Shown: positions 1 to 64,000 of the stretch, piece after piece | Numbering within the stretch: the first letter of the stretch is position 1 | Layout: every line of letters begins with the position of its first letter | DNA from: a virus | Lineage: Duplodnaviria; Caudoviricetes | DNA: 64,000 nt | Strand: one strand, 5' to 3' | Virus record (IMG/VR): IMGVR_UViG_3300029798_000001 | Position numbers and translations under genes: made by a program | Notes under the pieces: generated by a model | Told to the model about the DNA's origin: nothing | Seen by the model: only the letters and a program-made list of their open reading frames with translations | The model's database searches: none

Positions 1-582
1 TCAAAAGCCGCACTAGAGCAATGGCGTAAAAATGTAGGACATGCCAAAGCACAACAAATTACCACAGAAGCCGCAAATCGCGGAACTAGGATGCACACCT
101 ACTTAGAACACTATGTAAAGAATAATGAACTAAAGGATCGCGGCTCAAACCCGTTTGGTTGGGCAAGTCACGCAATGGCCCAGACTGTTATTGAAGATGG
201 GCTCATTAATGTGGATGAGTTTTGGGGTGTAGAAATCCCCTTATACTTTCCTAAGTTATATGCTGGAACCACAGATTGCGTGGGCATACATCAAAAAGAT
301 GAAAGTATCCTAGACTTTAAACAAACTAACAAACCTAAACAAGAAGCTTGGATTACTGATTACAAACTGCAACTTGTAGCATATGCCCTAGCACATAACG
401 AAGTCCATGGAACTAACATACGCAAAGGTGTAGTTTTAATGTGTGTTAAACCACCCGTGGATGATATGGGTCGTCCGTTAGCCCGCCCTGTTTACCAGGA
501 ATTTATACTAAAACCTGAGGACTTTGACTACTGGGCAGACCAATGGTGGCGCAGATTAGAGCAATATTACCTACAAGCCTAA
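1..582 (+). CDS. PD-(D/E)XK (RecB/Cas4-like) exonuclease, 5'-truncated by window edge
   Basis: Frame is open from base 1 (SKAALEQWRKNVG...RGTRMH). Motifs AGTTDCVG, ILDFKQ and YKLQLVAYALAHNE are typical of T4-like phage exonucleases. Confidence 0.75.
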   Translation, partial: SKAALEQWRKNVGHAKAQQITTEAANRGTRMHTYLEHYVKNNELKDRGSNPFGWASHAMAQTVIEDGLINVDEFWGVEIPLYFPKLYAGTTDCVGIHQKDESILDFKQTNKPKQEAWITDYKLQLVAYALAHNEVHGTNIRKGVVLMCVKPPVDDMGRPLARPVYQEFILKPEDFDYWADQWWRRLEQYYLQA

Positions 583-587
583 CCAGC

Positions 588-593
588 TAAATA
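588..593 (+). promoter_or_regulatory. T4-late-like promoter core TAAATA upstream of tail protein gene
   Basis: TAAATA 26 nt before the TTG start at 620; the same motif precedes many late-type genes in the window. Confidence 0.5.
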
Positions 594-619
594 CTGGATA
601 GAATTCAAGGAAGACTAAA

Positions 620-2203
620 TTGGCCATTGTTCAAATATCCCAAATTACAAACCGTAAAGGTTTACAAATTGACTTACCACAATTAGCTGGTGCTGAGCTT
701 GGCTGGAGCACAGATACTCGCCAACTGTACATCGGTAATGGCACAATAGCCGACGGTGCACCTGTTATTGGTAATACTGAAATTTTAACAGAATTTAGTG
801 ATATCTTAGCATTTACTACAACATATACCTACAAAGGTCAAGCAGCTGGGTATACTGTACAAACAGGACCTACAGCTGGCACTCCGATCACTAATAGTTT
901 ACAATCGTGGCTAGATCAATTTGCCAGTGTATTAGATTTTGGTGCCGTCGGCGATGGCATTACAGATAACACCGCCGCCATCAACCGTGCATTATATCAA
1001 TTATATTGCCGAGAAATAAATCCACAAATTCGTCGTAGTTTATTCTTTCCAGCCGGTGTTTATCTAGTTAGCGGAACTATTAATATTCCTCCATATGCTA
1101 CATTATATGGTGAAGGATTAGATAATTCAATAATTTCTTTAGTTGATGCCAGTGGCGCTGTACCTTATGCAGCACAGACTGCAGATAGTCTACAACAAAC
1201 CGGAGTTAATATTGGAACTAATAGTGCTATACCTCCACAGTATATTACTATTAATAATCTTGGATTCCAAAGTGTTGATCCACAATCTAATCCGTTCCTA
1301 GTTGGCCAAGCAACTAATTGCCGTTTTCAAAATGTAGGTTTTTACGGACCGTTGACTGTAGCCGAGTTGATTACAAACACAAATGCGACGGTTGGTGTAG
1401 ATTTTATTAGCACACCTAGTTTAATTTGTAGTCAACTTGTATTTGATGCGTGTGCGTTTAATGGAACAGTATATGGAGTTAATACTGATCAGGAATTACA
1501 AGGTATAACCTTTACAAATTCTGAATTCAACACTTTACATCAAGGTATTTTATTAGGAACCGGAACGCCTGTTAATGGTGGTGCAACCGGAGTTCGTATT
1601 ACCGGTAATTTATTTGACAACATTTATCTTGAAGGCATCATATTTGGTGACATCAGTTTAAATGCATCAGGTCATAATATTTTTTACGATGTTGGCAATC
1701 AGTTCACTGGATCCACAGGAACCCCTGCATCGTCGATTATTAATATACAGAATAATAATAATTTAAGTATTAGTGATCTTTTCCAACGCACTCCAACATA
1801 TGCTATAACTTGGCCTTGTGTACAATTAAATGATACCGCTAGTATAGCTACTACTAACGGTGAACAATTGGCCATGGGCTCCTACATTAGACAAAGTGGT
1901 AGTACAGTTAACATAGTAAACAATAGTACGGCAACACTTTTTACAATAAATGCATTACAAATACAAGCATTCAGTATTGATTATACAATTACCCGAGCTA
2001 CTGCTTATCAAACAGGAACAATACTTGTATCAGTTAACGGTAGTACTACTGATTTAACCTTTTCTCAAGATTATGTAGAAAATGAAACAACTGGAGTAAC
2101 AGTATCCGTTACTCAAGCTAGTAATACAGTTTCTATAGCATACACATCGTCTAACACCGGCACTCCGGGAACATTTAAATATTCTATTAACTATCTAGCT
2201 TAA
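620..2203 (+). CDS. Tail/baseplate protein with Mtd_N-like N-terminus and pectate-lyase-3-like beta-helix
   Basis: N-terminal QISQITNRKG..LPQLAGAELGWSTDTRQLYIGNG; SVLDFGAVGDGITDNTAAINRA motif; T/N/G-rich; TTG start. Confidence 0.7.
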   Translation: MAIVQISQITNRKGLQIDLPQLAGAELGWSTDTRQLYIGNGTIADGAPVIGNTEILTEFSDILAFTTTYTYKGQAAGYTVQTGPTAGTPITNSLQSWLDQFASVLDFGAVGDGITDNTAAINRALYQLYCREINPQIRRSLFFPAGVYLVSGTINIPPYATLYGEGLDNSIISLVDASGAVPYAAQTADSLQQTGVNIGTNSAIPPQYITINNLGFQSVDPQSNPFLVGQATNCRFQNVGFYGPLTVAELITNTNATVGVDFISTPSLICSQLVFDACAFNGTVYGVNTDQELQGITFTNSEFNTLHQGILLGTGTPVNGGATGVRITGNLFDNIYLEGIIFGDISLNASGHNIFYDVGNQFTGSTGTPASSIINIQNNNNLSISDLFQRTPTYAITWPCVQLNDTASIATTNGEQLAMGSYIRQSGSTVNIVNNSTATLFTINALQIQAFSIDYTITRATAYQTGTILVSVNGSTTDLTFSQDYVENETTGVTVSVTQASNTVSIAYTSSNTGTPGTFKYSINYLA

Positions 2204-2616
2204 TGTGGCCTGTAAACTTTGCCGATAGGCTCTCTGCCTGGGCCGATCTTCGTAGTCGATGTCAGTCTCTTGATTTAGAACCCGCCTTAACCGCCGTTAA
2301 TCAATGGTGGTTTAATTCTCCTTGGCAACCTTACTACCTACACTGGGATGACCAGCCCAACTGGCCAGACCCTTGGCAACTTTTGAGTGATAATGTCTAT
2401 TGTGATCTTGCAAAAGCTCTCGGAATCCTGTATACTATAAGTCTAATGGACCGTGCGGATATGGCGGATGCAGAGCTGGTTTCTACCGAAGATGGCAGTA
2501 ATTTAGTCCTAGTGGCAAAAGAAAAATATATACTTAATTGGAACAAAGATTCAATCGTAAATAACAAACAAAAAGTTAAACCGGTCCGGCAGTTGCAACA
2601 ACACCAAATAAAATAG
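2203..2616 (+). CDS. Hypothetical protein, possibly transglutaminase-like cysteine protease fold
   Basis: TAATG coupling to upstream gene; WPDPWQLLSDNVYCDLAKALGILYT resembles the BTLCP W..P.E.L...GDC.D.A motif (weak). Confidence 0.45.
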   Translation: MWPVNFADRLSAWADLRSRCQSLDLEPALTAVNQWWFNSPWQPYYLHWDDQPNWPDPWQLLSDNVYCDLAKALGILYTISLMDRADMADAELVSTEDGSNLVLVAKEKYILNWNKDSIVNNKQKVKPVRQLQQHQIK

Positions 2617-2643
2617 TAGTATATTAAAACGAACGAGAGTAGA

Positions 2644-4962
2644 ATGACGCAGATTACAGTTGTAAAAAGAAGCGGTGTAAAAGAGCCACTACAGATTGAT
2701 AAGTGGCAAGCCCAAGTTGCTAAGATATGTCAAGGTATTGCCGATGTAAGTCAGTCAATGATTGAGATCAAAGCTCAGTTACATTTTTATAATGGCATCA
2801 CCACAGAAGAGATCGATGGGATTACTCTTCGAGCCATTGTAGATTTAATTGACATCGAAAGCAACCCTGATATTGGTCACACCAATTATCAGTATGTAGC
2901 AGGTAAGCAACGATTGTCCATGCTCCGGAAATCAGTTTATAAAACATACACCCCTCCACATCTTTATGAAATTGTAAAGAAAAATGTAGCCACAGGTCTT
3001 TATACAGATGAACTATTAACATGGTACACCGAAGACGACTGGAATAAAATGAATGACATGCTGGATCACGATAAGGATGAATTATATTCCTATGCTGCGA
3101 TTGAACAGCTGATTGAAAAATATCTTGTCAAGAATCGTGCCACAAAGGAAATATATGAAACCCCACAAATTCGTTACATCATTGCAGCCGCAACTGTGTT
3201 CCATCGAGAAGAACCTAACTCGTCTCGGATGCGCTATATTAAAGAATATTATAATGCCGCATCAGATGGCCTCTTTACTCTTGCTACCCCTGTGCTTGCT
3301 GGTCTGGGGACTCCTACAAAACAGTTTAGTAGTTGTGTGCTTATCCGTAGCGATGACAACCTTGATAGTATTTTCGCATCTGGAGAAATGATGGCCAAGT
3401 ATGCCGCTAAACGAGCCGGCATAGGTCTTGAAATTGGTCGCTTACGTCCATTGGGTGCTCCTATCCGTGGTGGTGAAGTTATGCACACAGGGATGATTCC
3501 ATTCCTTAAAAAGTGGTTTGGTGATTTACGTTCATGTTCACAAGGAGGTATCCGCAATGCAAGTGCTACCGTTTTTTATCCTATTTGGCACTATCAGTTT
3601 GACGATCTTATTGTTCTTAAGAATAATCAAGGAACTGAAGAAACACGAGTAAGATTTATGGACTATGGTGTAGTCCTTAACGCAATGTTCTGGCGTCGCT
3701 TTAAGAACAAAGAACAAATTACATTCTTTGATCCTAATGAAGTGCCGGATCTGTATGAAGCATTTTATACGAACACAGAAAAGTTTGAACAGCTTTATGT
3801 CAAGTATGAAAAGCGCAAAGACCTACGCACCAAGACCATGGCCGCTGAAGATGTGTTCAAAGGTGGCATTCTTAAAGAACGCACAGACACAGGACGTATC
3901 TATCTTGTGTTTGTTGACAATGTCATGAACCAAGGGCCGTTTGATCCTGAATTCCATACCATTTACCAAAGCAATCTCTGCATGGAGATTTTGTTACCTA
4001 CTAAATCGTTTAAGCGATTAGACGATGATGAGGGCAGAATCGCGTTATGCACCTTGGGGTCGCTAAACTGGGGAGCATTTAGAAATCCAGAAGATATGCG
4101 TAGAGCAAATAGAATCTTATTAAGATCACTTAATAACATTCTCGATTATCAAGACTTCCTGTCTATTCAGAGTAAGTTAAGTAATGACGAAATTCGCCCT
4201 ATTGGTATTGGTATTACAAACTTAGCCTATTGGCACGCTAAACGCGGATTAAAATACGGAAGCCCAGAAGCATTAGCTGAAGTTAAAACTTGGACAGAAC
4301 ACCAGGCGTATTACCTGACAGAAGCTACTGTAGAACTTGCTAAAGAGCGTGGTGCTTGCTTACATTCAGAAAAAACACGATATGGGCAAGGAACATTCCC
4401 GTGGGAACTAAGAGCCGCAGGAGTAAACGAACTTACAAACTTTGCCCCTGAGCTTGATTGGGAATCCGTGCGTGAGCAAATGAAACAATATGGAGTTCGT
4501 AATGCTACTGTTATGGCCGTAGCACCTGTAGAATCAAGTAGCGTAGTAATCAACTCAACTAACGGCATTGAGATGCCTATGAGCCTTATTACTGTTAAAG
4601 AGTCAAAAGCAGGATCGCTTATTCAGGTAGCTCCGGAATACAATAAGTTAAAATCAAAATATCAACTTATGTGGGATCAAAAGGACTGTATTGATTATCT
4701 TAAAACCGCGGCTGTTATTGCGGCGTACACCGATCAGAGCCTAAGTACAAATTCGTTCTATAACCCCGCACATTTTTCTGATAGAAAGGTTCCAACCACA
4801 TTGATTGCTAAGAATTTAATGTTAGCTCATAAGTTTGGTTTGAAAACCATGTACTACTCATTAATAAACAAACAGGGTAGTAAAGGCTCTGAGAGCGATG
4901 CTGCAATACACACAGTAGTCAATGATGCCGACGATGAAGAATGTATTGCCTGTAAATTATAG
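2644..4962 (+). CDS. nrdA: Ribonucleotide reductase class Ia alpha subunit with ATP cone
   Basis: VVKRSG ATP cone, TPVLAGLGT, QFSSC, SCSQGGIR, QSNLCMEI, CTLGSLN, C-terminal CxxCKL. Confidence 0.97.
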   Translation: MTQITVVKRSGVKEPLQIDKWQAQVAKICQGIADVSQSMIEIKAQLHFYNGITTEEIDGITLRAIVDLIDIESNPDIGHTNYQYVAGKQRLSMLRKSVYKTYTPPHLYEIVKKNVATGLYTDELLTWYTEDDWNKMNDMLDHDKDELYSYAAIEQLIEKYLVKNRATKEIYETPQIRYIIAAATVFHREEPNSSRMRYIKEYYNAASDGLFTLATPVLAGLGTPTKQFSSCVLIRSDDNLDSIFASGEMMAKYAAKRAGIGLEIGRLRPLGAPIRGGEVMHTGMIPFLKKWFGDLRSCSQGGIRNASATVFYPIWHYQFDDLIVLKNNQGTEETRVRFMDYGVVLNAMFWRRFKNKEQITFFDPNEVPDLYEAFYTNTEKFEQLYVKYEKRKDLRTKTMAAEDVFKGGILKERTDTGRIYLVFVDNVMNQGPFDPEFHTIYQSNLCMEILLPTKSFKRLDDDEGRIALCTLGSLNWGAFRNPEDMRRANRILLRSLNNILDYQDFLSIQSKLSNDEIRPIGIGITNLAYWHAKRGLKYGSPEALAEVKTWTEHQAYYLTEATVELAKERGACLHSEKTRYGQGTFPWELRAAGVNELTNFAPELDWESVREQMKQYGVRNATVMAVAPVESSSVVINSTNGIEMPMSLITVKESKAGSLIQVAPEYNKLKSKYQLMWDQKDCIDYLKTAAVIAAYTDQSLSTNSFYNPAHFSDRKVPTTLIAKNLMLAHKFGLKTMYYSLINKQGSKGSESDAAIHTVVNDADDEECIACKL

Positions 4963-4974
4963 AGAGAGAACACA

Positions 4975-6075
4975 ATGTCATTAGCACAATTTGATTTAAC
5001 CACAAAAACAGATTATCTTAATCGGTCGATGTTTCTGGACCCTGCCGGTCCAGTTACAATTCAACGCTTTGAAGAATTTCATTATCCTAAGATTGCTCGT
5101 TTTGAAGAAATGGCCCGTGGGTTCTTTTGGGTCCCAGAAGAGATATCACTGACCAAGGATGCCGGAGATTTTAAAGATGCAAGTGACACTGTGCGACATA
5201 TCTTTACTAGCAACCTACTTAGACAAACAGCATTGGATAGTATTCAAGGTCGGTGTCCCACACAAATATTTTTGCCAGTGGTATCGATTCCGGAACTTGA
5301 GGCCCTATGTTTGATGTGGGGCTTCTTCGAAACAAACTTACATTCAAAGAGTTACAGTCACATTATCCGTAATATCTATAATACTCCTAAGGATGAATTT
5401 AATAAGATTCATAATACTCAACCAATTATTGACATGGCAAGTACTATTGGAAAATATTATGATGCATTATATGTGCTTAACTGTAAAAAAGAAGTAGGTA
5501 TAGCAGTTACAGAACGAGAACATATTAAAGCCATCTGGTTGTCGTTGCATGCCAGTTACGCTCTTGAGGCACTACGCTTTATGGTTAGTTTTGCTACTAG
5601 TCTGGCCATGGTTGAGAATCGTATTTTCATCGGCAACGGTAATATTATTAGTTTAATTCTGCAAGATGAAATCTTACATAGAGATTGGACCGCTTACATT
5701 ATTAATCAGGTAGTCAAAGACGATAAGCGGTTTGCAGATATCAAAGCAGAGTGCGCCGACGAAGTCTATGCTATGTACGCAGATGTTATCCGTGAAGAAA
5801 AAGACTGGGCAGACTATTTGTTCAACAAAGGCCCGGTTATTGGTCTTAATGCCAACATCCTTAAAGACTTTATGGATTATACTGCTGCAGGTGCTCTTAA
5901 AGAAATTGGAATAAAATACCAATCGCCGGCACCAAAAACAACGCCAATTCCTTGGTTTAACAAACACACAAATTCGTCTAACAAGCAGTCAGCACTCCAA
6001 GAAACCGAAAGCACTAACTATATAATTGGAGTAATGTCAGCTGAATTAGACTACAATGAATTACCAGAACTATAA
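4975..6075 (+). CDS. nrdB: Ribonucleotide reductase class Ia beta subunit
   Basis: GFFWVPEEISL, LDSIQGR, HSKSYSHIIRNIY, LEALRFMVSFA, DEILH, QETE..NY motifs. Confidence 0.95.
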   Translation: MSLAQFDLTTKTDYLNRSMFLDPAGPVTIQRFEEFHYPKIARFEEMARGFFWVPEEISLTKDAGDFKDASDTVRHIFTSNLLRQTALDSIQGRCPTQIFLPVVSIPELEALCLMWGFFETNLHSKSYSHIIRNIYNTPKDEFNKIHNTQPIIDMASTIGKYYDALYVLNCKKEVGIAVTEREHIKAIWLSLHASYALEALRFMVSFATSLAMVENRIFIGNGNIISLILQDEILHRDWTAYIINQVVKDDKRFADIKAECADEVYAMYADVIREEKDWADYLFNKGPVIGLNANILKDFMDYTAAGALKEIGIKYQSPAPKTTPIPWFNKHTNSSNKQSALQETESTNYIIGVMSAELDYNELPEL

Positions 6076-6085
6076 GGGACCAACC

Positions 6086-6295
6086 GTGAATCAACCATTA
6101 CTTTGCCCCCTAGATGGGTCCTGGTCTCAAAGTTTTTGTTCGTTGTACAACGAAGTAAAAAAGAATTGTACATATAGCACATGTATTCATCAATTCGAAT
6201 GCGCACGACTTAGAGAAGTATTAGAAAATGATGTAAACCTTTCTACTGTCATGACCAAACGAATTCTATTCTTGGGTATTCCCCAGGCATTATAA
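6086..6295 (+). CDS. Small Cys-containing hypothetical protein
   Basis: GTG start after AAGGGA; fills the nrdB-grx gap. Confidence 0.4.
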   Translation: MNQPLLCPLDGSWSQSFCSLYNEVKKNCTYSTCIHQFECARLREVLENDVNLSTVMTKRILFLGIPQAL

Positions 6296-6313
6296 TAAAA
6301 TAAGGAGCATAAC

Positions 6314-6541
6314 ATGCCAACAGCAATAGTATGGAGTAAAGATTCGTGCCCGTTTTGTGTACAGGCAAAAGCACTATTGGAATCAAAAGGTATCAATTTT
6401 GAAGAGCGTAATGTTAGCAAAGACTGGACTCGAGAGCAGTTATTAGCGGCGGTCCCAAATGCAAGAACATTGCCGCAGATCTTTTTAAATGATAAATTAA
6501 TAGGCGGGTTCACGGAATTACGAAAACACTTACAAGGATAA
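6314..6541 (+). CDS. grx: Glutaredoxin
   Basis: CPFC active site, RTLPQIF, LIGGFTEL; strong AAGGAG RBS; next to nrdAB. Confidence 0.92.
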   Translation: MPTAIVWSKDSCPFCVQAKALLESKGINFEERNVSKDWTREQLLAAVPNARTLPQIFLNDKLIGGFTELRKHLQG

Positions 6542-6542
6542 C

Positions 6543-6845
6543 ATGATAGTAGAAAAAGATAAAGTTTACACATTTAAATTAACCAATGCAGATGAAATTG
6601 TTGGTAAAATTGTTGATATTACTAACGAGTCCTACATTGTTGCACAGCCACTTAGTGCTGTACCCACTGAAAAAGGCATACAATTAATCTTTACAGTGTT
6701 TACCGGAAATCCTAAAGAAAATGCGACTATAAATAAAACAGCGATAGCAATGATTTGCCAAACTCGAGAAGAAGTAGGCGATCATTATTTGGAAGCAACT
6801 ACTGGTATTAAACCAGTACGCAATAGTAAAATTTTAATGGGGTAA
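6543..6845 (+). CDS. Conserved T4-like phage hypothetical protein (possible Sm-like beta fold)
   Basis: FKLTNADEIVGKI pattern; coupled between grx and PAAR; contains a perfect TATAAATA at 6728-6735. Confidence 0.55.
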   Translation: MIVEKDKVYTFKLTNADEIVGKIVDITNESYIVAQPLSAVPTEKGIQLIFTVFTGNPKENATINKTAIAMICQTREEVGDHYLEATTGIKPVRNSKILMG

Positions 6846-6846
6846 T

Positions 6847-7131
6847 ATGCCAGCAGTACAGAGAGTTGGAGATAAAGACAGCGCCGGTGGAGTGATCCAG
6901 GCCGGCGATTCTTCAGTACTGGTCAACGGTCAAGAAATTGCTATTCCAAATGCCTCTGTAACCACTCATCCTCCATACGGTCGGGGAACGGATCCACACC
7001 ATCATGCAAAAACAAAATCATCACAAAACTCAACAGTTTTTGTTAATGGAAAACTAGTCTTGGTAACCGGCGATACTGATACTTGTGGACATCCTCGAGT
7101 TGGCGGCAGCCCCAATGTTACAATAGGATAA
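6847..7131 (+). CDS. PAAR-repeat baseplate spike tip protein (gp5.4-like)
   Basis: PAVQRVGD, VLVNGQEIA, HPP..PH, VFVNGK, TCGH..GGSPNVTIG. Confidence 0.9.
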   Translation: MPAVQRVGDKDSAGGVIQAGDSSVLVNGQEIAIPNASVTTHPPYGRGTDPHHHAKTKSSQNSTVFVNGKLVLVTGDTDTCGHPRVGGSPNVTIG

Positions 7132-7133
7132 TC

Positions 7134-8096
7134 ATGTCATTAACGCCGTTACAACTCGACTCGACAGCTGGGTTACTTCAAAATCAAGGACTGGCCCCCA
7201 ACGCTGAATTTACCACGGCCGTTACCACATATAATAGCACAGCTCTTATAAGTCCATTTTTAACAACTATAGAAGTAGGTAGCACAGGAAATATATTATC
7301 TAATACAATTATCTCAACACTTGAAACACTTGCGGCTAACACCTGCGCCTCATTGAGTGACTCGGTGCCAAGTGGATACGCAACATTAACGGTATCAACA
7401 AATCCTGCAGGATTTACTGGACTATTAACAACCACAGCCAACACCTACATGGGCAACGGTGACCTTGGTAAATTTTGTCAAGCACTTTCGATAGCACAAG
7501 GGTATGCTGATCAAACTAATTTATTTGTAAATAGTGCAGTAAATAGTCAGACATATCTTGGTAATACATTTACTACAATGAATAACATGATCACCGGTAG
7601 TGTTACTTCAATAAATTTATCAACCACATCATTTGGATTGGATCTAACTAATCTTGGACAATTAATTAATTTAAAAACCCTAAATGAGTTTGGTAGTCCA
7701 CTAGCATTGATACAACAAATCTATTTAATCACCGGCACGATTCCGGTGGTGTCACTAGCATTTGTTGCCGCTGGGGTACCACAAGATGTAGTAATAAATT
7801 TAACCAACCCAACAGTAACCGTGGCCGATTCAGCACAGGCATTAATGTATCAAGCCATGACACAGATTACCGGAGATAATCTTACTCAAATTTTAACGGT
7901 ATTAGGAGTTACCACTGTGGGAATAAACACCATGGCCGATTTATTAAATCCTGTAAAGTTATTTCCAAATAGTTTTCAAAGTTTAACAGCACCTACAAAA
8001 TATGGACCACAGGCCATTTATATTAACAGTGCCGGCTCGGTTAATACTAATTTAAAAACTGAGTTACCACCGTATGTAATGAGCAGCCTAGTATGA
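7134..8096 (+). CDS. Putative virion structural protein (T/N/L-rich)
   Basis: ATG at 7134 right after the PAAR stop; composition typical of tail/baseplate proteins. Confidence 0.55.
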   Translation: MSLTPLQLDSTAGLLQNQGLAPNAEFTTAVTTYNSTALISPFLTTIEVGSTGNILSNTIISTLETLAANTCASLSDSVPSGYATLTVSTNPAGFTGLLTTTANTYMGNGDLGKFCQALSIAQGYADQTNLFVNSAVNSQTYLGNTFTTMNNMITGSVTSINLSTTSFGLDLTNLGQLINLKTLNEFGSPLALIQQIYLITGTIPVVSLAFVAAGVPQDVVINLTNPTVTVADSAQALMYQAMTQITGDNLTQILTVLGVTTVGINTMADLLNPVKLFPNSFQSLTAPTKYGPQAIYINSAGSVNTNLKTELPPYVMSSLV

Positions 8097-9025
8097 TAGC
8101 CTATGATAGACTTAGTCAAATTATTCCGGCCGACCAGGCATTGGCCGCAAAAGCTCTGGCTACAAGCCTACAACAAATAGCCGGCATTACAAATATGTCA
8201 TTGCCAGTGTTGGCCAACACAGTATCACAATTACAAACTACTAATAATCTTCCACTAGTTAGTGCATTAACACAGGCAGTACCTGCTAATGTGGCCAATG
8301 TTTTTATTAATTCAGCCGGTGGCACTGGTACTAATAATACCGTATTGATTATAGATATATTAGGAACAGCCGCCGGAACCGTGCATACTCAAGCATTGAC
8401 CAATACAGTGGCACAGTTTAATACTATGAACTTAATCTCGTTAACTTCGACCTACACAACTATGGCTAATGTAGTTAATGGTGATTACGGTGATCCGATT
8501 ACCGGTCCGGTGGTTATTCTAACCGGCCCGTATGCTAACACCTATACTAATGCCGATGATGCATTTGGCAATGCCTTAATCCCAGGAGCACAGTCTGAAA
8601 TATCAAACACTGTCGCCGCCTATCCTACTCAAGTGACCACTTTAAATCAAGATTGGGGTAACATGGCCAACCAACTGGTCCTAGAACAAAATCAACAGGC
8701 CAATGCCAATTTAAATTTTTCTGAATTACAGGCCAATTCTACTAGCTCCATTTATGGGTTTATTCAAAGTTTGCCATCATATGGTGCTGATACTACCGAA
8801 GGTGGTACCACACAGTTTCTTGAATCTGTGGCCAATTTGACAGATTTTACCGGGCAGTCAATTGTAGCGAGTCTACGACAAACTATAAATCAAACAGTAT
8901 TAAATGCCGCCGGTATACAGACTAATTCCAATATTCCGTCTGATCCAAATCCACCTCTCCCGCAGGCTAATCTAATACCTGCAACCTATACTAGTCAACA
9001 AGCGGCTAATATAGTAGTAATCTAA
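8093..9025 (+). CDS. Putative virion structural protein
   Basis: ATGA overlap with upstream gene; A/T/N/Q-rich 310 aa. Confidence 0.55.
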   Translation: MIAYDRLSQIIPADQALAAKALATSLQQIAGITNMSLPVLANTVSQLQTTNNLPLVSALTQAVPANVANVFINSAGGTGTNNTVLIIDILGTAAGTVHTQALTNTVAQFNTMNLISLTSTYTTMANVVNGDYGDPITGPVVILTGPYANTYTNADDAFGNALIPGAQSEISNTVAAYPTQVTTLNQDWGNMANQLVLEQNQQANANLNFSELQANSTSSIYGFIQSLPSYGADTTEGGTTQFLESVANLTDFTGQSIVASLRQTINQTVLNAAGIQTNSNIPSDPNPPLPQANLIPATYTSQQAANIVVI

Positions 9026-9089
9026 CCAAATCTTGTAAACTTAAACACCCTCTTAAGCGTTATTATAGTATGCGTAGGAGGCATTATGT

Positions 9090-9497
9090 ATGAACAAACT
9101 GTTACCAGCACTAATACTCGCAGTCTTGATCTCAGGAGTAAGTCGAGCGGAGTCGGATCCCTTTTGGAACACCAATCCTTACGCATGGTCTGCCCAAACT
9201 GTGACACAAAGCGGTCGGGTCCGTGTCACCATCACAAAAACCAAACCAAAATTATTTCTCGCTAGAACCCACCGCCCGGTAGTTCGTGCATTACTTGACG
9301 ATCGAGACGATGACTATTATGACGAAACACTAGAGTTCCACGTTGGGTACCGCCGACCAGAGTTGATTAACTATGCAGCCGACGTACATGATGAACTCTC
9401 GGACGAAGTAAAACTTAGACTTATTTTGGCCCGCAAGAAGGCCCTTGTAAAATATAGTGAAACATGGGCACATATACAAGATCCCAAAATAGGGTAA
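9090..9497 (+). CDS. Exported hypothetical protein
   Basis: AGGAGG RBS; signal-peptide-like MNKLLPALILAVLISGVSRA. Confidence 0.6.
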   Translation: MNKLLPALILAVLISGVSRAESDPFWNTNPYAWSAQTVTQSGRVRVTITKTKPKLFLARTHRPVVRALLDDRDDDYYDETLEFHVGYRRPELINYAADVHDELSDEVKLRLILARKKALVKYSETWAHIQDPKIG

Positions 9498-9499
9498 TT

Positions 9500-9514
9500 T
9501 GTAGTCTAAAAACA
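9500..9514 (+). repeat. Dispersed 15-bp repeat TGTAGTCTAAAAACA (copies 9500-9514, 9734-9748, 43079-43093)
   Basis: Three identical copies, each at or just after a gene end. Confidence 0.85.
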
Positions 9515-9588
9515 CCACCTAACAGCTCATTATGTCAAGGGTGTCCATAAATAGAATAGCAATACTATTTTTAAAAAGGAGCAATATC

Positions 9589-9723
9589 ATGAAAAAAACA
9601 TTATTAGCAGTTTTGGCGGTAGCATTTGCATTATCTTTAGTAGCATGTGGCGCAAAGAGTACATCTGACAAAGGCCCAAATTGCGGCCCTAATGCCACAG
9701 CAGAGCAATGTAAGGGTGGTTAA
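9589..9723 (+). CDS. Small lipoprotein (44 aa)
   Basis: TAAATA at 9548-9553, AAGGAG RBS, MKKTLLAVLAVAFALSLVAC lipobox. Confidence 0.7.
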   Translation: MKKTLLAVLAVAFALSLVACGAKSTSDKGPNCGPNATAEQCKGG

Positions 9724-9757
9724 ATAACAACTCTGTAGTCTAAAAACAACACTTTTT

Positions 9758-9781
9758 AACCCCCTTAAATGGGGGTTTTTT
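9758..9781 (+). terminator. Rho-independent terminator
   Basis: AACCCCC-TTAAAT-GGGGGTT stem followed by a T run. Confidence 0.8.
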
Positions 9782-9798
9782 ACGGGGTTACCAAAAGG

Positions 9799-9827
9799 TT
9801 GACCATAAATGTCCGATTTGCTATAAT
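9799..9827 (+). promoter_or_regulatory. Sigma70-type early promoter
   Basis: TTGACC-N17(ATAAATGTCCGATTTGC)-TATAAT, followed by AAGGAG and ATG at 9857. Confidence 0.85.
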
Positions 9828-9856
9828 ATATGTATAGTGAAAATAAAGGAGCAGAT

Positions 9857-10126
9857 ATGTTTGAAACCCTTGTAGTTCAATTAGCTAAGGTTACTCTTAC
9901 TCCAGAACCAGTTAAGACTGAGTTCTATAACGGCACTCTCTTTGTTAGTAAAATTACCGAGCGCCAAGCTCGTAGCATTTTCCATGTATTAAGCCAAACA
10001 TTAGGTACGGGCACAGTGCAAGTGAGCCCAATTGGCGATTCCGGCGAATATGCTTTTGACTTTGTTGCGGAAAAACAACACCAAAATACTGAAGATTTTA
10101 GCCCGTTTGCCACAGTAAACAGCTAG
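9857..10126 (+). CDS. Early hypothetical protein
   Basis: AAGGAG RBS, ATG at 9857, own promoter. Confidence 0.7.
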   Translation: MFETLVVQLAKVTLTPEPVKTEFYNGTLFVSKITERQARSIFHVLSQTLGTGTVQVSPIGDSGEYAFDFVAEKQHQNTEDFSPFATVNS

Positions 10127-10127
10127 G

Positions 10128-10156
10128 TTGACCAGAAATTACCGATTTGTTATAAT
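10128..10156 (+). promoter_or_regulatory. Sigma70-type early promoter
   Basis: TTGACC-AGAAATTACCGATTTGT-TATAAT; near-identical to 57024-57052. Confidence 0.85.
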
Positions 10157-10187
10157 AGTATTATAGTAAATTAAAGGAGCAAGACAA

Positions 10188-10505
10188 ATGGCATACGATC
10201 ACTTAGCAAAATTAGATGTGGAAGGTTTGCAAGGTTACTTCTCCGATTTCCATAAAGACTTTTACGGCAGTCGCCCACGTTGGGGTACTCCTGAGCAGTG
10301 GATTGACCGTGCGTGGTTAGAGTCAAACATTATTAATATCCATACAGCCATGGATCGTATGAAACTAACCGTCGAAGGCCGCGAAGAACTTCGTGCGAAC
10401 GGTTGGGTCATTGATGAAGCAGACTACAATGATGTTATTGATCCTAAAGAATACGCAGAGTGGTCAGCTGATGCAGATGCTCAGGCCTATGGAGAGATGC
10501 TATAA
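10188..10505 (+). CDS. Early hypothetical protein
   Basis: AAGGAG RBS; YFSDFHKDFYGSRPR segment typical of T4-like phage early proteins. Confidence 0.7.
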   Translation: MAYDHLAKLDVEGLQGYFSDFHKDFYGSRPRWGTPEQWIDRAWLESNIINIHTAMDRMKLTVEGREELRANGWVIDEADYNDVIDPKEYAEWSADADAQAYGEML

Positions 10506-11122
10506 TGGGATCGTTCAAACACATCGAAATTGAAATCATGCACTGGCAGGCATGTGGCCGCACTGTAGAAGAAACTTATATCTATTGGAAAGACTATGTG
10601 ACCTACGAAGATGTGATTCGTATTTTTAGCCAGGAAACAGTATAATGGAAAAGAAAAAACCTAAGTTTATTTGGTATGATGCTCTGAAAAAAGAAGTCGA
10701 AAAGGCACAAGAAACTAAAGAATATAAACTGTCTTACACAATGAAACCTAAAGACATACTGACTTTTGTTGCTGGGCTGCATCAAGTTCAAGCAGACATG
10801 ATCGAAACCACCGTTGCTATGAAAGAAAAACAAGGTTTTCCAGAAGCCAATGCAGTAATCAACCATATCATGGAGATGAAATAATGATTACTTTAATTAC
10901 ATTCGCATTACTGATATATCTATTTGTAGATATCCCGGCATATGATCCCTGGGGTGACAAATGAAACCGCACTCTTTCCGTATGTGGTGCCAGGAAAAAT
11001 GGTTTGAACATAAAGACGAATTGGAATCTTATGGCCAACCGTTGCTTTATACAGCCGATCAATATTTTGCCCGATATAAGTTCTGGCTCAAGCGTGAGTA
11101 TCGTCATCAACAAAATGGTTAA
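10505..11122 (+). CDS. Four coupled small ORFs: 10505-10645, 10645-10884, 10884-10964, 10961-11122
   Basis: TAATG/ATGA stop-start overlaps tile the region without gaps. Confidence 0.6.
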
Positions 11123-11402
11123 GTATTTGCTCTCTGCTGTAGCAATCGCTCTTGTTGGGTGTGCAAGCCAACCAGAACAACCATATCAACCAGCAGACCT
11201 AACTAACTTTGTAGCGGCTTGCCAGTACTCTAATGGGAAGCCAGCCGCACATGACAAAATTAATTATTTAAATCGGTTAGTTAATGAATATCTTGAGTAC
11301 CACAAAACCCATCCTATTACCATAGAAGATCGTAGATACTACGGTCGATTGAAAAACTATATTTGGTCTATGAGATCAACATGCGCCGCACAGTACCTTT
11401 AA
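11115..11402 (+). CDS. Lipoprotein
   Basis: MVKYLLSAVAIALVGC lipobox; ATG at 11115 overlaps the upstream stop. Confidence 0.7.
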   Translation: MVKYLLSAVAIALVGCASQPEQPYQPADLTNFVAACQYSNGKPAAHDKINYLNRLVNEYLEYHKTHPITIEDRRYYGRLKNYIWSMRSTCAAQYL

Positions 11403-11944
11403 TTCTAGTTCTTATGGCGTCAACGGCACATGGTGAATGCTATGTGAGATCCGCAACGACTAATCGAACCTCTATAAACATTACCGCTGTGGCCGATGTT
11501 GAGTCCTTGGTAGTTCCTATTTCGCCAACACAGAACAAGTGTATAGTGAGTTTTCGGGCGCAGGTAAACGGACGCTGGATTACAGCCGAAGGTGAAAAGG
11601 TAGGGCCAAAATCCATATCCGAAAAAGATTTATGTGCCAGTGCAATAGACGACGGTCGTGTACAAATACTAAGTCGTGCAGACAGCGGACGAATGGATGT
11701 AGAACAGAATATGGTTTGTAATGATCAACCTGAAATAAAGGTTAGGGCAGTTAGACTTGGTGAACGGGTGCGTGAAAGCGAAGTGCTACCCCATCCGAAC
11801 TTTCCACGACAGTTTGTCTATCGTACTGCCGCCTGTAGATGGTTTATCGAACCCGAAGTACATCCTGGTCGTGATTTACTACAACGCCAGGGTATTATTT
11901 GTCAAGTAAACGGTAACGAGTGGCAAGTGGTTGACAAATGGTAA
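11381..11944 (+). CDS. Secreted/periplasmic protein with multiple Cys
   Basis: MRRTVPLILVLMASTAHG signal peptide; several Cys suitable for disulfides. Confidence 0.65.
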   Translation: MRRTVPLILVLMASTAHGECYVRSATTNRTSINITAVADVESLVVPISPTQNKCIVSFRAQVNGRWITAEGEKVGPKSISEKDLCASAIDDGRVQILSRADSGRMDVEQNMVCNDQPEIKVRAVRLGERVRESEVLPHPNFPRQFVYRTAACRWFIEPEVHPGRDLLQRQGIICQVNGNEWQVVDKW

Positions 11945-11993
11945 GGATTGTAGTAATATATTGTTATAGTAACCAAACCCTAGAGGTGATAGA

Positions 11994-12737
11994 ATGAAGA
12001 AATTAGCAATTGCAGTAGCAGTAGCAGGTGTATTGAGTGCCTGTGGTACAAGTGGTACTAATTATAGTGCCCAGTATAACCAACAATCCACTCAAACTTC
12101 AGCGCAGATGAGTAATGCTATTAGTCAGGCACCGGAATGGATGAGCAAGTTACCAAAGGCCGCAGGGTATGTGTTTGAAAACGGCACAGCAACCAGTTCC
12201 GACTTTGGATTTGCCGATATCAAGGCCAAGACCATTGCCTACAGCAAAATCTGTACAGCCGCAGGCGGTAAAGTGCGTAGTCAGGTTAAAATGTATAAGG
12301 CCGATAATGGCGACACCGGCACCGAGCAAAGTGAAATGGCTGTTCGGAGTATGTGCCCAGATGTGGATATCAGTGGTGTAGAAACTGTTGAGATGAAACA
12401 CGTAGCTGATGGCAATCGCATTCGTACCTATGTGTTGGTAGCACTACCACTTAATGGTCATATGAATAAAGATATTAAGCGTAGTGCCAAAGAGGCCTTT
12501 AAGGAACTTGACGAAATCACAGGCAATAAGCCACTTAGTAGTGATGTTGAAGTTGCGCCAGTAACTGTTACACCAGTTGCACCACAGAAGAGTGAAGAAG
12601 TTAAAGTATCTCAACCAGACGGTGCAACCTCAACACTCAACTTGATGCCAGTGGAGAATGCCGAGTACAAGGCTCGTCGAGAAGAAGCACTTAAGAAACC
12701 CGGGGCTGTAATAGGACAAGTTTCAATTGCCAACTAA
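11994..12737 (+). CDS. Lipoprotein, LPP20-like
   Basis: MKKLAIAVAVAGVLSAC lipobox; APEWM...GTATS.D...A..KA pattern. Confidence 0.7.
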   Translation: MKKLAIAVAVAGVLSACGTSGTNYSAQYNQQSTQTSAQMSNAISQAPEWMSKLPKAAGYVFENGTATSSDFGFADIKAKTIAYSKICTAAGGKVRSQVKMYKADNGDTGTEQSEMAVRSMCPDVDISGVETVEMKHVADGNRIRTYVLVALPLNGHMNKDIKRSAKEAFKELDEITGNKPLSSDVEVAPVTVTPVAPQKSEEVKVSQPDGATSTLNLMPVENAEYKARREEALKKPGAVIGQVSIAN

Positions 12738-12749
12738 TCGAGTAAATAA

Positions 12750-14129
12750 ATGAACACCATAGACTTTACCGGTGAACAATTTGATGAGATAAAAGTGGCC
12801 GCCGATTGGATACGAGACTTAGAGAGTAGTGATAGTCGGTTACACAAGGAATCAGTGATTGAGAAGGCCTTACTGGCCAGTAAGCTAGGTTCCTCAAACG
12901 CTCAGTGTTTCTTGTTTAACTGCTACCAAGCCTACAACCCCTATTATGTCTTTGGTGTTAAAAAAGTTCCAGAGACTGATGGTCTAATAGATAAACCCAA
13001 TCCATGGCCAAAGTTCTGGGCCATGCTCGAAGGTCTCCGTACTCGTGGTCTCACCGGTCACAATGCCAAGACCGCAATTGAGTTTATGTCAGAGCAGTTT
13101 GATTCGGTGGAGTGGAACAACCTATGCCGTAGAGTTATTATTAAAGATCTACGCTGTGGCATCAGTGAAAAAACTTTAAACAAGGTTCTTGGCAACACTG
13201 AATGGCGGATTCCTGTGTTTACTTGTCAGTTGGCTACAGACTCAGAAAAGCATGTGGCTAAAATGACCGGAATCAAACGCCTAGAACAGAAGTTAGATGG
13301 TGTGCGTGTGCTGGCGGTAGTAACCAAGACCGCAGTGAATCTATACAGTCGCAATGGTAAGCCGTTTGATAACTTTCCGCAGATTGTAGAATCACTCGAA
13401 GATATTAAAAATAAGTTTGCTAAACTATTTCAAAGAAATCCAATGGGATTTGTGTTAGATGGCGAAATCATTGGTGAAAGTTTTCAAGCCTTAATGAAAC
13501 AGGCCCAACGTAAGACGGATGTGCAAACAGATGGTATGACTTATAGCGTGTTTGATGTTATTCCATTGGCAGACTTTGAACGTGGATTTTGGAATGCCCA
13601 ACAATATAAACGCCTGGCTATCCTAGAAGAATATCGTGCGGTGTTTGAAATGACCAACTCGGTTCGTATCATGGACGGTATTGAAGTTGATTTAGACACA
13701 GCTGAAGGACACGATATACTTAAACGCTACTCTGCAGATGCAGTAGCAGACGGTTTTGAGGGAATCATGATAAAATCACTCGACGCACCGTATGAATGCC
13801 GTCGTAGCACATTCTGGATGAAGCTCAAGCCAACCATCACTGTAGACTTAAATATTGTTGGTTTTGAAGAAGGCACTGGTCGCAATGTAGGCCGCTTGGG
13901 TGCTATAATTTGTGAAGGAGATGACAATGGTCGTCGTATTAATGTTAATGTGGGTAGTGGCCTTTCCGATGCTAATCGTGATGAATATTGGAGTGCCCGA
14001 GATCAGTTACTTGGCGATGTTATTGAAGTCGAAGCAGACGCAGTGACACAAAATCAAGATGGAACTTACAGTTTGAGATTCCCTCGCTTTGTTCGTTTTC
14101 GTGGATTTGAACCTGGAGAGAAATTATGA
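12750..14129 (+). CDS. lig: ATP-dependent DNA ligase
   Basis: EQKLDGVR (KxDG), LDGEI, FDVI, EGIMIK, WMKLK, LRFPRF motifs. Confidence 0.95.
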   Translation: MNTIDFTGEQFDEIKVAADWIRDLESSDSRLHKESVIEKALLASKLGSSNAQCFLFNCYQAYNPYYVFGVKKVPETDGLIDKPNPWPKFWAMLEGLRTRGLTGHNAKTAIEFMSEQFDSVEWNNLCRRVIIKDLRCGISEKTLNKVLGNTEWRIPVFTCQLATDSEKHVAKMTGIKRLEQKLDGVRVLAVVTKTAVNLYSRNGKPFDNFPQIVESLEDIKNKFAKLFQRNPMGFVLDGEIIGESFQALMKQAQRKTDVQTDGMTYSVFDVIPLADFERGFWNAQQYKRLAILEEYRAVFEMTNSVRIMDGIEVDLDTAEGHDILKRYSADAVADGFEGIMIKSLDAPYECRRSTFWMKLKPTITVDLNIVGFEEGTGRNVGRLGAIICEGDDNGRRINVNVGSGLSDANRDEYWSARDQLLGDVIEVEADAVTQNQDGTYSLRFPRFVRFRGFEPGEKL

Positions 14130-14550
14130 TTGAATGGTTTATGGCGCAGACTTGGCTAATCGAAGGTCTAGTCACAATGGTTGCGGCCCTAATGGTAGCG
14201 ACCATTGTTTATTTTTGGATAGAACATTTTAGAGGTGAATAATGGGAATCAGTGATCCTGCTTTTGGCGCAGTTCCGGATATTGATATGACCTACCCTAA
14301 CGGAACAGTGGGCTCATTCAAAATTCAGTCGCCAAATTTAGTGGCAGACAAAACAGGCCTTTATCAAATTCTCAACACGGATGAATACCAAAATTCAGTG
14401 GCCTTTCATGCAGGTGGCGCAGAAATGCTACGCTTGAGCCCAGATGGGTTTTATGTTCGCGGGCAACTAGTCGATCAGGATGACAAAGAAGCACAAACAG
14501 TATATAATAGTTTTACACAATGGTTAGCTTGGCAACAACTTAGCAGATAG
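14126..14550 (+). CDS. Two hypothetical ORFs: membrane peptide 14126-14242 and 14242-14550
   Basis: ATGA/TAATG coupling; the first is hydrophobic. Confidence 0.55.
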
Positions 14551-14558
14551 AGGATCAA

Positions 14559-15680
14559 ATGGCAACACAAGAAGAACAGCAATTACTAATTGATACACTA
14601 AAGTTTACTCCACGCACCTACAAGATCAGTATGTGGGGTTATGGTGGCGAAAAGGTCATGGGCACAGTAAGTCGTGAAGCCTACGACTATTGTTTGGAAA
14701 ACCAAGTTGACCTTACAGACATTTCGTGGAATTCAGATTCCGCAGAAGAAATGGAACTCGACGAAGATAAACTACCATTTCCTCCTGGTTCATGGTATGA
14801 GTGTGACAATATGGCTCACGCTAGTGGTGTTAGCCGTAATGCCGGCACTATTCAGATCGAGGATGAAAATGGCGAAGTGGTATTTGAAAAGTCTCTTGAA
14901 GACTGCGACGGTTGTGAAGATAGCCCAGAGTGGTCGTGTTTTGATGAAGCGTACATTGGTAGCCAACCTGCTGGCACTGTAGTATTTGTTGGCTCCAGCA
15001 ACGAAAAGGGCACATTCTTCGAAGGCGAGATCGAACTTACTGCGCCGTTTGATATTACCAAACTTACTTTGTCCTGCGAGGATATCGATGGAGAAGAACT
15101 TATTAGCAGTGTAACTTACGATGGCGAAGATATCGACAACTTTGGTGGTAGCACCGATGGTAAGAGTTCGGACTTTGGTATGTATGTTGTTATTGACAGC
15201 AACACATGGGAAACTTATAGCCCAGAAGAAAAAGATTGGGGCCACCCTGAATACGGCACAAGTCCAAGCACCTGGGAGAAGTCTCCGGACTTTAAGTTTA
15301 AGAAAGACAAGCCAACGATTCCAGGTTACTATAGCGTAAACTGGTGCTATGGTTCTACATATGGTAGCTTGTATTGGGATGGTAAAGAGTTTGGAGATTG
15401 GGAATACGGCAAATTTAATCCAGTAGCACAAGAAGGGGTGAAGTCTTGGTCTGGTTATAACTGGGACACTAGCAACTGGGATAACCAGCCGATAGAGCCA
15501 TTTGATATTATTTGCTCCAACGAAAAATGTGGGTGGGTGGGTAAAAGTGACGAGCGACGTACAGACGATAACTATGATGATCACTGCCCTAATTGTGATG
15601 GTACCGAGTTTAGCTGGATTGACTATGATCCAGACAGTAAACAAGGCCGTGCCAATCGTAAGAAGTATTGTAAAGAATAG
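14559..15680 (+). CDS. Acidic multidomain hypothetical protein with C-terminal Zn-ribbon
   Basis: 373 aa; CSNEKC...CPNC near the C-terminus; AGGA RBS. Confidence 0.7.
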   Translation: MATQEEQQLLIDTLKFTPRTYKISMWGYGGEKVMGTVSREAYDYCLENQVDLTDISWNSDSAEEMELDEDKLPFPPGSWYECDNMAHASGVSRNAGTIQIEDENGEVVFEKSLEDCDGCEDSPEWSCFDEAYIGSQPAGTVVFVGSSNEKGTFFEGEIELTAPFDITKLTLSCEDIDGEELISSVTYDGEDIDNFGGSTDGKSSDFGMYVVIDSNTWETYSPEEKDWGHPEYGTSPSTWEKSPDFKFKKDKPTIPGYYSVNWCYGSTYGSLYWDGKEFGDWEYGKFNPVAQEGVKSWSGYNWDTSNWDNQPIEPFDIICSNEKCGWVGKSDERRTDDNYDDHCPNCDGTEFSWIDYDPDSKQGRANRKKYCKE

Positions 15681-15756
15681 GATCCAGTGGCTTCTTTAGA
15701 AAAAATTATTAAAGAGATCCCTGTTACAGAATAAATTTTAAATTAAGGAGATGTAA

Positions 15757-16293
15757 ATGACTTGGACAATTCCAAATGTAACTTTCGCCTTGCGCGAAGG
15801 AGATGAACCACCAGTAGAAGGCGGCAGCTGCCCAATTGGTGGTGAATTTGTATTTAAAACCACAGCAGACTTGTTTGCCAACAAGCGTGTAATCGTATTC
15901 AGCTTGCCAGGAGCATTTACGCCCACTTGCTCAACATATCAACTACCCGGTTTTGAAGAGCAGTTTGCTGATTTCCAAGCCGAAGGTATTGATGAGATTT
16001 ACTGTATCTCAGTCAACGATGCCTTTGTCATGAACGAATGGGCTCGCGGCCTTGGCATTAAGAATGTTAAAGTTATTCCTGATGGAAACGGCGACTTTAC
16101 TCGCTTAATGGGTATGTTGGTCAATAAAACTGTTATCGGCTTTGGCCCACGCAGTCATCGCTATGCCGCTATCATCAATGATGGCACTGTAGAAAAACTG
16201 TTTGAAGAACCCGGCCGTGAAGATAATCACAACGGTGATCCATACGGCGAAAGTAGTCCTGAAAATGTAATGAAATACCTTACCGGAGAGTAG
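15757..16293 (+). CDS. Peroxiredoxin (Prx5/Redoxin type)
   Basis: FSLPGAFTPTCS, CISVNDAFVM..W, PDGNGDFT, RSHRYA. Confidence 0.92.
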   Translation: MTWTIPNVTFALREGDEPPVEGGSCPIGGEFVFKTTADLFANKRVIVFSLPGAFTPTCSTYQLPGFEEQFADFQAEGIDEIYCISVNDAFVMNEWARGLGIKNVKVIPDGNGDFTRLMGMLVNKTVIGFGPRSHRYAAIINDGTVEKLFEEPGREDNHNGDPYGESSPENVMKYLTGE

Positions 16294-16295
16294 TT

Positions 16296-16493
16296 ATGAT
16301 TTGGTTATTTCTAGGTCTTCTGTTAGGATACGGCATAGGAGCCAACCGCCAGGCGCAGCGACTTCCGGACGACTTAGAAAAATGTAATGTTGAACGAAGT
16401 CAACAAGAGAAAGATATCGCATACTATAAAAAATTAACCAAAGATTTAGTTGACGATAATACAGAACTCAGGAGAAAAATTAATGATGCCTAG
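16296..16493 (+). CDS. Small membrane-anchored coiled-coil protein
   Basis: N-terminal hydrophobic stretch followed by a charged helical region. Confidence 0.55.
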   Translation: MIWLFLGLLLGYGIGANRQAQRLPDDLEKCNVERSQQEKDIAYYKKLTKDLVDDNTELRRKINDA

Positions 16494-16677
16494 AGCGGAA
16501 GTAGCAGGATTATGTGGATGCGGTCGTAGCCCAATAGGCAAGTGTTGTGGCTGGCATGCCCTTACCGAAGATCAATATCGTGCTAAAAAAGACGAATATG
16601 ACTTGGCACAATACCGCGAGCAAGCCGAAGAACTTTGGTTCAATGGTGGTTCTTGTACTGGTGGTAAGCCTGAGTGA
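16483..16677 (+). CDS. CDGSH-like metal-binding (Fe-S/Zn) protein
   Basis: CGCGRSPIGKCCGWH resembles CxCxxS..P.CDGSH; GGAGA RBS. Confidence 0.55.
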   Translation: MMPRAEVAGLCGCGRSPIGKCCGWHALTEDQYRAKKDEYDLAQYREQAEELWFNGGSCTGGKPE

Positions 16678-16776
16678 CCTTGATATCCAGATTGCTTTTG
16701 TATTGGGCGTTTACTTTGTTATAATGTTAGTAATTGCCCTTTTAGCACATCTACTTACTAAAAAATATAACGACAA

Positions 16777-17546
16777 ATGAATCCTGTTAAACTACTAGCC
16801 GATGGTATTGACCATCTTTGGTATTGGACCTATGGTATTATTGCTGGCTGGGGGCTGACATTCACTGTGGTTATTGTAGCAATTGTATTATTGTTTATTC
16901 GCACCATTAACCTGCAACGCAGAGTCGATCGATTAGAAAATCGTCTTATCACAGCCGAACGCGACTATAATCTTACGGTGAATAATTGGAAGAACAAATA
17001 AATCATACCTGTTCAGTTTGTCAGTGTGAGTTTACCGACGATGACAGTGGCATAGATGGGTACTTTGGCATCCTTCCTGTGCGGTTTTGCCCTACTTGTT
17101 TTAGCTGTATGTGTGATATGACCAGTCAGTACATCGATCAAAAAGAGGAAGAAACAAATCCTGAACATGATCGATTAATAGAACACCTGCGTGGGTTACG
17201 CAGGATTGTAGTTAATACTCAACATGGCGGGTTTGGCCTAAGTCACGAAGGACAGATAGAATATTTAGAACGGTCAAACATTGCTTACACTTTAGAAGAC
17301 CGTGAAAGCCGAGATGCTACTCTGAGATTAGGCCAGTGTATTAAAGTTAATGGCAATCATTGGGCAGATTATAATGTTGCCAGAGATAATCCAGTATTAA
17401 TTAGTGTAGTGGAAGATTTAAAAGATCGTGCTAATGGGACTCACGCGAATTTAAGAATAGTGCAGGTTCCGGCCGATGTACGCTGGGTAATTGAAGAATA
17501 TGATGGAAAAGAGTGGGTCGCTGAGCAACACAGGACCTGGGATTAA
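16777..17546 (+). CDS. Two hypothetical ORFs: membrane protein 16777-17001 and 16986-17546 (Zn-finger N-terminus)
   Basis: The first has a transmembrane segment; the second has CSVC...CPTC and the phage-type WVIEEYDGKEWVAE end. Confidence 0.6.
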
Positions 17547-17566
17547 TTTACAATAAATATAAAACT

Positions 17567-19489
17567 ATGCTACTTGGCTACATGACCTTATTCACTGCGT
17601 TGATACTTTCGTTATCAGCAGCAGTATACTCAATACTAGGATTGACTGCCATCTTTGCATCGGCTTTTTGGCCTATTGTTATTCTTGGAGGCAGCCTTGA
17701 GATTGGTAAAATTGTCACGGTATTATGGTTACACAAATATTGGACCAAGGCAGAAATACAATATAAACTATATCTATGTAGTGCCGTACTTATATTAATG
17801 GTGCTAACCAGTATGGGGGTGTTTGGCTTCTTATCAAAGGCACACCTAGATCAAGCAGTACCGAGCGGCGATATACAAGCTCAAGTACAAATATTTGATG
17901 ATAAAATTCAAACACAAAAAGACAACATTAAAACAGCCCGAGCGGCACTAACACAAATGGATAGCGCCGTAGATCAGGTTATGGGCCGTAGCCAGGATGA
18001 AAAGGGCGCAGATAAAGCAGTTGCTATTCGTAGAAGTCAGGCCCGTGAGCGCACAGCATTACAAAATGAGATCTCAAAAGCTCAAACAGAAATTACCAAG
18101 TTACAAGAAGGCCGTGCCCCTATTGCTAGCCAAGCTCGTAAAGTAGAAGCAGAAGTAGGACCAATCAAATATATTGCCGCATTAATCTATAGCGACAATC
18201 CAGATCAAAATATTTTAGAAAAAGCAGTCCGTTGGGTTATTATTCTTATTGTTATTGTATTTGATCCATTGGCTCTTACATTGTTATTGGCCGCAACCAA
18301 AGCTATTGAATGGGAGCACGGCATTGATTTATTCAATTTGCAAAAGAAAAAAGATGAAGAACCAGTAGAGGAAGAATCGGCGGAATCTTGGTTTGACCGT
18401 GCAAAGAAACGAGCCCGCTTTTGGGACAAACATCGAGTAGAGCAAGAAAAAAATGAAGTTGAGTTTGAGGGAGTTCGGATCAATAGTAGAAAATGGATAC
18501 AAACAGGGCCAGAAATTCCTGTGCCTACCCATGTAAAGACCGTATACGATATTGATAATCTTGAGCCAGTGTTTGATCGTCAAGAAGATATTCCTGCAGA
18601 AGAGTATTCTCAGGCAGATGTAATATTGCGTCAAGGTGTCGCTGGGATTGATTCCTCCACTGCCATTCCTCTTAACGAACTGGCCAAAGATCCAAGCTCG
18701 CCCGGGTGGATGTTTACAAATATACCAAATACAAATGACCCTGTCGAAGTTGTTGACCCCCTTGCACATATAATTGTGCCACCCATAGACAAAGACCAAG
18801 ACCCACTACATCATTTAGTTAAAATGATGTGGTTACACGGTCATCCAAATCCGTTAGATGAACGAGCGTATCATGCACAATATCAGTCTGGCGATATCGA
18901 TCGATTACCCTGGCACGATGCCGAGCATATTAATAATCTTCCGATTAGTGATGGTGAGAAAAAACAATTAATATCTCGGTTTGTTGATATTCCACAATTA
19001 CCACCTACAAGATTTGTTGAAATAACCCCAATAACAGTCGATACCGATTCGGTATCAACACCGAGTGTTGAAGAGCCTAGCATATCTGAAAACACTCCCC
19101 CGGGTGGTGACGGGAATCTTTGGATACCACAAAACGGCCAATGGATTAATGCTGGCCCAATGGAACAATTTGATTTATCTAAGTTAGAAATAACAGCCGA
19201 TAATGTACCAACTGGAATTGCAGGCGAGGTTAAAGGCTTCGGAACACAATTTCCGATAGATGTTAATAAAGGTGACATGTTTTTACGAGTTGATTACTTA
19301 CCTAGCGTATTATATAAATTTAATGGAACCAACTGGATCGAAGTTGACAAAGCACTAACTGATAGCCATGCATATGATCAAGCATACATTGATCACTTAA
19401 TTTCTAAAATTGATTCGGGTGAGTATGACCCTGATTTGTTAAGTGATGCCGAACGAGACAGTATTGAAAAACGATTAAAACAACCATGA
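17567..19489 (+). CDS. Membrane protein with coiled-coil, Pro/acidic linker and conserved C-terminal domain
   Basis: Three N-terminal TM segments, coiled coil, further TM; TAAATA at 17554-17559 only 7 nt before ATG (leaderless-like). Confidence 0.75.
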   Translation: MLLGYMTLFTALILSLSAAVYSILGLTAIFASAFWPIVILGGSLEIGKIVTVLWLHKYWTKAEIQYKLYLCSAVLILMVLTSMGVFGFLSKAHLDQAVPSGDIQAQVQIFDDKIQTQKDNIKTARAALTQMDSAVDQVMGRSQDEKGADKAVAIRRSQARERTALQNEISKAQTEITKLQEGRAPIASQARKVEAEVGPIKYIAALIYSDNPDQNILEKAVRWVIILIVIVFDPLALTLLLAATKAIEWEHGIDLFNLQKKKDEEPVEEESAESWFDRAKKRARFWDKHRVEQEKNEVEFEGVRINSRKWIQTGPEIPVPTHVKTVYDIDNLEPVFDRQEDIPAEEYSQADVILRQGVAGIDSSTAIPLNELAKDPSSPGWMFTNIPNTNDPVEVVDPLAHIIVPPIDKDQDPLHHLVKMMWLHGHPNPLDERAYHAQYQSGDIDRLPWHDAEHINNLPISDGEKKQLISRFVDIPQLPPTRFVEITPITVDTDSVSTPSVEEPSISENTPPGGDGNLWIPQNGQWINAGPMEQFDLSKLEITADNVPTGIAGEVKGFGTQFPIDVNKGDMFLRVDYLPSVLYKFNGTNWIEVDKALTDSHAYDQAYIDHLISKIDSGEYDPDLLSDAERDSIEKRLKQP

Positions 19490-20685
19490 CCAATACATTA
19501 GCCCATTGTAGTTTTTGTGATAAACATAAAGATCAAGTCGGAAAATTGATTGTAAGTCATAATGTTGCTATTTGTAGTGACTGTATAGAATTTTGTAATA
19601 ATCTACTTAAAGATACTAAAAAAACAAACATTAAACAAAAACCTACCATTGATGTTCCGGATCCGTTGGACATAAAAAACTATCTTGATCAACATGTAGT
19701 AGGTCAAGACCAGTCCAAAATTGTTCTTAGTGTAGCCGTCGCTAATCATTTTAAACGAATTAGCCACGGTGGAACTGATTTACAAAAATCTAATATTCTA
19801 ATGATAGGACCTACCGGAACCGGCAAGACACTTATGGCTAAAACTGTGGCACGATATTTAAATGTACCATTTGTAATAGCCGATGCAACTACTTTAACTG
19901 AAGCCGGGTATGTTGGTGAAGATGTTGAAAGTTTAATTGCCGGGTTATACACAGCCGCCGACGGTAATATTGAACAATGTCAACGCGGTATTATATTCCT
20001 TGATGAAATTGACAAAATTGCTAGAAAAAGCGAAAGCTCAACGGTAACAAAAGATGTTAGCGGCGAAGGAGTACAACAGGCCTTGTTAAAATTAGTCGAA
20101 GGCACTCGATGCAGGATACCTGCACACGGTACTAAAAAAACTAGTCAGTCTGACACTGTAGAAATTGATACTACTAATATTTTGTTTATTGCTAGTGGTG
20201 CCTTTGTTGGGCTTGACAATATTTTAAAAAGTCGAATACAAGGGACTAGCATGGGGTTTGGAGCTCAAATTACTTCGGAAACAATACAAGAGTTAGAGCC
20301 AGTTACACCCGATGATTTAGTTCGGTATGGAATGATTCCAGAATTTGTAGGAAGATTTAGTAGTTATGTTAATTTACACGGGTTAACTAAGACTCAATTG
20401 ATTAGTATATTAACCGATGTTAAACATAATTTTATAGAACAATATCAATGGTTGTTTGATCAAGACGGAGTAAACTTAACTTTTGACACAGAAAGTCTTA
20501 ATCTTATAGCAGAACGCACATTAAAGACAAAAACTGGTGCTAGAGGATTACATAGCGAGCTAGAACGCATACTGTTACCACATATGTTTGATTTACCTAG
20601 ATATAACAAACAGAACATCTCTCGGGTCGTAATCAATAAAACCCAGGTAAATACTCCAATGACACTATTACAAGGAAACGCATGA
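19486..20685 (+). CDS. clpX: ATP-dependent Clp protease ATP-binding subunit ClpX
   Basis: N-terminal C4 Zn domain, [42 protein letters not shown] loop, TGARGL. Confidence 0.95.
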
Positions 20686-20903
20686 AAGAGTATCTAAGAG
20701 GAGTAAGGATCTCTGATGGAAATGTAGAAAAGGCCTTAAGAAAATTTAAGAAAAAAATACAAGAATCTGGATTATTAGACGAACTACGCAGTCGCGAAAC
20801 ATACGAAAAGCCTACTACAGAACGCAAACGCAAAAAGGGAGCAGCACGAGCCCGGTTGCGTAAGCAACTTAGAGACCAATCTTTACCAACAAAACTTTTT
20901 TAA
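20682..20903 (+). CDS. rpsU: 30S ribosomal protein bS21
   Basis: [12 protein letters not shown]...[19 protein letters not shown]; TAAATA at 20648-20653 inside the clpX 3' end. Confidence 0.93.
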
Positions 20904-20904
20904 A

Positions 20905-21903
20905 ATGAGTTACATTAGAAATATCGCTCCTGGCGTAATACGCTATACCTGCGGACTTTATAGCCGAAAAGATTTACAAAATGTTCAAAATACAGTAGTA
21001 AGAGATCTTGCTACTAATAATTTATCTATCGATGATTTAAAAAATAATATATTACTACTTGATTTTTTGGCAGAAGGCCATGACGATAAGTTAATACAAC
21101 CGTTGATTGATTATCTTGCCACTATAGCCGGCATCGACAACATTCGTGTATTATTTAATGCCGCAATAGATGTATCTAAATTACCCTATCGAGCTAGGTC
21201 GTTTGTTACACATTTTACTACCTGGGATGGTCGATTTGTCAATGATGGCAACCAAGAAACTGTGCAATTAGAAACTAAATTTTTATGTTTGGCACGAAGA
21301 CCGAGCACTGCTCGTGCCAAACTTCTTAGTCAGTTGTTAAATGAGGTGCCTGATATTCGAGCTAGTTTCGGTAGTGGGTTTTACGATCCAAGTATGATTG
21401 ATCAATATAAATCCTATTTTCCTAATCATTCATTGCCGATAATGTTATCTGATGGTGATGCTCGCTCTCATAATTATTTTCTTGCTAGTGATATTTTTCA
21501 AACTTGTTTGTTTAATATTATAGTAGAAACTAGCAATCAAAATGACACATCTGGGTGGAATTCCATCTTCTTAACAGAAAAAACATTTAAATGTTTTGAT
21601 TTGTATCAAATACCTATTTGGTTTGCTGTACCTGGGATCGTAGCACAAGTACGAAAGTTAGGCTTTGATTTATTTGATGATATTATCGATCATGGGTATG
21701 ATGATATTATTGATGAAGCAGAACGAATAAATTCTATTATTGCTCAGGCAAAAAATCTAGATAATAAGTTTTCTTTAGCGGACTGCCAAAATTTAAGAAA
21801 TACTATGTATCCTCGACTTAAGGCTAATCTTGCCGTGCTCGACGGATTAACCGCCAGTTATACCCAAACAAATGATCAATTGATTAACGAATTATTAACA
21901 TAA
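20905..21903 (+). CDS. Putative glycosyltransferase-like protein (paralog of 26143-27438)
   Basis: FNIIVET...FLTEKTFK...LGFDLFDDIIDHGYD; visibly AT-rich. Confidence 0.55.
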   Translation: MSYIRNIAPGVIRYTCGLYSRKDLQNVQNTVVRDLATNNLSIDDLKNNILLLDFLAEGHDDKLIQPLIDYLATIAGIDNIRVLFNAAIDVSKLPYRARSFVTHFTTWDGRFVNDGNQETVQLETKFLCLARRPSTARAKLLSQLLNEVPDIRASFGSGFYDPSMIDQYKSYFPNHSLPIMLSDGDARSHNYFLASDIFQTCLFNIIVETSNQNDTSGWNSIFLTEKTFKCFDLYQIPIWFAVPGIVAQVRKLGFDLFDDIIDHGYDDIIDEAERINSIIAQAKNLDNKFSLADCQNLRNTMYPRLKANLAVLDGLTASYTQTNDQLINELLT

Positions 21904-21910
21904 CTTAAAA

Positions 21911-21982
21911 AATCTGTTATAAATATATTATGTAGATGCCCAATTAGGGTCTACTTTATTACTTGCTTATTTTTAAGGAGAA
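21911..21982 (+). promoter_or_regulatory. Late promoter TATAAATA, conserved hairpin and RBS (copy 1 of hsp20-type leader; no ORF follows)
   Basis: Matches 24057-24132 in AATCTGTTATAAATA, GATGCC..GGGTC and ACTTGCTTATTT..AAGGAGAA. Confidence 0.75.
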
Positions 21983-22056
21983 TTTATATATCAACGCAAC
22001 CCTTTCTGGCCCAGTGTCAACCCCTTACAATTTAAACATTTAACTATCAATAGTTA

Positions 22057-22085
22057 TTGACACTTATTCCTATTTGTGTTATAAT
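22057..22085 (+). promoter_or_regulatory. Sigma70 consensus promoter for groES-groEL
   Basis: TTGACA-N17-TATAAT (perfect consensus), followed by AAGGAG. Confidence 0.85.
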
Positions 22086-22127
22086 CTATTATTGTGGTAA
22101 TATCATTTACATTTAAAAGGAGTCAAA

Positions 22128-22415
22128 ATGAATTTAAAACCTATTCACGATCGTATTGTTATTCGATTAGTAGAAGCGGAAACTCAAACTAAATCTGGAA
22201 TCTTTATTCCAGATGCCGCAGTAGAAAAACCTAGCCAAGGTGACGTTGTTGCCGCAGGCCCTGGTCGCACTACAGAAGATGGACAACTAGTTCCAAACGC
22301 AGTAAACATAGGCGACCGTGTGTTGTTTGGCAAGCATGCCGCAACACCAATTAAAGTTGACGGCGAAGAACTTCACATCCTCCGTGAGGACGATGTAATG
22401 GCAATTGTAGAATAA
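22128..22415 (+). CDS. groES: Co-chaperonin GroES
   Basis: LKPIHDRIVI, TKSGIFIP, GDVVAAGPG, GDRVLFGK, ILREDDVMAIV. Confidence 0.97.
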   Translation: MNLKPIHDRIVIRLVEAETQTKSGIFIPDAAVEKPSQGDVVAAGPGRTTEDGQLVPNAVNIGDRVLFGKHAATPIKVDGEELHILREDDVMAIVE

Positions 22416-24044
<1,629 letters not shown>

Positions 24045-24056
24045 TTTGACAGATTT

Positions 24057-24137
24057 AATCTGTTATAAATAGTACTGTGGATGCCGATGGTCGGGTCCAC
24101 AGTATTATGTCACTTGCTTATTTAAAAGGAGAAAACA
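24057..24137 (+). promoter_or_regulatory. Late promoter TATAAATA, conserved hairpin leader and RBS of hsp20 (copy 2)
   Basis: TACTGTGGA-TG-CCGA-TGG-TCGG-G-TCCACAGTA hairpin, then AAGGAG. Confidence 0.8.
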
Positions 24138-24584
24138 ATGACAAGACTCACAACTCTGGACCTCAGTCCATTCTATCGTAATTCAATTGGTATCGATCAT
24201 TTATTTGATCGTATGATTCATCAAATTGATACCGCGGCCGCATCAACAACTAACTATCCACCTTACAACATTGTAAAAACTGGCGAAAACACCTACGAAA
24301 TTCAAGTAGCTGTTGCTGGCTTCACTCAGGGCGAAGTTACAGTTAATGTTAATGAAGGCCAATTAATCATCACTGGCGAAAAAGGTGATACCGATCTACC
24401 CGAAGGACATGTATATGAGCACCAAGGAATTAGTTCCCGTCGTTTTATACGCACATTTACTTTAGCTGATTATGTTGAAGTAGTTACTGCTACTAGTCAA
24501 GATGGTATTCTTACTGTTAGTTTAGAGCGGCAGATTCCTGACGCGATGAAGCCAAAGACCGTTGCTATTACCTACAAAAAATAG
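24138..24584 (+). CDS. hsp20: Small heat shock protein (Hsp20/IbpA family)
   Basis: YPPYNIVK, VAVAGF, HQGISSRRFIRTFTLAD, DGILTVSLER.IPDAMKP. Confidence 0.95.
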   Translation: MTRLTTLDLSPFYRNSIGIDHLFDRMIHQIDTAAASTTNYPPYNIVKTGENTYEIQVAVAGFTQGEVTVNVNEGQLIITGEKGDTDLPEGHVYEHQGISSRRFIRTFTLADYVEVVTATSQDGILTVSLERQIPDAMKPKTVAITYKK

Positions 24585-24644
24585 TACAATAGTGTAAATA
24601 CAGTGGAGGGCATATTGCTCTCCACTATAACAAAGGATCATATA

Positions 24645-24953
24645 ATGTCGCAACCTGGATCGATTACACAAGTAAAAATCAACGAAGCTCTTAAAGAGCC
24701 TCCGATGTTTAAGGTGATTTATCTCAATGATAATCAAACTACTGTAGAATTTGTAATTGAAACTCTGTTGAGCTTTTTTAATTATACAGAAGATACTGCC
24801 ATAAAAATTACACAAGATATACACGAAGCAGGATCTGCAATAGTTGCGATATTGCCCTACGAAGTAGCAGAACAGAAAGGCATTGAAGTTACAGTACATG
24901 CTCGGTCAAATAACTACCCGTTACAAGTTAAATTAGAGCCAGAAGTAGTTTAA
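24645..24953 (+). CDS. clpS: ATP-dependent Clp protease adaptor ClpS
   Basis: PPMFKVIYLNDNQTTVEFV, IHEAGSAIV, YEVAEQK, YPLQVKLE; start moved to ATG 24645 after AAAGGA; TAAATA at 24595-24600 and an 11-bp hairpin at 24602-24626. Confidence 0.92.
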   Translation: MSQPGSITQVKINEALKEPPMFKVIYLNDNQTTVEFVIETLLSFFNYTEDTAIKITQDIHEAGSAIVAILPYEVAEQKGIEVTVHARSNNYPLQVKLEPEVV

Positions 24954-25741
24954 AATTTAACTTCTATTCGTTTAGGGTAGTATGCCGACTGTGAAAAATC
25001 AGTATCGCCTCGCCCACGACAATTGTTAACATATCGTATTCCTCCAAAGTCACGGTCGACAGATTTATGATAATGCCCAAAACACCAGGTTGTAATTTTA
25101 TTTTCTGTATCTTCTTCGACGGCTTGTTGTAAGTGCCGATTACCCATGCAGTTAAATCTCCAAGTATCCACTAGGTCTATATCATGATCAATAATCCATG
25201 GAGCCGGCACAGTATGACTAATCAATACAATGGCCTTTACTTCTTGATGCGTTTGTAATTTACTTACACTATTAATTAGATAAGCAGCATCATGATATGC
25301 AACACCGTTTATGGCCAAGGCAGCACCCTGGCTAATGTTGTTATGATTTTGATACCAATTAACACTTTGATCAAGATCTATATTAGAATCAAAATCATAA
25401 CACCACCAGCCATTGGTTGCTAAAAATGCTACGCCGTTGACTATGATTACATGATCTTGCATGTACACTACATTCTTAATATTTTTAATTTCTTGACTTA
25501 ATTCAAGATAACTGGCGCCTAAATCATCAAGTGAATACCTATGTTCGTCGTTACCGTCAATATAAAATACACCACCCGGGTAACATTCGCCTAAATGAGT
25601 TAAAGTATCTACTAAAATTTTACGATCTCTAGAGACATCCCCTGCAACAACACAATACGGGCTGGTAGCCTGACCAGACCAATCAAAATTAGTCCAGGTC
25701 TCTATATGTAAGTCGGAAATTAAATCAAAGGCAAAAGTCAT
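24950..25741 (-). CDS. Calcineurin-like metallophosphoesterase
   Basis: ISDLH, VAGD, DGNDEH, SHTVP, FGHYH, NNCRG. Confidence 0.85.
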   Translation of the reverse strand: MTFAFDLISDLHIETWTNFDWSGQATSPYCVVAGDVSRDRKILVDTLTHLGECYPGGVFYIDGNDEHRYSLDDLGASYLELSQEIKNIKNVVYMQDHVIIVNGVAFLATNGWWCYDFDSNIDLDQSVNWYQNHNNISQGAALAINGVAYHDAAYLINSVSKLQTHQEVKAIVLISHTVPAPWIIDHDIDLVDTWRFNCMGNRHLQQAVEEDTENKITTWCFGHYHKSVDRDFGGIRYVNNCRGRGDTDFSQSAYYPKRIEVKF

Positions 25742-25795
25742 TATAAATTTTTTTAGTTGAGTGTAGCATTATAAGTATTTACAAGAGGAATCAAT

Positions 25796-26146
25796 ATGCA
25801 TATTATTTTTGATAATGACCAAGGACTAGACGAAAAATACACGGTTTTAGAATTAGATACTTTTCGATTTAGCAATCTCCAAGCGGAACGCACAGCGTAC
25901 TGTATAATCGAAAATATACCATTTGAAGAAATGCCAGCGGTACAAACTTTTAAAGAATTACATGCTACATTAATGACAGAATATCGTAATCGTCGTTGGG
26001 GAGAATGCGACAAAATTATTGCACAACTTATAGGTAAATGGGGTGGCGAGTTAGATACCTTTTATGCAGAATTACGGTCACGGATCGATTTGCTTAAAAC
26101 TATGACATTAGATGATTTATGGAACGGGATTATTGATAGGTCTTAA
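25796..26146 (+). CDS. Hypothetical helical protein resembling the C-terminal tail of class III nucleotide cyclases
   Basis: YRNRRW.EC...L..FY.EL.SRI...WNGII pattern; AGAGG RBS. Confidence 0.55.
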   Translation: MHIIFDNDQGLDEKYTVLELDTFRFSNLQAERTAYCIIENIPFEEMPAVQTFKELHATLMTEYRNRRWGECDKIIAQLIGKWGGELDTFYAELRSRIDLLKTMTLDDLWNGIIDRS

Positions 26147-27438
26147 TTTGTACGATTTGTTTGTAAACGTTTGGCTATTTGCAACACAGCAGTAACTTGA
26201 CTTAATGTGGGATTTCTTAAATCGGATTCTGATTCTAAACAACTGTTTATTTCTTTATAAGTGAGTAATTTTTCCCATCGTTCCACAAATGGTTTAACAT
26301 CGAACTCGTTAATTATTTGATTTAATCCGCTAGTTAAATTTGTTTTTAATTCTGCCATTATTTGATTAACAAACTCTTTATTAAAAAAATGCCGACGATT
26401 ATAGTCACTAATTTCTTGTGCATTTATTAGTTTAGTAATCTTTTCTTTGGGCGTCCATTGAGATATTGTTTTCATAAGATTTGTTATGGCAAATAATCTT
26501 TCTTCTGAATTTTCTATAGTATCGTAACTTTCGTCCCAGATGTTGCCAAAAGTTTTAAACCCATAACTGCGTAAATATTCTAAACTGCCGTACGTGCCTG
26601 CAATAATAAATGGTTGCCCACACGCAATCGGTCTTAGACTTTTTTCAGTTAAGTGCAATCTTGAATCATCAAACAAAGTTTCTAATACTACTTCAATATC
26701 CGTAGATTCGTAATCGTTGAGGTCAAAGTCGGCACTATAATGACTCTGTGCTGTGCTAATTGGAAAAAAGTTTTCTAATGAGGAAATTGGGCACCACCTA
26801 GGATTTTTAAATTTATGTATTTTGTAGTGTATGCCCAAGTCGGGCTCAACAGGGTTAACGCTGGTTTGACAATAATTTTCCAAACCCAGTTCCACTAGTA
26901 GATCTAAAAACTTTAAACGATATTCTCTAGTGCCACACCAGGCACGATTATAAATTAAAAATAATTTATCTACTTGTTTTTTTTGTGTAGTATGTTCGGC
27001 AAAACGGAACCAATCTAGGGCCATTAATGCATGACTCCAGTAATATACATCAACACATTCATTAGTTTGATATGTAGTTAAATTAGTAGATCTTTTTTCA
27101 CTGTGCAGTAAACATGTTTTATTATAAATAGTTGGCTGATGCATTAAGTTACGGTCACTATACATTGATAATTCCATTGATAATGATTTTAATATGTTAC
27201 GGAGCTTATAATTTTTTGTAATATTTTGATATAATTCATAATCTAATGGTTCTTGATCGTGGCAGTACACAGGAATACTTAACGCCCGCTCCTTCCATAA
27301 TATTGGTCCATTCAATTCTTGCAAATTATCTCTATTCTTTTCCCCATGGGGATAAAAACGATAAATTATTATATTATCATTAATTTCTTTGGCAATATCT
27401 TCAATAAAGTGATATAATCGATCCAACGGAATGCTCAT
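26143..27438 (-). CDS. Putative glycosyltransferase-like protein (paralog of 20905-21903)
   Basis: IEVVLET...HLTEKSLRPI...YGFKTFGNIWDESYD; TAAATA on the minus strand 7 nt before ATG. Confidence 0.6.
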   Translation of the reverse strand: MSIPLDRLYHFIEDIAKEINDNIIIYRFYPHGEKNRDNLQELNGPILWKERALSIPVYCHDQEPLDYELYQNITKNYKLRNILKSLSMELSMYSDRNLMHQPTIYNKTCLLHSEKRSTNLTTYQTNECVDVYYWSHALMALDWFRFAEHTTQKKQVDKLFLIYNRAWCGTREYRLKFLDLLVELGLENYCQTSVNPVEPDLGIHYKIHKFKNPRWCPISSLENFFPISTAQSHYSADFDLNDYESTDIEVVLETLFDDSRLHLTEKSLRPIACGQPFIIAGTYGSLEYLRSYGFKTFGNIWDESYDTIENSEERLFAITNLMKTISQWTPKEKITKLINAQEISDYNRRHFFNKEFVNQIMAELKTNLTSGLNQIINEFDVKPFVERWEKLLTYKEINSCLESESDLRNPTLSQVTAVLQIAKRLQTNRTN

Positions 27439-27466
27439 AGGAAGTTATTTACTCATAAAATTATCA

Positions 27467-28477
27467 ATGAAATATAAATCTGTTTTACTAATTGGCGGCG
27501 CCGGTTATGTCGGGTCAGTAATCACCGATTCGTTGTTAGCATCTGGATGTAGAGTTACCTGCCTGGATTTATTACTTTATCAGAATAATCAGTGTGTTGT
27601 TCCGTATCTGTTAAATCCCAATTACAAATTTGTATACGGCGACATGTGCGATCAAGCCGCACTGACTCGGGCATTGGACGGAATAACAGATGTTATTTTA
27701 TTAGCCGGCTTAGTAAGTGATTCTGTTACTAAACAATATCCAATAGAATCTGAAGCAATTAATACAATCGGAACACTATACTGTATTGATCAATTAAATC
27801 ACCGGGGACTTGATCATGTCATATTCATGTCGTCTTGTTCTAATTATGGAATTCTAAAGGAAGATCAGATTGCCGATGAAGGGTTTATTTTAAGCCCAAC
27901 ATCGTCGTATGCACAATCTAAAATTACAGTGGAAGAATATCTATTGGCAAAAAAAGGAAAAGTGGATTATATGCCAACAGTTCTGAGATTTGCCACAGCG
28001 TTTGGCTTATCGCCAAGATTGCGGTTGGATTTAACTATTAATGAGTTTGCTTACGCTGCAGAGCTGGGTAACGAGATTGTGGTTTTTAATCCACATGCGT
28101 GGAGGCCATATTGTCATGTTAAAGATTTTGCCAGACTCATTGAATTAGTACTTGATGCCCCACACTACAAGGTAGCATTTGAAGTATTTAATGCTGGTGG
28201 AGATGTAAATAATTATACTAAACAATCGATTATTGATGCGGTTGTTGCTGAAGTACCGACAGCAAATATTCGGTATCAGACTCAAATAACTGACCCTCGT
28301 AATTATAGAATTGACTTTACTAAAGTTAAAACAGTACTCGGGTTTGAACCCAGGTTTACAGTAGAAGAGGGCATTCGAGAAGTTATTAACGCAATACGCA
28401 ATCATGTCTATGATAATATAGATCCAACATCTAACCTTTACGGAAATTACAAAATAAAATATGATATCAAGCCTTAA
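27467..28477 (+). CDS. NAD-dependent nucleotide-sugar epimerase/dehydratase
   Basis: GGAGYVGS Rossmann motif, SSCSNYG, YAQSK (YxxxK), LRFATAFG, RPYCHVKD. Confidence 0.92.
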   Translation: MKYKSVLLIGGAGYVGSVITDSLLASGCRVTCLDLLLYQNNQCVVPYLLNPNYKFVYGDMCDQAALTRALDGITDVILLAGLVSDSVTKQYPIESEAINTIGTLYCIDQLNHRGLDHVIFMSSCSNYGILKEDQIADEGFILSPTSSYAQSKITVEEYLLAKKGKVDYMPTVLRFATAFGLSPRLRLDLTINEFAYAAELGNEIVVFNPHAWRPYCHVKDFARLIELVLDAPHYKVAFEVFNAGGDVNNYTKQSIIDAVVAEVPTANIRYQTQITDPRNYRIDFTKVKTVLGFEPRFTVEEGIREVINAIRNHVYDNIDPTSNLYGNYKIKYDIKP

Positions 28478-29384
28478 TGAGTGGGACCCATTAGAAGCTA
28501 TTATAGTAGGAACGGCTACTAATGCTAATTGGCCCATGACAGATCCTGTGTTTGCTGAAGAAGCTCGTGCAAGTTTATGGACAAAAACTCCTGCACCGAG
28601 TGGCCCAGTTCCGCAGTTTATAATCGATGAGGCCAACCGAGAATTAGATATTTTATCCGAAACCATAGTCCGTTATGGTGCTACAGTATATCGTCCACGA
28701 CCAATGGACTTTGTTGAACGCAAAGGAATGTATAATTATTGCCCTAGAGACCGATTGTTGATTGCTGGTGATACTGTATTAGATTGTAACATGATGTATC
28801 CTTGCCGTAATCAAGAAATTAAAAATTATTATAGATTAATTGCAGATGCTCGCAACATATTCACTATGCCTAGAGATCAAGGAATGATCCTTGATGCCGC
28901 CAATATTTGTCGTTTAGGTGATACTTGGTTATTCTTAGAAAGTGCCAGCGGAAACAGAGCCGCATATGATTGGCTCTGTCGTAAGTTTCGTAACATTACA
29001 ATTGAACTTGTTAATTTTTATTCAGGTGTACATATTGATTCTACTATTACTCCCTTGCGCGAAGGATTAGTGTTATTAAATGCTAACCGTGTTAGCGAGC
29101 AAAATTGTCCAACGGCATTCAAGGACTGGGAAAAGATTTATGTCACAGAAGATCAAATTATTGCCCAAGACTTTTACCAATATCCCTATGCTAGTAAATG
29201 GATAGCTATGAATATGCTGGCGCTTGATCCTGAAACAGTTATTATAGATGCTGCACAAACTCAGCTAATTACTATATTAAAGTCCAAAGGAATCGACAGT
29301 ATTCCACTAACTCTAAGTCATAGTAGGACATTAGGGGGTGGATTTCATTGTGTTACTTTAGACACACGGAGAAAGCATGGCTAA
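28461..29384 (+). CDS. Amidinotransferase (glycine/inosamine-phosphate amidinotransferase family)
   Basis: SLNEWDPLEAIIVG, YCPRD, DAAN, HIDST, GGGFHCVTLD with catalytic D/H/C. Confidence 0.88.
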   Translation: MISSLNEWDPLEAIIVGTATNANWPMTDPVFAEEARASLWTKTPAPSGPVPQFIIDEANRELDILSETIVRYGATVYRPRPMDFVERKGMYNYCPRDRLLIAGDTVLDCNMMYPCRNQEIKNYYRLIADARNIFTMPRDQGMILDAANICRLGDTWLFLESASGNRAAYDWLCRKFRNITIELVNFYSGVHIDSTITPLREGLVLLNANRVSEQNCPTAFKDWEKIYVTEDQIIAQDFYQYPYASKWIAMNMLALDPETVIIDAAQTQLITILKSKGIDSIPLTLSHSRTLGGGFHCVTLDTRRKHG

Positions 29385-30423
29385 TGCAGGAGTAGTAGTT
29401 GACCCAATTTTAGTTCAACGATTAGTAGAACAGGCGGTGCAGGATAATATTTTAAATGCGGTGGAAAATCTCACCTCAGATCCTGCATGGTTGGCAAAAA
29501 TTGAAAGAATGGTTAACCAAACAGTTCTGCAAGAAACAATAACTAGATTAAGTGCTGTTGATATCAACCCGGCAATCAAACAGCGGATTGACGAAAGTAT
29601 GAAGGTATTCCAGCAGGATATTTTAAAGAAATTTGTTAGCACCGGCATTACAGATCAGGCCACCGTTACCCAGATCACAGTAACAGACAATACCACAGTT
29701 GTCGGCAATTGTTTAGTTGCACCAAGTATAGAAGTTGCAGAAACCGTCACAGTTCAAAATTTAATAGTTAAGGGAGTAATTAACACCGATAATCATTCCT
29801 GGACAAATTTAACCACACAGATTAGTCAAAAAACATTAGATCTAATGACGGCAGAGTGGACTGACGGGCTAGTACAACAAACAGCCGAGCGGATACAAGA
29901 GCAGGGAATTGACTTTGATCAAATAACTGTCGGCGGAGAAAAATTAATCAACGGCAATCAGTTAGCCAGAAGTATAACCGAAACTAATATACAAACAGTC
30001 GGCTCTTTGCGACAGTTAACAGTAACCGGCGAAGCCCATCTTAATAATACTATTAGTATACTTAATAAAAGAATAGGAATTAACACCCAAGAACCAGAAA
30101 TGGCATTAAGTGTGTGGGATGAAGAAGTATCAATCGTTGTGGGCAAATACAAGGCCAAACAGGCATATATCGGAACTAATCGCGATCAAGGCATAGTTAT
30201 CGGAGTAAATCGATTGCCACAGATTGAAATCAGTAGCGAGGGGTTAACTACTGTGAAAAAATTACAAGTTGGTCTACATAAGATTAGTCACGATAACAAA
30301 GTTCCTGGATGGACTGGAACTCGAGGTGATATTGTGTTTAATTCTAATCCAATAGCCGACCGTGTGTTTGCCTGGGTATGCCTGGGCGGGTTTAACTGGC
30401 AAACTTTAAAGAGTGCTGAATGA
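29377..30423 (+). CDS. Hypothetical virion-associated/fibre-like protein
   Basis: Helical N-terminus, beta-rich middle, C-terminal GDIVFNSNP...AWVCLGG motif seen in phage tail proteins. Confidence 0.5.
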   Translation: MANAGVVVDPILVQRLVEQAVQDNILNAVENLTSDPAWLAKIERMVNQTVLQETITRLSAVDINPAIKQRIDESMKVFQQDILKKFVSTGITDQATVTQITVTDNTTVVGNCLVAPSIEVAETVTVQNLIVKGVINTDNHSWTNLTTQISQKTLDLMTAEWTDGLVQQTAERIQEQGIDFDQITVGGEKLINGNQLARSITETNIQTVGSLRQLTVTGEAHLNNTISILNKRIGINTQEPEMALSVWDEEVSIVVGKYKAKQAYIGTNRDQGIVIGVNRLPQIEISSEGLTTVKKLQVGLHKISHDNKVPGWTGTRGDIVFNSNPIADRVFAWVCLGGFNWQTLKSAE

Positions 30424-30977
30424 ATATTAACTGGGTTCTTGCTGATCCTACAACCTTAGGGCCCGAAGTAGATATCAAACAACTTAAAAATATTGGAGGT
30501 TTGTGGGGTGGTTGGCGCACATGGAGAGGTTGCCAAACCGATAATGTTATATGTAATGATATGGCAAAAGCCGCTGAACTTTTAAAAAGACGCTTTCAGG
30601 ATTTGTGTAATTTTTACATACCAAATTCCATTTATCAAACTTTAAATCGTCCTAATAATGTTAAATTATATGAAGGTGCATTTGTACACGATGTTGACCA
30701 TCAAGAAGAAATAGTATCAATGCACTTGGCCGCAGGTTCTAGTGACATTGTATTATTGTTAGGTTTTGATTGGTCTGAACCAGATATGAACCCAGATAAA
30801 TTGTTAGAACATCGTGCCCGTAATTACCGTGGAATGATACACCAAGCAATAGCGGACAACAGGCATGTACAATGGGTATTGGTTGATCATCTAAGTCCGA
30901 TCATGAAAGATTTGGCAAGTTTGGAAAATCTTAGTACCGATATTATGGAAAATGTCCTAACCTTTGCAGGTAGTTGA
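30420..30977 (+). CDS. Hypothetical protein (possible 6-hydroxymethylpterin diphosphokinase/GT-associated fold)
   Basis: ATGA coupling; IVLLLGFD motif. Confidence 0.45.
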   Translation: MNINWVLADPTTLGPEVDIKQLKNIGGLWGGWRTWRGCQTDNVICNDMAKAAELLKRRFQDLCNFYIPNSIYQTLNRPNNVKLYEGAFVHDVDHQEEIVSMHLAAGSSDIVLLLGFDWSEPDMNPDKLLEHRARNYRGMIHQAIADNRHVQWVLVDHLSPIMKDLASLENLSTDIMENVLTFAGS

Positions 30978-31002
30978 CACATAAGTCTTTTTGTTATACA
31001 AT
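30974..31002 (+). promoter_or_regulatory. Sigma70 promoter of leaderless uvsE
   Basis: TTGACA-N17-TACAAT with ATG 6 nt downstream at 31009. Confidence 0.75.
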
Positions 31003-31008
31003 AGCAGT

Positions 31009-32037
31009 ATGACTACAACTATTATTCCTCGCCTGGGATTTGCGTGTAAATGGATTGATAATTCCGCTCAGGTTAATGGCATTAAACCCAAAGACGATGC
31101 TAAACGATACAACACCGGCACAACTACAGTATCTTGGTTAAATAGACAGTCGAGAGAAATAGCGGAGCAGAAGTTATGGGATTTAATGGTACAAAATATA
31201 GAGTCAACAAGACTCTTGGTGGAGCGGGTCAGTGAACTCGACCCACATCTTCGCATGGTCCGTCTTAGCAGTGACATTCTTCCTTGCTATACCCACCCTG
31301 ATTACTCTGGCTACTGGATGGATGCTGGTGTTGTTTCATACGCGGCCAAGGCGTTTGAACGAGTTGGTGCTCATGCTCGTTTACACGGTGTTAGGTTGTC
31401 TTTTCATCCTGGTCAGTTTACTGTGCTTGCGAGCAGTAATCCTGGAATAGTAGATCGATCAATAGAGGAGTTTGAATATCATGCGAATATGGCGGAGTGG
31501 ATGGGTTACGGACAAACCTTTCAGGACCTCAAAATTAATGTCCACATCGCAGGTAGAGAAGGTCCAGCCGGTATCCGCAGTGCGTACGGAAGATTATCCC
31601 CCGTCGCCCGCAGTTGTCTTACAATTGAAAACGAAGAAAACGCTTGGGGGTTAAATGATTGTCTTACCATTTCTGATATTGTTCCTATTGTGCTCGATAT
31701 CCACCATAATTGGATCCGCGAAGGAGAATATATCCAACCCGGGGATGACCGTGTTAGAAGAGTTATTGATAGTTGGCGGGGTGTTCGTCCTACTATGCAT
31801 TATAGTGTCAGCAGGGAAGATATACTTGTCGGACATGATCCCTCTGTCGCACCTGCACATGCGGCACTTTTGGTAGAAGGTTACAAGAAACAGAAACTAA
31901 GAGCACATTCCGACTTCTATTGGAATTGTGCAACCAACGAGTGGGCATTGACATTCTTGGATGACTTTGACATTATGGCAGAGAGTAAGGGCAAGAACCT
32001 TGCTAGCCGTGCTTTATATGAGCAATGGATCAGTTAA
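31009..32037 (+). CDS. uvsE: UV DNA damage endonuclease (UVDE)
   Basis: RLGFAC, MVRLSSDILP, RLSFHPGQF.VLAS, INVHIAG, TIENEE, VLDIHH, MHYS, AHSD, MAESKGKNLA. Confidence 0.92.
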   Translation: MTTTIIPRLGFACKWIDNSAQVNGIKPKDDAKRYNTGTTTVSWLNRQSREIAEQKLWDLMVQNIESTRLLVERVSELDPHLRMVRLSSDILPCYTHPDYSGYWMDAGVVSYAAKAFERVGAHARLHGVRLSFHPGQFTVLASSNPGIVDRSIEEFEYHANMAEWMGYGQTFQDLKINVHIAGREGPAGIRSAYGRLSPVARSCLTIENEENAWGLNDCLTISDIVPIVLDIHHNWIREGEYIQPGDDRVRRVIDSWRGVRPTMHYSVSREDILVGHDPSVAPAHAALLVEGYKKQKLRAHSDFYWNCATNEWALTFLDDFDIMAESKGKNLASRALYEQWIS

Positions 32038-32258
32038 AACTTTGGCCGCCGCCTGATTGGACTGAATGTGTGGTCAGTTGGGATTGGTTGCTAGGTGATG
32101 ATCGCCCACATGTAAATGAAATATACAGTTGGTGCAATCAACATAGTAGTCCTAGCAGATATCATGTGCATGGATGGCATCAGACTGAAGGATTTGCATT
32201 TAAATTTGAAGACCCTCGAGATGCTGTCATGTTTAAATTAACTTGGGAATGTATATAA
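32025..32258 (+). CDS. Small protein of the FxDxxDAxxFKL family
   Basis: Ends FKFEDPRDAVMFKLTW; paralogs at 55403, 56009 and 58187. Confidence 0.6.
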   Translation: MDQLKLWPPPDWTECVVSWDWLLGDDRPHVNEIYSWCNQHSSPSRYHVHGWHQTEGFAFKFEDPRDAVMFKLTWECI

Positions 32259-32560
32259 TGGATTTTATTTTTGAAACAGCCGGCAATGCTTGGTTGTATA
32301 TTAAGAAGGACTATACAGAAAATCGCATTCGATTTTTTGTCGAGTTGTTTAGCTGGGCATGTAGTGTAGTAAGTGCTGTAATCTTTGCGGCCACCGTGCC
32401 TACCGTACCGGTAATTCCGCTTTATACTATTTTTATTAGTGGGTGCTGTGCAGCCGCATGGACCTGCTGGACCCGTGGTAGTTTTGGATTGTTGGCCAAC
32501 TATGTCTTTTTAATTACTATAGACTGCATTGGCCTTATCCGGATGATGCTAAATCATTAA
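32258..32560 (+). CDS. Small 3-TM membrane protein
   Basis: Three hydrophobic segments; TAATG coupling. Confidence 0.6.
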   Translation: MDFIFETAGNAWLYIKKDYTENRIRFFVELFSWACSVVSAVIFAATVPTVPVIPLYTIFISGCCAAAWTCWTRGSFGLLANYVFLITIDCIGLIRMMLNH

Positions 32561-32748
32561 TCTGGCTTTGGGCCTCGTGGCTTACGGGCAGTTTTAGCCT
32601 TAACGGCTGGTTTCTTTTCTGCCTTGGGTTTAGCAGTAGTGGCCTTGGGAACTACTACCTTTTTAACTGCCGGTGCTTCAACTTTGTACGGTGCAGGTGT
32701 TACTTCTGGTTCTGCCGCCCCAAAAATCTTCTTTAAAAATGATAGCAT
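32557..32748 (-). CDS. Lys/Ala/Pro-rich histone-like small protein
   Basis: AGGAG RBS; TAAATA on the minus strand at 32768-32773; KPKAEKKPAVKAKTARKPR. Confidence 0.65.
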   Translation of the reverse strand: MLSFLKKIFGAAEPEVTPAPYKVEAPAVKKVVVPKATTAKPKAEKKPAVKAKTARKPRGPKPD

Positions 32749-32875
32749 GATAAATCTCCTTGTATAATATTTAGTGTTTTTGCTTGTCATTAAACTTTAA
32801 TATTAATGTGGCAATGCAATGATAAATATCATGGTAAACACTTAGATGGTTATATCACAAAAGGAGACACCAAAA

Positions 32876-33016
32876 ATGTCAAAATTATTACAACAATTTA
32901 CCAAATTGTTTTCAGCCCAGCAATCTAGACTAGAAGCATTTATGAACGCCAAAGCACCAAAATCACATGCTGATGCAGAATATTGGCAAAAGTATTTTGA
33001 ATACAGGGGTATGTAA
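32876..33016 (+). CDS. Small protein, DUF3563-like
   Basis: Not in the ORF track (46 aa); ATAAATA at 32822-32828, AAGGAG RBS; RLEAFMNAKAPKSHADAEYWQK. Confidence 0.6.
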   Translation: MSKLLQQFTKLFSAQQSRLEAFMNAKAPKSHADAEYWQKYFEYRGM

Positions 33017-33017
33017 C

Positions 33018-33107
33018 ATGTGCCGATATCTTAAAATATTCTGGGAAGCATTTTGCGAAGCTCGTATCGAAGCTGCCAAGGCTCGAGTGCATTACCATAG
33101 CTATTAA
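33018..33107 (+). CDS. 29-aa peptide
   Basis: TAACATG junctions on both sides; MCRYLKIFWEAFCEARIEAAKARVHYHSY. Confidence 0.5.
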   Translation: MCRYLKIFWEAFCEARIEAAKARVHYHSY

Positions 33108-33108
33108 C

Positions 33109-33666
33109 ATGCTAGCCACACGCTTTTTGCCCATCCAAGATTTTGCTCTCTACGGAAATTGGCTCCGCGAGCAATCTAGCGATACGCTGGCCACCTATTT
33201 TGGTGTTGCTACTGGCCCTGCGTTTATTGATAATTTAATAGAACGCATACTCAGCAATCCCAAAGAACACCATTTTTTAGTGGCTACATATGGTACTCAG
33301 TGGGTAGGAGTTATTCATATGGCCCGAATATCCAAACAAGATATGGAGTTTGGTATCATGGTAGCAGAAGACTCTCGTCATCAAGGTATCGCAGATCAGT
33401 TGCTAGATGAAGCAATTAATTGGATACGCAATCGCGGGTTTAATACACTGTATCTACACTGTTTAAACCGCAACTCTGCTATGAAACACTTAGCTACAAA
33501 GCACGGATTAGAAGTACACGAAGATCACGGCGATGCAGAAGTGGTTACTCGTGTACCACCCCCGAGTGTGCTTACCTATGCTCAAGAAGCATTTACAGCC
33601 AATAAAAATATTTTCTTTATGAATCTACAGCATGCATGGCGCCCGTTTGGCGAAATGCTTGGCTGA
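33109..33666 (+). CDS. GNAT family N-acetyltransferase
   Basis: EFGIMVAEDSRHQGIADQLL (Q/RxxGxA), CLNRNSAMKHLATKHG. Confidence 0.88.
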   Translation: MLATRFLPIQDFALYGNWLREQSSDTLATYFGVATGPAFIDNLIERILSNPKEHHFLVATYGTQWVGVIHMARISKQDMEFGIMVAEDSRHQGIADQLLDEAINWIRNRGFNTLYLHCLNRNSAMKHLATKHGLEVHEDHGDAEVVTRVPPPSVLTYAQEAFTANKNIFFMNLQHAWRPFGEMLG

Positions 33667-33710
33667 TATGGTCAATTTTGCCAAAATCCATTATATTAAT
33701 ATATTTTATG

Positions 33711-33810
33711 TTGCATCGCAAGGTAAATAAGTGTACAATAGAAACATGTTCACTGCAGGTGCCGATAGTCGGGCCTGTAAAGCATAAATTGTCCAAAAAG
33801 GAGATTTACC
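33711..33810 (+). promoter_or_regulatory. Dual promoter (TTGCAT-N17-TACAAT with TAAATA in the spacer) plus copy 3 of the conserved hairpin leader
   Basis: -35 at 33711-33716, TAAATA at 33724-33729, -10 at 33734-33739, hairpin at 33754-33779, AAGGAG RBS. Confidence 0.7.
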
Positions 33811-34062
33811 ATGACAACATTTAATTTTGACACATTCAAAGAAGCATTAAACCCAGCTAAGTTTATTGACCAAGCTGAAAAGAACACACAGGCTATTTTG
33901 GCCTATGTAGAACCAAAAGAACTCAGCAAGACTTTGGTTACATTGACATCCGATGTTAGTGATTTTATTCGCTCACAAGTAGAAGCATTTAACTCTATTA
34001 CAGCTATTGCTAAAACACAAGCTGAATCATTTACAAATCAGTTTGCTAAATTAGCCAAGTAA
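33811..34062 (+). CDS. Phasin-like amphipathic helical protein
   Basis: 83 aa, all-helical amphipathic A/T/K/E/Q pattern, no Cys or Trp; resembles PHA granule proteins by composition only. Confidence 0.45.
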   Translation: MTTFNFDTFKEALNPAKFIDQAEKNTQAILAYVEPKELSKTLVTLTSDVSDFIRSQVEAFNSITAIAKTQAESFTNQFAKLAK

Positions 34063-34115
34063 TAGTAACATATCCTGTATGCCTCTCTAAAGAAGCACAC
34101 TTTATAGGATCTTTT

Positions 34116-34140
34116 AAGCCCAGGTAACTGGGCTTTCTCT
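34116..34140 (+). terminator. Probable intrinsic terminator
   Basis: AAGCCCAG-GTAA-CTGGGCTT followed by a T-rich tract. Confidence 0.65.
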
Positions 34141-34195
34141 TGGGTTAGTTTTCTGGCGATTTTTCACTAAATACTCAGTCCGATCGGAGAGTAAA

Positions 34196-34924
34196 ATGCG
34201 TGAAAGTTTTAACTGGAGTTCACTAACTCGCAATAATCTGCATAGTATATTATATGGTGCAGGGCGCGATATTATTGGCCGAAAATTACCAGTAAAACAG
34301 TTGCAACAACAGTTAAGCTCGCATATCAAGTCTTACTTACCAGTTCGAGTAGTTCGCATTCAACGAGATCGCAAACATAATCCTAAATTAGTCTACATGG
34401 GTGGCACATACTACAGCACTCTTGACCAAGTAGGATACCCTCGTTTTATAGAAATAGTATTGAGTTATCATCCCGACACCAAAGAAATTCGAATGACCGA
34501 TTATCGTTGGAATAGGCTCTGCACATTGTTTGCCGATACTATCTTACACGAAATGATCCATATGCGACAATATCGTAGTAGAAATTTTAAAGACCTACCA
34601 GGATACGAAAGTACCGCCCACTACCATCGACAACGTATAGACCAAGAATACTACGGGCATAGAGATGAAATGGGTGCATTTAGTTTTAACATTGCCTGCG
34701 ATATGTTAGACCGATTTGGCTACGATCCTGCAGAAATAAAAAGTTATATGGACAGCATGCGGGCCAAACGCCACAAGAGTTCTAGCTATTGCAAATTTTT
34801 AACTGCGTTTGATTGGGATCACGATCACCGTAAAGTGCGTCAGATGAAACAGAAGATTATGAAACAGTTAGAATATGCTGCTATTGGGCGTCCGTTTAAA
34901 ACAACTACACATTTGACTTACTAA
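34196..34924 (+). CDS. HExxH zinc metallopeptidase-like protein
   Basis: TILHEMIHMRQY and YYGHRDEMGAF; TAAATA at 34168-34173. Confidence 0.7.
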   Translation: MRESFNWSSLTRNNLHSILYGAGRDIIGRKLPVKQLQQQLSSHIKSYLPVRVVRIQRDRKHNPKLVYMGGTYYSTLDQVGYPRFIEIVLSYHPDTKEIRMTDYRWNRLCTLFADTILHEMIHMRQYRSRNFKDLPGYESTAHYHRQRIDQEYYGHRDEMGAFSFNIACDMLDRFGYDPAEIKSYMDSMRAKRHKSSSYCKFLTAFDWDHDHRKVRQMKQKIMKQLEYAAIGRPFKTTTHLTY

Positions 34925-36516
34925 CGCTGGCGCTTGCGTCCCAGTGCTTTATCACTACCTAACTTTTCATCTCCACCTGCTTTGATATCTGTTCTTTGTT
35001 GAGTTACAGCATCTAAATCAGCGGTAGAGTCTTTTGCTGACACTTTAGGTTCATCTGCTTGATTATCTATAGGGTCTAAATCTGATTTTTGAGCACCATT
35101 TTTTAAAATCTCAAATGTAAAATTACCTTTGTCCTGTGTGCTCATATATGCTTTGGACGCATCCAACAACACACCGGTAACTGTTTCGCTAGGATATACA
35201 GCACGGAAACCGGTGATACTAATGGTATCCGCTGTCTCGGTAGCTTCGGTATACATCTGCACTAAGGCTGAGTGATTTAAAATTTCTGAGGCAGCTTGCC
35301 CAAAATTGGTATGCTCGTTCACATAGTCCGCAACCCGGTAAGCTACTACACTGAGCATGTGCTCTAATGGAATAACTCGTTCCCAATTTCTAGGGGTACG
35401 GCTCATATACATCTGTTCTAGTTTTTTATTTTTACCCCAATTGAGTTTATCCTTGGGACCAAACTGCTTGAGTTGCTCAATGGTCGAAACATCGCCCTGG
35501 TTAATGATACCATATTGCACTCCTAACCCTAATGCGCCGTTTACATGTCCGCCATTTTTGATAGTTTGTAACATCTCAACTACTATTTTGTGCTTTTCTA
35601 ACAGCTTCTTACCCTTAGGAGCAACCTGCAGGTCTTGAATACTTTTTAGCAAGTTGACTACTGACGCATTAGCACCACTCTTGCCCTTGCTACTCAATTT
35701 GATTTGTTTACCATCTGGACTGATCAACAGGCTATCATATAGTCCTGTATTTTTTGAGTTGTTGAAGCTGATAGTGGCATCGCTGTATCCTTGTCCTGGA
35801 CCAAAGAAAATGGTGGCCGCTTCGCCAGCATTGCCCTTGATCGGTTTGCCCATAACCAACGCCACTGGTTGTAGCATTTCGCAAAAATAATCACGAAATG
35901 CTGTAAAGTTAATTGTGCCTTTAGGGAATGTAACAGGGAATTTGGCGGCCTGCATAAAGGTAGCAGTGGCCACAACCATATCACTGCCTTCGCCAAATTT
36001 GGCTACTATCTGGTTCATAATGGTTTCTGGAGTGTTGTCTTGAAATTGTGTTAATACATCTGTTGGTGTATATCCAGCATTTTCTTTGGCACCTGCTTTG
36101 CTAGCAAATTTGAATCCACCTGGAATTTTATCATGTGGAAAATCATTCAATGCTCTATTAGGGTTGATGTTCTTAAACCAGCGACCCAAATAATAATCTT
36201 TGTCTGTAGCTTGATCCTTAAATGTAGCAATTCCGAATCCAGCATAACCACCGCCTTCGTCGGCCGGTTGTCTGCGGGCTGGGGGTTGATTGGTCCACAT
36301 GATTTGTTCAGGAGTAATGCCAAGACTTTTAGCCACTTTGGCCACAGCCGATTCGGCATCAGTAAGGTCTCTAAAACTGCCAGATTCCGGATAAAAATCC
36401 AAGTTTTGGAAAGCAATAGTATCACCATCTGGGTTTTTAAACAACTGTCCAGGTGTACGATTGGACAGGCCAACACCTTCGGTTATAACATCAAGTAGGT
36501 TTAGAATATCACGCAT
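34921..36516 (-). CDS. Late protein with PD-(D/E)XK-like nuclease motif
   Basis: GLYDSLLISPDGKQIKLSSKG; TAAATA 6 nt before ATG; basic C-terminal tail. Confidence 0.55.
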   Translation of the reverse strand: MRDILNLLDVITEGVGLSNRTPGQLFKNPDGDTIAFQNLDFYPESGSFRDLTDAESAVAKVAKSLGITPEQIMWTNQPPARRQPADEGGGYAGFGIATFKDQATDKDYYLGRWFKNINPNRALNDFPHDKIPGGFKFASKAGAKENAGYTPTDVLTQFQDNTPETIMNQIVAKFGEGSDMVVATATFMQAAKFPVTFPKGTINFTAFRDYFCEMLQPVALVMGKPIKGNAGEAATIFFGPGQGYSDATISFNNSKNTGLYDSLLISPDGKQIKLSSKGKSGANASVVNLLKSIQDLQVAPKGKKLLEKHKIVVEMLQTIKNGGHVNGALGLGVQYGIINQGDVSTIEQLKQFGPKDKLNWGKNKKLEQMYMSRTPRNWERVIPLEHMLSVVAYRVADYVNEHTNFGQAASEILNHSALVQMYTEATETADTISITGFRAVYPSETVTGVLLDASKAYMSTQDKGNFTFEILKNGAQKSDLDPIDNQADEPKVSAKDSTADLDAVTQQRTDIKAGGDEKLGSDKALGRKRQR

Positions 36517-36525
36517 ATCTAATAT

Positions 36526-37383
36526 TTAGCTTATTTTAGTTGCTGTATATCCACGATAAGTGCAATTATTCTTGCCTGTAGCCAGTATACTACCGTATCG
36601 TAATTTATGGAATTGACAGAATCTCTTTAAATCGTGTGTGCGAATCTCGATACTGACCCCATCTGGGTTGGTAAGTTTATATAAAACTTGTTGATTACTA
36701 TGCCCAGGTCGCCAGCCAGGCGGGCAAGTAAACAATAATACAGACTCAATTCCGTCAGTATACCACTTTTTGCCTTTGGCAGCCGCTGCGCCATTTTTCA
36801 TAGTTTGACTGATACGATTATTGACTTCTGTTGTAGCTATTGCTTTACCGGGTACCCAACCTAGCGGACATTCTTTAGCCATAGTATAGTTGGTTCCATC
36901 GGTGTACCACGAATAGCCTTTTATTTTGCTGACTTTGCCTTTACAATTTGGGAACGGGTTACATAGTCTTCCAGGAAAATAACCCTCTGGACATGTATGA
37001 GCGTGTTTTTCTGAATTACCATTATTAAACCATTTTTTGCCAGTGTTCTGTTTTTTAAGTTTTAATTTACCATTATCGTTAATCTTAAATCTTAATAATC
37101 CAGATCTAACAAAATGACGATTTAATAACAATGGATCTTTCCAATGCTCTCGAATGAGATTTTGTTCGTGATCGTATGCATCATCTGGGTTGAAAAATTC
37201 TGCTACAATCTCAGCATCGTATTCACCAAAATTTGATTCAGTAATATAAGTTGACGACGTAAAGTAATGTATTCCAAGATCATCAACGGACTGTAATTTT
37301 AATTCAATATTAGCAGATCTATACCCATAATAATATTCTTTAGTAAATTTATGGGTAAGTTTATAAACATACGCTAAGTACAT
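36526..37383 (-). mobile_element. Free-standing GIY-YIG (Seg-like) homing endonuclease with three NUMOD-like C-terminal repeats
   Basis: AYVYKLT..EYYYGYR, AYDHEQNLI; three W(F/Y)(N/T)(N/D)G...CP.G(W/Y).PG repeats; AT-rich. Confidence 0.75.
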
Positions 37384-37516
37384 GGCTGATAGTTCCTTTT
37401 CAACTGTTAGAGTAGTTGGGGTCTTAGACCACCCGCGAACTACAACTTTATTTATTCAGATTGTTTGTTATTTTATCAATTACCTGTTATAATAAACTTT
37501 TATAAAAGGAACTATA

Positions 37517-38110
37517 ATGTCTGGACTGATCCCGTTTGTTATTGAAAAATCTGGTAATTCAGAAAGATCATTTGATATTTTTTCTCGGTTATTAAAGGAT
37601 AGAATTATTTTTGTGAATGGCACAATCTCTACAGAAATGAGTCATGTTGTTGTGGCGCAATTATTATTCCTTGAATCAGAAGATCCCGATAAGGATATTT
37701 TTATGTATCTAAACTCTCCCGGCGGAGAAGTGACGGCTGGGATGGCGATCTACGATACCATGAACTTCATCAAACCCGATGTCTCAACAATAGTGCAAGG
37801 ACAATGTTGTAGTATGGGTAGTTGCCTAGCACAAGCAGGTGCCGCAGGTAAACGACTAATTCTGCCCACAGCCCGTACAATGATTCATCAACCGTCGGGT
37901 GGCGCACATGGGCAAGCAACAGATATTCAGATTCAAGCACAAGAAATACTTAAAATGAAGAAATACCTAACAGAGATTTATGTCAAGCATAACTCTGCTG
38001 GCAAAACATTTGAGCAGTTAAGTGCTGACATGGAACGAGATTTCTTTATGTCAGCAGAAGAAGCTGTAGCATACGGCCTGGCCGATAGGATTATTTCTAA
38101 GCGTGACTGA
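37517..38110 (+). CDS. clpP: ATP-dependent Clp protease proteolytic subunit
   Basis: [32 protein letters not shown] (Ser), MIHQPSGG (His), [12 protein letters not shown] (Asp); extended -10 TGTTATAAT at 37485-37493. Confidence 0.96.
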
Positions 38111-39422
38111 TAAAAACATATTCTGTAATGCTCCTTGGTATGAATTACAAATTTATTGGGATGGTAGTTTAGGATTTTGCTGTCAAGAAGATCATAAATT
38201 ATATCCTGATAATCTAAGTAGGCATTACAACGTTAGTCAGATGACCATTGCAGAATGGTTTGATAGTGAACCTATGCGAGCAGCACGTCTAGGCATGCTA
38301 GGATCTAAGCCTAACAGTATTTGCCGCCGGTGCTATCATGAACAAGAGCATAACGGTACCAGCCGTAGGCACAAGTCCAATCAAAAAAGTGTTATCTTTA
38401 CTAAGACAGCATTTAATGAAAGTTATTTACAAAGCCCGGGCTATACAAAGTTTGAATCAAGCCGTACCAATCAAGGTGCATATGATGGCATGCCTATCGA
38501 CTTACATATCGACTTGGGTAATTACTGTAACCTTGCTTGTAAAATGTGCAGGCCGCAGGCCAGTAGTGTAATTGCTGCACAGGAAGTTAAATGGGGTAAC
38601 AAGGATGCTCTACAATACGTAGGCACCGATTGGACACGTGACGAAGCAGTGTGGTCACGTGTATTGAACGAATTAGCCAGTATTCCAAATCTTAATAACA
38701 TCCATTTTATGGGCGGCGAAACACTAATTACCAAGCGATTTGAAGATTTTGTTGACTACATGATTGCACGTGGGCGCACAGATTTACATTTTAGTTTTGT
38801 TACCAATGGCACTACATTTAATGAGTCCTTGCTCGACAAGCTCACGCAGTTTAAACGAGTTGGTATTGAGGTAAGCATAGAAACAACAACAGAACATAAT
38901 GCCTATCAACGTCAAGGAACCAATACTGAGCAGGTATTAAAGAACCTTGGTCGTTACCTTGAATATTGCAATGGCGATAATATAACACTAACAGCAAGAC
39001 CTGCAATCAGCGCATTGACTATTGGGTATTATCATACCTTGTTGCGGTATTGCATTGAACGTAAAATAATTGTTAAAAGTTTATGGGTTAGTAAGCCAGA
39101 TTTCTTAAATCCAAACATACTGCCTGCAACAATAAAACAAGAATATATTTTAAATTATAAAAAGTTAATTGCAGATTACAATTTAGAGTCAGCCGATCAC
39201 TTAGTTGACTATAACGAAAGTGATCCAAATGAAATTACCCGCATAATTGCAAGCCAGGCTGACCAATGCATCAATATGCTAACATCGCCAAGTCCTCCAG
39301 ACAGCAAAGAACAATTAAAGACTATGGTTGCACAATGTCGTCGTTGGGATGACATATATGGATACGATGCTCGCCGATTATATCCTGAATTTACTACAAT
39401 ATTAAATGATTATGGCTATTGA
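38103..39422 (+). CDS. Radical SAM protein with N-terminal SPASM/twitch-like domain
   Basis: CNLACKMC (CxxxCxxC), [14 protein letters not shown]; N-terminal [13 protein letters not shown]...CRRCY. Confidence 0.88.
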
Positions 39423-39873
39423 TTATCCGGTTAAAATAGATATTCATTTACGGCCTATATGGCATGATAATCCTCCAGAGATTAATATTGGGATTAACGA
39501 TAATATTCAACGGATAATATTACGAGATAATCAAATATTTCATTATGAGTTTACAGCCAATAATTGTTCAACATTATGTGTTGAATTATTAAACAAAACC
39601 GATGCAGATACTCGTCCTGATCAAGGATTAGATAAGGCAGTTATAATAGAATCTGTTAGTTTCTTTGATATTAAAGATAATCGTTTTATTTGGTTAGGCG
39701 AATATTGCCCAGAATATCCAGAACCCTGGTACAGCGAGCAAACACCCAAGCCAGACCCGTTGTTAAAAAACCACACTTATTTGTCCTGGAATGGTAAGTG
39801 GACACTGACCTTCGATGTGCCCGTTTTTACCTGGATTCACAGGGTGCAAAACCTGGGCTGGATTTACGGTTGA
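39412..39873 (+). CDS. Hypothetical partner of the radical SAM protein
   Basis: Overlapping start; ends LSWNGKWTLTFDVPVFTWIH. Confidence 0.6.
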   Translation: MAIDYPVKIDIHLRPIWHDNPPEINIGINDNIQRIILRDNQIFHYEFTANNCSTLCVELLNKTDADTRPDQGLDKAVIIESVSFFDIKDNRFIWLGEYCPEYPEPWYSEQTPKPDPLLKNHTYLSWNGKWTLTFDVPVFTWIHRVQNLGWIYG

Positions 39874-39898
39874 CCAAAAATAGCCGATTTGCTATAAT
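39870..39898 (+). promoter_or_regulatory. Sigma70-type early promoter
   Basis: TTGACC-AAAAATAGCCGATTTGC-TATAAT. Confidence 0.85.
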
Positions 39899-39927
39899 AG
39901 TTGTATAGTGAATAAAGAGGAGTATAA

Positions 39928-41019
39928 ATGAAAGACGCAATTATATACGCAGGTTACAGTCGTTTGGCAGATGGCACTATGAAGTTTCGTACTGCTACTA
40001 GTGAAGTTCGTGTTAACCAGTTGGTGGCGTTTGGCGAAGAAGTACACATGATTCTTATCAAAGATGTTTACACCAAGTCTGCGGCGGCCAAAGAATTGCT
40101 CCGCATCAATCATGCAAACGGCGCCAAAGAACTTGAGGCATTTTATGTCGCCCAAGTTCGCGACGAAAACTCTTTCCGTGTAGTTAAACTCAAAGTTCCT
40201 TCTGTGGCCATGCAACAATTAACGGGCGCCAAGATTGAAGAAGAGCCATTGACTGCTAAAGAAGCCCGCAAAATCCGTGCCGAATTTAATCGCAAGGTTA
40301 AAGCGGCCTATGAAGCCAACTAAGGAGTAAGTTATGTCACAAGTAATTAGTACCTGGACCGAATACAAAGACAGCGTTCGCACCATGCCGTTCAAAGAAG
40401 TAGAAGGTCTTTTTGATTCCTACATGAACTGCCCAAGTCGTGGCGTCAAGGACGACATCATCATGAACATTCTTGAAGCTGAAATTGAACGCCGGATTGC
40501 CAATTGGGAGGTTGCTTATGTCTAAATTCCGTGTATATTGTAGCGAAACAGTCAGCTACATGGTTGAGGTAGAAGCCGAGTCGGCAGAAGCCGCCGAAGA
40601 GTTAGTAGCCAGTGGTGAAGTAGATCTTGGCGAGCCCTACGACTGCGCCAACTTTGAAATTGATGAAGTGTTACCTTTGGAGACCGTATAATGCAAGTAG
40701 GAGATCAAGTTCGGGTAGTAGGACAAGACACCACAGGTTCCGTTGTGGAAATGTCTGGTAATAAGGCGGTTATCGACGATGACGCTGCCGAAACCGATGA
40801 CTGTCGTTTAGAATTTCATATCAGTGACCTGGAGACCGTATAATGACAAATCCTATTCCGTTAAATGGTATGTTTGTTACCCCAAATAGTCTTGCTGATC
40901 TGGTCGAAATGATTGACCAAATTGGCACGCCAGAAGAACAGCGTATGGCATGGCTAGGTGCAAGTATGGCCCTAAATCTAGCTCATATGCTACACGAAAA
41001 ATCTTTAATGACGGTGTAA
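39928..41019 (+). CDS. Early array of five small ORFs: 39928-40323, 40334-40525, 40518-40691, 40691-40843, 40843-41019
   Basis: GGAG RBSs and TAATG couplings; the last two are not in the ORF track (50 and 58 aa). Confidence 0.65.
40678..40845 (+). repeat. Perfect 16-bp direct repeat TGGAGACCGTATAATG at 40678-40693 and 40830-40845
   Basis: Read directly from the sequence; flanks the 50-aa ORF. Confidence 0.9.
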
Positions 41020-41042
41020 TGCAAGTGTAATAATATACATAC

Positions 41043-41117
41043 TAAATAGAAATGCGGGCACAAGATAAGGTGTCGCTAGATCCGTAACTAGCACTAAAGA
41101 GCCCTGGCTCTTTTTTT
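41043..41117 (+). ncRNA. Candidate small late-transcribed structured RNA
   Basis: TAAATA, two hairpins (41054-41076, 41075-41092) and terminator AAAGAGC-CCTG-GCTCTTT with T run. Confidence 0.45.
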
Positions 41118-41171
41118 ATGGCGTAATAAAATTGTCATATCTTTTTCTCTGGCATTGCAGTAAATAAGCGT

Positions 41172-41972
41172 ATGCCAGAAAAAACTTACCGAAGTATTTT
41201 TATTAGCGATGTTCATCTAGGCACTCGTGACTGTAAAGCCGGAGCACTCAACAACTTTCTCAAAAACAACACCTGCGAAACATTATATCTTGTAGGCGAT
41301 ATAATCGATGCGTGGAAAATTCAACAGAATAAATGGCGTTGGAAACAAAGCCACACCAATGTGATCCGTCGCATCATGGGTCATGCCAAGCGTGGTACTC
41401 GTGTGGTGTATGTGGCTGGTAACCATGATGAATTCCTCCGCCCACTGATACCATTAGGTATTGGATTTGGTCTTATCGAAGTGGTAAATCAAACAGAACA
41501 CACAGGAGTAGATGGCAGGAATTATTTGGTCACACATGGTGATTTGTTTGATGGTATTACAAGACTGGCACCTTGGTTAGCATTTTTAGGTGACAAACTC
41601 TACGATTTTGTCTTAGACTTAAATTCAAAGTTTAATGCTGTGCGTCATAAACTTAGATTGGGCTACTGGAGTCTAAGCAAATATCTCAAATACAAAGTCA
41701 AAAAAGCTAGTGACTTTTTGTTTCAATTTGAACGAAATCTTGCCGCATATTGCAAAAAGCGTGGCTACGATGGTGTGATATGCGGGCACATACACCATGC
41801 AGAAATTAAAGAGATTGATGGCGTTACATATATGAATGATGGAGATTGGGTCGAATCAATGACAGCATTGGTCGAACATCACGACGGGCGTTGGGAGATA
41901 GTAACTTGGACACAGGAGACTGATGATGTGGTTGCTGATAATACTGGCAGTGAACATAAACAATCCTGCTGA
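41172..41972 (+). CDS. plcP: PlcP-like manganese-dependent phospholipase C (metallophosphoesterase, often annotated UDP-2,3-diacylglucosamine hydrolase)
   Basis: FISDVHLG, LVGDIIDAW, GNHDEFLR (LpxH has GNRD), HGDLFD, YWSLS, GVICGHIHH, MNDGDWVES; TAAATA 5 nt before ATG. Confidence 0.75.
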   Translation: MPEKTYRSIFISDVHLGTRDCKAGALNNFLKNNTCETLYLVGDIIDAWKIQQNKWRWKQSHTNVIRRIMGHAKRGTRVVYVAGNHDEFLRPLIPLGIGFGLIEVVNQTEHTGVDGRNYLVTHGDLFDGITRLAPWLAFLGDKLYDFVLDLNSKFNAVRHKLRLGYWSLSKYLKYKVKKASDFLFQFERNLAAYCKKRGYDGVICGHIHHAEIKEIDGVTYMNDGDWVESMTALVEHHDGRWEIVTWTQETDDVVADNTGSEHKQSC

Positions 41973-42099
41973 TCAACCCGGACGGATAACCATTGAATTT
42001 GATAATGAACAGGCTTGTGTTCGTGCTCAGCATAGTGTAAAATATCAATTCAAATTTGAAGGATTCAAGGTCCAATCACAATGCCAAAAACTATATTAG
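41926..42099 (+). CDS. Small exported/membrane-anchored protein between plcP and agt
   Basis: Not in the ORF track (57 aa); AGGAG RBS; MWLLIILAV..., two Cys. Confidence 0.55.
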   Translation: MWLLIILAVNINNPADQPGRITIEFDNEQACVRAQHSVKYQFKFEGFKVQSQCQKLY

Positions 42100-43088
42100 T
42101 AGTAACTGACAATGTTCCAAATCAAATCAATGGAGTGGTCACAACTTTCAAAGCCCTGGAAGACCACTGTAATAGTAACGGGCATCGTATTGTATATATT
42201 AATCCCAGGGAGTTCCCTCATTTTGCTTGCCCTGGTTATCCTGAAGTTAAAATCTGCTGGCCACACGGCATTTCAAAGAAGATTAAGGCGTTACAGCCGG
42301 CGTATATTCACATTGCCACCGAAGGACCAGTAGGCTTATTCGCGAGGTGGTGGTGTGAGCGCAATCATATTCCTTATAATACTAGTTATCATACTGACTT
42401 TGCCAAGTTCCTAAAGAAAATGTATGGCATGCCAGAGTCTTGGACTTGGTGGTATCTTCGTTGGTTCCATAAGAATAGTCACCGGGTATTGGTTACAACC
42501 GAAAGCATTAGACAAGAATTAGTTGCACGAGGTTTTCAAAATCTGCGGGTATGGACCCGGGGAGTAGATAGAACCGTCTTTAACAGCAGTCACCGTGGTG
42601 AAACTGTGGCAGGCCGTCCTATCCTACTGTCAGTAGGCCGTGTTAGTGTTGAAAAAGGTCTAGATGATTTTTGTCGATTAGAAATTCCTGGTGCTACTAA
42701 AATTGTAGTAGGCGATGGCCCATACCGTAGAGATTTAGAACGCAGATATCCCGAGATACATTTTGTAGGAACAAAAACCGGAACGCAGTTGGCCCGTTAC
42801 TATGCTCAAGCCGATGTATTTGTATTTCCAAGTCGTGCTGATACCTTTGGAGTGGTCAACATTGAAGCCCTAGCCTGCGGAACTCCGGTAGCGGCCTATC
42901 CTGTTGCTGGACCCAAGGATATCGTTGAACCAGGCCTGACTGGATTCCTTAACGATAATCTACAATCGGCAGTAGAACAGTGTATGACACTAGATCGTTC
43001 CTGGGTAGAAGATGCTAGCCTAAAATGGACTTGGGCAGAGTGCTGGCATATATTTGAAGAAAACCTAATAGACTGTTCTGTAGTCTAA
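42081..43088 (+). CDS. agt: GT4 glycosyltransferase, Agt-like (diacylglycerol glycosyl/glucuronosyltransferase)
   Basis: VTDN..NQINGVVTT, IHIATEGPVG, TSYHT, VGRVSVEKG, ADVFVFPSRADTFG..NIEALACGTPVAAYPV.GP. Confidence 0.75.
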   Translation: MPKTILVVTDNVPNQINGVVTTFKALEDHCNSNGHRIVYINPREFPHFACPGYPEVKICWPHGISKKIKALQPAYIHIATEGPVGLFARWWCERNHIPYNTSYHTDFAKFLKKMYGMPESWTWWYLRWFHKNSHRVLVTTESIRQELVARGFQNLRVWTRGVDRTVFNSSHRGETVAGRPILLSVGRVSVEKGLDDFCRLEIPGATKIVVGDGPYRRDLERRYPEIHFVGTKTGTQLARYYAQADVFVFPSRADTFGVVNIEALACGTPVAAYPVAGPKDIVEPGLTGFLNDNLQSAVEQCMTLDRSWVEDASLKWTWAECWHIFEENLIDCSVV

Positions 43089-43100
43089 AAACAACGGTTT

Positions 43101-43126
43101 AAAACCCCTTTAAATAGGGGTTTTTT
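43101..43126 (+). terminator. Rho-independent terminator
   Basis: AAAACCCC-N8-GGGGTTTTTT; homologous to 9758-9781. Confidence 0.8.
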
Positions 43127-43143
43127 ATGAGTTGACCAAATGG

Positions 43144-43172
43144 TTGACCCAAAATGGACGATAGCTTATAAT
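43144..43172 (+). promoter_or_regulatory. Sigma70-type early promoter
   Basis: TTGACC-N17-TATAAT, then GTATAGTGAA..AAGGAGCA as at 9799. Confidence 0.85.
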
Positions 43173-43202
43173 GTATGTATAGTGAATAAAAAGGAGCAAG
43201 AA

Positions 43203-43675
43203 ATGACTACATTACAAGTGCAAAAGGGTGATACAATCCGTGCTTACGATTTTAAACCGCTTAAAGGTCGCGAAGACTGTTTTATTGAAGGCGAAGTGTT
43301 GGATACTAATAACACTGAACACGGTTACCAAGCATACAAGATTCGCGTGGTTCGCGACAGCTGGAGTGACAGTGAGGATGCGGGTCGTAAGGGTATTGAA
43401 ATGTTTGTGCCTTGGAGAGTGAGTTTTAACGAGTTCCAAGGTCGTATCATGAACTTATCAAGATAAGGAAAAGTAAAATGGCTTACAACAGAAAAAATCA
43501 TGTGATACAAGTGGCAGATGCTATCTGCGAAGACTTGGGTCACGACAGTTATAAAGCACTTGACGCAGAAGATATTGATTATATTGCTGTAGAAGTTCAG
43601 TGCAATTACGAAGGTGTTTGTGAAATACTTAACATTCCGTTGCCTGCATCGCTTGGTCCGGTAATGGCAGAATAA
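43203..43675 (+). CDS. Two early ORFs: 43203-43466 and 43478-43675
   Basis: AAGGAG/AAGGA RBSs. Confidence 0.65.
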
Positions 43676-43771
43676 GGCTGTAATGGGGTCGTGCGATCCT
43701 TGGGGAGCCTTGATACCTCAGAAACTTGCAGTCACTTTTTGCTAGTTTTTGACTCAAAATAAAAACTAGCA
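43676..43771 (+). ncRNA. Candidate structured RNA/cis element: three-way junction plus 11-bp inverted repeat
   Basis: P1 43676-83/43726-33, P2 43685-90/43695-700, P3 43701-05/43716-20; TGCTAGTTTTT/AAAAACTAGCA at 43740-43771. Confidence 0.45.
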
Positions 43772-43793
43772 TTTATTAACAAAAGGAGCAACG

Positions 43794-44192
43794 ATGAAAA
43801 AACGATTAACAGAAGAACAACGAGACCTTTGGGCCGAATTGACTAATGATTATTCGTATCTTGCTCGTAAACAATCTCCCGAAAACTTGGCTCATACCAT
43901 TGGTGAAAAACTACAAGGAAAAAGTCAAGAAATTGTAAATCGTGTTATTGATCAATGTTTTGGTATTGTAATGCGTCGCCGAGTTTCTAAAATAGATCGA
44001 ATCTTAATCATCCGACTTTGGTTAACCAAGTATAATTTACCAATGATTCCAAGTCAAATGAGTTGGTTTGATGTGTTTCATAACACCCATGGACCATTGA
44101 TTATAAAATGTGGATCTGGTTTTGGGTATAATCTTACTACTGAGCAGGAAGAATTTCGTCGTAAAATATCAAACTTAGAATTTAGTAGTTGA
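43794..44192 (+). CDS. Hypothetical protein
   Basis: AAGGAG RBS; the stop lies within the next promoter. Confidence 0.6.
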   Translation: MKKRLTEEQRDLWAELTNDYSYLARKQSPENLAHTIGEKLQGKSQEIVNRVIDQCFGIVMRRRVSKIDRILIIRLWLTKYNLPMIPSQMSWFDVFHNTHGPLIIKCGSGFGYNLTTEQEEFRRKISNLEFSS

Positions 44193-44217
44193 CCAAAAAA
44201 TCCATTTAGGGTATAAT
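44189..44217 (+). promoter_or_regulatory. Sigma70-type early promoter
   Basis: TTGACC-N17-TATAAT. Confidence 0.8.
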
Positions 44218-44242
44218 AGTTACTTACATAACAGGAGCAGGT

Positions 44243-45298
44243 ATGAAGACCACAGTAGACTTAATTAAAATTGCCGATCGGATTGCTGACTTAACCGCAG
44301 ACGAGCGAGTTAGATTAGGCCGTATCTTGGTACACGAATACAGCCAGGATGCTTGCGATGTAAAAGATGGCATTGAAGACGGGTTTATCCTTTTAGAAAA
44401 AGAATTGGGGTTGGTATGATTTGTCCACATTGTAACACCAAATTGGTAACCTTTTTGTACCGAGGTTACTACGATAGCTTTTACGGCTACAAGTGTGCTT
44501 GCGAAACTTTGCCTAAAGAGGCAGACTCTCGGGCAATCACTGGTGCCTATGCTTACGGGCATGAATGGGATCCTGTTGAGGAGGACTTGGTATGAAATTT
44601 ACCACAGATGCCAATATGAATTTTAGCAGTTTAAAAGGCGAGTTTCCTATTACCTATGCAGAGCTTGTTGAAATATTTGGAAAACCAAAGTATGGTCCTA
44701 ATGCCGACTTGGACAAGACCACTTGCGAATGGGCACTTACATTTGAAGACGGTGTAAAAGCTTCAATATACGACTACAAGACTAACCAAACTCCTATGTT
44801 TGAATATGAATGGCATATTGGTGGGTTTGATGCTGAAGCCTACACTCATGTAGTAGATGAGATTATTCATCATCGCGATCGGTTGGTTAAGATGGTTCGT
44901 GAGTATAAACCCAATGAGCGTGTATCAGGATGAAGTGTTTCCAGGAGACAACTGAATGGAAAGTAGATTTCGCTATGAAGAACCATGTTTACTTCTTGAG
45001 TGACAGTAAAGACAAGATGTACGGCTATGTAAAAGCCAGCACAGGTGAGATTCAAGAAATGGCGACACCATACAAGTTTAAGGTTAGTGGTCGTAAGTTT
45101 AAGGAAGTTGCAAACACCTGGGGATTCTTCCCAAAAGAGGAATTGGTCCTAGTTGGTGAAACTCACAAGGTTCCTGGAAGCAAGGGTGCAGTTTATACTG
45201 TAACTAACGATAGAGGATCATGGAGTTGTAGCTGTCCCTCGGCCAAATGGCAAAAGGCCGAGTGCAAGCATATTGTAAAATTAAAGGCCGAAGCGTAG
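44243..45298 (+). CDS. Early array of four ORFs: 44243-44419, 44416-44595 (Zn-finger), 44592-44933, 44930-45298 (C-terminal SWIM-like Zn finger)
   Basis: ATGA overlaps; CPHC..CAC in the second; CSC...CKH in the last. Confidence 0.65.
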
Positions 45299-45306
45299 TT
45301 ATCTGC

Positions 45307-48300
45307 TTATATACTAATTGATTCTGTTACTTCGGTAGCAAGCAATCGATTTACATATCCTTTGATCATCTCTAGTTCAAAGGATTGTTCTTGTAATCGT
45401 AATCCAGAAACAAATCGACTTTCAATTTCAGCAAACTCCGACAAGTTTCTGTTGACTACAACATCCTTAACAAACTTCATATCCGTAATAGGATAGATAT
45501 TATTAAAGCGGCAACTTGTTAATATGCTGTCAGCAAATAGGTTAATATGGTGATCGGTGATTATGTTATAGTGTTCAATCGTGTCCCAAATTAGCTCACG
45601 TTTAACTAGAGTAATTTCTTGTCCGTGTTCATTTACTGTGACGGTACCAACTGGTGTATCATCACTCATTGGATATGTAAATGTGCCAGCCTGTTTGTTA
45701 AAGATTCTATGCTGATCAAATGTACGCAGTCTAGTTCCGTCACTAAATGTTAACTGGTTATACCGAGTTCCAGTTTCGCCACGCTTGATCCATAATGGTC
45801 GGGCTTGTGCATATTGTCCTAGATCAAAGTTCCATGTCAATAATAAATCACCATTGTTGATATCTTCGATTGGTTTGTAAGTTCCGTCAGCTAGGCTGAT
45901 CATTGTTCCTTTTAGTAAACATAGACCTGAAAATCCAACCTCGGGGCCGGAATAATATGTGCCTGCATTGGTAGTAACATAGGCGTATACAGTAAATGGT
46001 TGGTCTGATGTGCCGGTGCTAATTGTAATTTTTTCTGTGCCCGGGATATTGGCAAGATTACCAGCAACATATTTGTCAACAGTGCTACCGGAAGTGACAA
46101 TAACACCATATTCTATGACCGGGGCCACATTGGCCACCAATACATTGGCGTATCCTGATCCACCGCTGGTTTCGTATTCACTACTGGTTTTAGTAATTGT
46201 AATTGATTGTATAGTAGGCAGAATATTTTGACTAGGAACCGATGCTGCACCCACACCAGTGAGTTGACTGCCGTTACCAAACAAGTAAGAACCAGTGATG
46301 TTACCTACAGCACTAATGTTGCCTGATGTAGTTAGGTTACCGGTATTATCAAATGTCCACGAACCTTGTAGGCCATTGCCAGTGTAGGTGCTGATGTTTA
46401 TAGTGCCATCTGAACCATTGGTTATGCAACCAGCATAGAATCCGTTGGCATAGAAACTGGTCAGGCTAACTGGGCTACCGTTCCCGCCATCTAGGCCAGT
46501 CCAGCCTTTACCAGCACTACCCAAACGTCCACCTTGTGGGGTTGTCAATTCGCCTGCGGAATCAAATATCCAGGATTTAGCACCAGTAGCAGTTTGTATT
46601 GTAACTAAATTACCGGCCGCTAAGGTCGCTGAGTTACCTGAATAGTCTAAACCTAAATTTACAGCAAATGGATCAAGAATGTTGGCAGTTATGCCTGCTG
46701 TGCCTGCTGTGCCCAAAGTCCATACAGCCCCGCCACCTGGAATAGATAAGTTACCGGTGGTGTCAAAAACCCATTGTTTCTCTAATGGATCGGTACCAAT
46801 ATTAGCGTTTAGCGTTATATTACCATATGATCCAACATAACCTGGTAATGCGTTGCCGCCTAGCTCAATTCCACCGGTCCAAAATTGGCCGTCGCTGTTC
46901 AGCAATAATCTATGTCCGTTGTAGCCTAACCAAAGTCCTTCTTCTGGATCGCCAAGAGCACTAGTAATCGTGCCGCCGCCTGGTAATGTCAACAGACCAG
47001 CGTTGTCAAATGTCCAGTTCTGATATCCAGTATTGACCCCATCGCCAGTGGTTAGTTGAATAGGAGTCCAAGAATTAATTGCCAAATTAGCAAGGTTGTC
47101 AACAACATAATGATTTAACGCACCTGGAATAGATAAGTTACCGGTGGTGTCAAATGTCCAAGTTGCGTTGCCATAGCTTGTTGTCAGGGTTATATTGCTA
47201 GGTGTGCCATCTCCAGCATAGATATCGCTTGTAAAGATACCAGGAGCATTGAGATAATCGGCATACAAGGTCATCTCACCGCCATTGTCTACATATCGTA
47301 GAGTAGAATCGGCGCCAATGTTGCCAGCTACATTAATCTGAATATCACCTGCGTTACCTGCGGCACCCGCACTACCTGATCCACTATAAGGCTGACCATT
47401 GGCGTAGTTGATACTACTTGAGTTGCTGGGCAAAGTTAAATTACCAGTGTTGTCCAGCGTCCAACTTGCAGTTATACCTGATCCTGCACCTGTTTGTAAA
47501 GCAATATTACCATAGGTGTTGTTTACTTGAATAGCATTGGCATCACCATTAGCCGGAAGAACCACGGCCGCTGTTGCAGCATGTGACAAGTCTGCATTTT
47601 CTAAATAGATGCCATTGAGATCATAAATGGCATCACCGCTGAATCCAATGTTGCCGGTACTGGTTACAACGCCAGTTAATTGACTACCGTTACCGATAAA
47701 ATAATTTGCCGTAACATTGCCAGCTGTATTTAGATTTGCACCGCGGACATTACCGCTAGCACTTACTATGCCACCGGTTATTACATTCCCACTGGTTACG
47801 TTACCAGAAACGGCTAACGCATTTGTAGTATTATTAAACGTAAATCCGGCAGTTCCGCCAAATGCACCAGCATTGTTGTATTGAACTTGTGTATTAGCGC
47901 CGGCTGGAGTAGCATTGCCAGATCCACCGGTTTGTGCTGTCCAAGTTAAATTACCTGTACCATCTGTTTGCAATACATAACCGTTTGAGCCTCCTGTTAT
48001 ATGTAGATTACCAACAGCGATTGTTAATGTACCTATATTACTAATATTGGCCGTGCCAATATTAGCATAGGAAGTGTTTAGATATTGTGTATATGTGTTA
48101 AGCCAAAGTAAACTAGGTGAACCTAAATTGCGAATACGAGTTTGATCTGGAACTACGTGGGCGTTTCCCTGTATAACACCAATACCATTAGGATTTAAAA
48201 TTAAATTACCGTTGGTATTAGTGGTTAAAATACTGTTGTTGGCTATTTGAATATTAGATCCAACTGGGCCAGAGGTAAAAACATTGGCAAAGTTTAAGTT

Positions 48301-48384
48301 TACATCATTAAATGCGGTGCGTAACGGGTCGCCTGTGCCATCATTTGGTAGTGCGCCGATGTTGATTACAATGGGTTGTGACAT
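45307..48384 (-). CDS. Modular tail fibre with gp9/gp10-like N-terminus, six W.FD..G.L..P modules and C-terminal Hint domain
   Basis: Start MSQPIVINIGALPNDGTGDPLRTAF; G/N/T-rich; CLLKGTMISLADG..KPIEDI at 45921; ATAAATA on the minus strand at 48413-48419. Confidence 0.8.
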   Translation of the reverse strand: MSQPIVINIGALPNDGTGDPLRTAFNDVNLNFANVFTSGPVGSNIQIANNSILTTNTNGNLILNPNGIGVIQGNAHVVPDQTRIRNLGSPSLLWLNTYTQYLNTSYANIGTANISNIGTLTIAVGNLHITGGSNGYVLQTDGTGNLTWTAQTGGSGNATPAGANTQVQYNNAGAFGGTAGFTFNNTTNALAVSGNVTSGNVITGGIVSASGNVRGANLNTAGNVTANYFIGNGSQLTGVVTSTGNIGFSGDAIYDLNGIYLENADLSHAATAAVVLPANGDANAIQVNNTYGNIALQTGAGSGITASWTLDNTGNLTLPSNSSSINYANGQPYSGSGSAGAAGNAGDIQINVAGNIGADSTLRYVDNGGEMTLYADYLNAPGIFTSDIYAGDGTPSNITLTTSYGNATWTFDTTGNLSIPGALNHYVVDNLANLAINSWTPIQLTTGDGVNTGYQNWTFDNAGLLTLPGGGTITSALGDPEEGLWLGYNGHRLLLNSDGQFWTGGIELGGNALPGYVGSYGNITLNANIGTDPLEKQWVFDTTGNLSIPGGGAVWTLGTAGTAGITANILDPFAVNLGLDYSGNSATLAAGNLVTIQTATGAKSWIFDSAGELTTPQGGRLGSAGKGWTGLDGGNGSPVSLTSFYANGFYAGCITNGSDGTINISTYTGNGLQGSWTFDNTGNLTTSGNISAVGNITGSYLFGNGSQLTGVGAASVPSQNILPTIQSITITKTSSEYETSGGSGYANVLVANVAPVIEYGVIVTSGSTVDKYVAGNLANIPGTEKITISTGTSDQPFTVYAYVTTNAGTYYSGPEVGFSGLCLLKGTMISLADGTYKPIEDINNGDLLLTWNFDLGQYAQARPLWIKRGETGTRYNQLTFSDGTRLRTFDQHRIFNKQAGTFTYPMSDDTPVGTVTVNEHGQEITLVKRELIWDTIEHYNIITDHHINLFADSILTSCRFNNIYPITDMKFVKDVVVNRNLSEFAEIESRFVSGLRLQEQSFELEMIKGYVNRLLATEVTESISI
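46734..47154. repeat. Exact 34-bp direct repeat (46734-46767 and 47121-47154) within the tail fibre gene
   Basis: CACCTGGAATAGATAAGTTACCGGTGGTGTCAAA in both places; encodes FDTTGNLSIPG. Confidence 0.9.
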
Positions 48385-48518
48385 ATTGGGGATCCTGGTT
48401 AGCCTTTTGAAGTATTTATGGCTAGATGCTCGTCCTAAAGGCATTGCGTATTGTGCAACTTGGTGTTATAATTATTTCATGCTGTTGTTAAACAGCGTTT
48501 AACAGAGAAAGGTATCAA

Positions 48519-48782
48519 ATGAAATTTATTAATCCAGAAACTAAGACTTTTAAAGTATTTTCCGCTTTGCAAGAAGGTAAAGCATTGACAGCTAGCCAAG
48601 CAAGCAAAATGGGCGTAAAAAACCTGTCAGCTGAAGTATCACGCATTCGTGCCCACGGATTCGCTGTCTATACGAATTCTCGTAAAGCCAAAAATGGTGT
48701 GCAGGTTACAGAATATGTAATCGGAAAACCATCAAGAACACTCGTAGCCGCCGGCTATCGCGCTCTTGCATTAGGTATCTAA
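48519..48782 (+). CDS. Winged-helix/HTH DNA-binding protein
   Basis: LQEGKALTASQ...NLSAEVSRIRAHGFAVY; basic; divergent from the tail fibre. Confidence 0.6.
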   Translation: MKFINPETKTFKVFSALQEGKALTASQASKMGVKNLSAEVSRIRAHGFAVYTNSRKAKNGVQVTEYVIGKPSRTLVAAGYRALALGI

Positions 48783-48822
48783 TACCTACCCGCTGTCCGA
48801 TTCAGACCGGACACTGAGCACC

Positions 48823-48849
48823 AAACCCCAGTGCAATGCTGGGGTTTTT
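48823..48849 (+). terminator. Rho-independent terminator
   Basis: AAACCCCAG-N7-CTGGGGTTT followed by TT. Confidence 0.8.
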
Positions 48850-48866
48850 CACGGCTAAAATATCGT

Positions 48867-48895
48867 TTGACCATTAATTCCGTTTATTGTATAAT
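48867..48895 (+). promoter_or_regulatory. Sigma70-type early promoter
   Basis: TTGACC-ATTAATTCCGTTTATTG-TATAAT. Confidence 0.8.
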
Positions 48896-48923
48896 AGTAG
48901 TATATTAAAAATTTAGAGGTTGT

Positions 48924-49178
48924 ATGGATATTACTTCGTCAATTTATATTGTTCAGACTTATGCGAAAGCCCAGGGTTTACAAATTTCGGAAGCCTTGGC
49001 AGAATTAGATCACTTGGCCTCGCAGGATTGGATCAATACCAGCCCTGGAGCCCCCAAAGGATATCAACGCAAAACTACTCTGGCCCAGGATGAAGCAGTT
49101 ACTACTTTCTGTAAAAATAGAGCCAAGTGGAGAAGTCAAGCGGTTCTCGCTGGGTTGGATCTTAGCGATTGGACCTAA
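48924..49178 (+). CDS. Early hypothetical protein
   Basis: AGAGG RBS after the promoter. Confidence 0.55.
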   Translation: MDITSSIYIVQTYAKAQGLQISEALAELDHLASQDWINTSPGAPKGYQRKTTLAQDEAVTTFCKNRAKWRSQAVLAGLDLSDWT

Positions 49179-49216
49179 CGAAAATGTTTATTAATCTAAA
49201 TAAGTAAGGATATATC

Positions 49217-49735
49217 ATGCCAAATTGGTGTAGCGGAAGAGCAACTATTAACGGACCAAGTCCGGTTATCGACGAAATCCGAGCAATACTTGAGGATCCA
49301 GAGGGCAATTTGCTTAATTGGATGGTTCCTCAACCCAACTTTGAGGGTGACCAAGATTGGTATGATTGGAACATCAACAACTGGGGGACAAAATGGCCCC
49401 TAAGTGACATCTACATTGATAACGCAGCGGAACCAGACTCAATTGAATTCTCATTTAGCACAGCCTGGGCGCCACCTGTTGATGCATTTCGTACCTGGGC
49501 AGAACTAGATGGCCGAGTCCAGTTTAATTTAGAATATTGGGAACCCGGCGTAGGATTTGTGGGATCAGCAAGTTGGGATGGTGATTCGTTTGATGACAGT
49601 TATGTCGACTGCAATCAAGACGAGCAGGAATACAAAAGAATAGCCAGTGATACCTGGGGCTATGAAGAGTATGATGAGCCGGAACCCTTAACTGAGTGGT
49701 ATAAAGATGGCGTCGAAGCCCGAGGATTAACATGA
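49217..49735 (+). CDS. DUF1281/YubB ferredoxin-like domain protein
   Basis: MPNWCS, WYDWNINNWGTKW, FSTAWAPP, YWEPGVGF. Confidence 0.75.
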   Translation: MPNWCSGRATINGPSPVIDEIRAILEDPEGNLLNWMVPQPNFEGDQDWYDWNINNWGTKWPLSDIYIDNAAEPDSIEFSFSTAWAPPVDAFRTWAELDGRVQFNLEYWEPGVGFVGSASWDGDSFDDSYVDCNQDEQEYKRIASDTWGYEEYDEPEPLTEWYKDGVEARGLT

Positions 49736-50342
49736 ACGACAGAATTAAAGAACTAATGCTCAAAGCAGGATTTGCGGCACCAGAACTTGCTGGCCGTGCT
49801 AACTTGTTGGCCGAGTTGATTGCTAGAGACATCTGCAAGATTATTAAAAGTCAGAAAATTGCCGAGCCATTCTGTGGCTATCAAGATTGGGAAAACGGTT
49901 ACAATGCCGCAGTTAAATCCGCAGTAGAACAAATTAAACGACAATACAAGAAAGCAAAATAATGGAACTTATGGACATTTTAACAGCCATTGGTATTGGC
50001 ACCCTAATTGGCGTTGGCATTATAGGCTTTTATGTTTGGATACTATACCAACGAATCAAAGGTCGGGTAGACGACATGGTTAAACAAATCATCCAAGAAG
50101 CCGAAGACAACATGGTCGGACTTGATATCGAAGTTGACAAAGACACTTATTTTTGCTATAATAGTGAAGATAAGCAGTTTATTTGCCAAGGAAAAACAGT
50201 AGCAGAAATCCGCCAGGCCTTCCAAAATCGATTTCCAGGAAAGACAGCCTATTTGGCCGGAGGAGACCCAAGAGTGGTAGAATATTTTAAAACGGAATTA
50301 TTAAAATTAGGCATTAATGAACCTCAATCTAAGTCAGATTGA
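49732..50342 (+). CDS. Two hypothetical ORFs: 49732-49962 and 49962-50342 (N-terminal TM)
   Basis: ATGA/TAATG couplings. Confidence 0.6.
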
Positions 50343-50367
50343 CTTATAAGTCAAATAACCGTATAAT
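50339..50367 (+). promoter_or_regulatory. Sigma70 promoter of a leaderless gene, with a perfect 16-bp palindrome over the -35
   Basis: TTGACT-N17-TATAAT, ATG 6 nt later; TTGACTTATAAGTCAA at 50339-50354. Confidence 0.8.
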
Positions 50368-50373
50368 AGTATT

Positions 50374-51297
50374 ATGAAAATAGCCCTTCTATCGGACGCA
50401 CACCTTGAATTTCAACCTCTCGTTATTAACAATGATGAGAATGCCGATGTGTTAATCCTAGCCGGAGACATCTGTGTAGCTGCACATTTAAAAGATGCCA
50501 GCCCTACCTATGCAAAAGTGCTGGCAAAAGAGTATCGTCAGTTCTTTGATCATGTATGCAAAGAATTTCCGCATGTGGTTTACATTTTAGGAAACCATGA
50601 ATTTTACAATGGTGACATCAAACACACCTACAACATCCTCAAAGAGCATCTTGACTACGGTAACCTACATATTCTTGAAAAAGAAACATGGACGCATCAA
50701 GGTCATACCTTTGTTGGCGGCACCTTATGGACCGACATGAATCGACTTGATCCGCTAACTTTGATGCATACACAAGGTTCCATGAATGACTTCCGTGAAG
50801 TGCTTAACAGTAATCGCATGGTGGTGCGTAATGTTCCCATCTACGAGCGGAATCCTTTATGGACCGATGACGGCCGGAACGGCGGACAGTATAACCGAGA
50901 TGCTACTGGTGCTATGATTAATATTGGTTACAAGAGCAAGGAAGAACCAGCTCGTTGGACTCCAGAGGATTCAGCAATGGATCACGCACGGATGTTGGCG
51001 TATATTGATCATGTTACCCGCGAACCCGGTAGCTATATTGTAGTGGTTCATCATGCACCCAGCAGTCAAAGTATAGCAGAAAGATTCAAACACGATACCC
51101 TGATGAATGGTGCGTTTAGATCTGAACTGGATGAGTTCATCATGGATCGTCCGCAGATTCGATTGGTATGCCATGGCCATATGCACAACAACTCGAATTA
51201 CTGGATTGGTGAGACTAGGGTGGTCTGTAATCCCAGAGGCTACGCAGGATATGAAGATCAAGCAGAATGGTTTAAACTACAATATATCGAGGTATAA
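50374..51297 (+). CDS. Calcineurin-like metallophosphoesterase
   Basis: LSDAHLE, LAGDI, LGNHEFY, GTLWTD, HHAPS, HGHMH, CNPRGY. Confidence 0.88.
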   Translation: MKIALLSDAHLEFQPLVINNDENADVLILAGDICVAAHLKDASPTYAKVLAKEYRQFFDHVCKEFPHVVYILGNHEFYNGDIKHTYNILKEHLDYGNLHILEKETWTHQGHTFVGGTLWTDMNRLDPLTLMHTQGSMNDFREVLNSNRMVVRNVPIYERNPLWTDDGRNGGQYNRDATGAMINIGYKSKEEPARWTPEDSAMDHARMLAYIDHVTREPGSYIVVVHHAPSSQSIAERFKHDTLMNGAFRSELDEFIMDRPQIRLVCHGHMHNNSNYWIGETRVVCNPRGYAGYEDQAEWFKLQYIEV

Positions 51298-51298
51298 T

Positions 51299-54200
51299 AT
51301 GAACAAAAGACCCAATCGTGATCAACTAAACGGCTTGAGTTTGAGCCAGTTGCGGACTCTGTTAAAGAGACGCGGACACAAGGTTCCACGCAAAATCTAT
51401 TACTCGGGTTATGTTACTCAGTTTCGTAACAGGCTGTATCGCTTTCGTTGGTGGACTGATAAAAACTTTGTTGTGGATATTAGTTGTCCTCTTAGTGATT
51501 TTGATCGTTGGGCCAATAGTTGTGATGAAACTGTTAGTTTTGATACCTGGAGACAAAGATGAAACAGCATCAAATTTATCTGTCAAGACGCAACTTGTTG
51601 GCCTTATTGAGCAAGCTGGACCGCCTTGAGGCCGGAGACGAAACAGCCTGTGCCATAGTCAAGTATGCCAATCCGTCAGATCCATATTGTAATACCATTG
51701 ATCAAGTAACAGTCATTGCAATTCCGGATGAAAAGTTTTATACTAATAGATCGCCAGGTGCGATGCATCCAGCGGATGAGGCTAATTTATGAACGGATAC
51801 GAATTGGCTGATGAAATAAAAACCATGCTTGCCGACGCAGAATCCTACTATGGTGAAGCTGAAAGTTATTTGATAAAATGTGAAACCATGCTACGCCAGC
51901 AACAAGCTGAAATAGAGAAACTGCGAAGCTGGGTTGAGATGCTTGTTGAAGTTCCATTTTTTAATGAAATAGACCATTACCGAGGAATTCCAGTAGCAAT
52001 ACTAAGAAAGGCAAGTGAGAAATGAACGGATACGAATTAGCCGACAGATTGGAAGATACCACAGAAAATTTTACCTGTATATACAACATATCAGCCGCCA
52101 CCAAGTTACGCCAGCTACAAAAGGAACGAGACCTGTTGTTCTCAGCACATTCACATGAAATGAAAAGAGCAGATGAATTACAGGTTGAATGTGCGAGATT
52201 ATATCGTATTATTGAATTGAATGGAAAAATAGCAGATCGGGTATATGATTTTGATAATCCGTTATTAGATGTATGTAAACATGGAAATGATAGTGCTTGT
52301 AAAGAATGCTACCTGGAGACAGTAAAGAAATGAACGAGCGGATTCGACAACTTGCCGGACAGGCATTAGACCGAGTGGTGCCATACACATGGACTCGACT
52401 AGACTATGATGAAATACAACGATTACAAGAGTATTTCGCCCAGTTGATTGTGGCAGAATGTGCTGAGCAGATTATAGCAAAAGGAACAGACTGGGTTGAT
52501 TTTGCGCCTAGCCAAACAGGTGTTAGACCGGAATATTGGGCTATGGCACAACAGATTAAACAACATTTCGGAGTTGAAGAATGACTGCATTCGTTTGGGG
52601 TATCGTTGTGGGCTGGTTCAGTCATGCTGTATGGGTGTTTATGATCAGACCAATTATTAGAGAGGCTATGAAGAATGAGTGATTACTCACCGGACCGTTG
52701 GGTCATTGTAAAGATCGTCACACCTAAAGAACTGTTGTATAAAGTGTTTGCATCGTGGAGCGGTGGCTACGGAGGCAGTGACCGTTGGAAAATAAACTCG
52801 GGCATTACTCACGCACGACTTGTAGATGACTATTGGGAGTTTAGTGGATATTCGGGATCCGTTTATAGTTGCCACAAGGATGCATACGGCACTAACGGCT
52901 ATGGTGGTAATGTCTTACAGAATTTTATTGACCAAATGCCGACTCAAGGTGCCACTATGGAAATCATGCCCGGAGATACTGACTGGGCTACTGTGCCATA
53001 TGATCGACTACAGCAATTTGTTGCAGATGGAGTAAAATAATGTTTAAATGGTTGCGCTATTCAGGAGCAAGTATAACAATTACAATAAACCCACTACACT
53101 GGCGTAAGATGCCACAGATACGAGAGGCATTTATAGATGAGTGGGTAGGACCTCACGAACGGGCATGGTTTGCAAGTTGGTTATTTTTAACCGTTAGAGT
53201 TTGGATTGACGATGGGAGTTGGTAATGACTGAAGATCAATTTAGTAATTTTGTATATCACTCGGGCTTGATTGCCCAAGGATGCTGGGATAAGTTTGACG
53301 ACTGGGACAAAGATGCCCTACGACGATTTGGCAAGTTAATTGTCAAGGATTGTATTGATACGCTTCAAACAAGATTTATGGGCGACCTTAATCGTGAAGA
53401 TCAGGAAGTCCAGCGTTGCATAGAAACGCTACAAAAACATTTTGGTGTTGAACAATGAAGATTGAATCTGCTGACGGCAAAGAAGGATACTTAATCTGGT
53501 GCGGTGGTGACCGCTATGTGTTTAGAATCTACACCAATGCACCTGAAGAGTTTACAGATTATGACTTGCGCCACAGTGATATGCGTGTTCGAATCGTAGA
53601 CTCAGATGCGTTCTTTTATAGTGACGATAAAGGCGACTCAATCGACCACAGTCCGGATACTTTGGGAATTAAAAATGCAGATCGGTGAAGTGCGTATTAT
53701 AAATGGTAAATTGTCACTGATTACCAGCGGTGCTCCGTATCCTTGTAACTTTTGGGAGTGGCGTGATATTCGTAAAAATGGAACTCTGGGCAAAACTCAC
53801 GGTAGCTATAACGATGGAAGTATTGAGCATAGTAAACCTATTAAACACGAAGTTGTTATTCGAGTTAACTCATTTGAGTTATTAAAGGTGCCAGAATAAT
53901 GGGAATGTTTGATAATATCGAATACAAGGGCGACCAGTATCAAACAAAAGATACCCCATGCCAGAGTTTGGATAATTACAAGATCGAACAGAATCAAGAT
54001 GATGGGCATTGGTACCTGTGGCACGAAGAATATGACACAGAATGGGAAGATCACGAAGGATTATTTGGTGGAAGTATACGGCAGTTTAACCAGCGTTGGG
54101 TAGCCTGTGAAGACTTTGATGGCAACCTGCGTTTTTATCGTAGTGATAAAGAAAATCCTAATCGTTGGATTGAATACCGAAGCCTGTTCATGGATGGTCG

Positions 54201-55115
54201 TATGTTAAAGATCAAAGAACATTTTGATGAACCTCTTACCAATTGGTACAGAGAAGGTGTAGAGAAAAAGGGATTAACGTGAGAGAATATTGGAGTTGCA
54301 GTAAAGTTGCAGATCGGATTCGCGGTACTATTAAACCCGATGCCTTAGAATTAGGCAAGTGGAATGACTGGGAAGAATACGCTCGGGCCACACATCCTAT
54401 TCGCTACTGGATAGTAGAAGAAGCATTTGATGCTGTGCAAAATTTTATCAATTGGCCTGCCACCCAAATCAATAATGTACGCTATTGGCTTAATAACCGT
54501 TTTGTTGACCGTACTCATGCACTAACCAGCTCAAGTCTTAAGCCAGGACAGTATCACGAACTAGACACACGCATCTTACACTGTGTATTTGACGAATTGG
54601 TCAACTTTGTAGAAGTAGAAAAAGCCTGGATGCAAGTTTGCTTCAGTGATGAAGATGTCCGTAAGAAATATAGTTTACCATTTTGGCGTAAGCAATGGTG
54701 GACTCGCTGGTTTATGACTTGGCGCAATCCACAGGCCGGAATTGATCATTTACTTTGGGAAATCGGCCTGGTTTGGACCGAAGATCAAGTAGGTAGCAAC
54801 AGCAAACTATTAGGTCAAACTACCGAACAAGCCGTGCGAGCCCAGGTGATTATGGACTTATACACTTGGTGGACTCAAACTCGCCCTGCTCGTCCCGATC
54901 CGTATGAAGCCTCAGGGTGGACTGCCTACTGTGAAGCCAGCCGTGAAGCTAATGATGGTAAGTTAGGTTGGTCGGGTAGTAACGATTCCGTTGAACTTAA
55001 GAAAATGAGCAAGGCAGCACACAAGAAGATGGATAAGATGGATAAAGACTACGAAGCGGAAGATGAAGCTATGCTGATCAAACTCATTAAAATTCGCAAG
55101 AATCTTTGGACATAA
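51299..55115 (+). CDS. Array of coupled small phage ORFs: 51299-51562, 51559-51792, 51789-52025, 52022-52333, 52330-52584, 52581-52682, 52675-53040, 53040-53225, 53225-53458, 53455-53688, 53675-53899, 53899-54282, 54279-55115
   Basis: Continuous same-strand tiling with ATGA/TAATG/GTGA overlaps; no recognisable catalytic motifs. Confidence 0.65.
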
Positions 55116-55130
55116 ACTAGTAATTAAACA

Positions 55131-55159
55131 TTGACCAACAACTCAAACTAGCGTAAAAT
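55131..55159 (+). promoter_or_regulatory. Sigma70 promoter of a leaderless gene
   Basis: TTGACC-N17-TAAAAT with ATG 5 nt downstream at 55165. Confidence 0.7.
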
Positions 55160-55164
55160 AGTAT

Positions 55165-55624
55165 ATGACAACACAAACCGCGTTTGAACATATTGTAGCT
55201 TTTGCTGATCGTAATGATCAACCTCGTGAACTTGTAACTCAAGAAGATTTTGATCTATGGCAAAAAGATTATACCTGGGATGCCTTGTATGGTATTAGAT
55301 ACGGGCAAAGTTTTTGTAATAGGTTCAATATATCTAATAACTTATTATACTATTCTACCTGGCCTCCGGAACAAATGGATCATTACATAAAGAAACACTA
55401 CATTGAAAGATCCTGAATTTAACTATCCTGTGACAGTCAATTGGGGCCGTGGTACAGATACCATGGAATACTGGGATCGGTTATGTATTGCTAGTATTGA
55501 AATGGTTGGATGTCCTGGTGATCGCTTTATTACAGACATCGGTGCAGATCAGATGATCTGGGCATTCCGCGACCCTAGAGATGCATTTATTTTTAAATTA
55601 AAGTTCAGTGAGGTAACATGTTAA
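55165..55624 (+). CDS. Two small ORFs: 55165-55416 and 55403-55624 (FxDxxDAxxFKL family)
   Basis: The second ends FRDPRDAFIFKLKF. Confidence 0.6.
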
Positions 55625-56022
55625 CGAATTTATATTTTGCGTATGGGGCAAATATGCACCCCGGACAAATGGAGTGGCGTTGTCCCAAAGCCCTAGCAAG
55701 CCAAACATTTATTCTGCGTGACTGGGAATTAAAATTTTATAGCCATGCTACCATTGAGCCTAAGCGAGGCACCCAGGTCGCAGGAGTGCTGTGGGAGATT
55801 ACCGAAGATTGCGAACTTAGGTTAGACGCATTTGAAGGTTATCCAAGTTATTATACTAAACAGACTTGGATACAAGACGATACTCAGTTTTTCTTTTACG
55901 AAATGACAACTCCTAAAAGCGGAAAACCGAGCGAGGGGTATGTGTTAGACATCGAAGAAAGTTATACATTCTGGCAACTTCCTAAAGATTTATTAACCCA
56001 ATCATTAAATGACCCTGCATAG
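55618..56022 (+). CDS. Gamma-glutamylcyclotransferase (AIG2-like) family protein
   Basis: YFAYGANM...RCP, VAGVLWEIT, LDAFEGYP. Confidence 0.85.
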   Translation: MLTNLYFAYGANMHPGQMEWRCPKALASQTFILRDWELKFYSHATIEPKRGTQVAGVLWEITEDCELRLDAFEGYPSYYTKQTWIQDDTQFFFYEMTTPKSGKPSEGYVLDIEESYTFWQLPKDLLTQSLNDPA

Positions 56023-56272
56023 AGTAAAACACGAACCGTTATTAAAGAGTCCCATGGATTATATGCGGAACAAGGATAGTTTTAGTTACGCCCAAGAGAT
56101 CTCAAAAGAGTTTGGTATACTTGAGCATGTATTAGACTGGTGTAAAGAAGAATTGTCAGCAGAATGGCGGTGGCAATTATCAGAATTGAGCAGTGATCAC
56201 AAGCCCGGTCGCTATATCTTTTATTTTGATTCAGAACGAGATTGCCTAGCATTTATAATGAAATGGCGTTAA
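56009..56272 (+). CDS. Small protein of the FxDxxDAxxFKL family
   Basis: Ends FYFDSERDCLAFIMKWR. Confidence 0.6.
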   Translation: MTLHRVKHEPLLKSPMDYMRNKDSFSYAQEISKEFGILEHVLDWCKEELSAEWRWQLSELSSDHKPGRYIFYFDSERDCLAFIMKWR

Positions 56273-57022
56273 ATGACGATTAATAATTTTGTAGTTCTAG
56301 ACAGTGTGTATGGCAAGTTTATCGTTGCTAGAACTTGTTTATTTCAAGCCGAGGCCTTGGTTAAAACAGGCCACACTCATATTGAGGATGAACTACACAA
56401 TATCTTTGCCATTGTAGATACCTTGCCCACGGATGCTGTCATTGTTGATGGCGGGGCCAACATTGGGTTTTTTACTATACCAGTTGCCCACCGAACGCAA
56501 GGGCGTGGCACCAGGATTATTTCGTTTGAACCGCAGCGGCAATTATTCCAAGCAGTAGGTGGTAGTCTAGCACTCAACGGATATCGTAATGTTTTTCTAC
56601 ATAATTGTGGGCTAGGTGCTGAACCTGGTATTGCCCAACTGCCTAAAATTGACTACAGTATAGCACAGGACTTTGGCACTGTATCGTTAACAGAAGAAAC
56701 TACTGTCGACGAAGATGGGTGGATGAATGATCGTGTAGTGGACATTACCAGCATAGATGCTATGGATCTGCCCAGACTGGATTTCTTTAAACTAGATGTA
56801 GAAGGATATGAAGTTCCGGTACTCACAGGAGCACTCAAAACCATAAAGAAACATCGTCCTTGGATTTGGGTAGAATATTTCATCACTGGTGTAGAACCAA
56901 TTAAACAGGCTCTAGCAGACCTGGATGATTATACATTTTTTATAGTGGATTATCAAAATATGCTGTGTTCCCCAAACGAAAAACTATTAACTATCACCAC
57001 TGTTGGGCTACAGAAAGTCTAG
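56273..57022 (+). CDS. FkbM family methyltransferase
   Basis: VDGGANIGFFT, SFEPQ, LDFFKLDVEGYEVPVLTGA. Confidence 0.88.
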   Translation: MTINNFVVLDSVYGKFIVARTCLFQAEALVKTGHTHIEDELHNIFAIVDTLPTDAVIVDGGANIGFFTIPVAHRTQGRGTRIISFEPQRQLFQAVGGSLALNGYRNVFLHNCGLGAEPGIAQLPKIDYSIAQDFGTVSLTEETTVDEDGWMNDRVVDITSIDAMDLPRLDFFKLDVEGYEVPVLTGALKTIKKHRPWIWVEYFITGVEPIKQALADLDDYTFFIVDYQNMLCSPNEKLLTITTVGLQKV

Positions 57023-57023
57023 G

Positions 57024-57052
57024 TTGACTGGAAATTACCGATTTGTTATAAT
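57024..57052 (+). promoter_or_regulatory. Sigma70-type early promoter
   Basis: TTGACT-GGAAATTACCGATTTGT-TATAAT. Confidence 0.85.
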
Positions 57053-57082
57053 AGTAGTATAGTAATTAATTATGAGGGTTTA

Positions 57083-57947
57083 ATGAAAAATTATCGTTTT
57101 TTAGGTGCAGAAGCCGAAATATTGGGATGCCGCTTGGATTCAGCCCGTCGGGTACTTGCTGGTGCAAAGACACCCTGGGCCAAAAATCATTGGAGTCAAA
57201 CAGTAGAACGATTACTTTTTCAGTGGCGACAACTACCTATCCTACACGATTCTGACGCATTGGTCACTATTATTCCTCGCTGGACTATTGACTACGATTT
57301 TTATGAACTAAGCCGCCCACACGAATATGTAGGTGTGTCAGACCGAGCCTACAATAAATTATTTAGAGAAAGTGTCAACCTGGACGAAAGTTGGGAAAAT
57401 CATAGAGCGGCAAGATTAGCGAGGGCACAATAATGACTGATGAACGTCTCATGGTATGTGAAGCGGTGTTCAATGATCAAATTGGACCCGAACATTTAAC
57501 TCAAGCAGAGATTGACGAGTTTATGGAACTAGTGCTAGATGCAAGTACAGACAAGTTAATGGCTGAAGCTGAACTTCGAGGGTGCAGTGTGTTCGATGGC
57601 ATAGAAGGGAACACAGTTCAATGAATCATCAGTTCGTAGTCATGTGGTGTAATGAAGGATTGGAATATGTGGGCGATGTTACTGCGGAACAGGGTAAAAA
57701 AGCCTGGGCCGCACTTAAAGGTGAAGAACATCGTGGCATGCCAAATCTTCTGCACATGCGACTACGAGCACAGTTTAACAAGGATCGGCACTATGAAATA
57801 TATTTTGTAGACGCAGTAGATGGAATTACCGAAGATGATATCCGCGAAATGTTCCGTGCAAGTCCGCAGACAGCCGCAGATACCATTAGAGAATTAGGAC
57901 AAGTTTTTTATAGTGACCGAGTAGAAGAACGCCCGGTCATAGTATAG
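57083..57947 (+). CDS. Three early ORFs: 57083-57433, 57433-57624, 57621-57947
   Basis: Coupled starts and stops downstream of the promoter. Confidence 0.65.
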
Positions 57948-57949
57948 TT

Positions 57950-58178
57950 TGTGTTCAGGTGACTCTGGGCTAGTGTGATCCACACGATAAGTGGTTTAGT
58001 CAACCACGGATGGTTCTGGTCTAACCTAACCGGCGCTGGCAATGCGTTAACGAGCCCTGTCGTGGAGCGGGTGAATGCTGACTTATTTCTCTGCTGAATC
58101 CGATGGGATAACCAGAGTCGACACCATTGGGGTGTTGAAAAGTTTAGACTATAACTGACCGCCGGGGGCTGAAGAGCA
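57950..58178 (+). ncRNA. Candidate ~230-nt multi-stem non-coding RNA
   Basis: Largest GC-enriched ORF-free gap in the window; long-range GACTCTGG/CCAGAGTC pairing plus at least five local hairpins. Confidence 0.55.
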
Positions 58179-58186
58179 TTTATATT

Positions 58187-58465
58187 ATGAAAAATTATAA
58201 AGTCAAACGATTAACTCGACAGTACAACGGACATACTCGTTTTAAGTATGTTGTCCAACCTGCGACCTTTGATCTACTCACAACAAGACAGCAACTTGTT
58301 GAATGGCGTGAATGGTGTTGGACAACCTGGGGACCCAGCCGTGAGTTATTATGGTCCATCGCAGGCACTCCTGATGCTGTTTGGTCGTGGGATACCGAAC
58401 ACAATAACCGGCGCATATATCTAAAGACCGATGCTGAATTGGTCTTGTTTGAGCTGAAATTTTAG
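58187..58465 (+). CDS. Small protein, distant member of the FxDxxDAxxFKL family
   Basis: WREWCWTTWGP...RIYLKTDAELVLFELKF. Confidence 0.55.
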   Translation: MKNYKVKRLTRQYNGHTRFKYVVQPATFDLLTTRQQLVEWREWCWTTWGPSRELLWSIAGTPDAVWSWDTEHNNRRIYLKTDAELVLFELKF

Positions 58466-58499
58466 GTTAGTACGCACTAACATACAGTTCACCATTCGG

Positions 58500-58528
58500 T
58501 TGACAAAAAATGCCCGATTTGCTATAAT
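58500..58528 (+). promoter_or_regulatory. Sigma70-type early promoter
   Basis: TTGACA-AAAAATGCCCGATTTGC-TATAAT. Confidence 0.85.
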
Positions 58529-58557
58529 AGTAGCATAGTAAAAATTAAGGGCTATCA

Positions 58558-58791
58558 ATGTATCGAAACATTATCACAGAATCGTTTATTGCAGGCAACG
58601 CAGAGCTGTACCAAACCGTAAAAGAATACCCAACACTCCGTATGGTCCCAATCGACCGTGTGGATACTGTTCGATATGGCCTTCGTCAATTGGGCTATAA
58701 TGCTCGCATCCGCTATCGTGGCCCTCATCAGCAGACTCGCGATACACTTAAACAAAATGCTCATGCCTTTACAGTGTACATCCAGGAATGA
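58558..58791 (+). CDS. Early hypothetical protein
   Basis: First gene after the promoter; ATGA overlap with the next gene. Confidence 0.6.
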   Translation: MYRNIITESFIAGNAELYQTVKEYPTLRMVPIDRVDTVRYGLRQLGYNARIRYRGPHQQTRDTLKQNAHAFTVYIQE

Positions 58792-59633
58792 TTAATTTAT
58801 ATTGCTATTCATACCCGGGTGCAATGAAAAAGTTTGCAGACCAGGGTTACATGTTAGTTAAGATTGGGGATAGCCACAGAGAAGCCGATGTGCGTATCAA
58901 GGAACAGGGCGGCGCTGCCGAATACGAAGCTAAAATTAAAATTAGCGAATGGAACAATTTAACAAAAATTGATCGTGACTATCGTATTCATGAAGTATTA
59001 ACCGAGCGTGGACTTTGGCATAGAGATGGCCAAGGCACAGAATGGTTTAAAATTCCAGCCACAAACGCCGCCGAAGTTCGAGATTATGTTGATCAGTTAA
59101 TTACATACCTTGAAGGTGAGCGTGTACGTCCTCCAGTTAAACTTCGCAGGATCCAGCAACATTCATTAGACCGTGCCATGGATATTATTGCAAACTGTGA
59201 TGATACCGCCAATATTATTGCCAACCTGTGCCCACGCTTTGGTAAAACAATCTGGGCCTTAATGCTGTTTAACCAGGTAACAGAAAAGTATGGTAACAAG
59301 GTAATGTTATTACCGGCATATTGGTTAAGCGTACACTCATCATTTATTGATGAGTTAGATGCATACAAAGACTTTGATGATATTAGATATGTCGACATTG
59401 ATGAACCCAAGGCATATAATTCTGCCCGGACGTATTTAAAAGAAGGTCAGCGCATTATTGTTCCTATCAGTTTACATGGTGATGTCGATGAATGGAAAGC
59501 CAAGCACCAATGGATTGCTAATATCCCCAACAACGAAATCTTTATGTTTGCAGACGAAGGCGATTTTGGTACTCATACTGAGAATCAAGTGGCTAAATTA
59601 CAATTTTTGTTTAATCAAGTAGAGGCAGAATAA
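58788..59633 (+). CDS. T5orf172/GIY-YIG-like nuclease fused to the N-half of an SF2 helicase
   Basis: VKIGDS.R.A..RIKEQ...EWF; Walker A variant CPRFGKT; motif II FADEGDFG; the ORF stops just after motif II. Confidence 0.7.
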   Translation: MINLYCYSYPGAMKKFADQGYMLVKIGDSHREADVRIKEQGGAAEYEAKIKISEWNNLTKIDRDYRIHEVLTERGLWHRDGQGTEWFKIPATNAAEVRDYVDQLITYLEGERVRPPVKLRRIQQHSLDRAMDIIANCDDTANIIANLCPRFGKTIWALMLFNQVTEKYGNKVMLLPAYWLSVHSSFIDELDAYKDFDDIRYVDIDEPKAYNSARTYLKEGQRIIVPISLHGDVDEWKAKHQWIANIPNNEIFMFADEGDFGTHTENQVAKLQFLFNQVEAE

Positions 59634-60997
59634 TGTTTATATCTGTTTATGCCAGCGGCACTAATGTACAGCGCCTGGCCAAGTGTGCTAGAAAGATTGA
59701 TGGCGTGTTATATACCTCATACGCTCAACTTGAAAAAGAAGAGCCCAATATTATCCGTCGTAAATTTTACTGCACCGAGGTTGCTAGTTTAAAATCACAA
59801 GTCGACGCCCTTGATGAAACTGTGCAACCAAGTTGGACTAAGATTTGGGGTAAGCCACAAGGTAACCTGGCCTTTATTGGTCAGTTGTTTGAATCATTAA
59901 CAGGCAAAGATACTCTGCGTACAGAATTAAACTTGGCGGGGTTGGCAGAAGAGCCAGTTGATTGCTTTATGTTATTGGTAAGTGCTAACAAAAAAGAAAT
60001 GGGACAGATTTCTGAGATTGCCAAACGCCATATTCCAGATTGGCATATTAAAGTATTAAATGGCGACTTCACCACAAACAAAGATGCACAATCCGAAACT
60101 ACTCGCGAGCTTAACGAAGCTCGTATTGCCGGCAAAAAGGGTGCAATCGTTATAGCCAACCAAATGGGGTCACGCTCGTATAGTATTTCAGAAATTCAGG
60201 CAACTGTTATTGCCTTTGACCGTGGTAGTGTAGATGCTACCGCACAAAAGGTTAGCCGTTGTTTAACTCCAGGTGAGAAATACGATGGTACCAAAAAAGA
60301 ATTTGGTATAATTGTAGATTTAAGTTTTGATCCTAACCGTGCTGAGAACATTGAACGATTAATTCTCGAAGAAGCAATTCAGGTACAACGTGACGGTAGT
60401 AACGCAGATGATTTTGCTCAGGCGGTAAAGTATGTTTTATCCAGCATTAACTTGTTTAAGATGAAATACGGTACAGCAGTAGAAGTTACTGAAGAAGAAA
60501 TGTTTAAAGTATTCAGTGATAACGAAGCTATGTTGCGTGTAGCTGATGTTAGTGTTGACATCGCCGAAGCATTGGCATCTGGGGTGTTTGATATTCTAGC
60601 AAAGGTTAATGCTGATGGTAAGATAACCAAAGACAAAAAGGATGTACTTGCAGAGAATGTTAAGAACTCAATCCGAGAAGGTGGCGGCATTACAGACAAA
60701 ACAGCCAAGGCTTCTGACATTCGTGCCGCAGAAAAAATTATTAATGATGCAATTCGCGCATTAAACATGAGTGCAACTAGTGTGTATCATCTAGCTAATC
60801 TCGAAGGCGAAAGTTATAGAGATTGTTTGGAAATTATTACAGCAGAGCCATCATTAGATATTGAATTTGCTAGTTTATTTGGTATTACCGCAGGGCAAGT
60901 TATTGAATTACTTGATAATAATGTATTAAACGAAGCTATTCTAGATGTTATTGTACAAAACAGCAAGCCTAAAACGGTTGACCGTTTATTTGCTTAA
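59633..60997 (+). CDS. C-terminal part of an SF2 helicase/restriction-type subunit
   Basis: Starts with ASGT (motif III); MGSRSYSI, QKVSRCLT (motif VI-like); TAATG coupling with AGAGG RBS. Confidence 0.6.
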   Translation: MFISVYASGTNVQRLAKCARKIDGVLYTSYAQLEKEEPNIIRRKFYCTEVASLKSQVDALDETVQPSWTKIWGKPQGNLAFIGQLFESLTGKDTLRTELNLAGLAEEPVDCFMLLVSANKKEMGQISEIAKRHIPDWHIKVLNGDFTTNKDAQSETTRELNEARIAGKKGAIVIANQMGSRSYSISEIQATVIAFDRGSVDATAQKVSRCLTPGEKYDGTKKEFGIIVDLSFDPNRAENIERLILEEAIQVQRDGSNADDFAQAVKYVLSSINLFKMKYGTAVEVTEEEMFKVFSDNEAMLRVADVSVDIAEALASGVFDILAKVNADGKITKDKKDVLAENVKNSIREGGGITDKTAKASDIRAAEKIINDAIRALNMSATSVYHLANLEGESYRDCLEIITAEPSLDIEFASLFGITAGQVIELLDNNVLNEAILDVIVQNSKPKTVDRLFA

Positions 60998-61006
60998 TGT
61001 TATAAT
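60978..61006 (+). promoter_or_regulatory. Sigma70-type promoter inside the 3' end of the helicase C-half
   Basis: TTGACC-N17-TATAAT. Confidence 0.75.
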
Positions 61007-61035
61007 CGTAGTATAATAATACCTTAGGTAGAGCT

Positions 61036-62208
61036 ATGAAATTTGCAACAGATTTAAGTAAAGGTATTTTGGGTAGTGCAGATAGTGCAGAACTATGGAC
61101 CTCTAGTATCGCACAGATTCCTGACGATGTACTTACAAAACCTAAGGTTCGTATTTTGGTTTTGGCATGTGGACACGGAACCGAAGCAGTAATTATTGCC
61201 CAGAGGATGTTAGCCCTTGGCGTTAGTAAAGTACAGGTTAACCAAGCAATTTGGTTAATCGATAAGTATCGTGTATTTACAAACCACGCTAAATTAGTGT
61301 ACGGGTTTAAGAATGTAATCACCGAAGATTATTTGAATTGGAAATCGAATATGAAATTTAATGTTATTGTGGGTAACCCACCGTTTCAAGATAGTGACAG
61401 CGGCAACGAAAAGTCGAATCTCTATGTAGAATTTGCTAGAAAATCCATAGAGCAACATCTTGCTGATGATGGGCATATTATTTTTTTAACTCCGAAGACA
61501 ATGTTAAGAAAGACCAAACGATATTTTTCGTTAGTAGGGCAACCGGGTTTAAAATCCGTAGACTTTACTGCTAATGAATATTTTAATGTTGGTGTTGACA
61601 TTGTAGCATGGCATTTGCAAAAAGATAAGAATTTTAGTCAGGTAACAGTTACTAATAAAGATAGAACTGTTACCACAATTCCGGCCGGCGAGGAAATTGC
61701 TGATGCAGAAGAATTGTGGTTATACCGTTTAGTTGAGAATATGAAAAATACTCCTGACAAAGCATTTAGCTACAACAATATTGGCCCTCAGCGATCTACT
61801 ACTAAAACTAAAGAGTATTGTTATAAGTTAAAGCAAAATCTTGCCAAAAAGTCTGTAGTGTATTCTAAACGCGAGCCATACTTTTATGGTAAAAAGAAAC
61901 TATTAGTATCAATCTCTTTAGGGTATAATCAAGATAATATTGTTGTAGATACCTCAGATTATGCAGAAGCGTATGTATGTATGGATTTGACTGGAGCAAC
62001 ACCAGCACAGTATGATAACATAATGAGTTTTTTGTTTAATGAGTTATTTGTTGCATTAGTGGCAAAATATAGACTTATTTACAAAACTGGTTTTGCTAAT
62101 ATTTTAGTTTATCTACCTAAGTTTGATATTAATAAGTCATATTCTACTAAAGACATCAAGAAGTTTTTTAAGTTAACCAATGCTGAGGTGAAAAAGCTAT
62201 ATGCTTAG
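61036..62208 (+). CDS. Eco57I/TaqI-like amino-methyltransferase (NPPF) with degenerate motif I and a target-recognition region
   Basis: LVLACGHGT, FNVIVGNPPFQ, LYVEF, FLTPKT, FNVGVDI; AT-rich. Confidence 0.75.
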   Translation: MKFATDLSKGILGSADSAELWTSSIAQIPDDVLTKPKVRILVLACGHGTEAVIIAQRMLALGVSKVQVNQAIWLIDKYRVFTNHAKLVYGFKNVITEDYLNWKSNMKFNVIVGNPPFQDSDSGNEKSNLYVEFARKSIEQHLADDGHIIFLTPKTMLRKTKRYFSLVGQPGLKSVDFTANEYFNVGVDIVAWHLQKDKNFSQVTVTNKDRTVTTIPAGEEIADAEELWLYRLVENMKNTPDKAFSYNNIGPQRSTTKTKEYCYKLKQNLAKKSVVYSKREPYFYGKKKLLVSISLGYNQDNIVVDTSDYAEAYVCMDLTGATPAQYDNIMSFLFNELFVALVAKYRLIYKTGFANILVYLPKFDINKSYSTKDIKKFFKLTNAEVKKLYA

Positions 62209-62647
62209 ACAGTATGTTAAACATCTCCGCGATCGCGAATACATGTCCGGAGTGGAGCGTGATCAACTACGAATAAAAGCTACAGGCGAGGTGTTTACAC
62301 CTACTCCACTTGTACAAGAAATATTAGATCAACTGAGTTGTGCTGAATTTCAAGACTCAACAAAAACATTTTTAGATCCTGCGTGTGGCGATGGTCAATT
62401 CCTTAGCGAAGTACTAATTCGTAAGTTAGAAAATGGTATAGATTTTGAAACTGCACTATCAACAATCTATGGCGTAGATCTTATGCCCGACAACGTTAAG
62501 TTATGCCAAGATCGTTTACTATGCGGACAAGAACACTTACGCCATATTGTAGAAAAGAACATAGTAGAAGCAGATGGATTAGAATACAAATATCTGTTCG
62601 GCGAACCCGAAACCTTTGGTCTTGGATTGTTTACCGTAATGGATTGA
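62201..62647 (+). CDS. Truncated N6-methyltransferase SAM-binding half (motifs X, I-III only)
   Basis: GEVFTP, FLDPACGDGQFL, IYGVDL, NIVEADGL; no NPPY/F. Confidence 0.75.
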   Translation: MLRQYVKHLRDREYMSGVERDQLRIKATGEVFTPTPLVQEILDQLSCAEFQDSTKTFLDPACGDGQFLSEVLIRKLENGIDFETALSTIYGVDLMPDNVKLCQDRLLCGQEHLRHIVEKNIVEADGLEYKYLFGEPETFGLGLFTVMD

Positions 62648-62748
62648 CATTTAACTAATTTCACTGTATTATTAACAAATAGCTTATCGTGTATAGGCTC
62701 AATACGCTACTTCGGTAGCACAATACTCGTCACTTAACAGGAGGCATT
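62644..62748 (+). promoter_or_regulatory. Sigma70 promoter plus structured 5' leader
   Basis: TTGACA-N17-TATTAT (62644-62672); hairpins at 62681-62699 and 62706-62719 (cUUCGg); AGGAGG RBS. Confidence 0.7.
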
Positions 62749-63942
62749 ATGCCAAGTACTACAGCAGTACCTGTACAACCTCGTACAGTTAATCGCGGCT
62801 CCAATCCGTTTGCCGCAATCGCCAAGCAACAAAACGCCGCACTCACTCCAACTACCCCAACCTCTGTTTACGAAAAGTTACAGGTCCGTGGTGATCGTGT
62901 TTTTAAAGATAGTCGCATCCAACAAGCACTAGCAGATTTAAAAACTCGCCTAGGTGGTAAAACCTACAATCAATCACACTTCGGCGAACTTGTATTAGTT
63001 CGCTATGGTGACATGGATATAAACATCGACATCCAACGTGATGAAGACATTGTTCATATTGCCGAAACTATTATCCCAAGATATGATCCACGCATCGCAA
63101 TGACAGTGATGTGTACCCGTCTTAAAAACGGCCGTTACTCTGCTTGGGAAGGCCAACAAACTAGTTTGACTTTTTATGTATTACAAAAGGCTGGACTTAT
63201 TGATGCCGAAACGCTAATACAAGTCAAAGCATTTGATGAAGACTTAGATGTACCGGGCACTACACTCAAAGGTGAAGCAGTTGGTAACCTAGGTTTTCGG
63301 ATTATCAATGGTGGTGGACGTAAAGGTGTAGATGCTTACCACGTACATCGTAGTCGCGTTAGTGGTGTTCGCATTTACAATTCTGTATTCCGAGAAGATT
63401 TGCAAAGCAACGAAATTCAGGGCATTCTTGAAGCTAACAATATGTTCCCGGCAAAGACCAGTGCGGCACAGCGTAATCAAGCCACCCCTGGCATGGTCAC
63501 ATACATTCATGGGTTAAACTTGATTGCCGGACACGACACCGAAGATAAACTATTTGATGTGTCTAAGAAAGATTTAGAGTGGGCACTACAATGGCATAAA
63601 AAGTACTATCCAAATGAAAAAGGTGTAGATGGTGGTTTCATTCTTGCATTTGGTCGACTAGCATCAGCGGCACGCCAAAGTAAACCAGCTATTGTATTAG
63701 ATGCCACTATAGAACAGGACTTGTACCAGCTGTTCCGTGCTAATTACGGAAGTCCAAAAGGATTCCACAAAGATTGTAAGGATCGATTGAAACAGTTTCA
63801 ACTAGCCAACAATCTTGCCGAATCATGGAGTGACGGTTGCTTAACACCAATCTTGGTATTGGACTATTATAATCCAAATGGGTTTAACGGTAAGTTAGCA
63901 TTACCACAAGTACACGGAATGACGACTTATGCAGGAATCTAA
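62749..63942 (+). CDS. ParB/Srx-like N-terminal domain protein
   Basis: INIDIQRD..IVHI...YDP...GRYSAWEGQQT resembles DGQH-type ParB-N motifs. Confidence 0.6.
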   Translation: MPSTTAVPVQPRTVNRGSNPFAAIAKQQNAALTPTTPTSVYEKLQVRGDRVFKDSRIQQALADLKTRLGGKTYNQSHFGELVLVRYGDMDINIDIQRDEDIVHIAETIIPRYDPRIAMTVMCTRLKNGRYSAWEGQQTSLTFYVLQKAGLIDAETLIQVKAFDEDLDVPGTTLKGEAVGNLGFRIINGGGRKGVDAYHVHRSRVSGVRIYNSVFREDLQSNEIQGILEANNMFPAKTSAAQRNQATPGMVTYIHGLNLIAGHDTEDKLFDVSKKDLEWALQWHKKYYPNEKGVDGGFILAFGRLASAARQSKPAIVLDATIEQDLYQLFRANYGSPKGFHKDCKDRLKQFQLANNLAESWSDGCLTPILVLDYYNPNGFNGKLALPQVHGMTTYAGI

Positions 63943-64000
63943 ACCATACTACTTGTACCTGTGGAGACACAGGTACGTGGATCCAGACTCCAACGAGATT
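63929..64000 (+). CDS. Partial ORF running off the window
   Basis: ATG at 63929; MQESKPYYLYLWRHRYVDPDSNEI with no stop. Confidence 0.45.
   Translation, partial: MQESKPYYLYLWRHRYVDPDSNEI

Follow-up and report, generated by a model that had tools for sequence, protein, structure and literature searches.

The DNA analysed here, a 64,000-nucleotide stretch of viral sequence (the window), contains what is likely a viral version of the PlcP-Agt lipid-renovation operon of bacteria, expressed under host phosphate starvation. The cassette consists of three overlapping genes on the same strand (41172-43088), predicted to encode a metallophosphoesterase, a small protein and a GT4 glycosyltransferase, and is bracketed by two terminators (Table 1). 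An earlier note on this DNA had placed such a cassette at 41161-43088, and all three ORFs are present there on the + strand in the ORF list. With it, this giant lake phage probably mines the host membrane for phosphorus during infection.

Table 1. Predicted features of the cassette and its upstream flank, with the evidence for each assignment.
Feature	Position	Strand	Evidence
Upstream promoter-like unit P1	41003..41048	+	Geometry shared with P2 and with pstS promoters in related phages
Two-hairpin RNA motif (model R1), 3' of P1	41047..41093	+	cmsearch, covariation
Intrinsic-terminator-like hairpin and T-run, ending the small RNA unit and insulating the operon	41096..41118	+	
Putative operon promoter P2	41121..41166	+	Pho-box-like half-sites, TAAATA, comparison with relatives
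plcP, predicted PlcP-family metallophosphoesterase (phospholipase C type), 266 aa	41172..41972	+	Pfam, identity, tree, motifs, structure, selection
Small phage gene, 57 aa from 41926 or 58 aa from 41923	41926..42099	+	Homologues, selection, model
agt, predicted Agt-type GT4 diacylglycerol glycosyltransferase, 335 aa	42081..43088	+	Pfam, identity, motifs, selection
Intrinsic-terminator-like hairpin and T-run, end of operon	43106..43127	+	

The window is phage DNA, with PHROGs matches for ribonucleotide reductase, DNA ligase, GroEL and homing endonucleases; ClpP-like and tail-fibre-like ORFs were also recognised by eye. Related contigs reach 353 kb, and the phage is related to T4. GroEL and another conserved protein point no further than to a mix of jumbo or T4-like phages that infect Proteobacteria and other hosts. 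No tRNAs were found in the 64-kb window.

The metallophosphoesterase matches Pfam Metallophos (E 2e-10) and, by identity, clade and motifs alike, belongs to the PlcP family and not to LpxH, as the earlier note had proposed. Reference PlcP loci were picked by gene neighbourhood and not by locus tag, using the order csaA-HTH-[MPE]-[GT]-cyaB in P. aeruginosa and the adjacent sinI/sinR in S. meliloti. The phage protein shares 55.6% identity over 243 aa with the protein of the PA3219 locus and 45.7% with the SMc00171-locus orthologue, which adjoins sinR/sinI and is its sole match in S. meliloti. At the csaA-cyaB locus, PA3219 is PlcP and PA3218 is Agt1, and PA3219 itself shares just 46-47% identity with validated PlcPs (PMC8528852). 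The comparison with MED193_17359 and PB7211_983 was made by published motifs and reported identities. In our tree, the PlcP family and true LpxH form two clades (support 100/100), and the phage protein falls inside the PlcP family, where the phage copies make up a clade of their own (98/99).

The motifs give the same picture. The phage protein carries the PlcP-type signatures SDVHLGT, GNHDE (at residues 83-87, confirming the motif reported earlier), CGHIHH and GDWVES, so that the GNRD and HGHTHRP of LpxH are replaced by GNHD and CGHIHH. The metal-binding and catalytic motifs DxH, GD, GNHD, HGD and GHxH are intact, and D13, H15, D43, N84, H85, H122, H206 and H208 are invariant in 32 phage and bacterial sequences. 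In the AF2 model, pLDDT exceeds 90 throughout the core and residues 123-197 form a helical insertion; the model's best 25 matches in the PDB are all LpxH, at 17-23% identity. Phage PlcP thus shares with LpxH (E. coli b0524; PDB 5B49, 5K8K, 6PH9) the calcineurin-like di-metal fold, a helical cap that follows HGD, and the full set of metal ligands, but the cap itself differs. The dN/dS of phage plcP is 0.02-0.05.

The glycosyltransferase matches Pfam Glyco_transf_4, Glycos_transf_1 and Glyco_trans_1_4 (E 1e-18 to 1e-22). With the protein of the PA3218 locus, Agt1, which has been shown to make MGDG (PMC8528852), it shares 39.6% identity over 328 aa. In four bacterial genomes, the sole strong match to the phage GT4 is the gene adjacent to plcP (266-298 bits), while other GT4 paralogues score at most 49. 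In the published description of Agt/GTcp, the dyad is His104-Asp256, its Asp standing where GT4 enzymes usually have Glu, and the motifs are GRVAxEKN and FPSxTDTFG. Likened to GTcp and Atu2297 by such published motifs and reported identities, and not by their sequences, the phage GT4 has the Agt-clade features H104, GRVSVEK (186-192), FPSRADTFG (249-257, with D254) and E262, and a length of 335 aa compared with 334 aa for GTcp. Conservation among 51 sequences is at least 97% at seven of these positions (H104, R187, K192, T255, F256, G257 and E262), and the dN/dS of agt is 0.11-0.23. These features assign the phage GT4 to the Agt family, and identity to PA3218, the motifs and the plcP-adjacent best matches all agree with the diacylglycerol glycosyltransferase proposed in the earlier note.

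The small ORF spans 41923-42099 (58 aa), with a second ATG at 41926 that gives 57 aa and is the start used in most relatives. It overlaps the end of plcP by 50 nt and the start of agt by 19 nt, AGGAG stands 5-8 nt before its ATG, and it is translationally coupled to both neighbours. The extra 57-aa ORF noted earlier is indeed present, but it is not peculiar to this phage, as most related loci, over half of them, have it too. We found 45 distinct homologues, every one intact, with M2, W3, A9, D17, P19, C32 and C54 invariant, and none in the bacterial plcP loci examined; it is a conserved phage-specific gene. Its dN/dS, calculated for the non-overlapping part, is 0.17-0.34 against four relatives and 0.60 against the near-identical L127, where dS is 0.10. 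The protein is modelled with a beta-beta-alpha-beta fold (AF2, pLDDT 93.7) that has no significant match in the PDB, and viral models return matches only to uncharacterised small phage proteins. A complex prediction for PlcP and the 57-aa protein scored 0.01, which is uninformative either way.

Upstream of plcP, the P2 unit comprises the half-sites GCGTAAT, TTGTCAT and TTTTCTC (41121-41149), an 11-nt spacer and TAAATA (41161-41166), which lies 5 nt before the ATG at 41172. P1 has the half-sites CTTTAAT, GTGTAAT and GTGTAAT (41003-41031, 11-bp period), again followed by an 11-nt spacer and TAAATA (41043-41048). The two units share their geometry with each other and with the pstS promoters of related phages, in which canonical Pho boxes and TAAATA precede the gene. 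The Pho-box-like sites of the window have two mismatches each, and sites of this quality are not enriched across it (30 found, 24.9 expected); the case for Pho boxes therefore rests on comparison with relatives. Box matches with at most one mismatch are strongly concentrated before plcP in related viral loci: of 41 in 747 kb, 23 lie no more than 100 nt upstream of the gene. In 35 of 37 relatives, 11 or 21-22 nt separate the box from TAAATA. Bacterial plcP orthologues in the loci examined have Pho boxes at the same place.

The gap from TAAATA to the start codon is 4-5 nt in 40 of 44 relatives, and because this distance is conserved, the leaderless promoter described in the earlier note is borne out. 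Its "late-type" label is not, since the same architecture, a Pho-box-like repeat at fixed helical phasing, precedes phage pstS. TAAATA is a poor sigma-70 -10 element and is identical to the final six bases of the T4-type late promoter TATAAATA; given this likeness in a T4-related phage, late timing instead of PhoB dependence may apply to the operon. We regard P2 as a predicted promoter of the phosphate-starvation type that probably gives a leaderless mRNA. TAAATA was also considered as a promoter element for the whole window and rejected: only five ORFs have it within 12 nt of their ATG and it is not enriched overall, so ATG-coupled TAAATA is no general feature of the window's genes.

Between P1 and the first terminator lies the R1 motif, detected by cmsearch at 57.6 bits (E 3e-15). 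In 834 kb of related loci it has 35 copies, each of them adjacent to the cassette and on the same strand as plcP, and seven of nine pairs show compensatory changes. The motif matches no Rfam family, and an Rfam search of the whole window gave nothing at gathering thresholds, with chance-level matches only around 40800-41300.

The cassette is widespread, occurring in at least 600 viral-contig stretches from lake and some marine data sets and in freshwater metagenomes of several studies. It adjoins pstS in several phages, with the order pstS-plcP-orf-agt in a 338-kb relative. The linkage to pstS and the Pho-box-type promoters of related phages fit a phosphate-saving purpose. Of 81 viral loci, 45 have a GT4 gene directly 3' of plcP. 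Many related phages have plcP without agt, suggesting that the glycolipid step is not always needed or that the host supplies it. Synonymous sites between copies are saturated while the proteins are still 79-90% identical, and the substitution patterns of plcP, the small gene and agt all indicate purifying selection.

Shortage of phosphorus often holds back phage production, and the demand is high for a genome of about 340 kb. Inferring substrates, products, PhoB dependence, transcription start and phage benefit from the features above, we propose the following course. At low phosphate, active host PhoB would bind the Pho-box-like repeats of P2, and transcription from or beside the ATG would yield a leaderless plcP-orf57-agt mRNA ending at the 43106-43127 terminator. 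PlcP, as a di-metal phosphoesterase that resembles LpxH and has a helical cap for lipid binding, would cleave glycerophospholipids of the inner membrane into diacylglycerol and a phosphorylated head group, from which host phosphatases would release phosphate for phage nucleotide synthesis. Agt would then join a sugar from a UDP-sugar to diacylglycerol, and the resulting phosphorus-free glycolipid (of the MGDG or GADG type) would keep the bilayer intact until lysis.

Alternatively, the pair could be LpxH, acting in lipid A synthesis, with a glycosyltransferase for LPS or the cell surface, so that the phage boosts or alters host lipopolysaccharide. The homologues are annotated at source as "UDP-2,3-diacylglucosamine pyrophosphatase LpxH", virome surveys place viral lpxH in LPS biosynthesis, and LpxH is the nearest solved structure, but we hold this to be very improbable. 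The phage protein scores 46.8 bits with the LpxH model NF003743 (cut-off 134) and 35.5 bits with TIGR01854 (cut-off 190), it stands in a clade apart with the LpxH signature residues replaced, and its GT4 groups with Agt and not with LPS transferases. Moreover, true LpxH and the PlcP type coexist: each of three beta/gamma-proteobacterial genomes has a true LpxH (249-315 bits) and a PlcP-type paralogue (27-53 bits), whereas two alphaproteobacterial genomes have the PlcP type without true LpxH. It is also quite improbable that the GT4 acts on another acceptor, such as a protein, a polysaccharide primer or a phage component, with its place beside plcP being inherited baggage. Full-length identity of 40% to an enzyme that makes MGDG, the agreement in motifs and length, the low scores of the remaining GT4 paralogues, and the plcP->agt order, kept in about 30 of the 80 bacterial loci, argue against it. 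In its favour, the GT4 family is very broad, the best NCBIfam matches all fall far under their cut-offs, and the catalytic position is occupied by Glu, not Asp, in some copies from related phages.

Even if PlcP and Agt remodel lipids, the benefit might be the changed membrane and not phosphorus, for instance through a block to superinfection, altered receptor display, tuning of lysis or protection of the cell. Bacterial lipid renovation alters phage susceptibility and surface properties, the topic of two reports (PMC9804370, PMC9938194), and TAAATA resembles a late-type promoter core. Nevertheless, we consider this unlikely, as the cassette adjoins pstS in several phages with a common Pho-box design, and the many phages with plcP and no agt suit phosphate release better than glycolipid making. 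That the cassette is recently captured host DNA without function in the phage is hardly credible. Its closest cellular relatives are bacterial operons of the same order, but the phage copies form a separate clade, their proteins have stayed similar despite saturated synonymous sites (dN/dS of plcP and agt 0.02-0.23), and the cassette has a phage-specific promoter, small gene and RNA motif and recurs across the viral stretches counted above.

Taken as a phage version of PlcP-Agt, the cassette has the same families, gene order, tight coupling and catalytic motifs as its bacterial model (the plcP->agt arrangement called "type 2" by Sebastian et al., 2016, PMC4796936; PA3219-PA3218, PMC8528852), and likewise a Pho-box-like repeat upstream, with identities of 46-56% for PlcP and 40% for Agt1. 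It differs in being encoded by a virus, in the 57-aa phage-specific gene inserted between the two enzyme genes and overlapping both, in a TAAATA -10 element 5 nt from the ATG with a probably leaderless mRNA, and in the conserved structured RNA that flanks it. How lipid remodelling proceeds in infected cells is little known, according to a virocell study of 2025, and our literature search, incomplete in coverage, found no paper on phage-encoded PlcP or Agt.

The known viral phosphate genes pstS, phoA and phoH act on external phosphate. In cyanophages, these phosphate-regulon genes are reportedly controlled by host PhoB (Zeng and Chisholm, 2012). Like plcP-agt, they are host-derived phosphate-stress genes carried by T4-related aquatic phages behind Pho-box-type sites, but plcP-agt would act on the phosphorus store of the membrane. 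If this is true, the cassette draws on phosphorus already inside the cell, where the membrane is among the larger stores. It would also change the inferred role of a frequent viral gene that surveys of AMGs file under lipopolysaccharide synthesis, and the system is testable, as working assays and mutants already exist for the bacterial enzymes. We tentatively suggest, as a broader possibility, that the Pho-box promoter, leaderless plcP, 57-aa phage-only protein, agt and structured RNA form a self-contained module, switched on in phosphate-starved hosts, by which phospholipid is dismantled for phosphorus and the membrane rebuilt with glycolipid. The small protein and the RNA might then serve the phage as regulatory or targeting factors of its own, which bacteria lack, and viral phosphorus recycling in lakes and oceans might have been overlooked because the gene is counted as "lpxH" in viromes.

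An isolated phage offers a counterpart. The T4-like Pelagibacter phage Mosig EXVC030M (MT647606) encodes a PlcP-family protein, Mosig_00120, which is 52% identical to that of the window, and its plcP lies back-to-back with pstS. Unlike the phage of the window, Mosig is without agt. Its small overlapping ORF was considered as a homologue of the 57-aa gene and rejected, the sequences being unrelated. Mosig_00120 is annotated as "putative UDP-2,3-diacylglucosamine hydrolase".

The window is phage DNA, with PHROGs matches for ribonucleotide reductase, DNA ligase, GroEL and homing endonucleases. Freshwater and lake metagenomes from several studies contain near-identical DNA, and related contigs are as long as 338-353 kb. 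Two terminator-like hairpins enclose three plus-strand genes, of which the small ORF overlaps plcP by 50 nt and agt by 19 nt.

Features of the plcP-agt cassette and its upstream flank (window positions)
Feature	Position	Strand	Remark
Second box-spacer-TAAATA unit	41003-41048	+	Promoter-like, upstream of RNA motif
Two-hairpin RNA motif, roughly 48 nt	41047-41093	+	Covariance model
Intrinsic-terminator-like hairpin	41096-41118	+	Upstream border of operon
Metallophosphoesterase gene (plcP), 266 aa	41172-41972	+	Pfam domain confirmed
Small ORF	41923/41926-42099	+	AGGAG precedes start
GT4 glycosyltransferase gene (agt), 335 aa	42081-43088	+	Pfam domain confirmed
Intrinsic-terminator-like hairpin	43106-43127		Downstream border of operon

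The phosphoesterase must be told apart from LpxH (UDP-2,3-diacylglucosamine diphosphatase), with which it shares the core fold. Its AF2 model has an LpxH-like core and a helical cap, and the best 25 PDB matches are LpxH every time, at 17-23% identity; no PlcP structure came up. The NCBIfam LpxH models score only 46.8 and 35.5 bits (cut-offs 134 and 190), and a maximum-likelihood tree puts true LpxH and the PlcP family on opposite sides of a 100/100 split. In the alignment every metal ligand is present and the LpxH motifs are replaced (GNHDE for GNRD, CGHIHH for HGHTHRP, HGDxFD for HGDxLCTDD), with YWSLS and GDWVES as further PlcP-family motifs. An LpxH identity is very unlikely. The phylogeny that the earlier note had called for places the phage copies as a single clade (98/99) within the PlcP family. 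Both enzymes can also occur in one genome, as Methylotenera, Spectribacter and Ruthturnera carry a true LpxH (249-315 bits) plus a PlcP-type paralogue (27-53 bits), while in the Hyphomonas and Roseomonas genomes the PlcP-type paralogue was found and no true LpxH.

Named PlcP and Agt references came from two PLSDB entries that are listed as plasmids but are parts of chromosomes. The S. meliloti chromosome has one single match to the phage phosphoesterase, beside sinR/sinI, a position that fits SMc00171. The P. aeruginosa locus (csaA-like, HTH, phosphoesterase, glycosyltransferase, cyaB) is the PA3219-PA3218 locus, where PA3219 is PlcP and PA3218 is Agt1, which makes MGDG in E. coli (PMC8528852). 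Phage PlcP is 55.6% identical to the PA3219-locus protein and 45.7% to the S. meliloti protein; PA3219 itself has only 46-47% identity to validated PlcPs (PMC8528852). A bacterial homologue in a Methylotenera MAG (L046:5977-6744, 670-kb contig) branches within the viral copies, its branch being long; it has neither an agt neighbour nor a phage-type promoter, and may reflect phage-to-bacterium transfer or point to the host lineage.

The GT4 is likewise of the Agt type, with 39.6% identity across 328 aa to the PA3218-locus protein. A GT4 with 37-46% identity to it directly follows the phosphoesterase gene in about 30 of 80 fetched bacterial loci, and in four of these genomes the plcP-adjacent GT4 scores 266-298 bits and each other GT4 at most 49. 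Bacterial plcP-agt loci have the same gene order as the phage. According to a preprint on Pelagibacter GTcp, Agt-clade enzymes are about 334 aa long, carry GRVAxEKN and FPSxTDTFG, and have a His104-Asp256 dyad in which Asp takes the place of the usual GT4 Glu. The phage protein contains H104, GRVSVEK, FPSRADTFG (D254) and E262; of these motifs, H104, R187, K192, T255, F256, G257 and E262 are at least 97% conserved among 51 phage and bacterial sequences. The Agt-type Asp is present in the window and its closest relative; certain phage copies (L085:5130-6125, L004:2537-3520 and similar) read FPS(R/K)WETFG, with the canonical Glu. Phage agt lineages diverge far more (50-85% identity) than the adjoining plcP (79-90%).

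Upstream of plcP lies GCGTAAT-AAAA-TTGTCAT-ATCT-TTTTCTC, followed by 11 nt, TAAATA, 5 nt and ATG. When 747 kb of viral loci were searched for YTGTMAY-N4-YTGTMAY with at most 1 mismatch, 23 of 41 matches were at most 100 nt upstream of plcP. TAAATA precedes an in-frame plcP start in 44 of 73 distinct upstream regions, with a gap of 4-5 nt in 40; the box is present in 37 of the 44, and in 35 of these the spacer to TAAATA measures 11 or 21-22 nt. Because these spacings recur across relatives, the 'leaderless' promoter of the earlier note is well supported. Its 'late-type' label is not established: the T4-type TATAAATA does finish with TAAATA, but at plcP this element is preceded by G and is phased to the Pho-box-like sites, and within the window it rarely adjoins start codons. 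Bacterial plcP orthologues in the fetched loci have Pho boxes at the same position. In related phages, pstS is preceded by canonical Pho boxes (e.g., CTGTCAT-AAAA-TCGTAAC) and TAAATA, after which come a leader and an AAGGAG. A further Pho-box-like repeat at 32784-32828 (+), TTGTCAT-TAAA-CTTTAAT (1 mismatch), is followed by 21 nt and GATAAATA; next come an AAGGAG-containing leader and a 46-aa ORF from 32876. The repeat is possibly another phosphate-controlled promoter of the same phage.

The second promoter-like unit is followed by the two-hairpin motif and the upstream terminator. Searching 834 kb of related phage loci with the covariance model gave 35 copies, all on the plcP strand and adjoining the cassette, some as plcP leader and some after agt. 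Compensatory changes occur at 7 of 9 pairs, the conserved loops read AAGAUAR and CGUAA, and no Rfam family matched. The motif is a candidate small RNA or leader under Pho control.

The extra 57-aa ORF is real as noted earlier: its 45 distinct homologues are free of stops and frameshifts, with an N-terminal MW and two cysteines invariant. A confident model gives beta-beta-alpha-beta, the hydrophobic N-terminus being a strand and not a membrane helix. The protein resembles uncharacterised phage proteins only, and no homologue was found in the fetched bacterial loci.

Against relatives, dN/dS was 0.02-0.05 for plcP and 0.11-0.23 for agt, and synonymous sites are at or near saturation. The part of the small ORF that overlaps neither neighbour gave 0.17-0.34 with four relatives and 0.60 with the near-identical L127, a comparison with a dS of just 0.10. 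At least 600 IMG/VR stretches match, 599 of the 600 listed being confirmed. Among the best 81 viral loci, 45 have the GT4, 46 the small ORF and 6 pstS within the flanks; a 338-kb contig (PlcP 90% identical) has the order pstS, plcP, small ORF, agt. Phage-clade plcP also occurs on contigs binned as Haliscomenobacter (L002), Gammaproteobacteria (L003) and Bacteroidia (L004) MAGs, the latter two with the phage-only small gene and L004 also with a GT4; these are most likely mis-binned phage contigs. In Pelagibacter phage Mosig (MT647606; L001:4894-6729), a gene of the PlcP family, whose annotation reads UDP-2,3-diacylglucosamine hydrolase, is divergently paired with pstS; unlike the window, this locus has no agt. 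As an isolated pelagimyophage, Mosig offers a cultured system suited to testing the idea.

We hold with high confidence that both family assignments are secure, so this part of the proposed phosphate-saving lipid-remodelling operon stands; for its purpose, phosphate scavenging is the best-supported reading, which we infer. Literature searches found no report of phage-encoded PlcP or Agt. Virome papers place viral lpxH under lipopolysaccharide synthesis, and papers naming both PlcP and phages concern host remodelling and phage susceptibility.

Elsewhere in the window, 37517-39422 (+) holds two overlapping genes: one for a ClpP-like protease, which runs into the start of the next, and one for a 439-aa radical SAM protein whose SPASM-type domain is N-terminal (Pfam). 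At 45307-48444 (-), a 1045-aa fibre-like protein rich in Gly/Asn is encoded, and its C-terminal part (from '...GLCLLKGTMISLADG') resembles, by eye only, a Hint/intein-like autoprocessing domain.

Follow-up and report, generated by a model that had tools for sequence, protein, structure and literature searches.

Predicted pseudoknotted RNAs of freshwater jumbo phages form a large family usually found in tRNA gene arrays

The 64,000-nt (64-kb) stretch of phage DNA analysed here, hereafter the window, carries on its + strand what is almost certainly a real structured RNA gene, belonging to a large and undescribed family of freshwater jumbo phages. The gene was matched from end to end by a covariance model, R1 (cmsearch, 226 bits, positions 57946–58182, model positions 1–237), and is the only copy that R1 finds in the window. 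Profile searching gave a total of 165 loci, and over 160 copies are present in contigs from freshwater metagenomes and IMG/VR. A preliminary description of the window had proposed that this site encodes, on the + strand, a non-coding RNA of unrecognised type with several stems and possible pseudoknots, and both the family model and the covariation between its members bear this out. Regarding the role of the RNA, the explanation that on balance best fits the observations as a whole is that of a family RNA which would act in trans and might have a partner linked to tRNA or translation.

The window originates from an uncultured freshwater phage that is present in lake and pond metagenomes and encodes genes with PHROG-type phage functions. 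Its ORFs are packed on the + strand, leaving six gaps of at least 120 nt that lack an ORF of 60 codons or more. One of these, at 57948–58186 (239 nt), extends from the stop codon of ORF 57621–57947 to the ATG at 58187 and contains no conserved reading frame. It had been pointed out as ORF-free and enriched in GC, correctly so, as its GC content is 0.494 compared to 0.404 for the whole window and is the highest among the ORF-free gaps. The longest ORF-free stretch of the window is found at 40692–41171 (480 nt, GC 0.417) and gave no Rfam match at gathering thresholds. Since the gap at 57948–58186 is flanked by two copies of a repeated promoter, it lies inside one transcription unit, which in order comprises a promoter, ORFs 57083–57433, 57433–57624 and 57621–57947, the gap, ORF 58187–58465, a hairpin, and the next promoter. 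The promoter-like site that would drive this unit (57024–57052, +) is of the sigma-70 type, with an 11/12 match and a TG extension, and the next copy (58500–58528, +) has the same GGTTGAC...TATAAT sequence. They are part of a repeat family with 8–10 near-consensus copies on the + strand between 9797 and 61038 (GGTTGACC-N17-TATAAT, with a conserved leader and an RBS after it), which delimit short transcription units and are located at 9797, 10126, 39868, 43142, 48865, 57022, 58498 and 60976, among others. The hairpin at the end of the unit (GTTAGT-ACGC-ACTAAC, 58466–58481, +) lies just 5′ of the next promoter and is found directly 3′ of the RNA in loci L008–L011, L034 and L075. It is without a U-tract and was not called as a terminator; the conserved form GTTAGT-NNNN-ACTAAC may represent either a terminator or a processing site.

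Relatives were collected using the 108-aa protein encoded directly 5′ of the RNA (ORF 57621–57947, +; the anchor), which in a search against metagenome contigs gave 80 loci, 31 of them with the gap sequence 3′ of the anchor gene. L001 and L002, the viral contigs in which relatives of this ORF were first seen, both lack the RNA. Where the RNA was present it retained 70–80% nucleotide identity even when the anchor protein was only 45% identical, and compensatory changes were visible already in a plain alignment of the anchor-linked copies; with RNAalifold, 28 pairs were predicted from 28 copies, and double changes were seen in 19 of these pairs. After two DNA-pattern scans of IMG/VR, R1 located over 110 further copies in its contigs. 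The family members range from 159 to 274 nt in length, and in L148, L278, L241, L237, L252 and L291 an insertion of ~30–50 nt after the third hairpin splits the profile match in two. Five jumbo-phage records of 225–347 kb, four of which are at least 92% complete, hold one copy each. Against GenBank phages, neither megablast nor blastn gave a match for the window region or for two other members, and a pattern scan of a 596-Gb genome contig collection gave at least 120 matches, approximately the number expected by chance, with none of the matches listed fitting the family profile. Literature searches returned no description of the family.

The main alignment (A4) was model-based and contained 93 members, non-redundant at 93% identity. 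Standard base pairs were present in 96.0% of its cells, compared to 33–51% when the 3′ partners were slid by 1–3 columns, and the covariation score was 0.569 against a maximum of 0.082 in the slid controls. Changes on both sides were seen in 22 of the 28 pairs, and none of 500 shuffles reached the observed values. For helices added beyond the 28 model pairs, counts were made by script on the alignment. Single-sequence thermodynamic folding of the window copy gave z = −1.0 on either strand, which is not significant, and the structural evidence is thus comparative and not energetic. On this comparative basis the predicted fold, that of a compact pseudoknotted RNA, is very well supported: it comprises three 5′ hairpins, two further hairpins with near-invariant loops, and two nested long-range helices that close a junction with a replaceable arm (all on the + strand).

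The first of the 5′ hairpins, P1 (57954–58/57965–69), encloses loop L1 (GUGACU, 57959–64) and has a stem of 5–6 bp in 88 of the 93 members (CG 79, UA 9, others). P2 (57973–76/57982–85, loop L2 GAUCC at 57977–81) has four pairs that are canonical in 93, 93, 93 and 91 of the 93 members, with swaps between GC, CG and AU, and P3 (57991–96/58002–07, loop L3 UAGUC at 57997–58001) has inner pairs that are canonical in 90/93 and occur as four pair types. The hairpins proposed earlier at 57973–85 (GTGTG/CACAC) and 57991–58007 (GTGGTT/AACCAC) were hence confirmed by covariation. The loops of P1 and P3 co-vary and are predicted to form a kissing contact, UGACU (57960–64) with AGUCA (57998–58002), and complementary variants of the two are found among the relatives (UGUC/GACA, UAAUCA/UGAUA, UAGC/GCUA, ACG/CGU); the mean Watson-Crick run between the loops was 3.03, versus 2.34 ± 0.08 when each loop was combined with a partner drawn from another member. 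The covariation is compatible with a predicted contact within one molecule and between two molecules alike. Loop L2 is in turn predicted to form a pseudoknot, with UCC (57979–81) pairing with GGA (58008–10): the pair 57979–58010 is CG in 84 members, UA in 8 and UG in 1, with a mismatch in 0/93, and the adjoining pairs are invariant C-G.

The two hairpins that follow have conserved loops. P4 (58016–20/58029–33) shows zero non-canonical cells and as many as five types of pair at a position, and its loop contains a conserved ACC (58024–26) that may pair with GGU (58012–14) or with GAU (58009–11); among these candidate partners, 58011–58024 is UA in 78 members and CG in 4, and 58014–58024 is UA in 74, UG in 4 and CA in 4. 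RNAalifold also extended P4 outwards (58009–14/58035–40), an extension that was rejected, having one-sided changes only and competing with the covarying P5 and L2 pseudoknot. P5 (58034–36/58044–46; 58036–44 is CG in 77, UA in 14 and GC in 2) has a near-invariant 7-nt loop, UGGCAAU, which by analogy of its U1...A5 pattern could adopt a T-loop. Pairing of the UGG of this loop with the CCA of tRNAs was not adopted, since 16 members have an A as the second base of the loop.

The junction is closed by the long-range helix P6 (58053–58/58165–70), each pair of which is canonical in 91–93 of the 93 members with up to five pair types, and by P7 nested within it (58067–70 and 58072 with 58158–62), where 58068–58161 is CG in 72 members, UA in 14 and AU in 3 and the other pairs are invariant G-C. 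P8 (58078–58147) is a variable peripheral arm. Its outer stem (58078–83/58142–47) and P8a (58089–93/58113–17) are supported by covariation within the 17 members sharing the arm type, as are the inner stems P8b (58098–101/58106–09) and P8c (58121–25/58131–35), which verifies the hairpins ATCC/GGAT (58098–109) and ACACC/GGTGT (58121–35) put forward earlier. The three-way arm of the window type, which has an invariant CUGA/AAC internal loop, is found in 14 of the 93 members, in 44 P8 is replaced by a k-turn-like UGAUG...YUGAU arm, and the smallest members (159–178 nt) have a bare hairpin in its place. The RNA ends in an unpaired, near-invariant 3′ tail (58171–58178), GAAGAGCA in the window and GCAGAGCA in the family consensus. 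This tail shares its near-invariance, throughout the 93 members, with the 5′ leader, the loops of P4 and P5 and the strands of the junction. No covarying partner was found for any of them, and the 5′ and 3′ ends of the RNA do not pair with each other, so that a terminal helix like P1 of RNase P RNA is absent.

Other elements of the structure first proposed for the window did not survive the comparison. The columns of the long-range pairings GACTCTGG/CCAGAGTC and TTCAG/CTGAA are mostly unpaired across the 93 relatives; the left halves of both belong to P1 (57954–58/57965–69), and the right half of the former belongs to the stem CUCUG/CAGAG (58089–93/58113–17), i.e. P8a. The two suggested pseudoknots, TAGTC with GACTA and GGGCT with AGCCC, showed no covariation, and AGCCC instead pairs with GGGCU at 58166–70. 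For the hairpin ACGA/TCGT (58050–63) the picture was mixed, as its inner pairs 58051–62 and 58052–61 are conserved while its outer part competes with the covarying long-range helix; in one lake variant a G>T change at 58052 is accompanied by C>G at 58061, and the pair is retained.

The RNA gene is under purifying selection. Contigs from four lake runs contained no variants at 57950–58050 and many in the anchor ORF, and the variants seen in the RNA were concentrated in the P8 loops and junctions. It had been noted that the element might prove to be a decayed ORF, and on examination no frame was conserved across the family. A decayed or unrecognised protein gene would have to correspond to the 40-codon + strand frame at 57975–58097 or to an antisense frame that in the window is free of stop codons over 57930–58200, and some stop-free frame does span the element in 38 of the 93 members. 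However, open frames occur in each of the three antisense phases (9, 10 and 13 of 93, where ~5% would be expected from composition), and the members, whose lengths modulo 3 fall into every class, keep no common reading frame. The substitutions in helices are moreover compensatory, and many copies abut tRNAs on both sides, each of which argues against a coding gene, and we assign this explanation a negligible likelihood.

The usual home of the RNA is a tRNA gene array, in which it fills exactly one slot. A tRNA on the same strand was found within 100 nt in 96 of the 165 loci, often abutting the RNA, although these association counts derive partly from related phages and the loci are therefore not independent events. 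The density of tRNAs at the loci was 12 per 10 kb, with 1674 out of 1674 located on the strand of the RNA. All 71 abutting upstream tRNAs end in an encoded CCA, which is followed without a spacer by the leader of the RNA (mostly GAACGUU), and in 27 loci the next tRNA begins 2–5 nt after the 3′ tail. Downstream neighbours across the family are tRNAs, promoters or unrelated ORFs, and the RNA is also kept after unrelated ORFs and after a 63-aa ORF. The initial view of an RNA embedded in an operon thus holds as far as its position inside a transcription unit is concerned; it is, on the other hand, not an orphan of that operon, being part of a family of more than 160 copies that usually resides in tRNA arrays.

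No tRNA or tmRNA was detected by ARAGORN within the 64-kb window, and the window copy is preceded by the 108-aa anchor ORF. A homolog of the anchor is encoded directly upstream in 36 of the 154 loci that have an upstream ORF, and in this arrangement, of which the window is one case, the RNA starts within ~10 nt of the stop codon and has no adjoining tRNA. Genomes of the anchor type (G001 and G003) have their tRNA arrays ~100 kb away from the RNA, and genomes of the array type (L059/G002 and L049/G004) keep the anchor gene elsewhere. With the RNA found either in the array or after the anchor, and the anchor also found apart from it, the RNA constitutes an autonomous module, one that has changed sites. 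The anchor protein itself is common in freshwater jumbo phages (L003–L082, 45–100% identity). Considered as a possible partner of the RNA, it belongs to no Pfam or PHROG family, and an AlphaFold model of it (pLDDT 82.5) gave no significant match in PDB or AFDB. An assignment as GIY-YIG-like was discarded, the weak matches being unconvincing and the motif residues not conserved.

The RNA was compared to known RNA families. As had been stated from the outset, it is not an RNase P, SRP, tmRNA or group I intron RNA, and no family of Rfam 15 matches it: the window gave no match at gathering thresholds and, at E up to 10, only chance matches outside the element, and ten other members gave only tRNAs and scattered sub-threshold matches, none of them common between members. 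RNase P families did not match any of 11 members at E up to 5–10, and for group I introns there was likewise no Rfam match, the element being found between genes in varied contexts. In the arrays, tRNA and tmRNA calls by ARAGORN adjoin the element and never lie on it, and one weak match to permuted tmRNA (22.7 bits, E 0.62) extends from the element into the neighbouring tRNA. The RNA further resembles T-box riboswitches and RNase P RNA in its pseudoknots, in the k-turn-like arm of about half of the family and in its 7-nt U...A loop. We take G-rich strands such as GGGUGGU, as well as ACCGCC, to recall T-box sequence; in the RNA here, internal pairing takes up the G-rich strands. These are resemblances only, as there is no Rfam match and no terminal P1 helix, and the RNA is not located upstream of aminoacyl-tRNA synthetase genes. 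With the UGAUG...YUGAU arm in mind, a relationship to box C/D-like RNAs was also assessed: the arm is present in the 44 members named above, the window copy having the different CUGA/AAC arm. L7Ae-family, Ro60 (TROVE) and RtcB proteins, looked for as phage-encoded partners of the RNA, were absent from the five phage genomes searched.

The niche occupied by the RNA has precedents, even though its sequence family and fold match nothing described. GOLLD was first seen in lake metagenomes, and GOLLD and ROOL are ~580–800 nt or longer, compared to ~160–270 nt for the RNA here; their Rfam models gave no match at E up to 5–10. They are also merely near tRNAs, whereas the RNA here usually abuts them at 0–5 nt. 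What it shares with them is being phage-encoded, elaborately pseudoknotted and close to tRNA genes, GOLLD and ROOL being phage RNAs often found near tRNA islands that form cages via RNA-RNA contacts (PMC12286853). Similarly, rnaC and rnaD of phage T4 (species 1 and 2) are small stable RNAs whose genes lie in a tRNA cluster of the phage and on the same strand as the tRNAs; the cluster also contains segB, a GIY-YIG homing endonuclease gene. They differ in being 119–139 nt long and in that rnaC ends in a tRNA-like T-arm, which is absent from the RNA here, and a search of the T4 tRNA cluster with the family model and filters off gave only noise (≤4.5 bits). To our knowledge, the function of T4 rnaC/rnaD, GOLLD and ROOL has been unknown for up to 50 years. 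An IMG/VR catalogue by Fremin et al. (2023) lists 8495 candidates of 29–151 nt (mean 67), some of which overlap phage tRNA regions (PMC10690425); judged by their descriptions, none of these is a ~200-nt pseudoknotted RNA of tRNA arrays.

We consider it likely that the RNA is a processed, stable RNA that acts in trans. Its source in most phages would be precursor transcripts of tRNAs, from which it would be excised, with tRNA 3′ trimming and RNase P cleavage setting its ends; as it starts after an encoded CCA and ends 2–5 nt before the next tRNA, tRNA processing would release it. Such a release step draws on established RNase P cleavage and tRNA 3′-end maturation. In the window, transcription from the promoter at 57024 would include the three small ORFs, and the RNA would be released by processing. 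Since the window and 35 further loci have no adjoining tRNA, maturation coupled to tRNAs is not universal. The expression, ends and stability of the RNA are in all cases what we infer. Once released, it would recognise a specific partner through its invariant unpaired nucleotides. In view of the neighbours of the RNA, and of phages that invest in their own tRNAs and tmRNA, we tentatively suggest that this partner could belong to tRNA, translation or anti-defence biology, the latter involving tRNA-directed host nucleases, a proposal that we hold to be somewhat less probable than its opposite. The adjacency to tRNAs may also be merely permissive, representing a highly transcribed site and not a shared function.

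The pseudoknotted core might alternatively be a catalytic centre, with the RNA self-cleaving its precursors or acting in trans on tRNA-like substrates. In complexity, given two tertiary contacts and nested long-range helices, it is comparable to glmS, HDV and the catalytic domains of RNase P; its junction nucleotides are near-invariant, its peripheral arm is dispensable, as seen in many ribozymes, and its neighbours are RNAs needing processing. Yet no ribozyme family of Rfam 15 was matched at E up to 5–10 by any of 11 members, no conserved candidate cleavage site was identified, and the ends in arrays are already accounted for by tRNA processing, making a ribozyme improbable in our view. An equally low likelihood is given to a cis-acting 3′ element without any role in trans, which would shield the upstream mRNA or tRNAs from 3′-to-5′ exonucleases or direct processing or termination. 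Such an element would agree with the start of the RNA within ~10 nt of a stop codon in the window and 35 other loci, with the hairpin and/or next promoter that come after it, and with the failure to find a promoter of its own. A protective block would, however, not require invariant loops, a kissing contact and a pseudoknot, and the RNA is also retained where its neighbours are tRNAs on both sides, an unrelated ORF or the 63-aa ORF, with one copy per 225–347-kb genome despite the many operon ends available.

Cages of the ROOL and GOLLD type, formed via RNA-RNA contacts by RNAs encoded near tRNA islands (PMC12286853), raise the thought of a small RNA-only analogue, in which the RNA would be the unit of a homo-oligomer and the loop-loop contact would be intermolecular. 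The covariation fits a contact between molecules equally well, and the common leader contains a self-complementary AACGUU. Against this, the RNA is 3–4 times smaller than ROOL or GOLLD and not matched by their models, and the window copy is without the AACGUU leader; we view this explanation as quite improbable. A far smaller likelihood still attaches to a riboswitch or leader serving ORF 58187–58465, which could be envisaged since the tail GAAGAG lies ~10 nt 5′ of the ATG of this ORF and could double as a Shine-Dalgarno-like sequence. This 92-aa ORF, which belongs to no Pfam family and gave no relatives when its product was used to scan viral contigs, is strain-variable: it is absent from L005–L007, where the RNA is 99% identical, and from one strain in run X10, and the RNA there runs straight into the promoter. 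Its absence beside near-identical RNAs rules out a dedicated leader, and the downstream neighbours in the family represent no constant gene class.

It is possible, if doubtful, that the family constitutes a new functional class, be it a new ribozyme or an RNA specifically gripping a tRNA, a tRNA-directed enzyme or a defence nuclease. Jumbo phages would then use it alongside the tRNAs that they encode, so as to take translation over or to protect it. The family could in any case open to experiment the question of what phages do with RNAs other than tRNAs in their tRNA arrays. It occurs widely in phage genomes of about 225–350 kb that are nearly complete, its core is well defined and offers two tertiary contacts that can be tested, and its minimal members of ~160–180 nt are of a size suited to crystallography and cryo-EM as well as to chemical probing and mutational scanning. 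Its two natural contexts, in a tRNA array or after a small ORF, separate function from tRNA neighbourhood. A family model is merited for the annotation of phage genomes.

Some further features were observed at loci encoding the RNA. At L039 (2837–3595), a GIY-YIG/NUMOD3-like ORF (2912–3448, weak Pfam matches) is located between a fragment of the RNA and a complete RNA, recalling segB in the tRNA cluster of T4. The 5′ fragment is of one RNA subtype and broken inside loop 2 after GACCC, and the complete RNA is of another, an arrangement that looks like the insertion of a homing endonuclease targeting the RNA gene. Additional conserved spacers are found between the tail of the RNA and the next tRNA, of ~165 nt in L253, L299, L205 and L262 and of ~75–90 nt in L261, L264, L228 and L258. 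These spacers carry long terminal inverted repeats, e.g. TATAGTCAAGCA...TGCTTGACTATA, and are probably further unannotated RNA elements of tRNA arrays. In the same arrays, and apart from the RNA, ARAGORN identified permuted tmRNA genes in L179, L195, L210, L213, L214, L227, L236, L256, L262, L286 and L299, among others.
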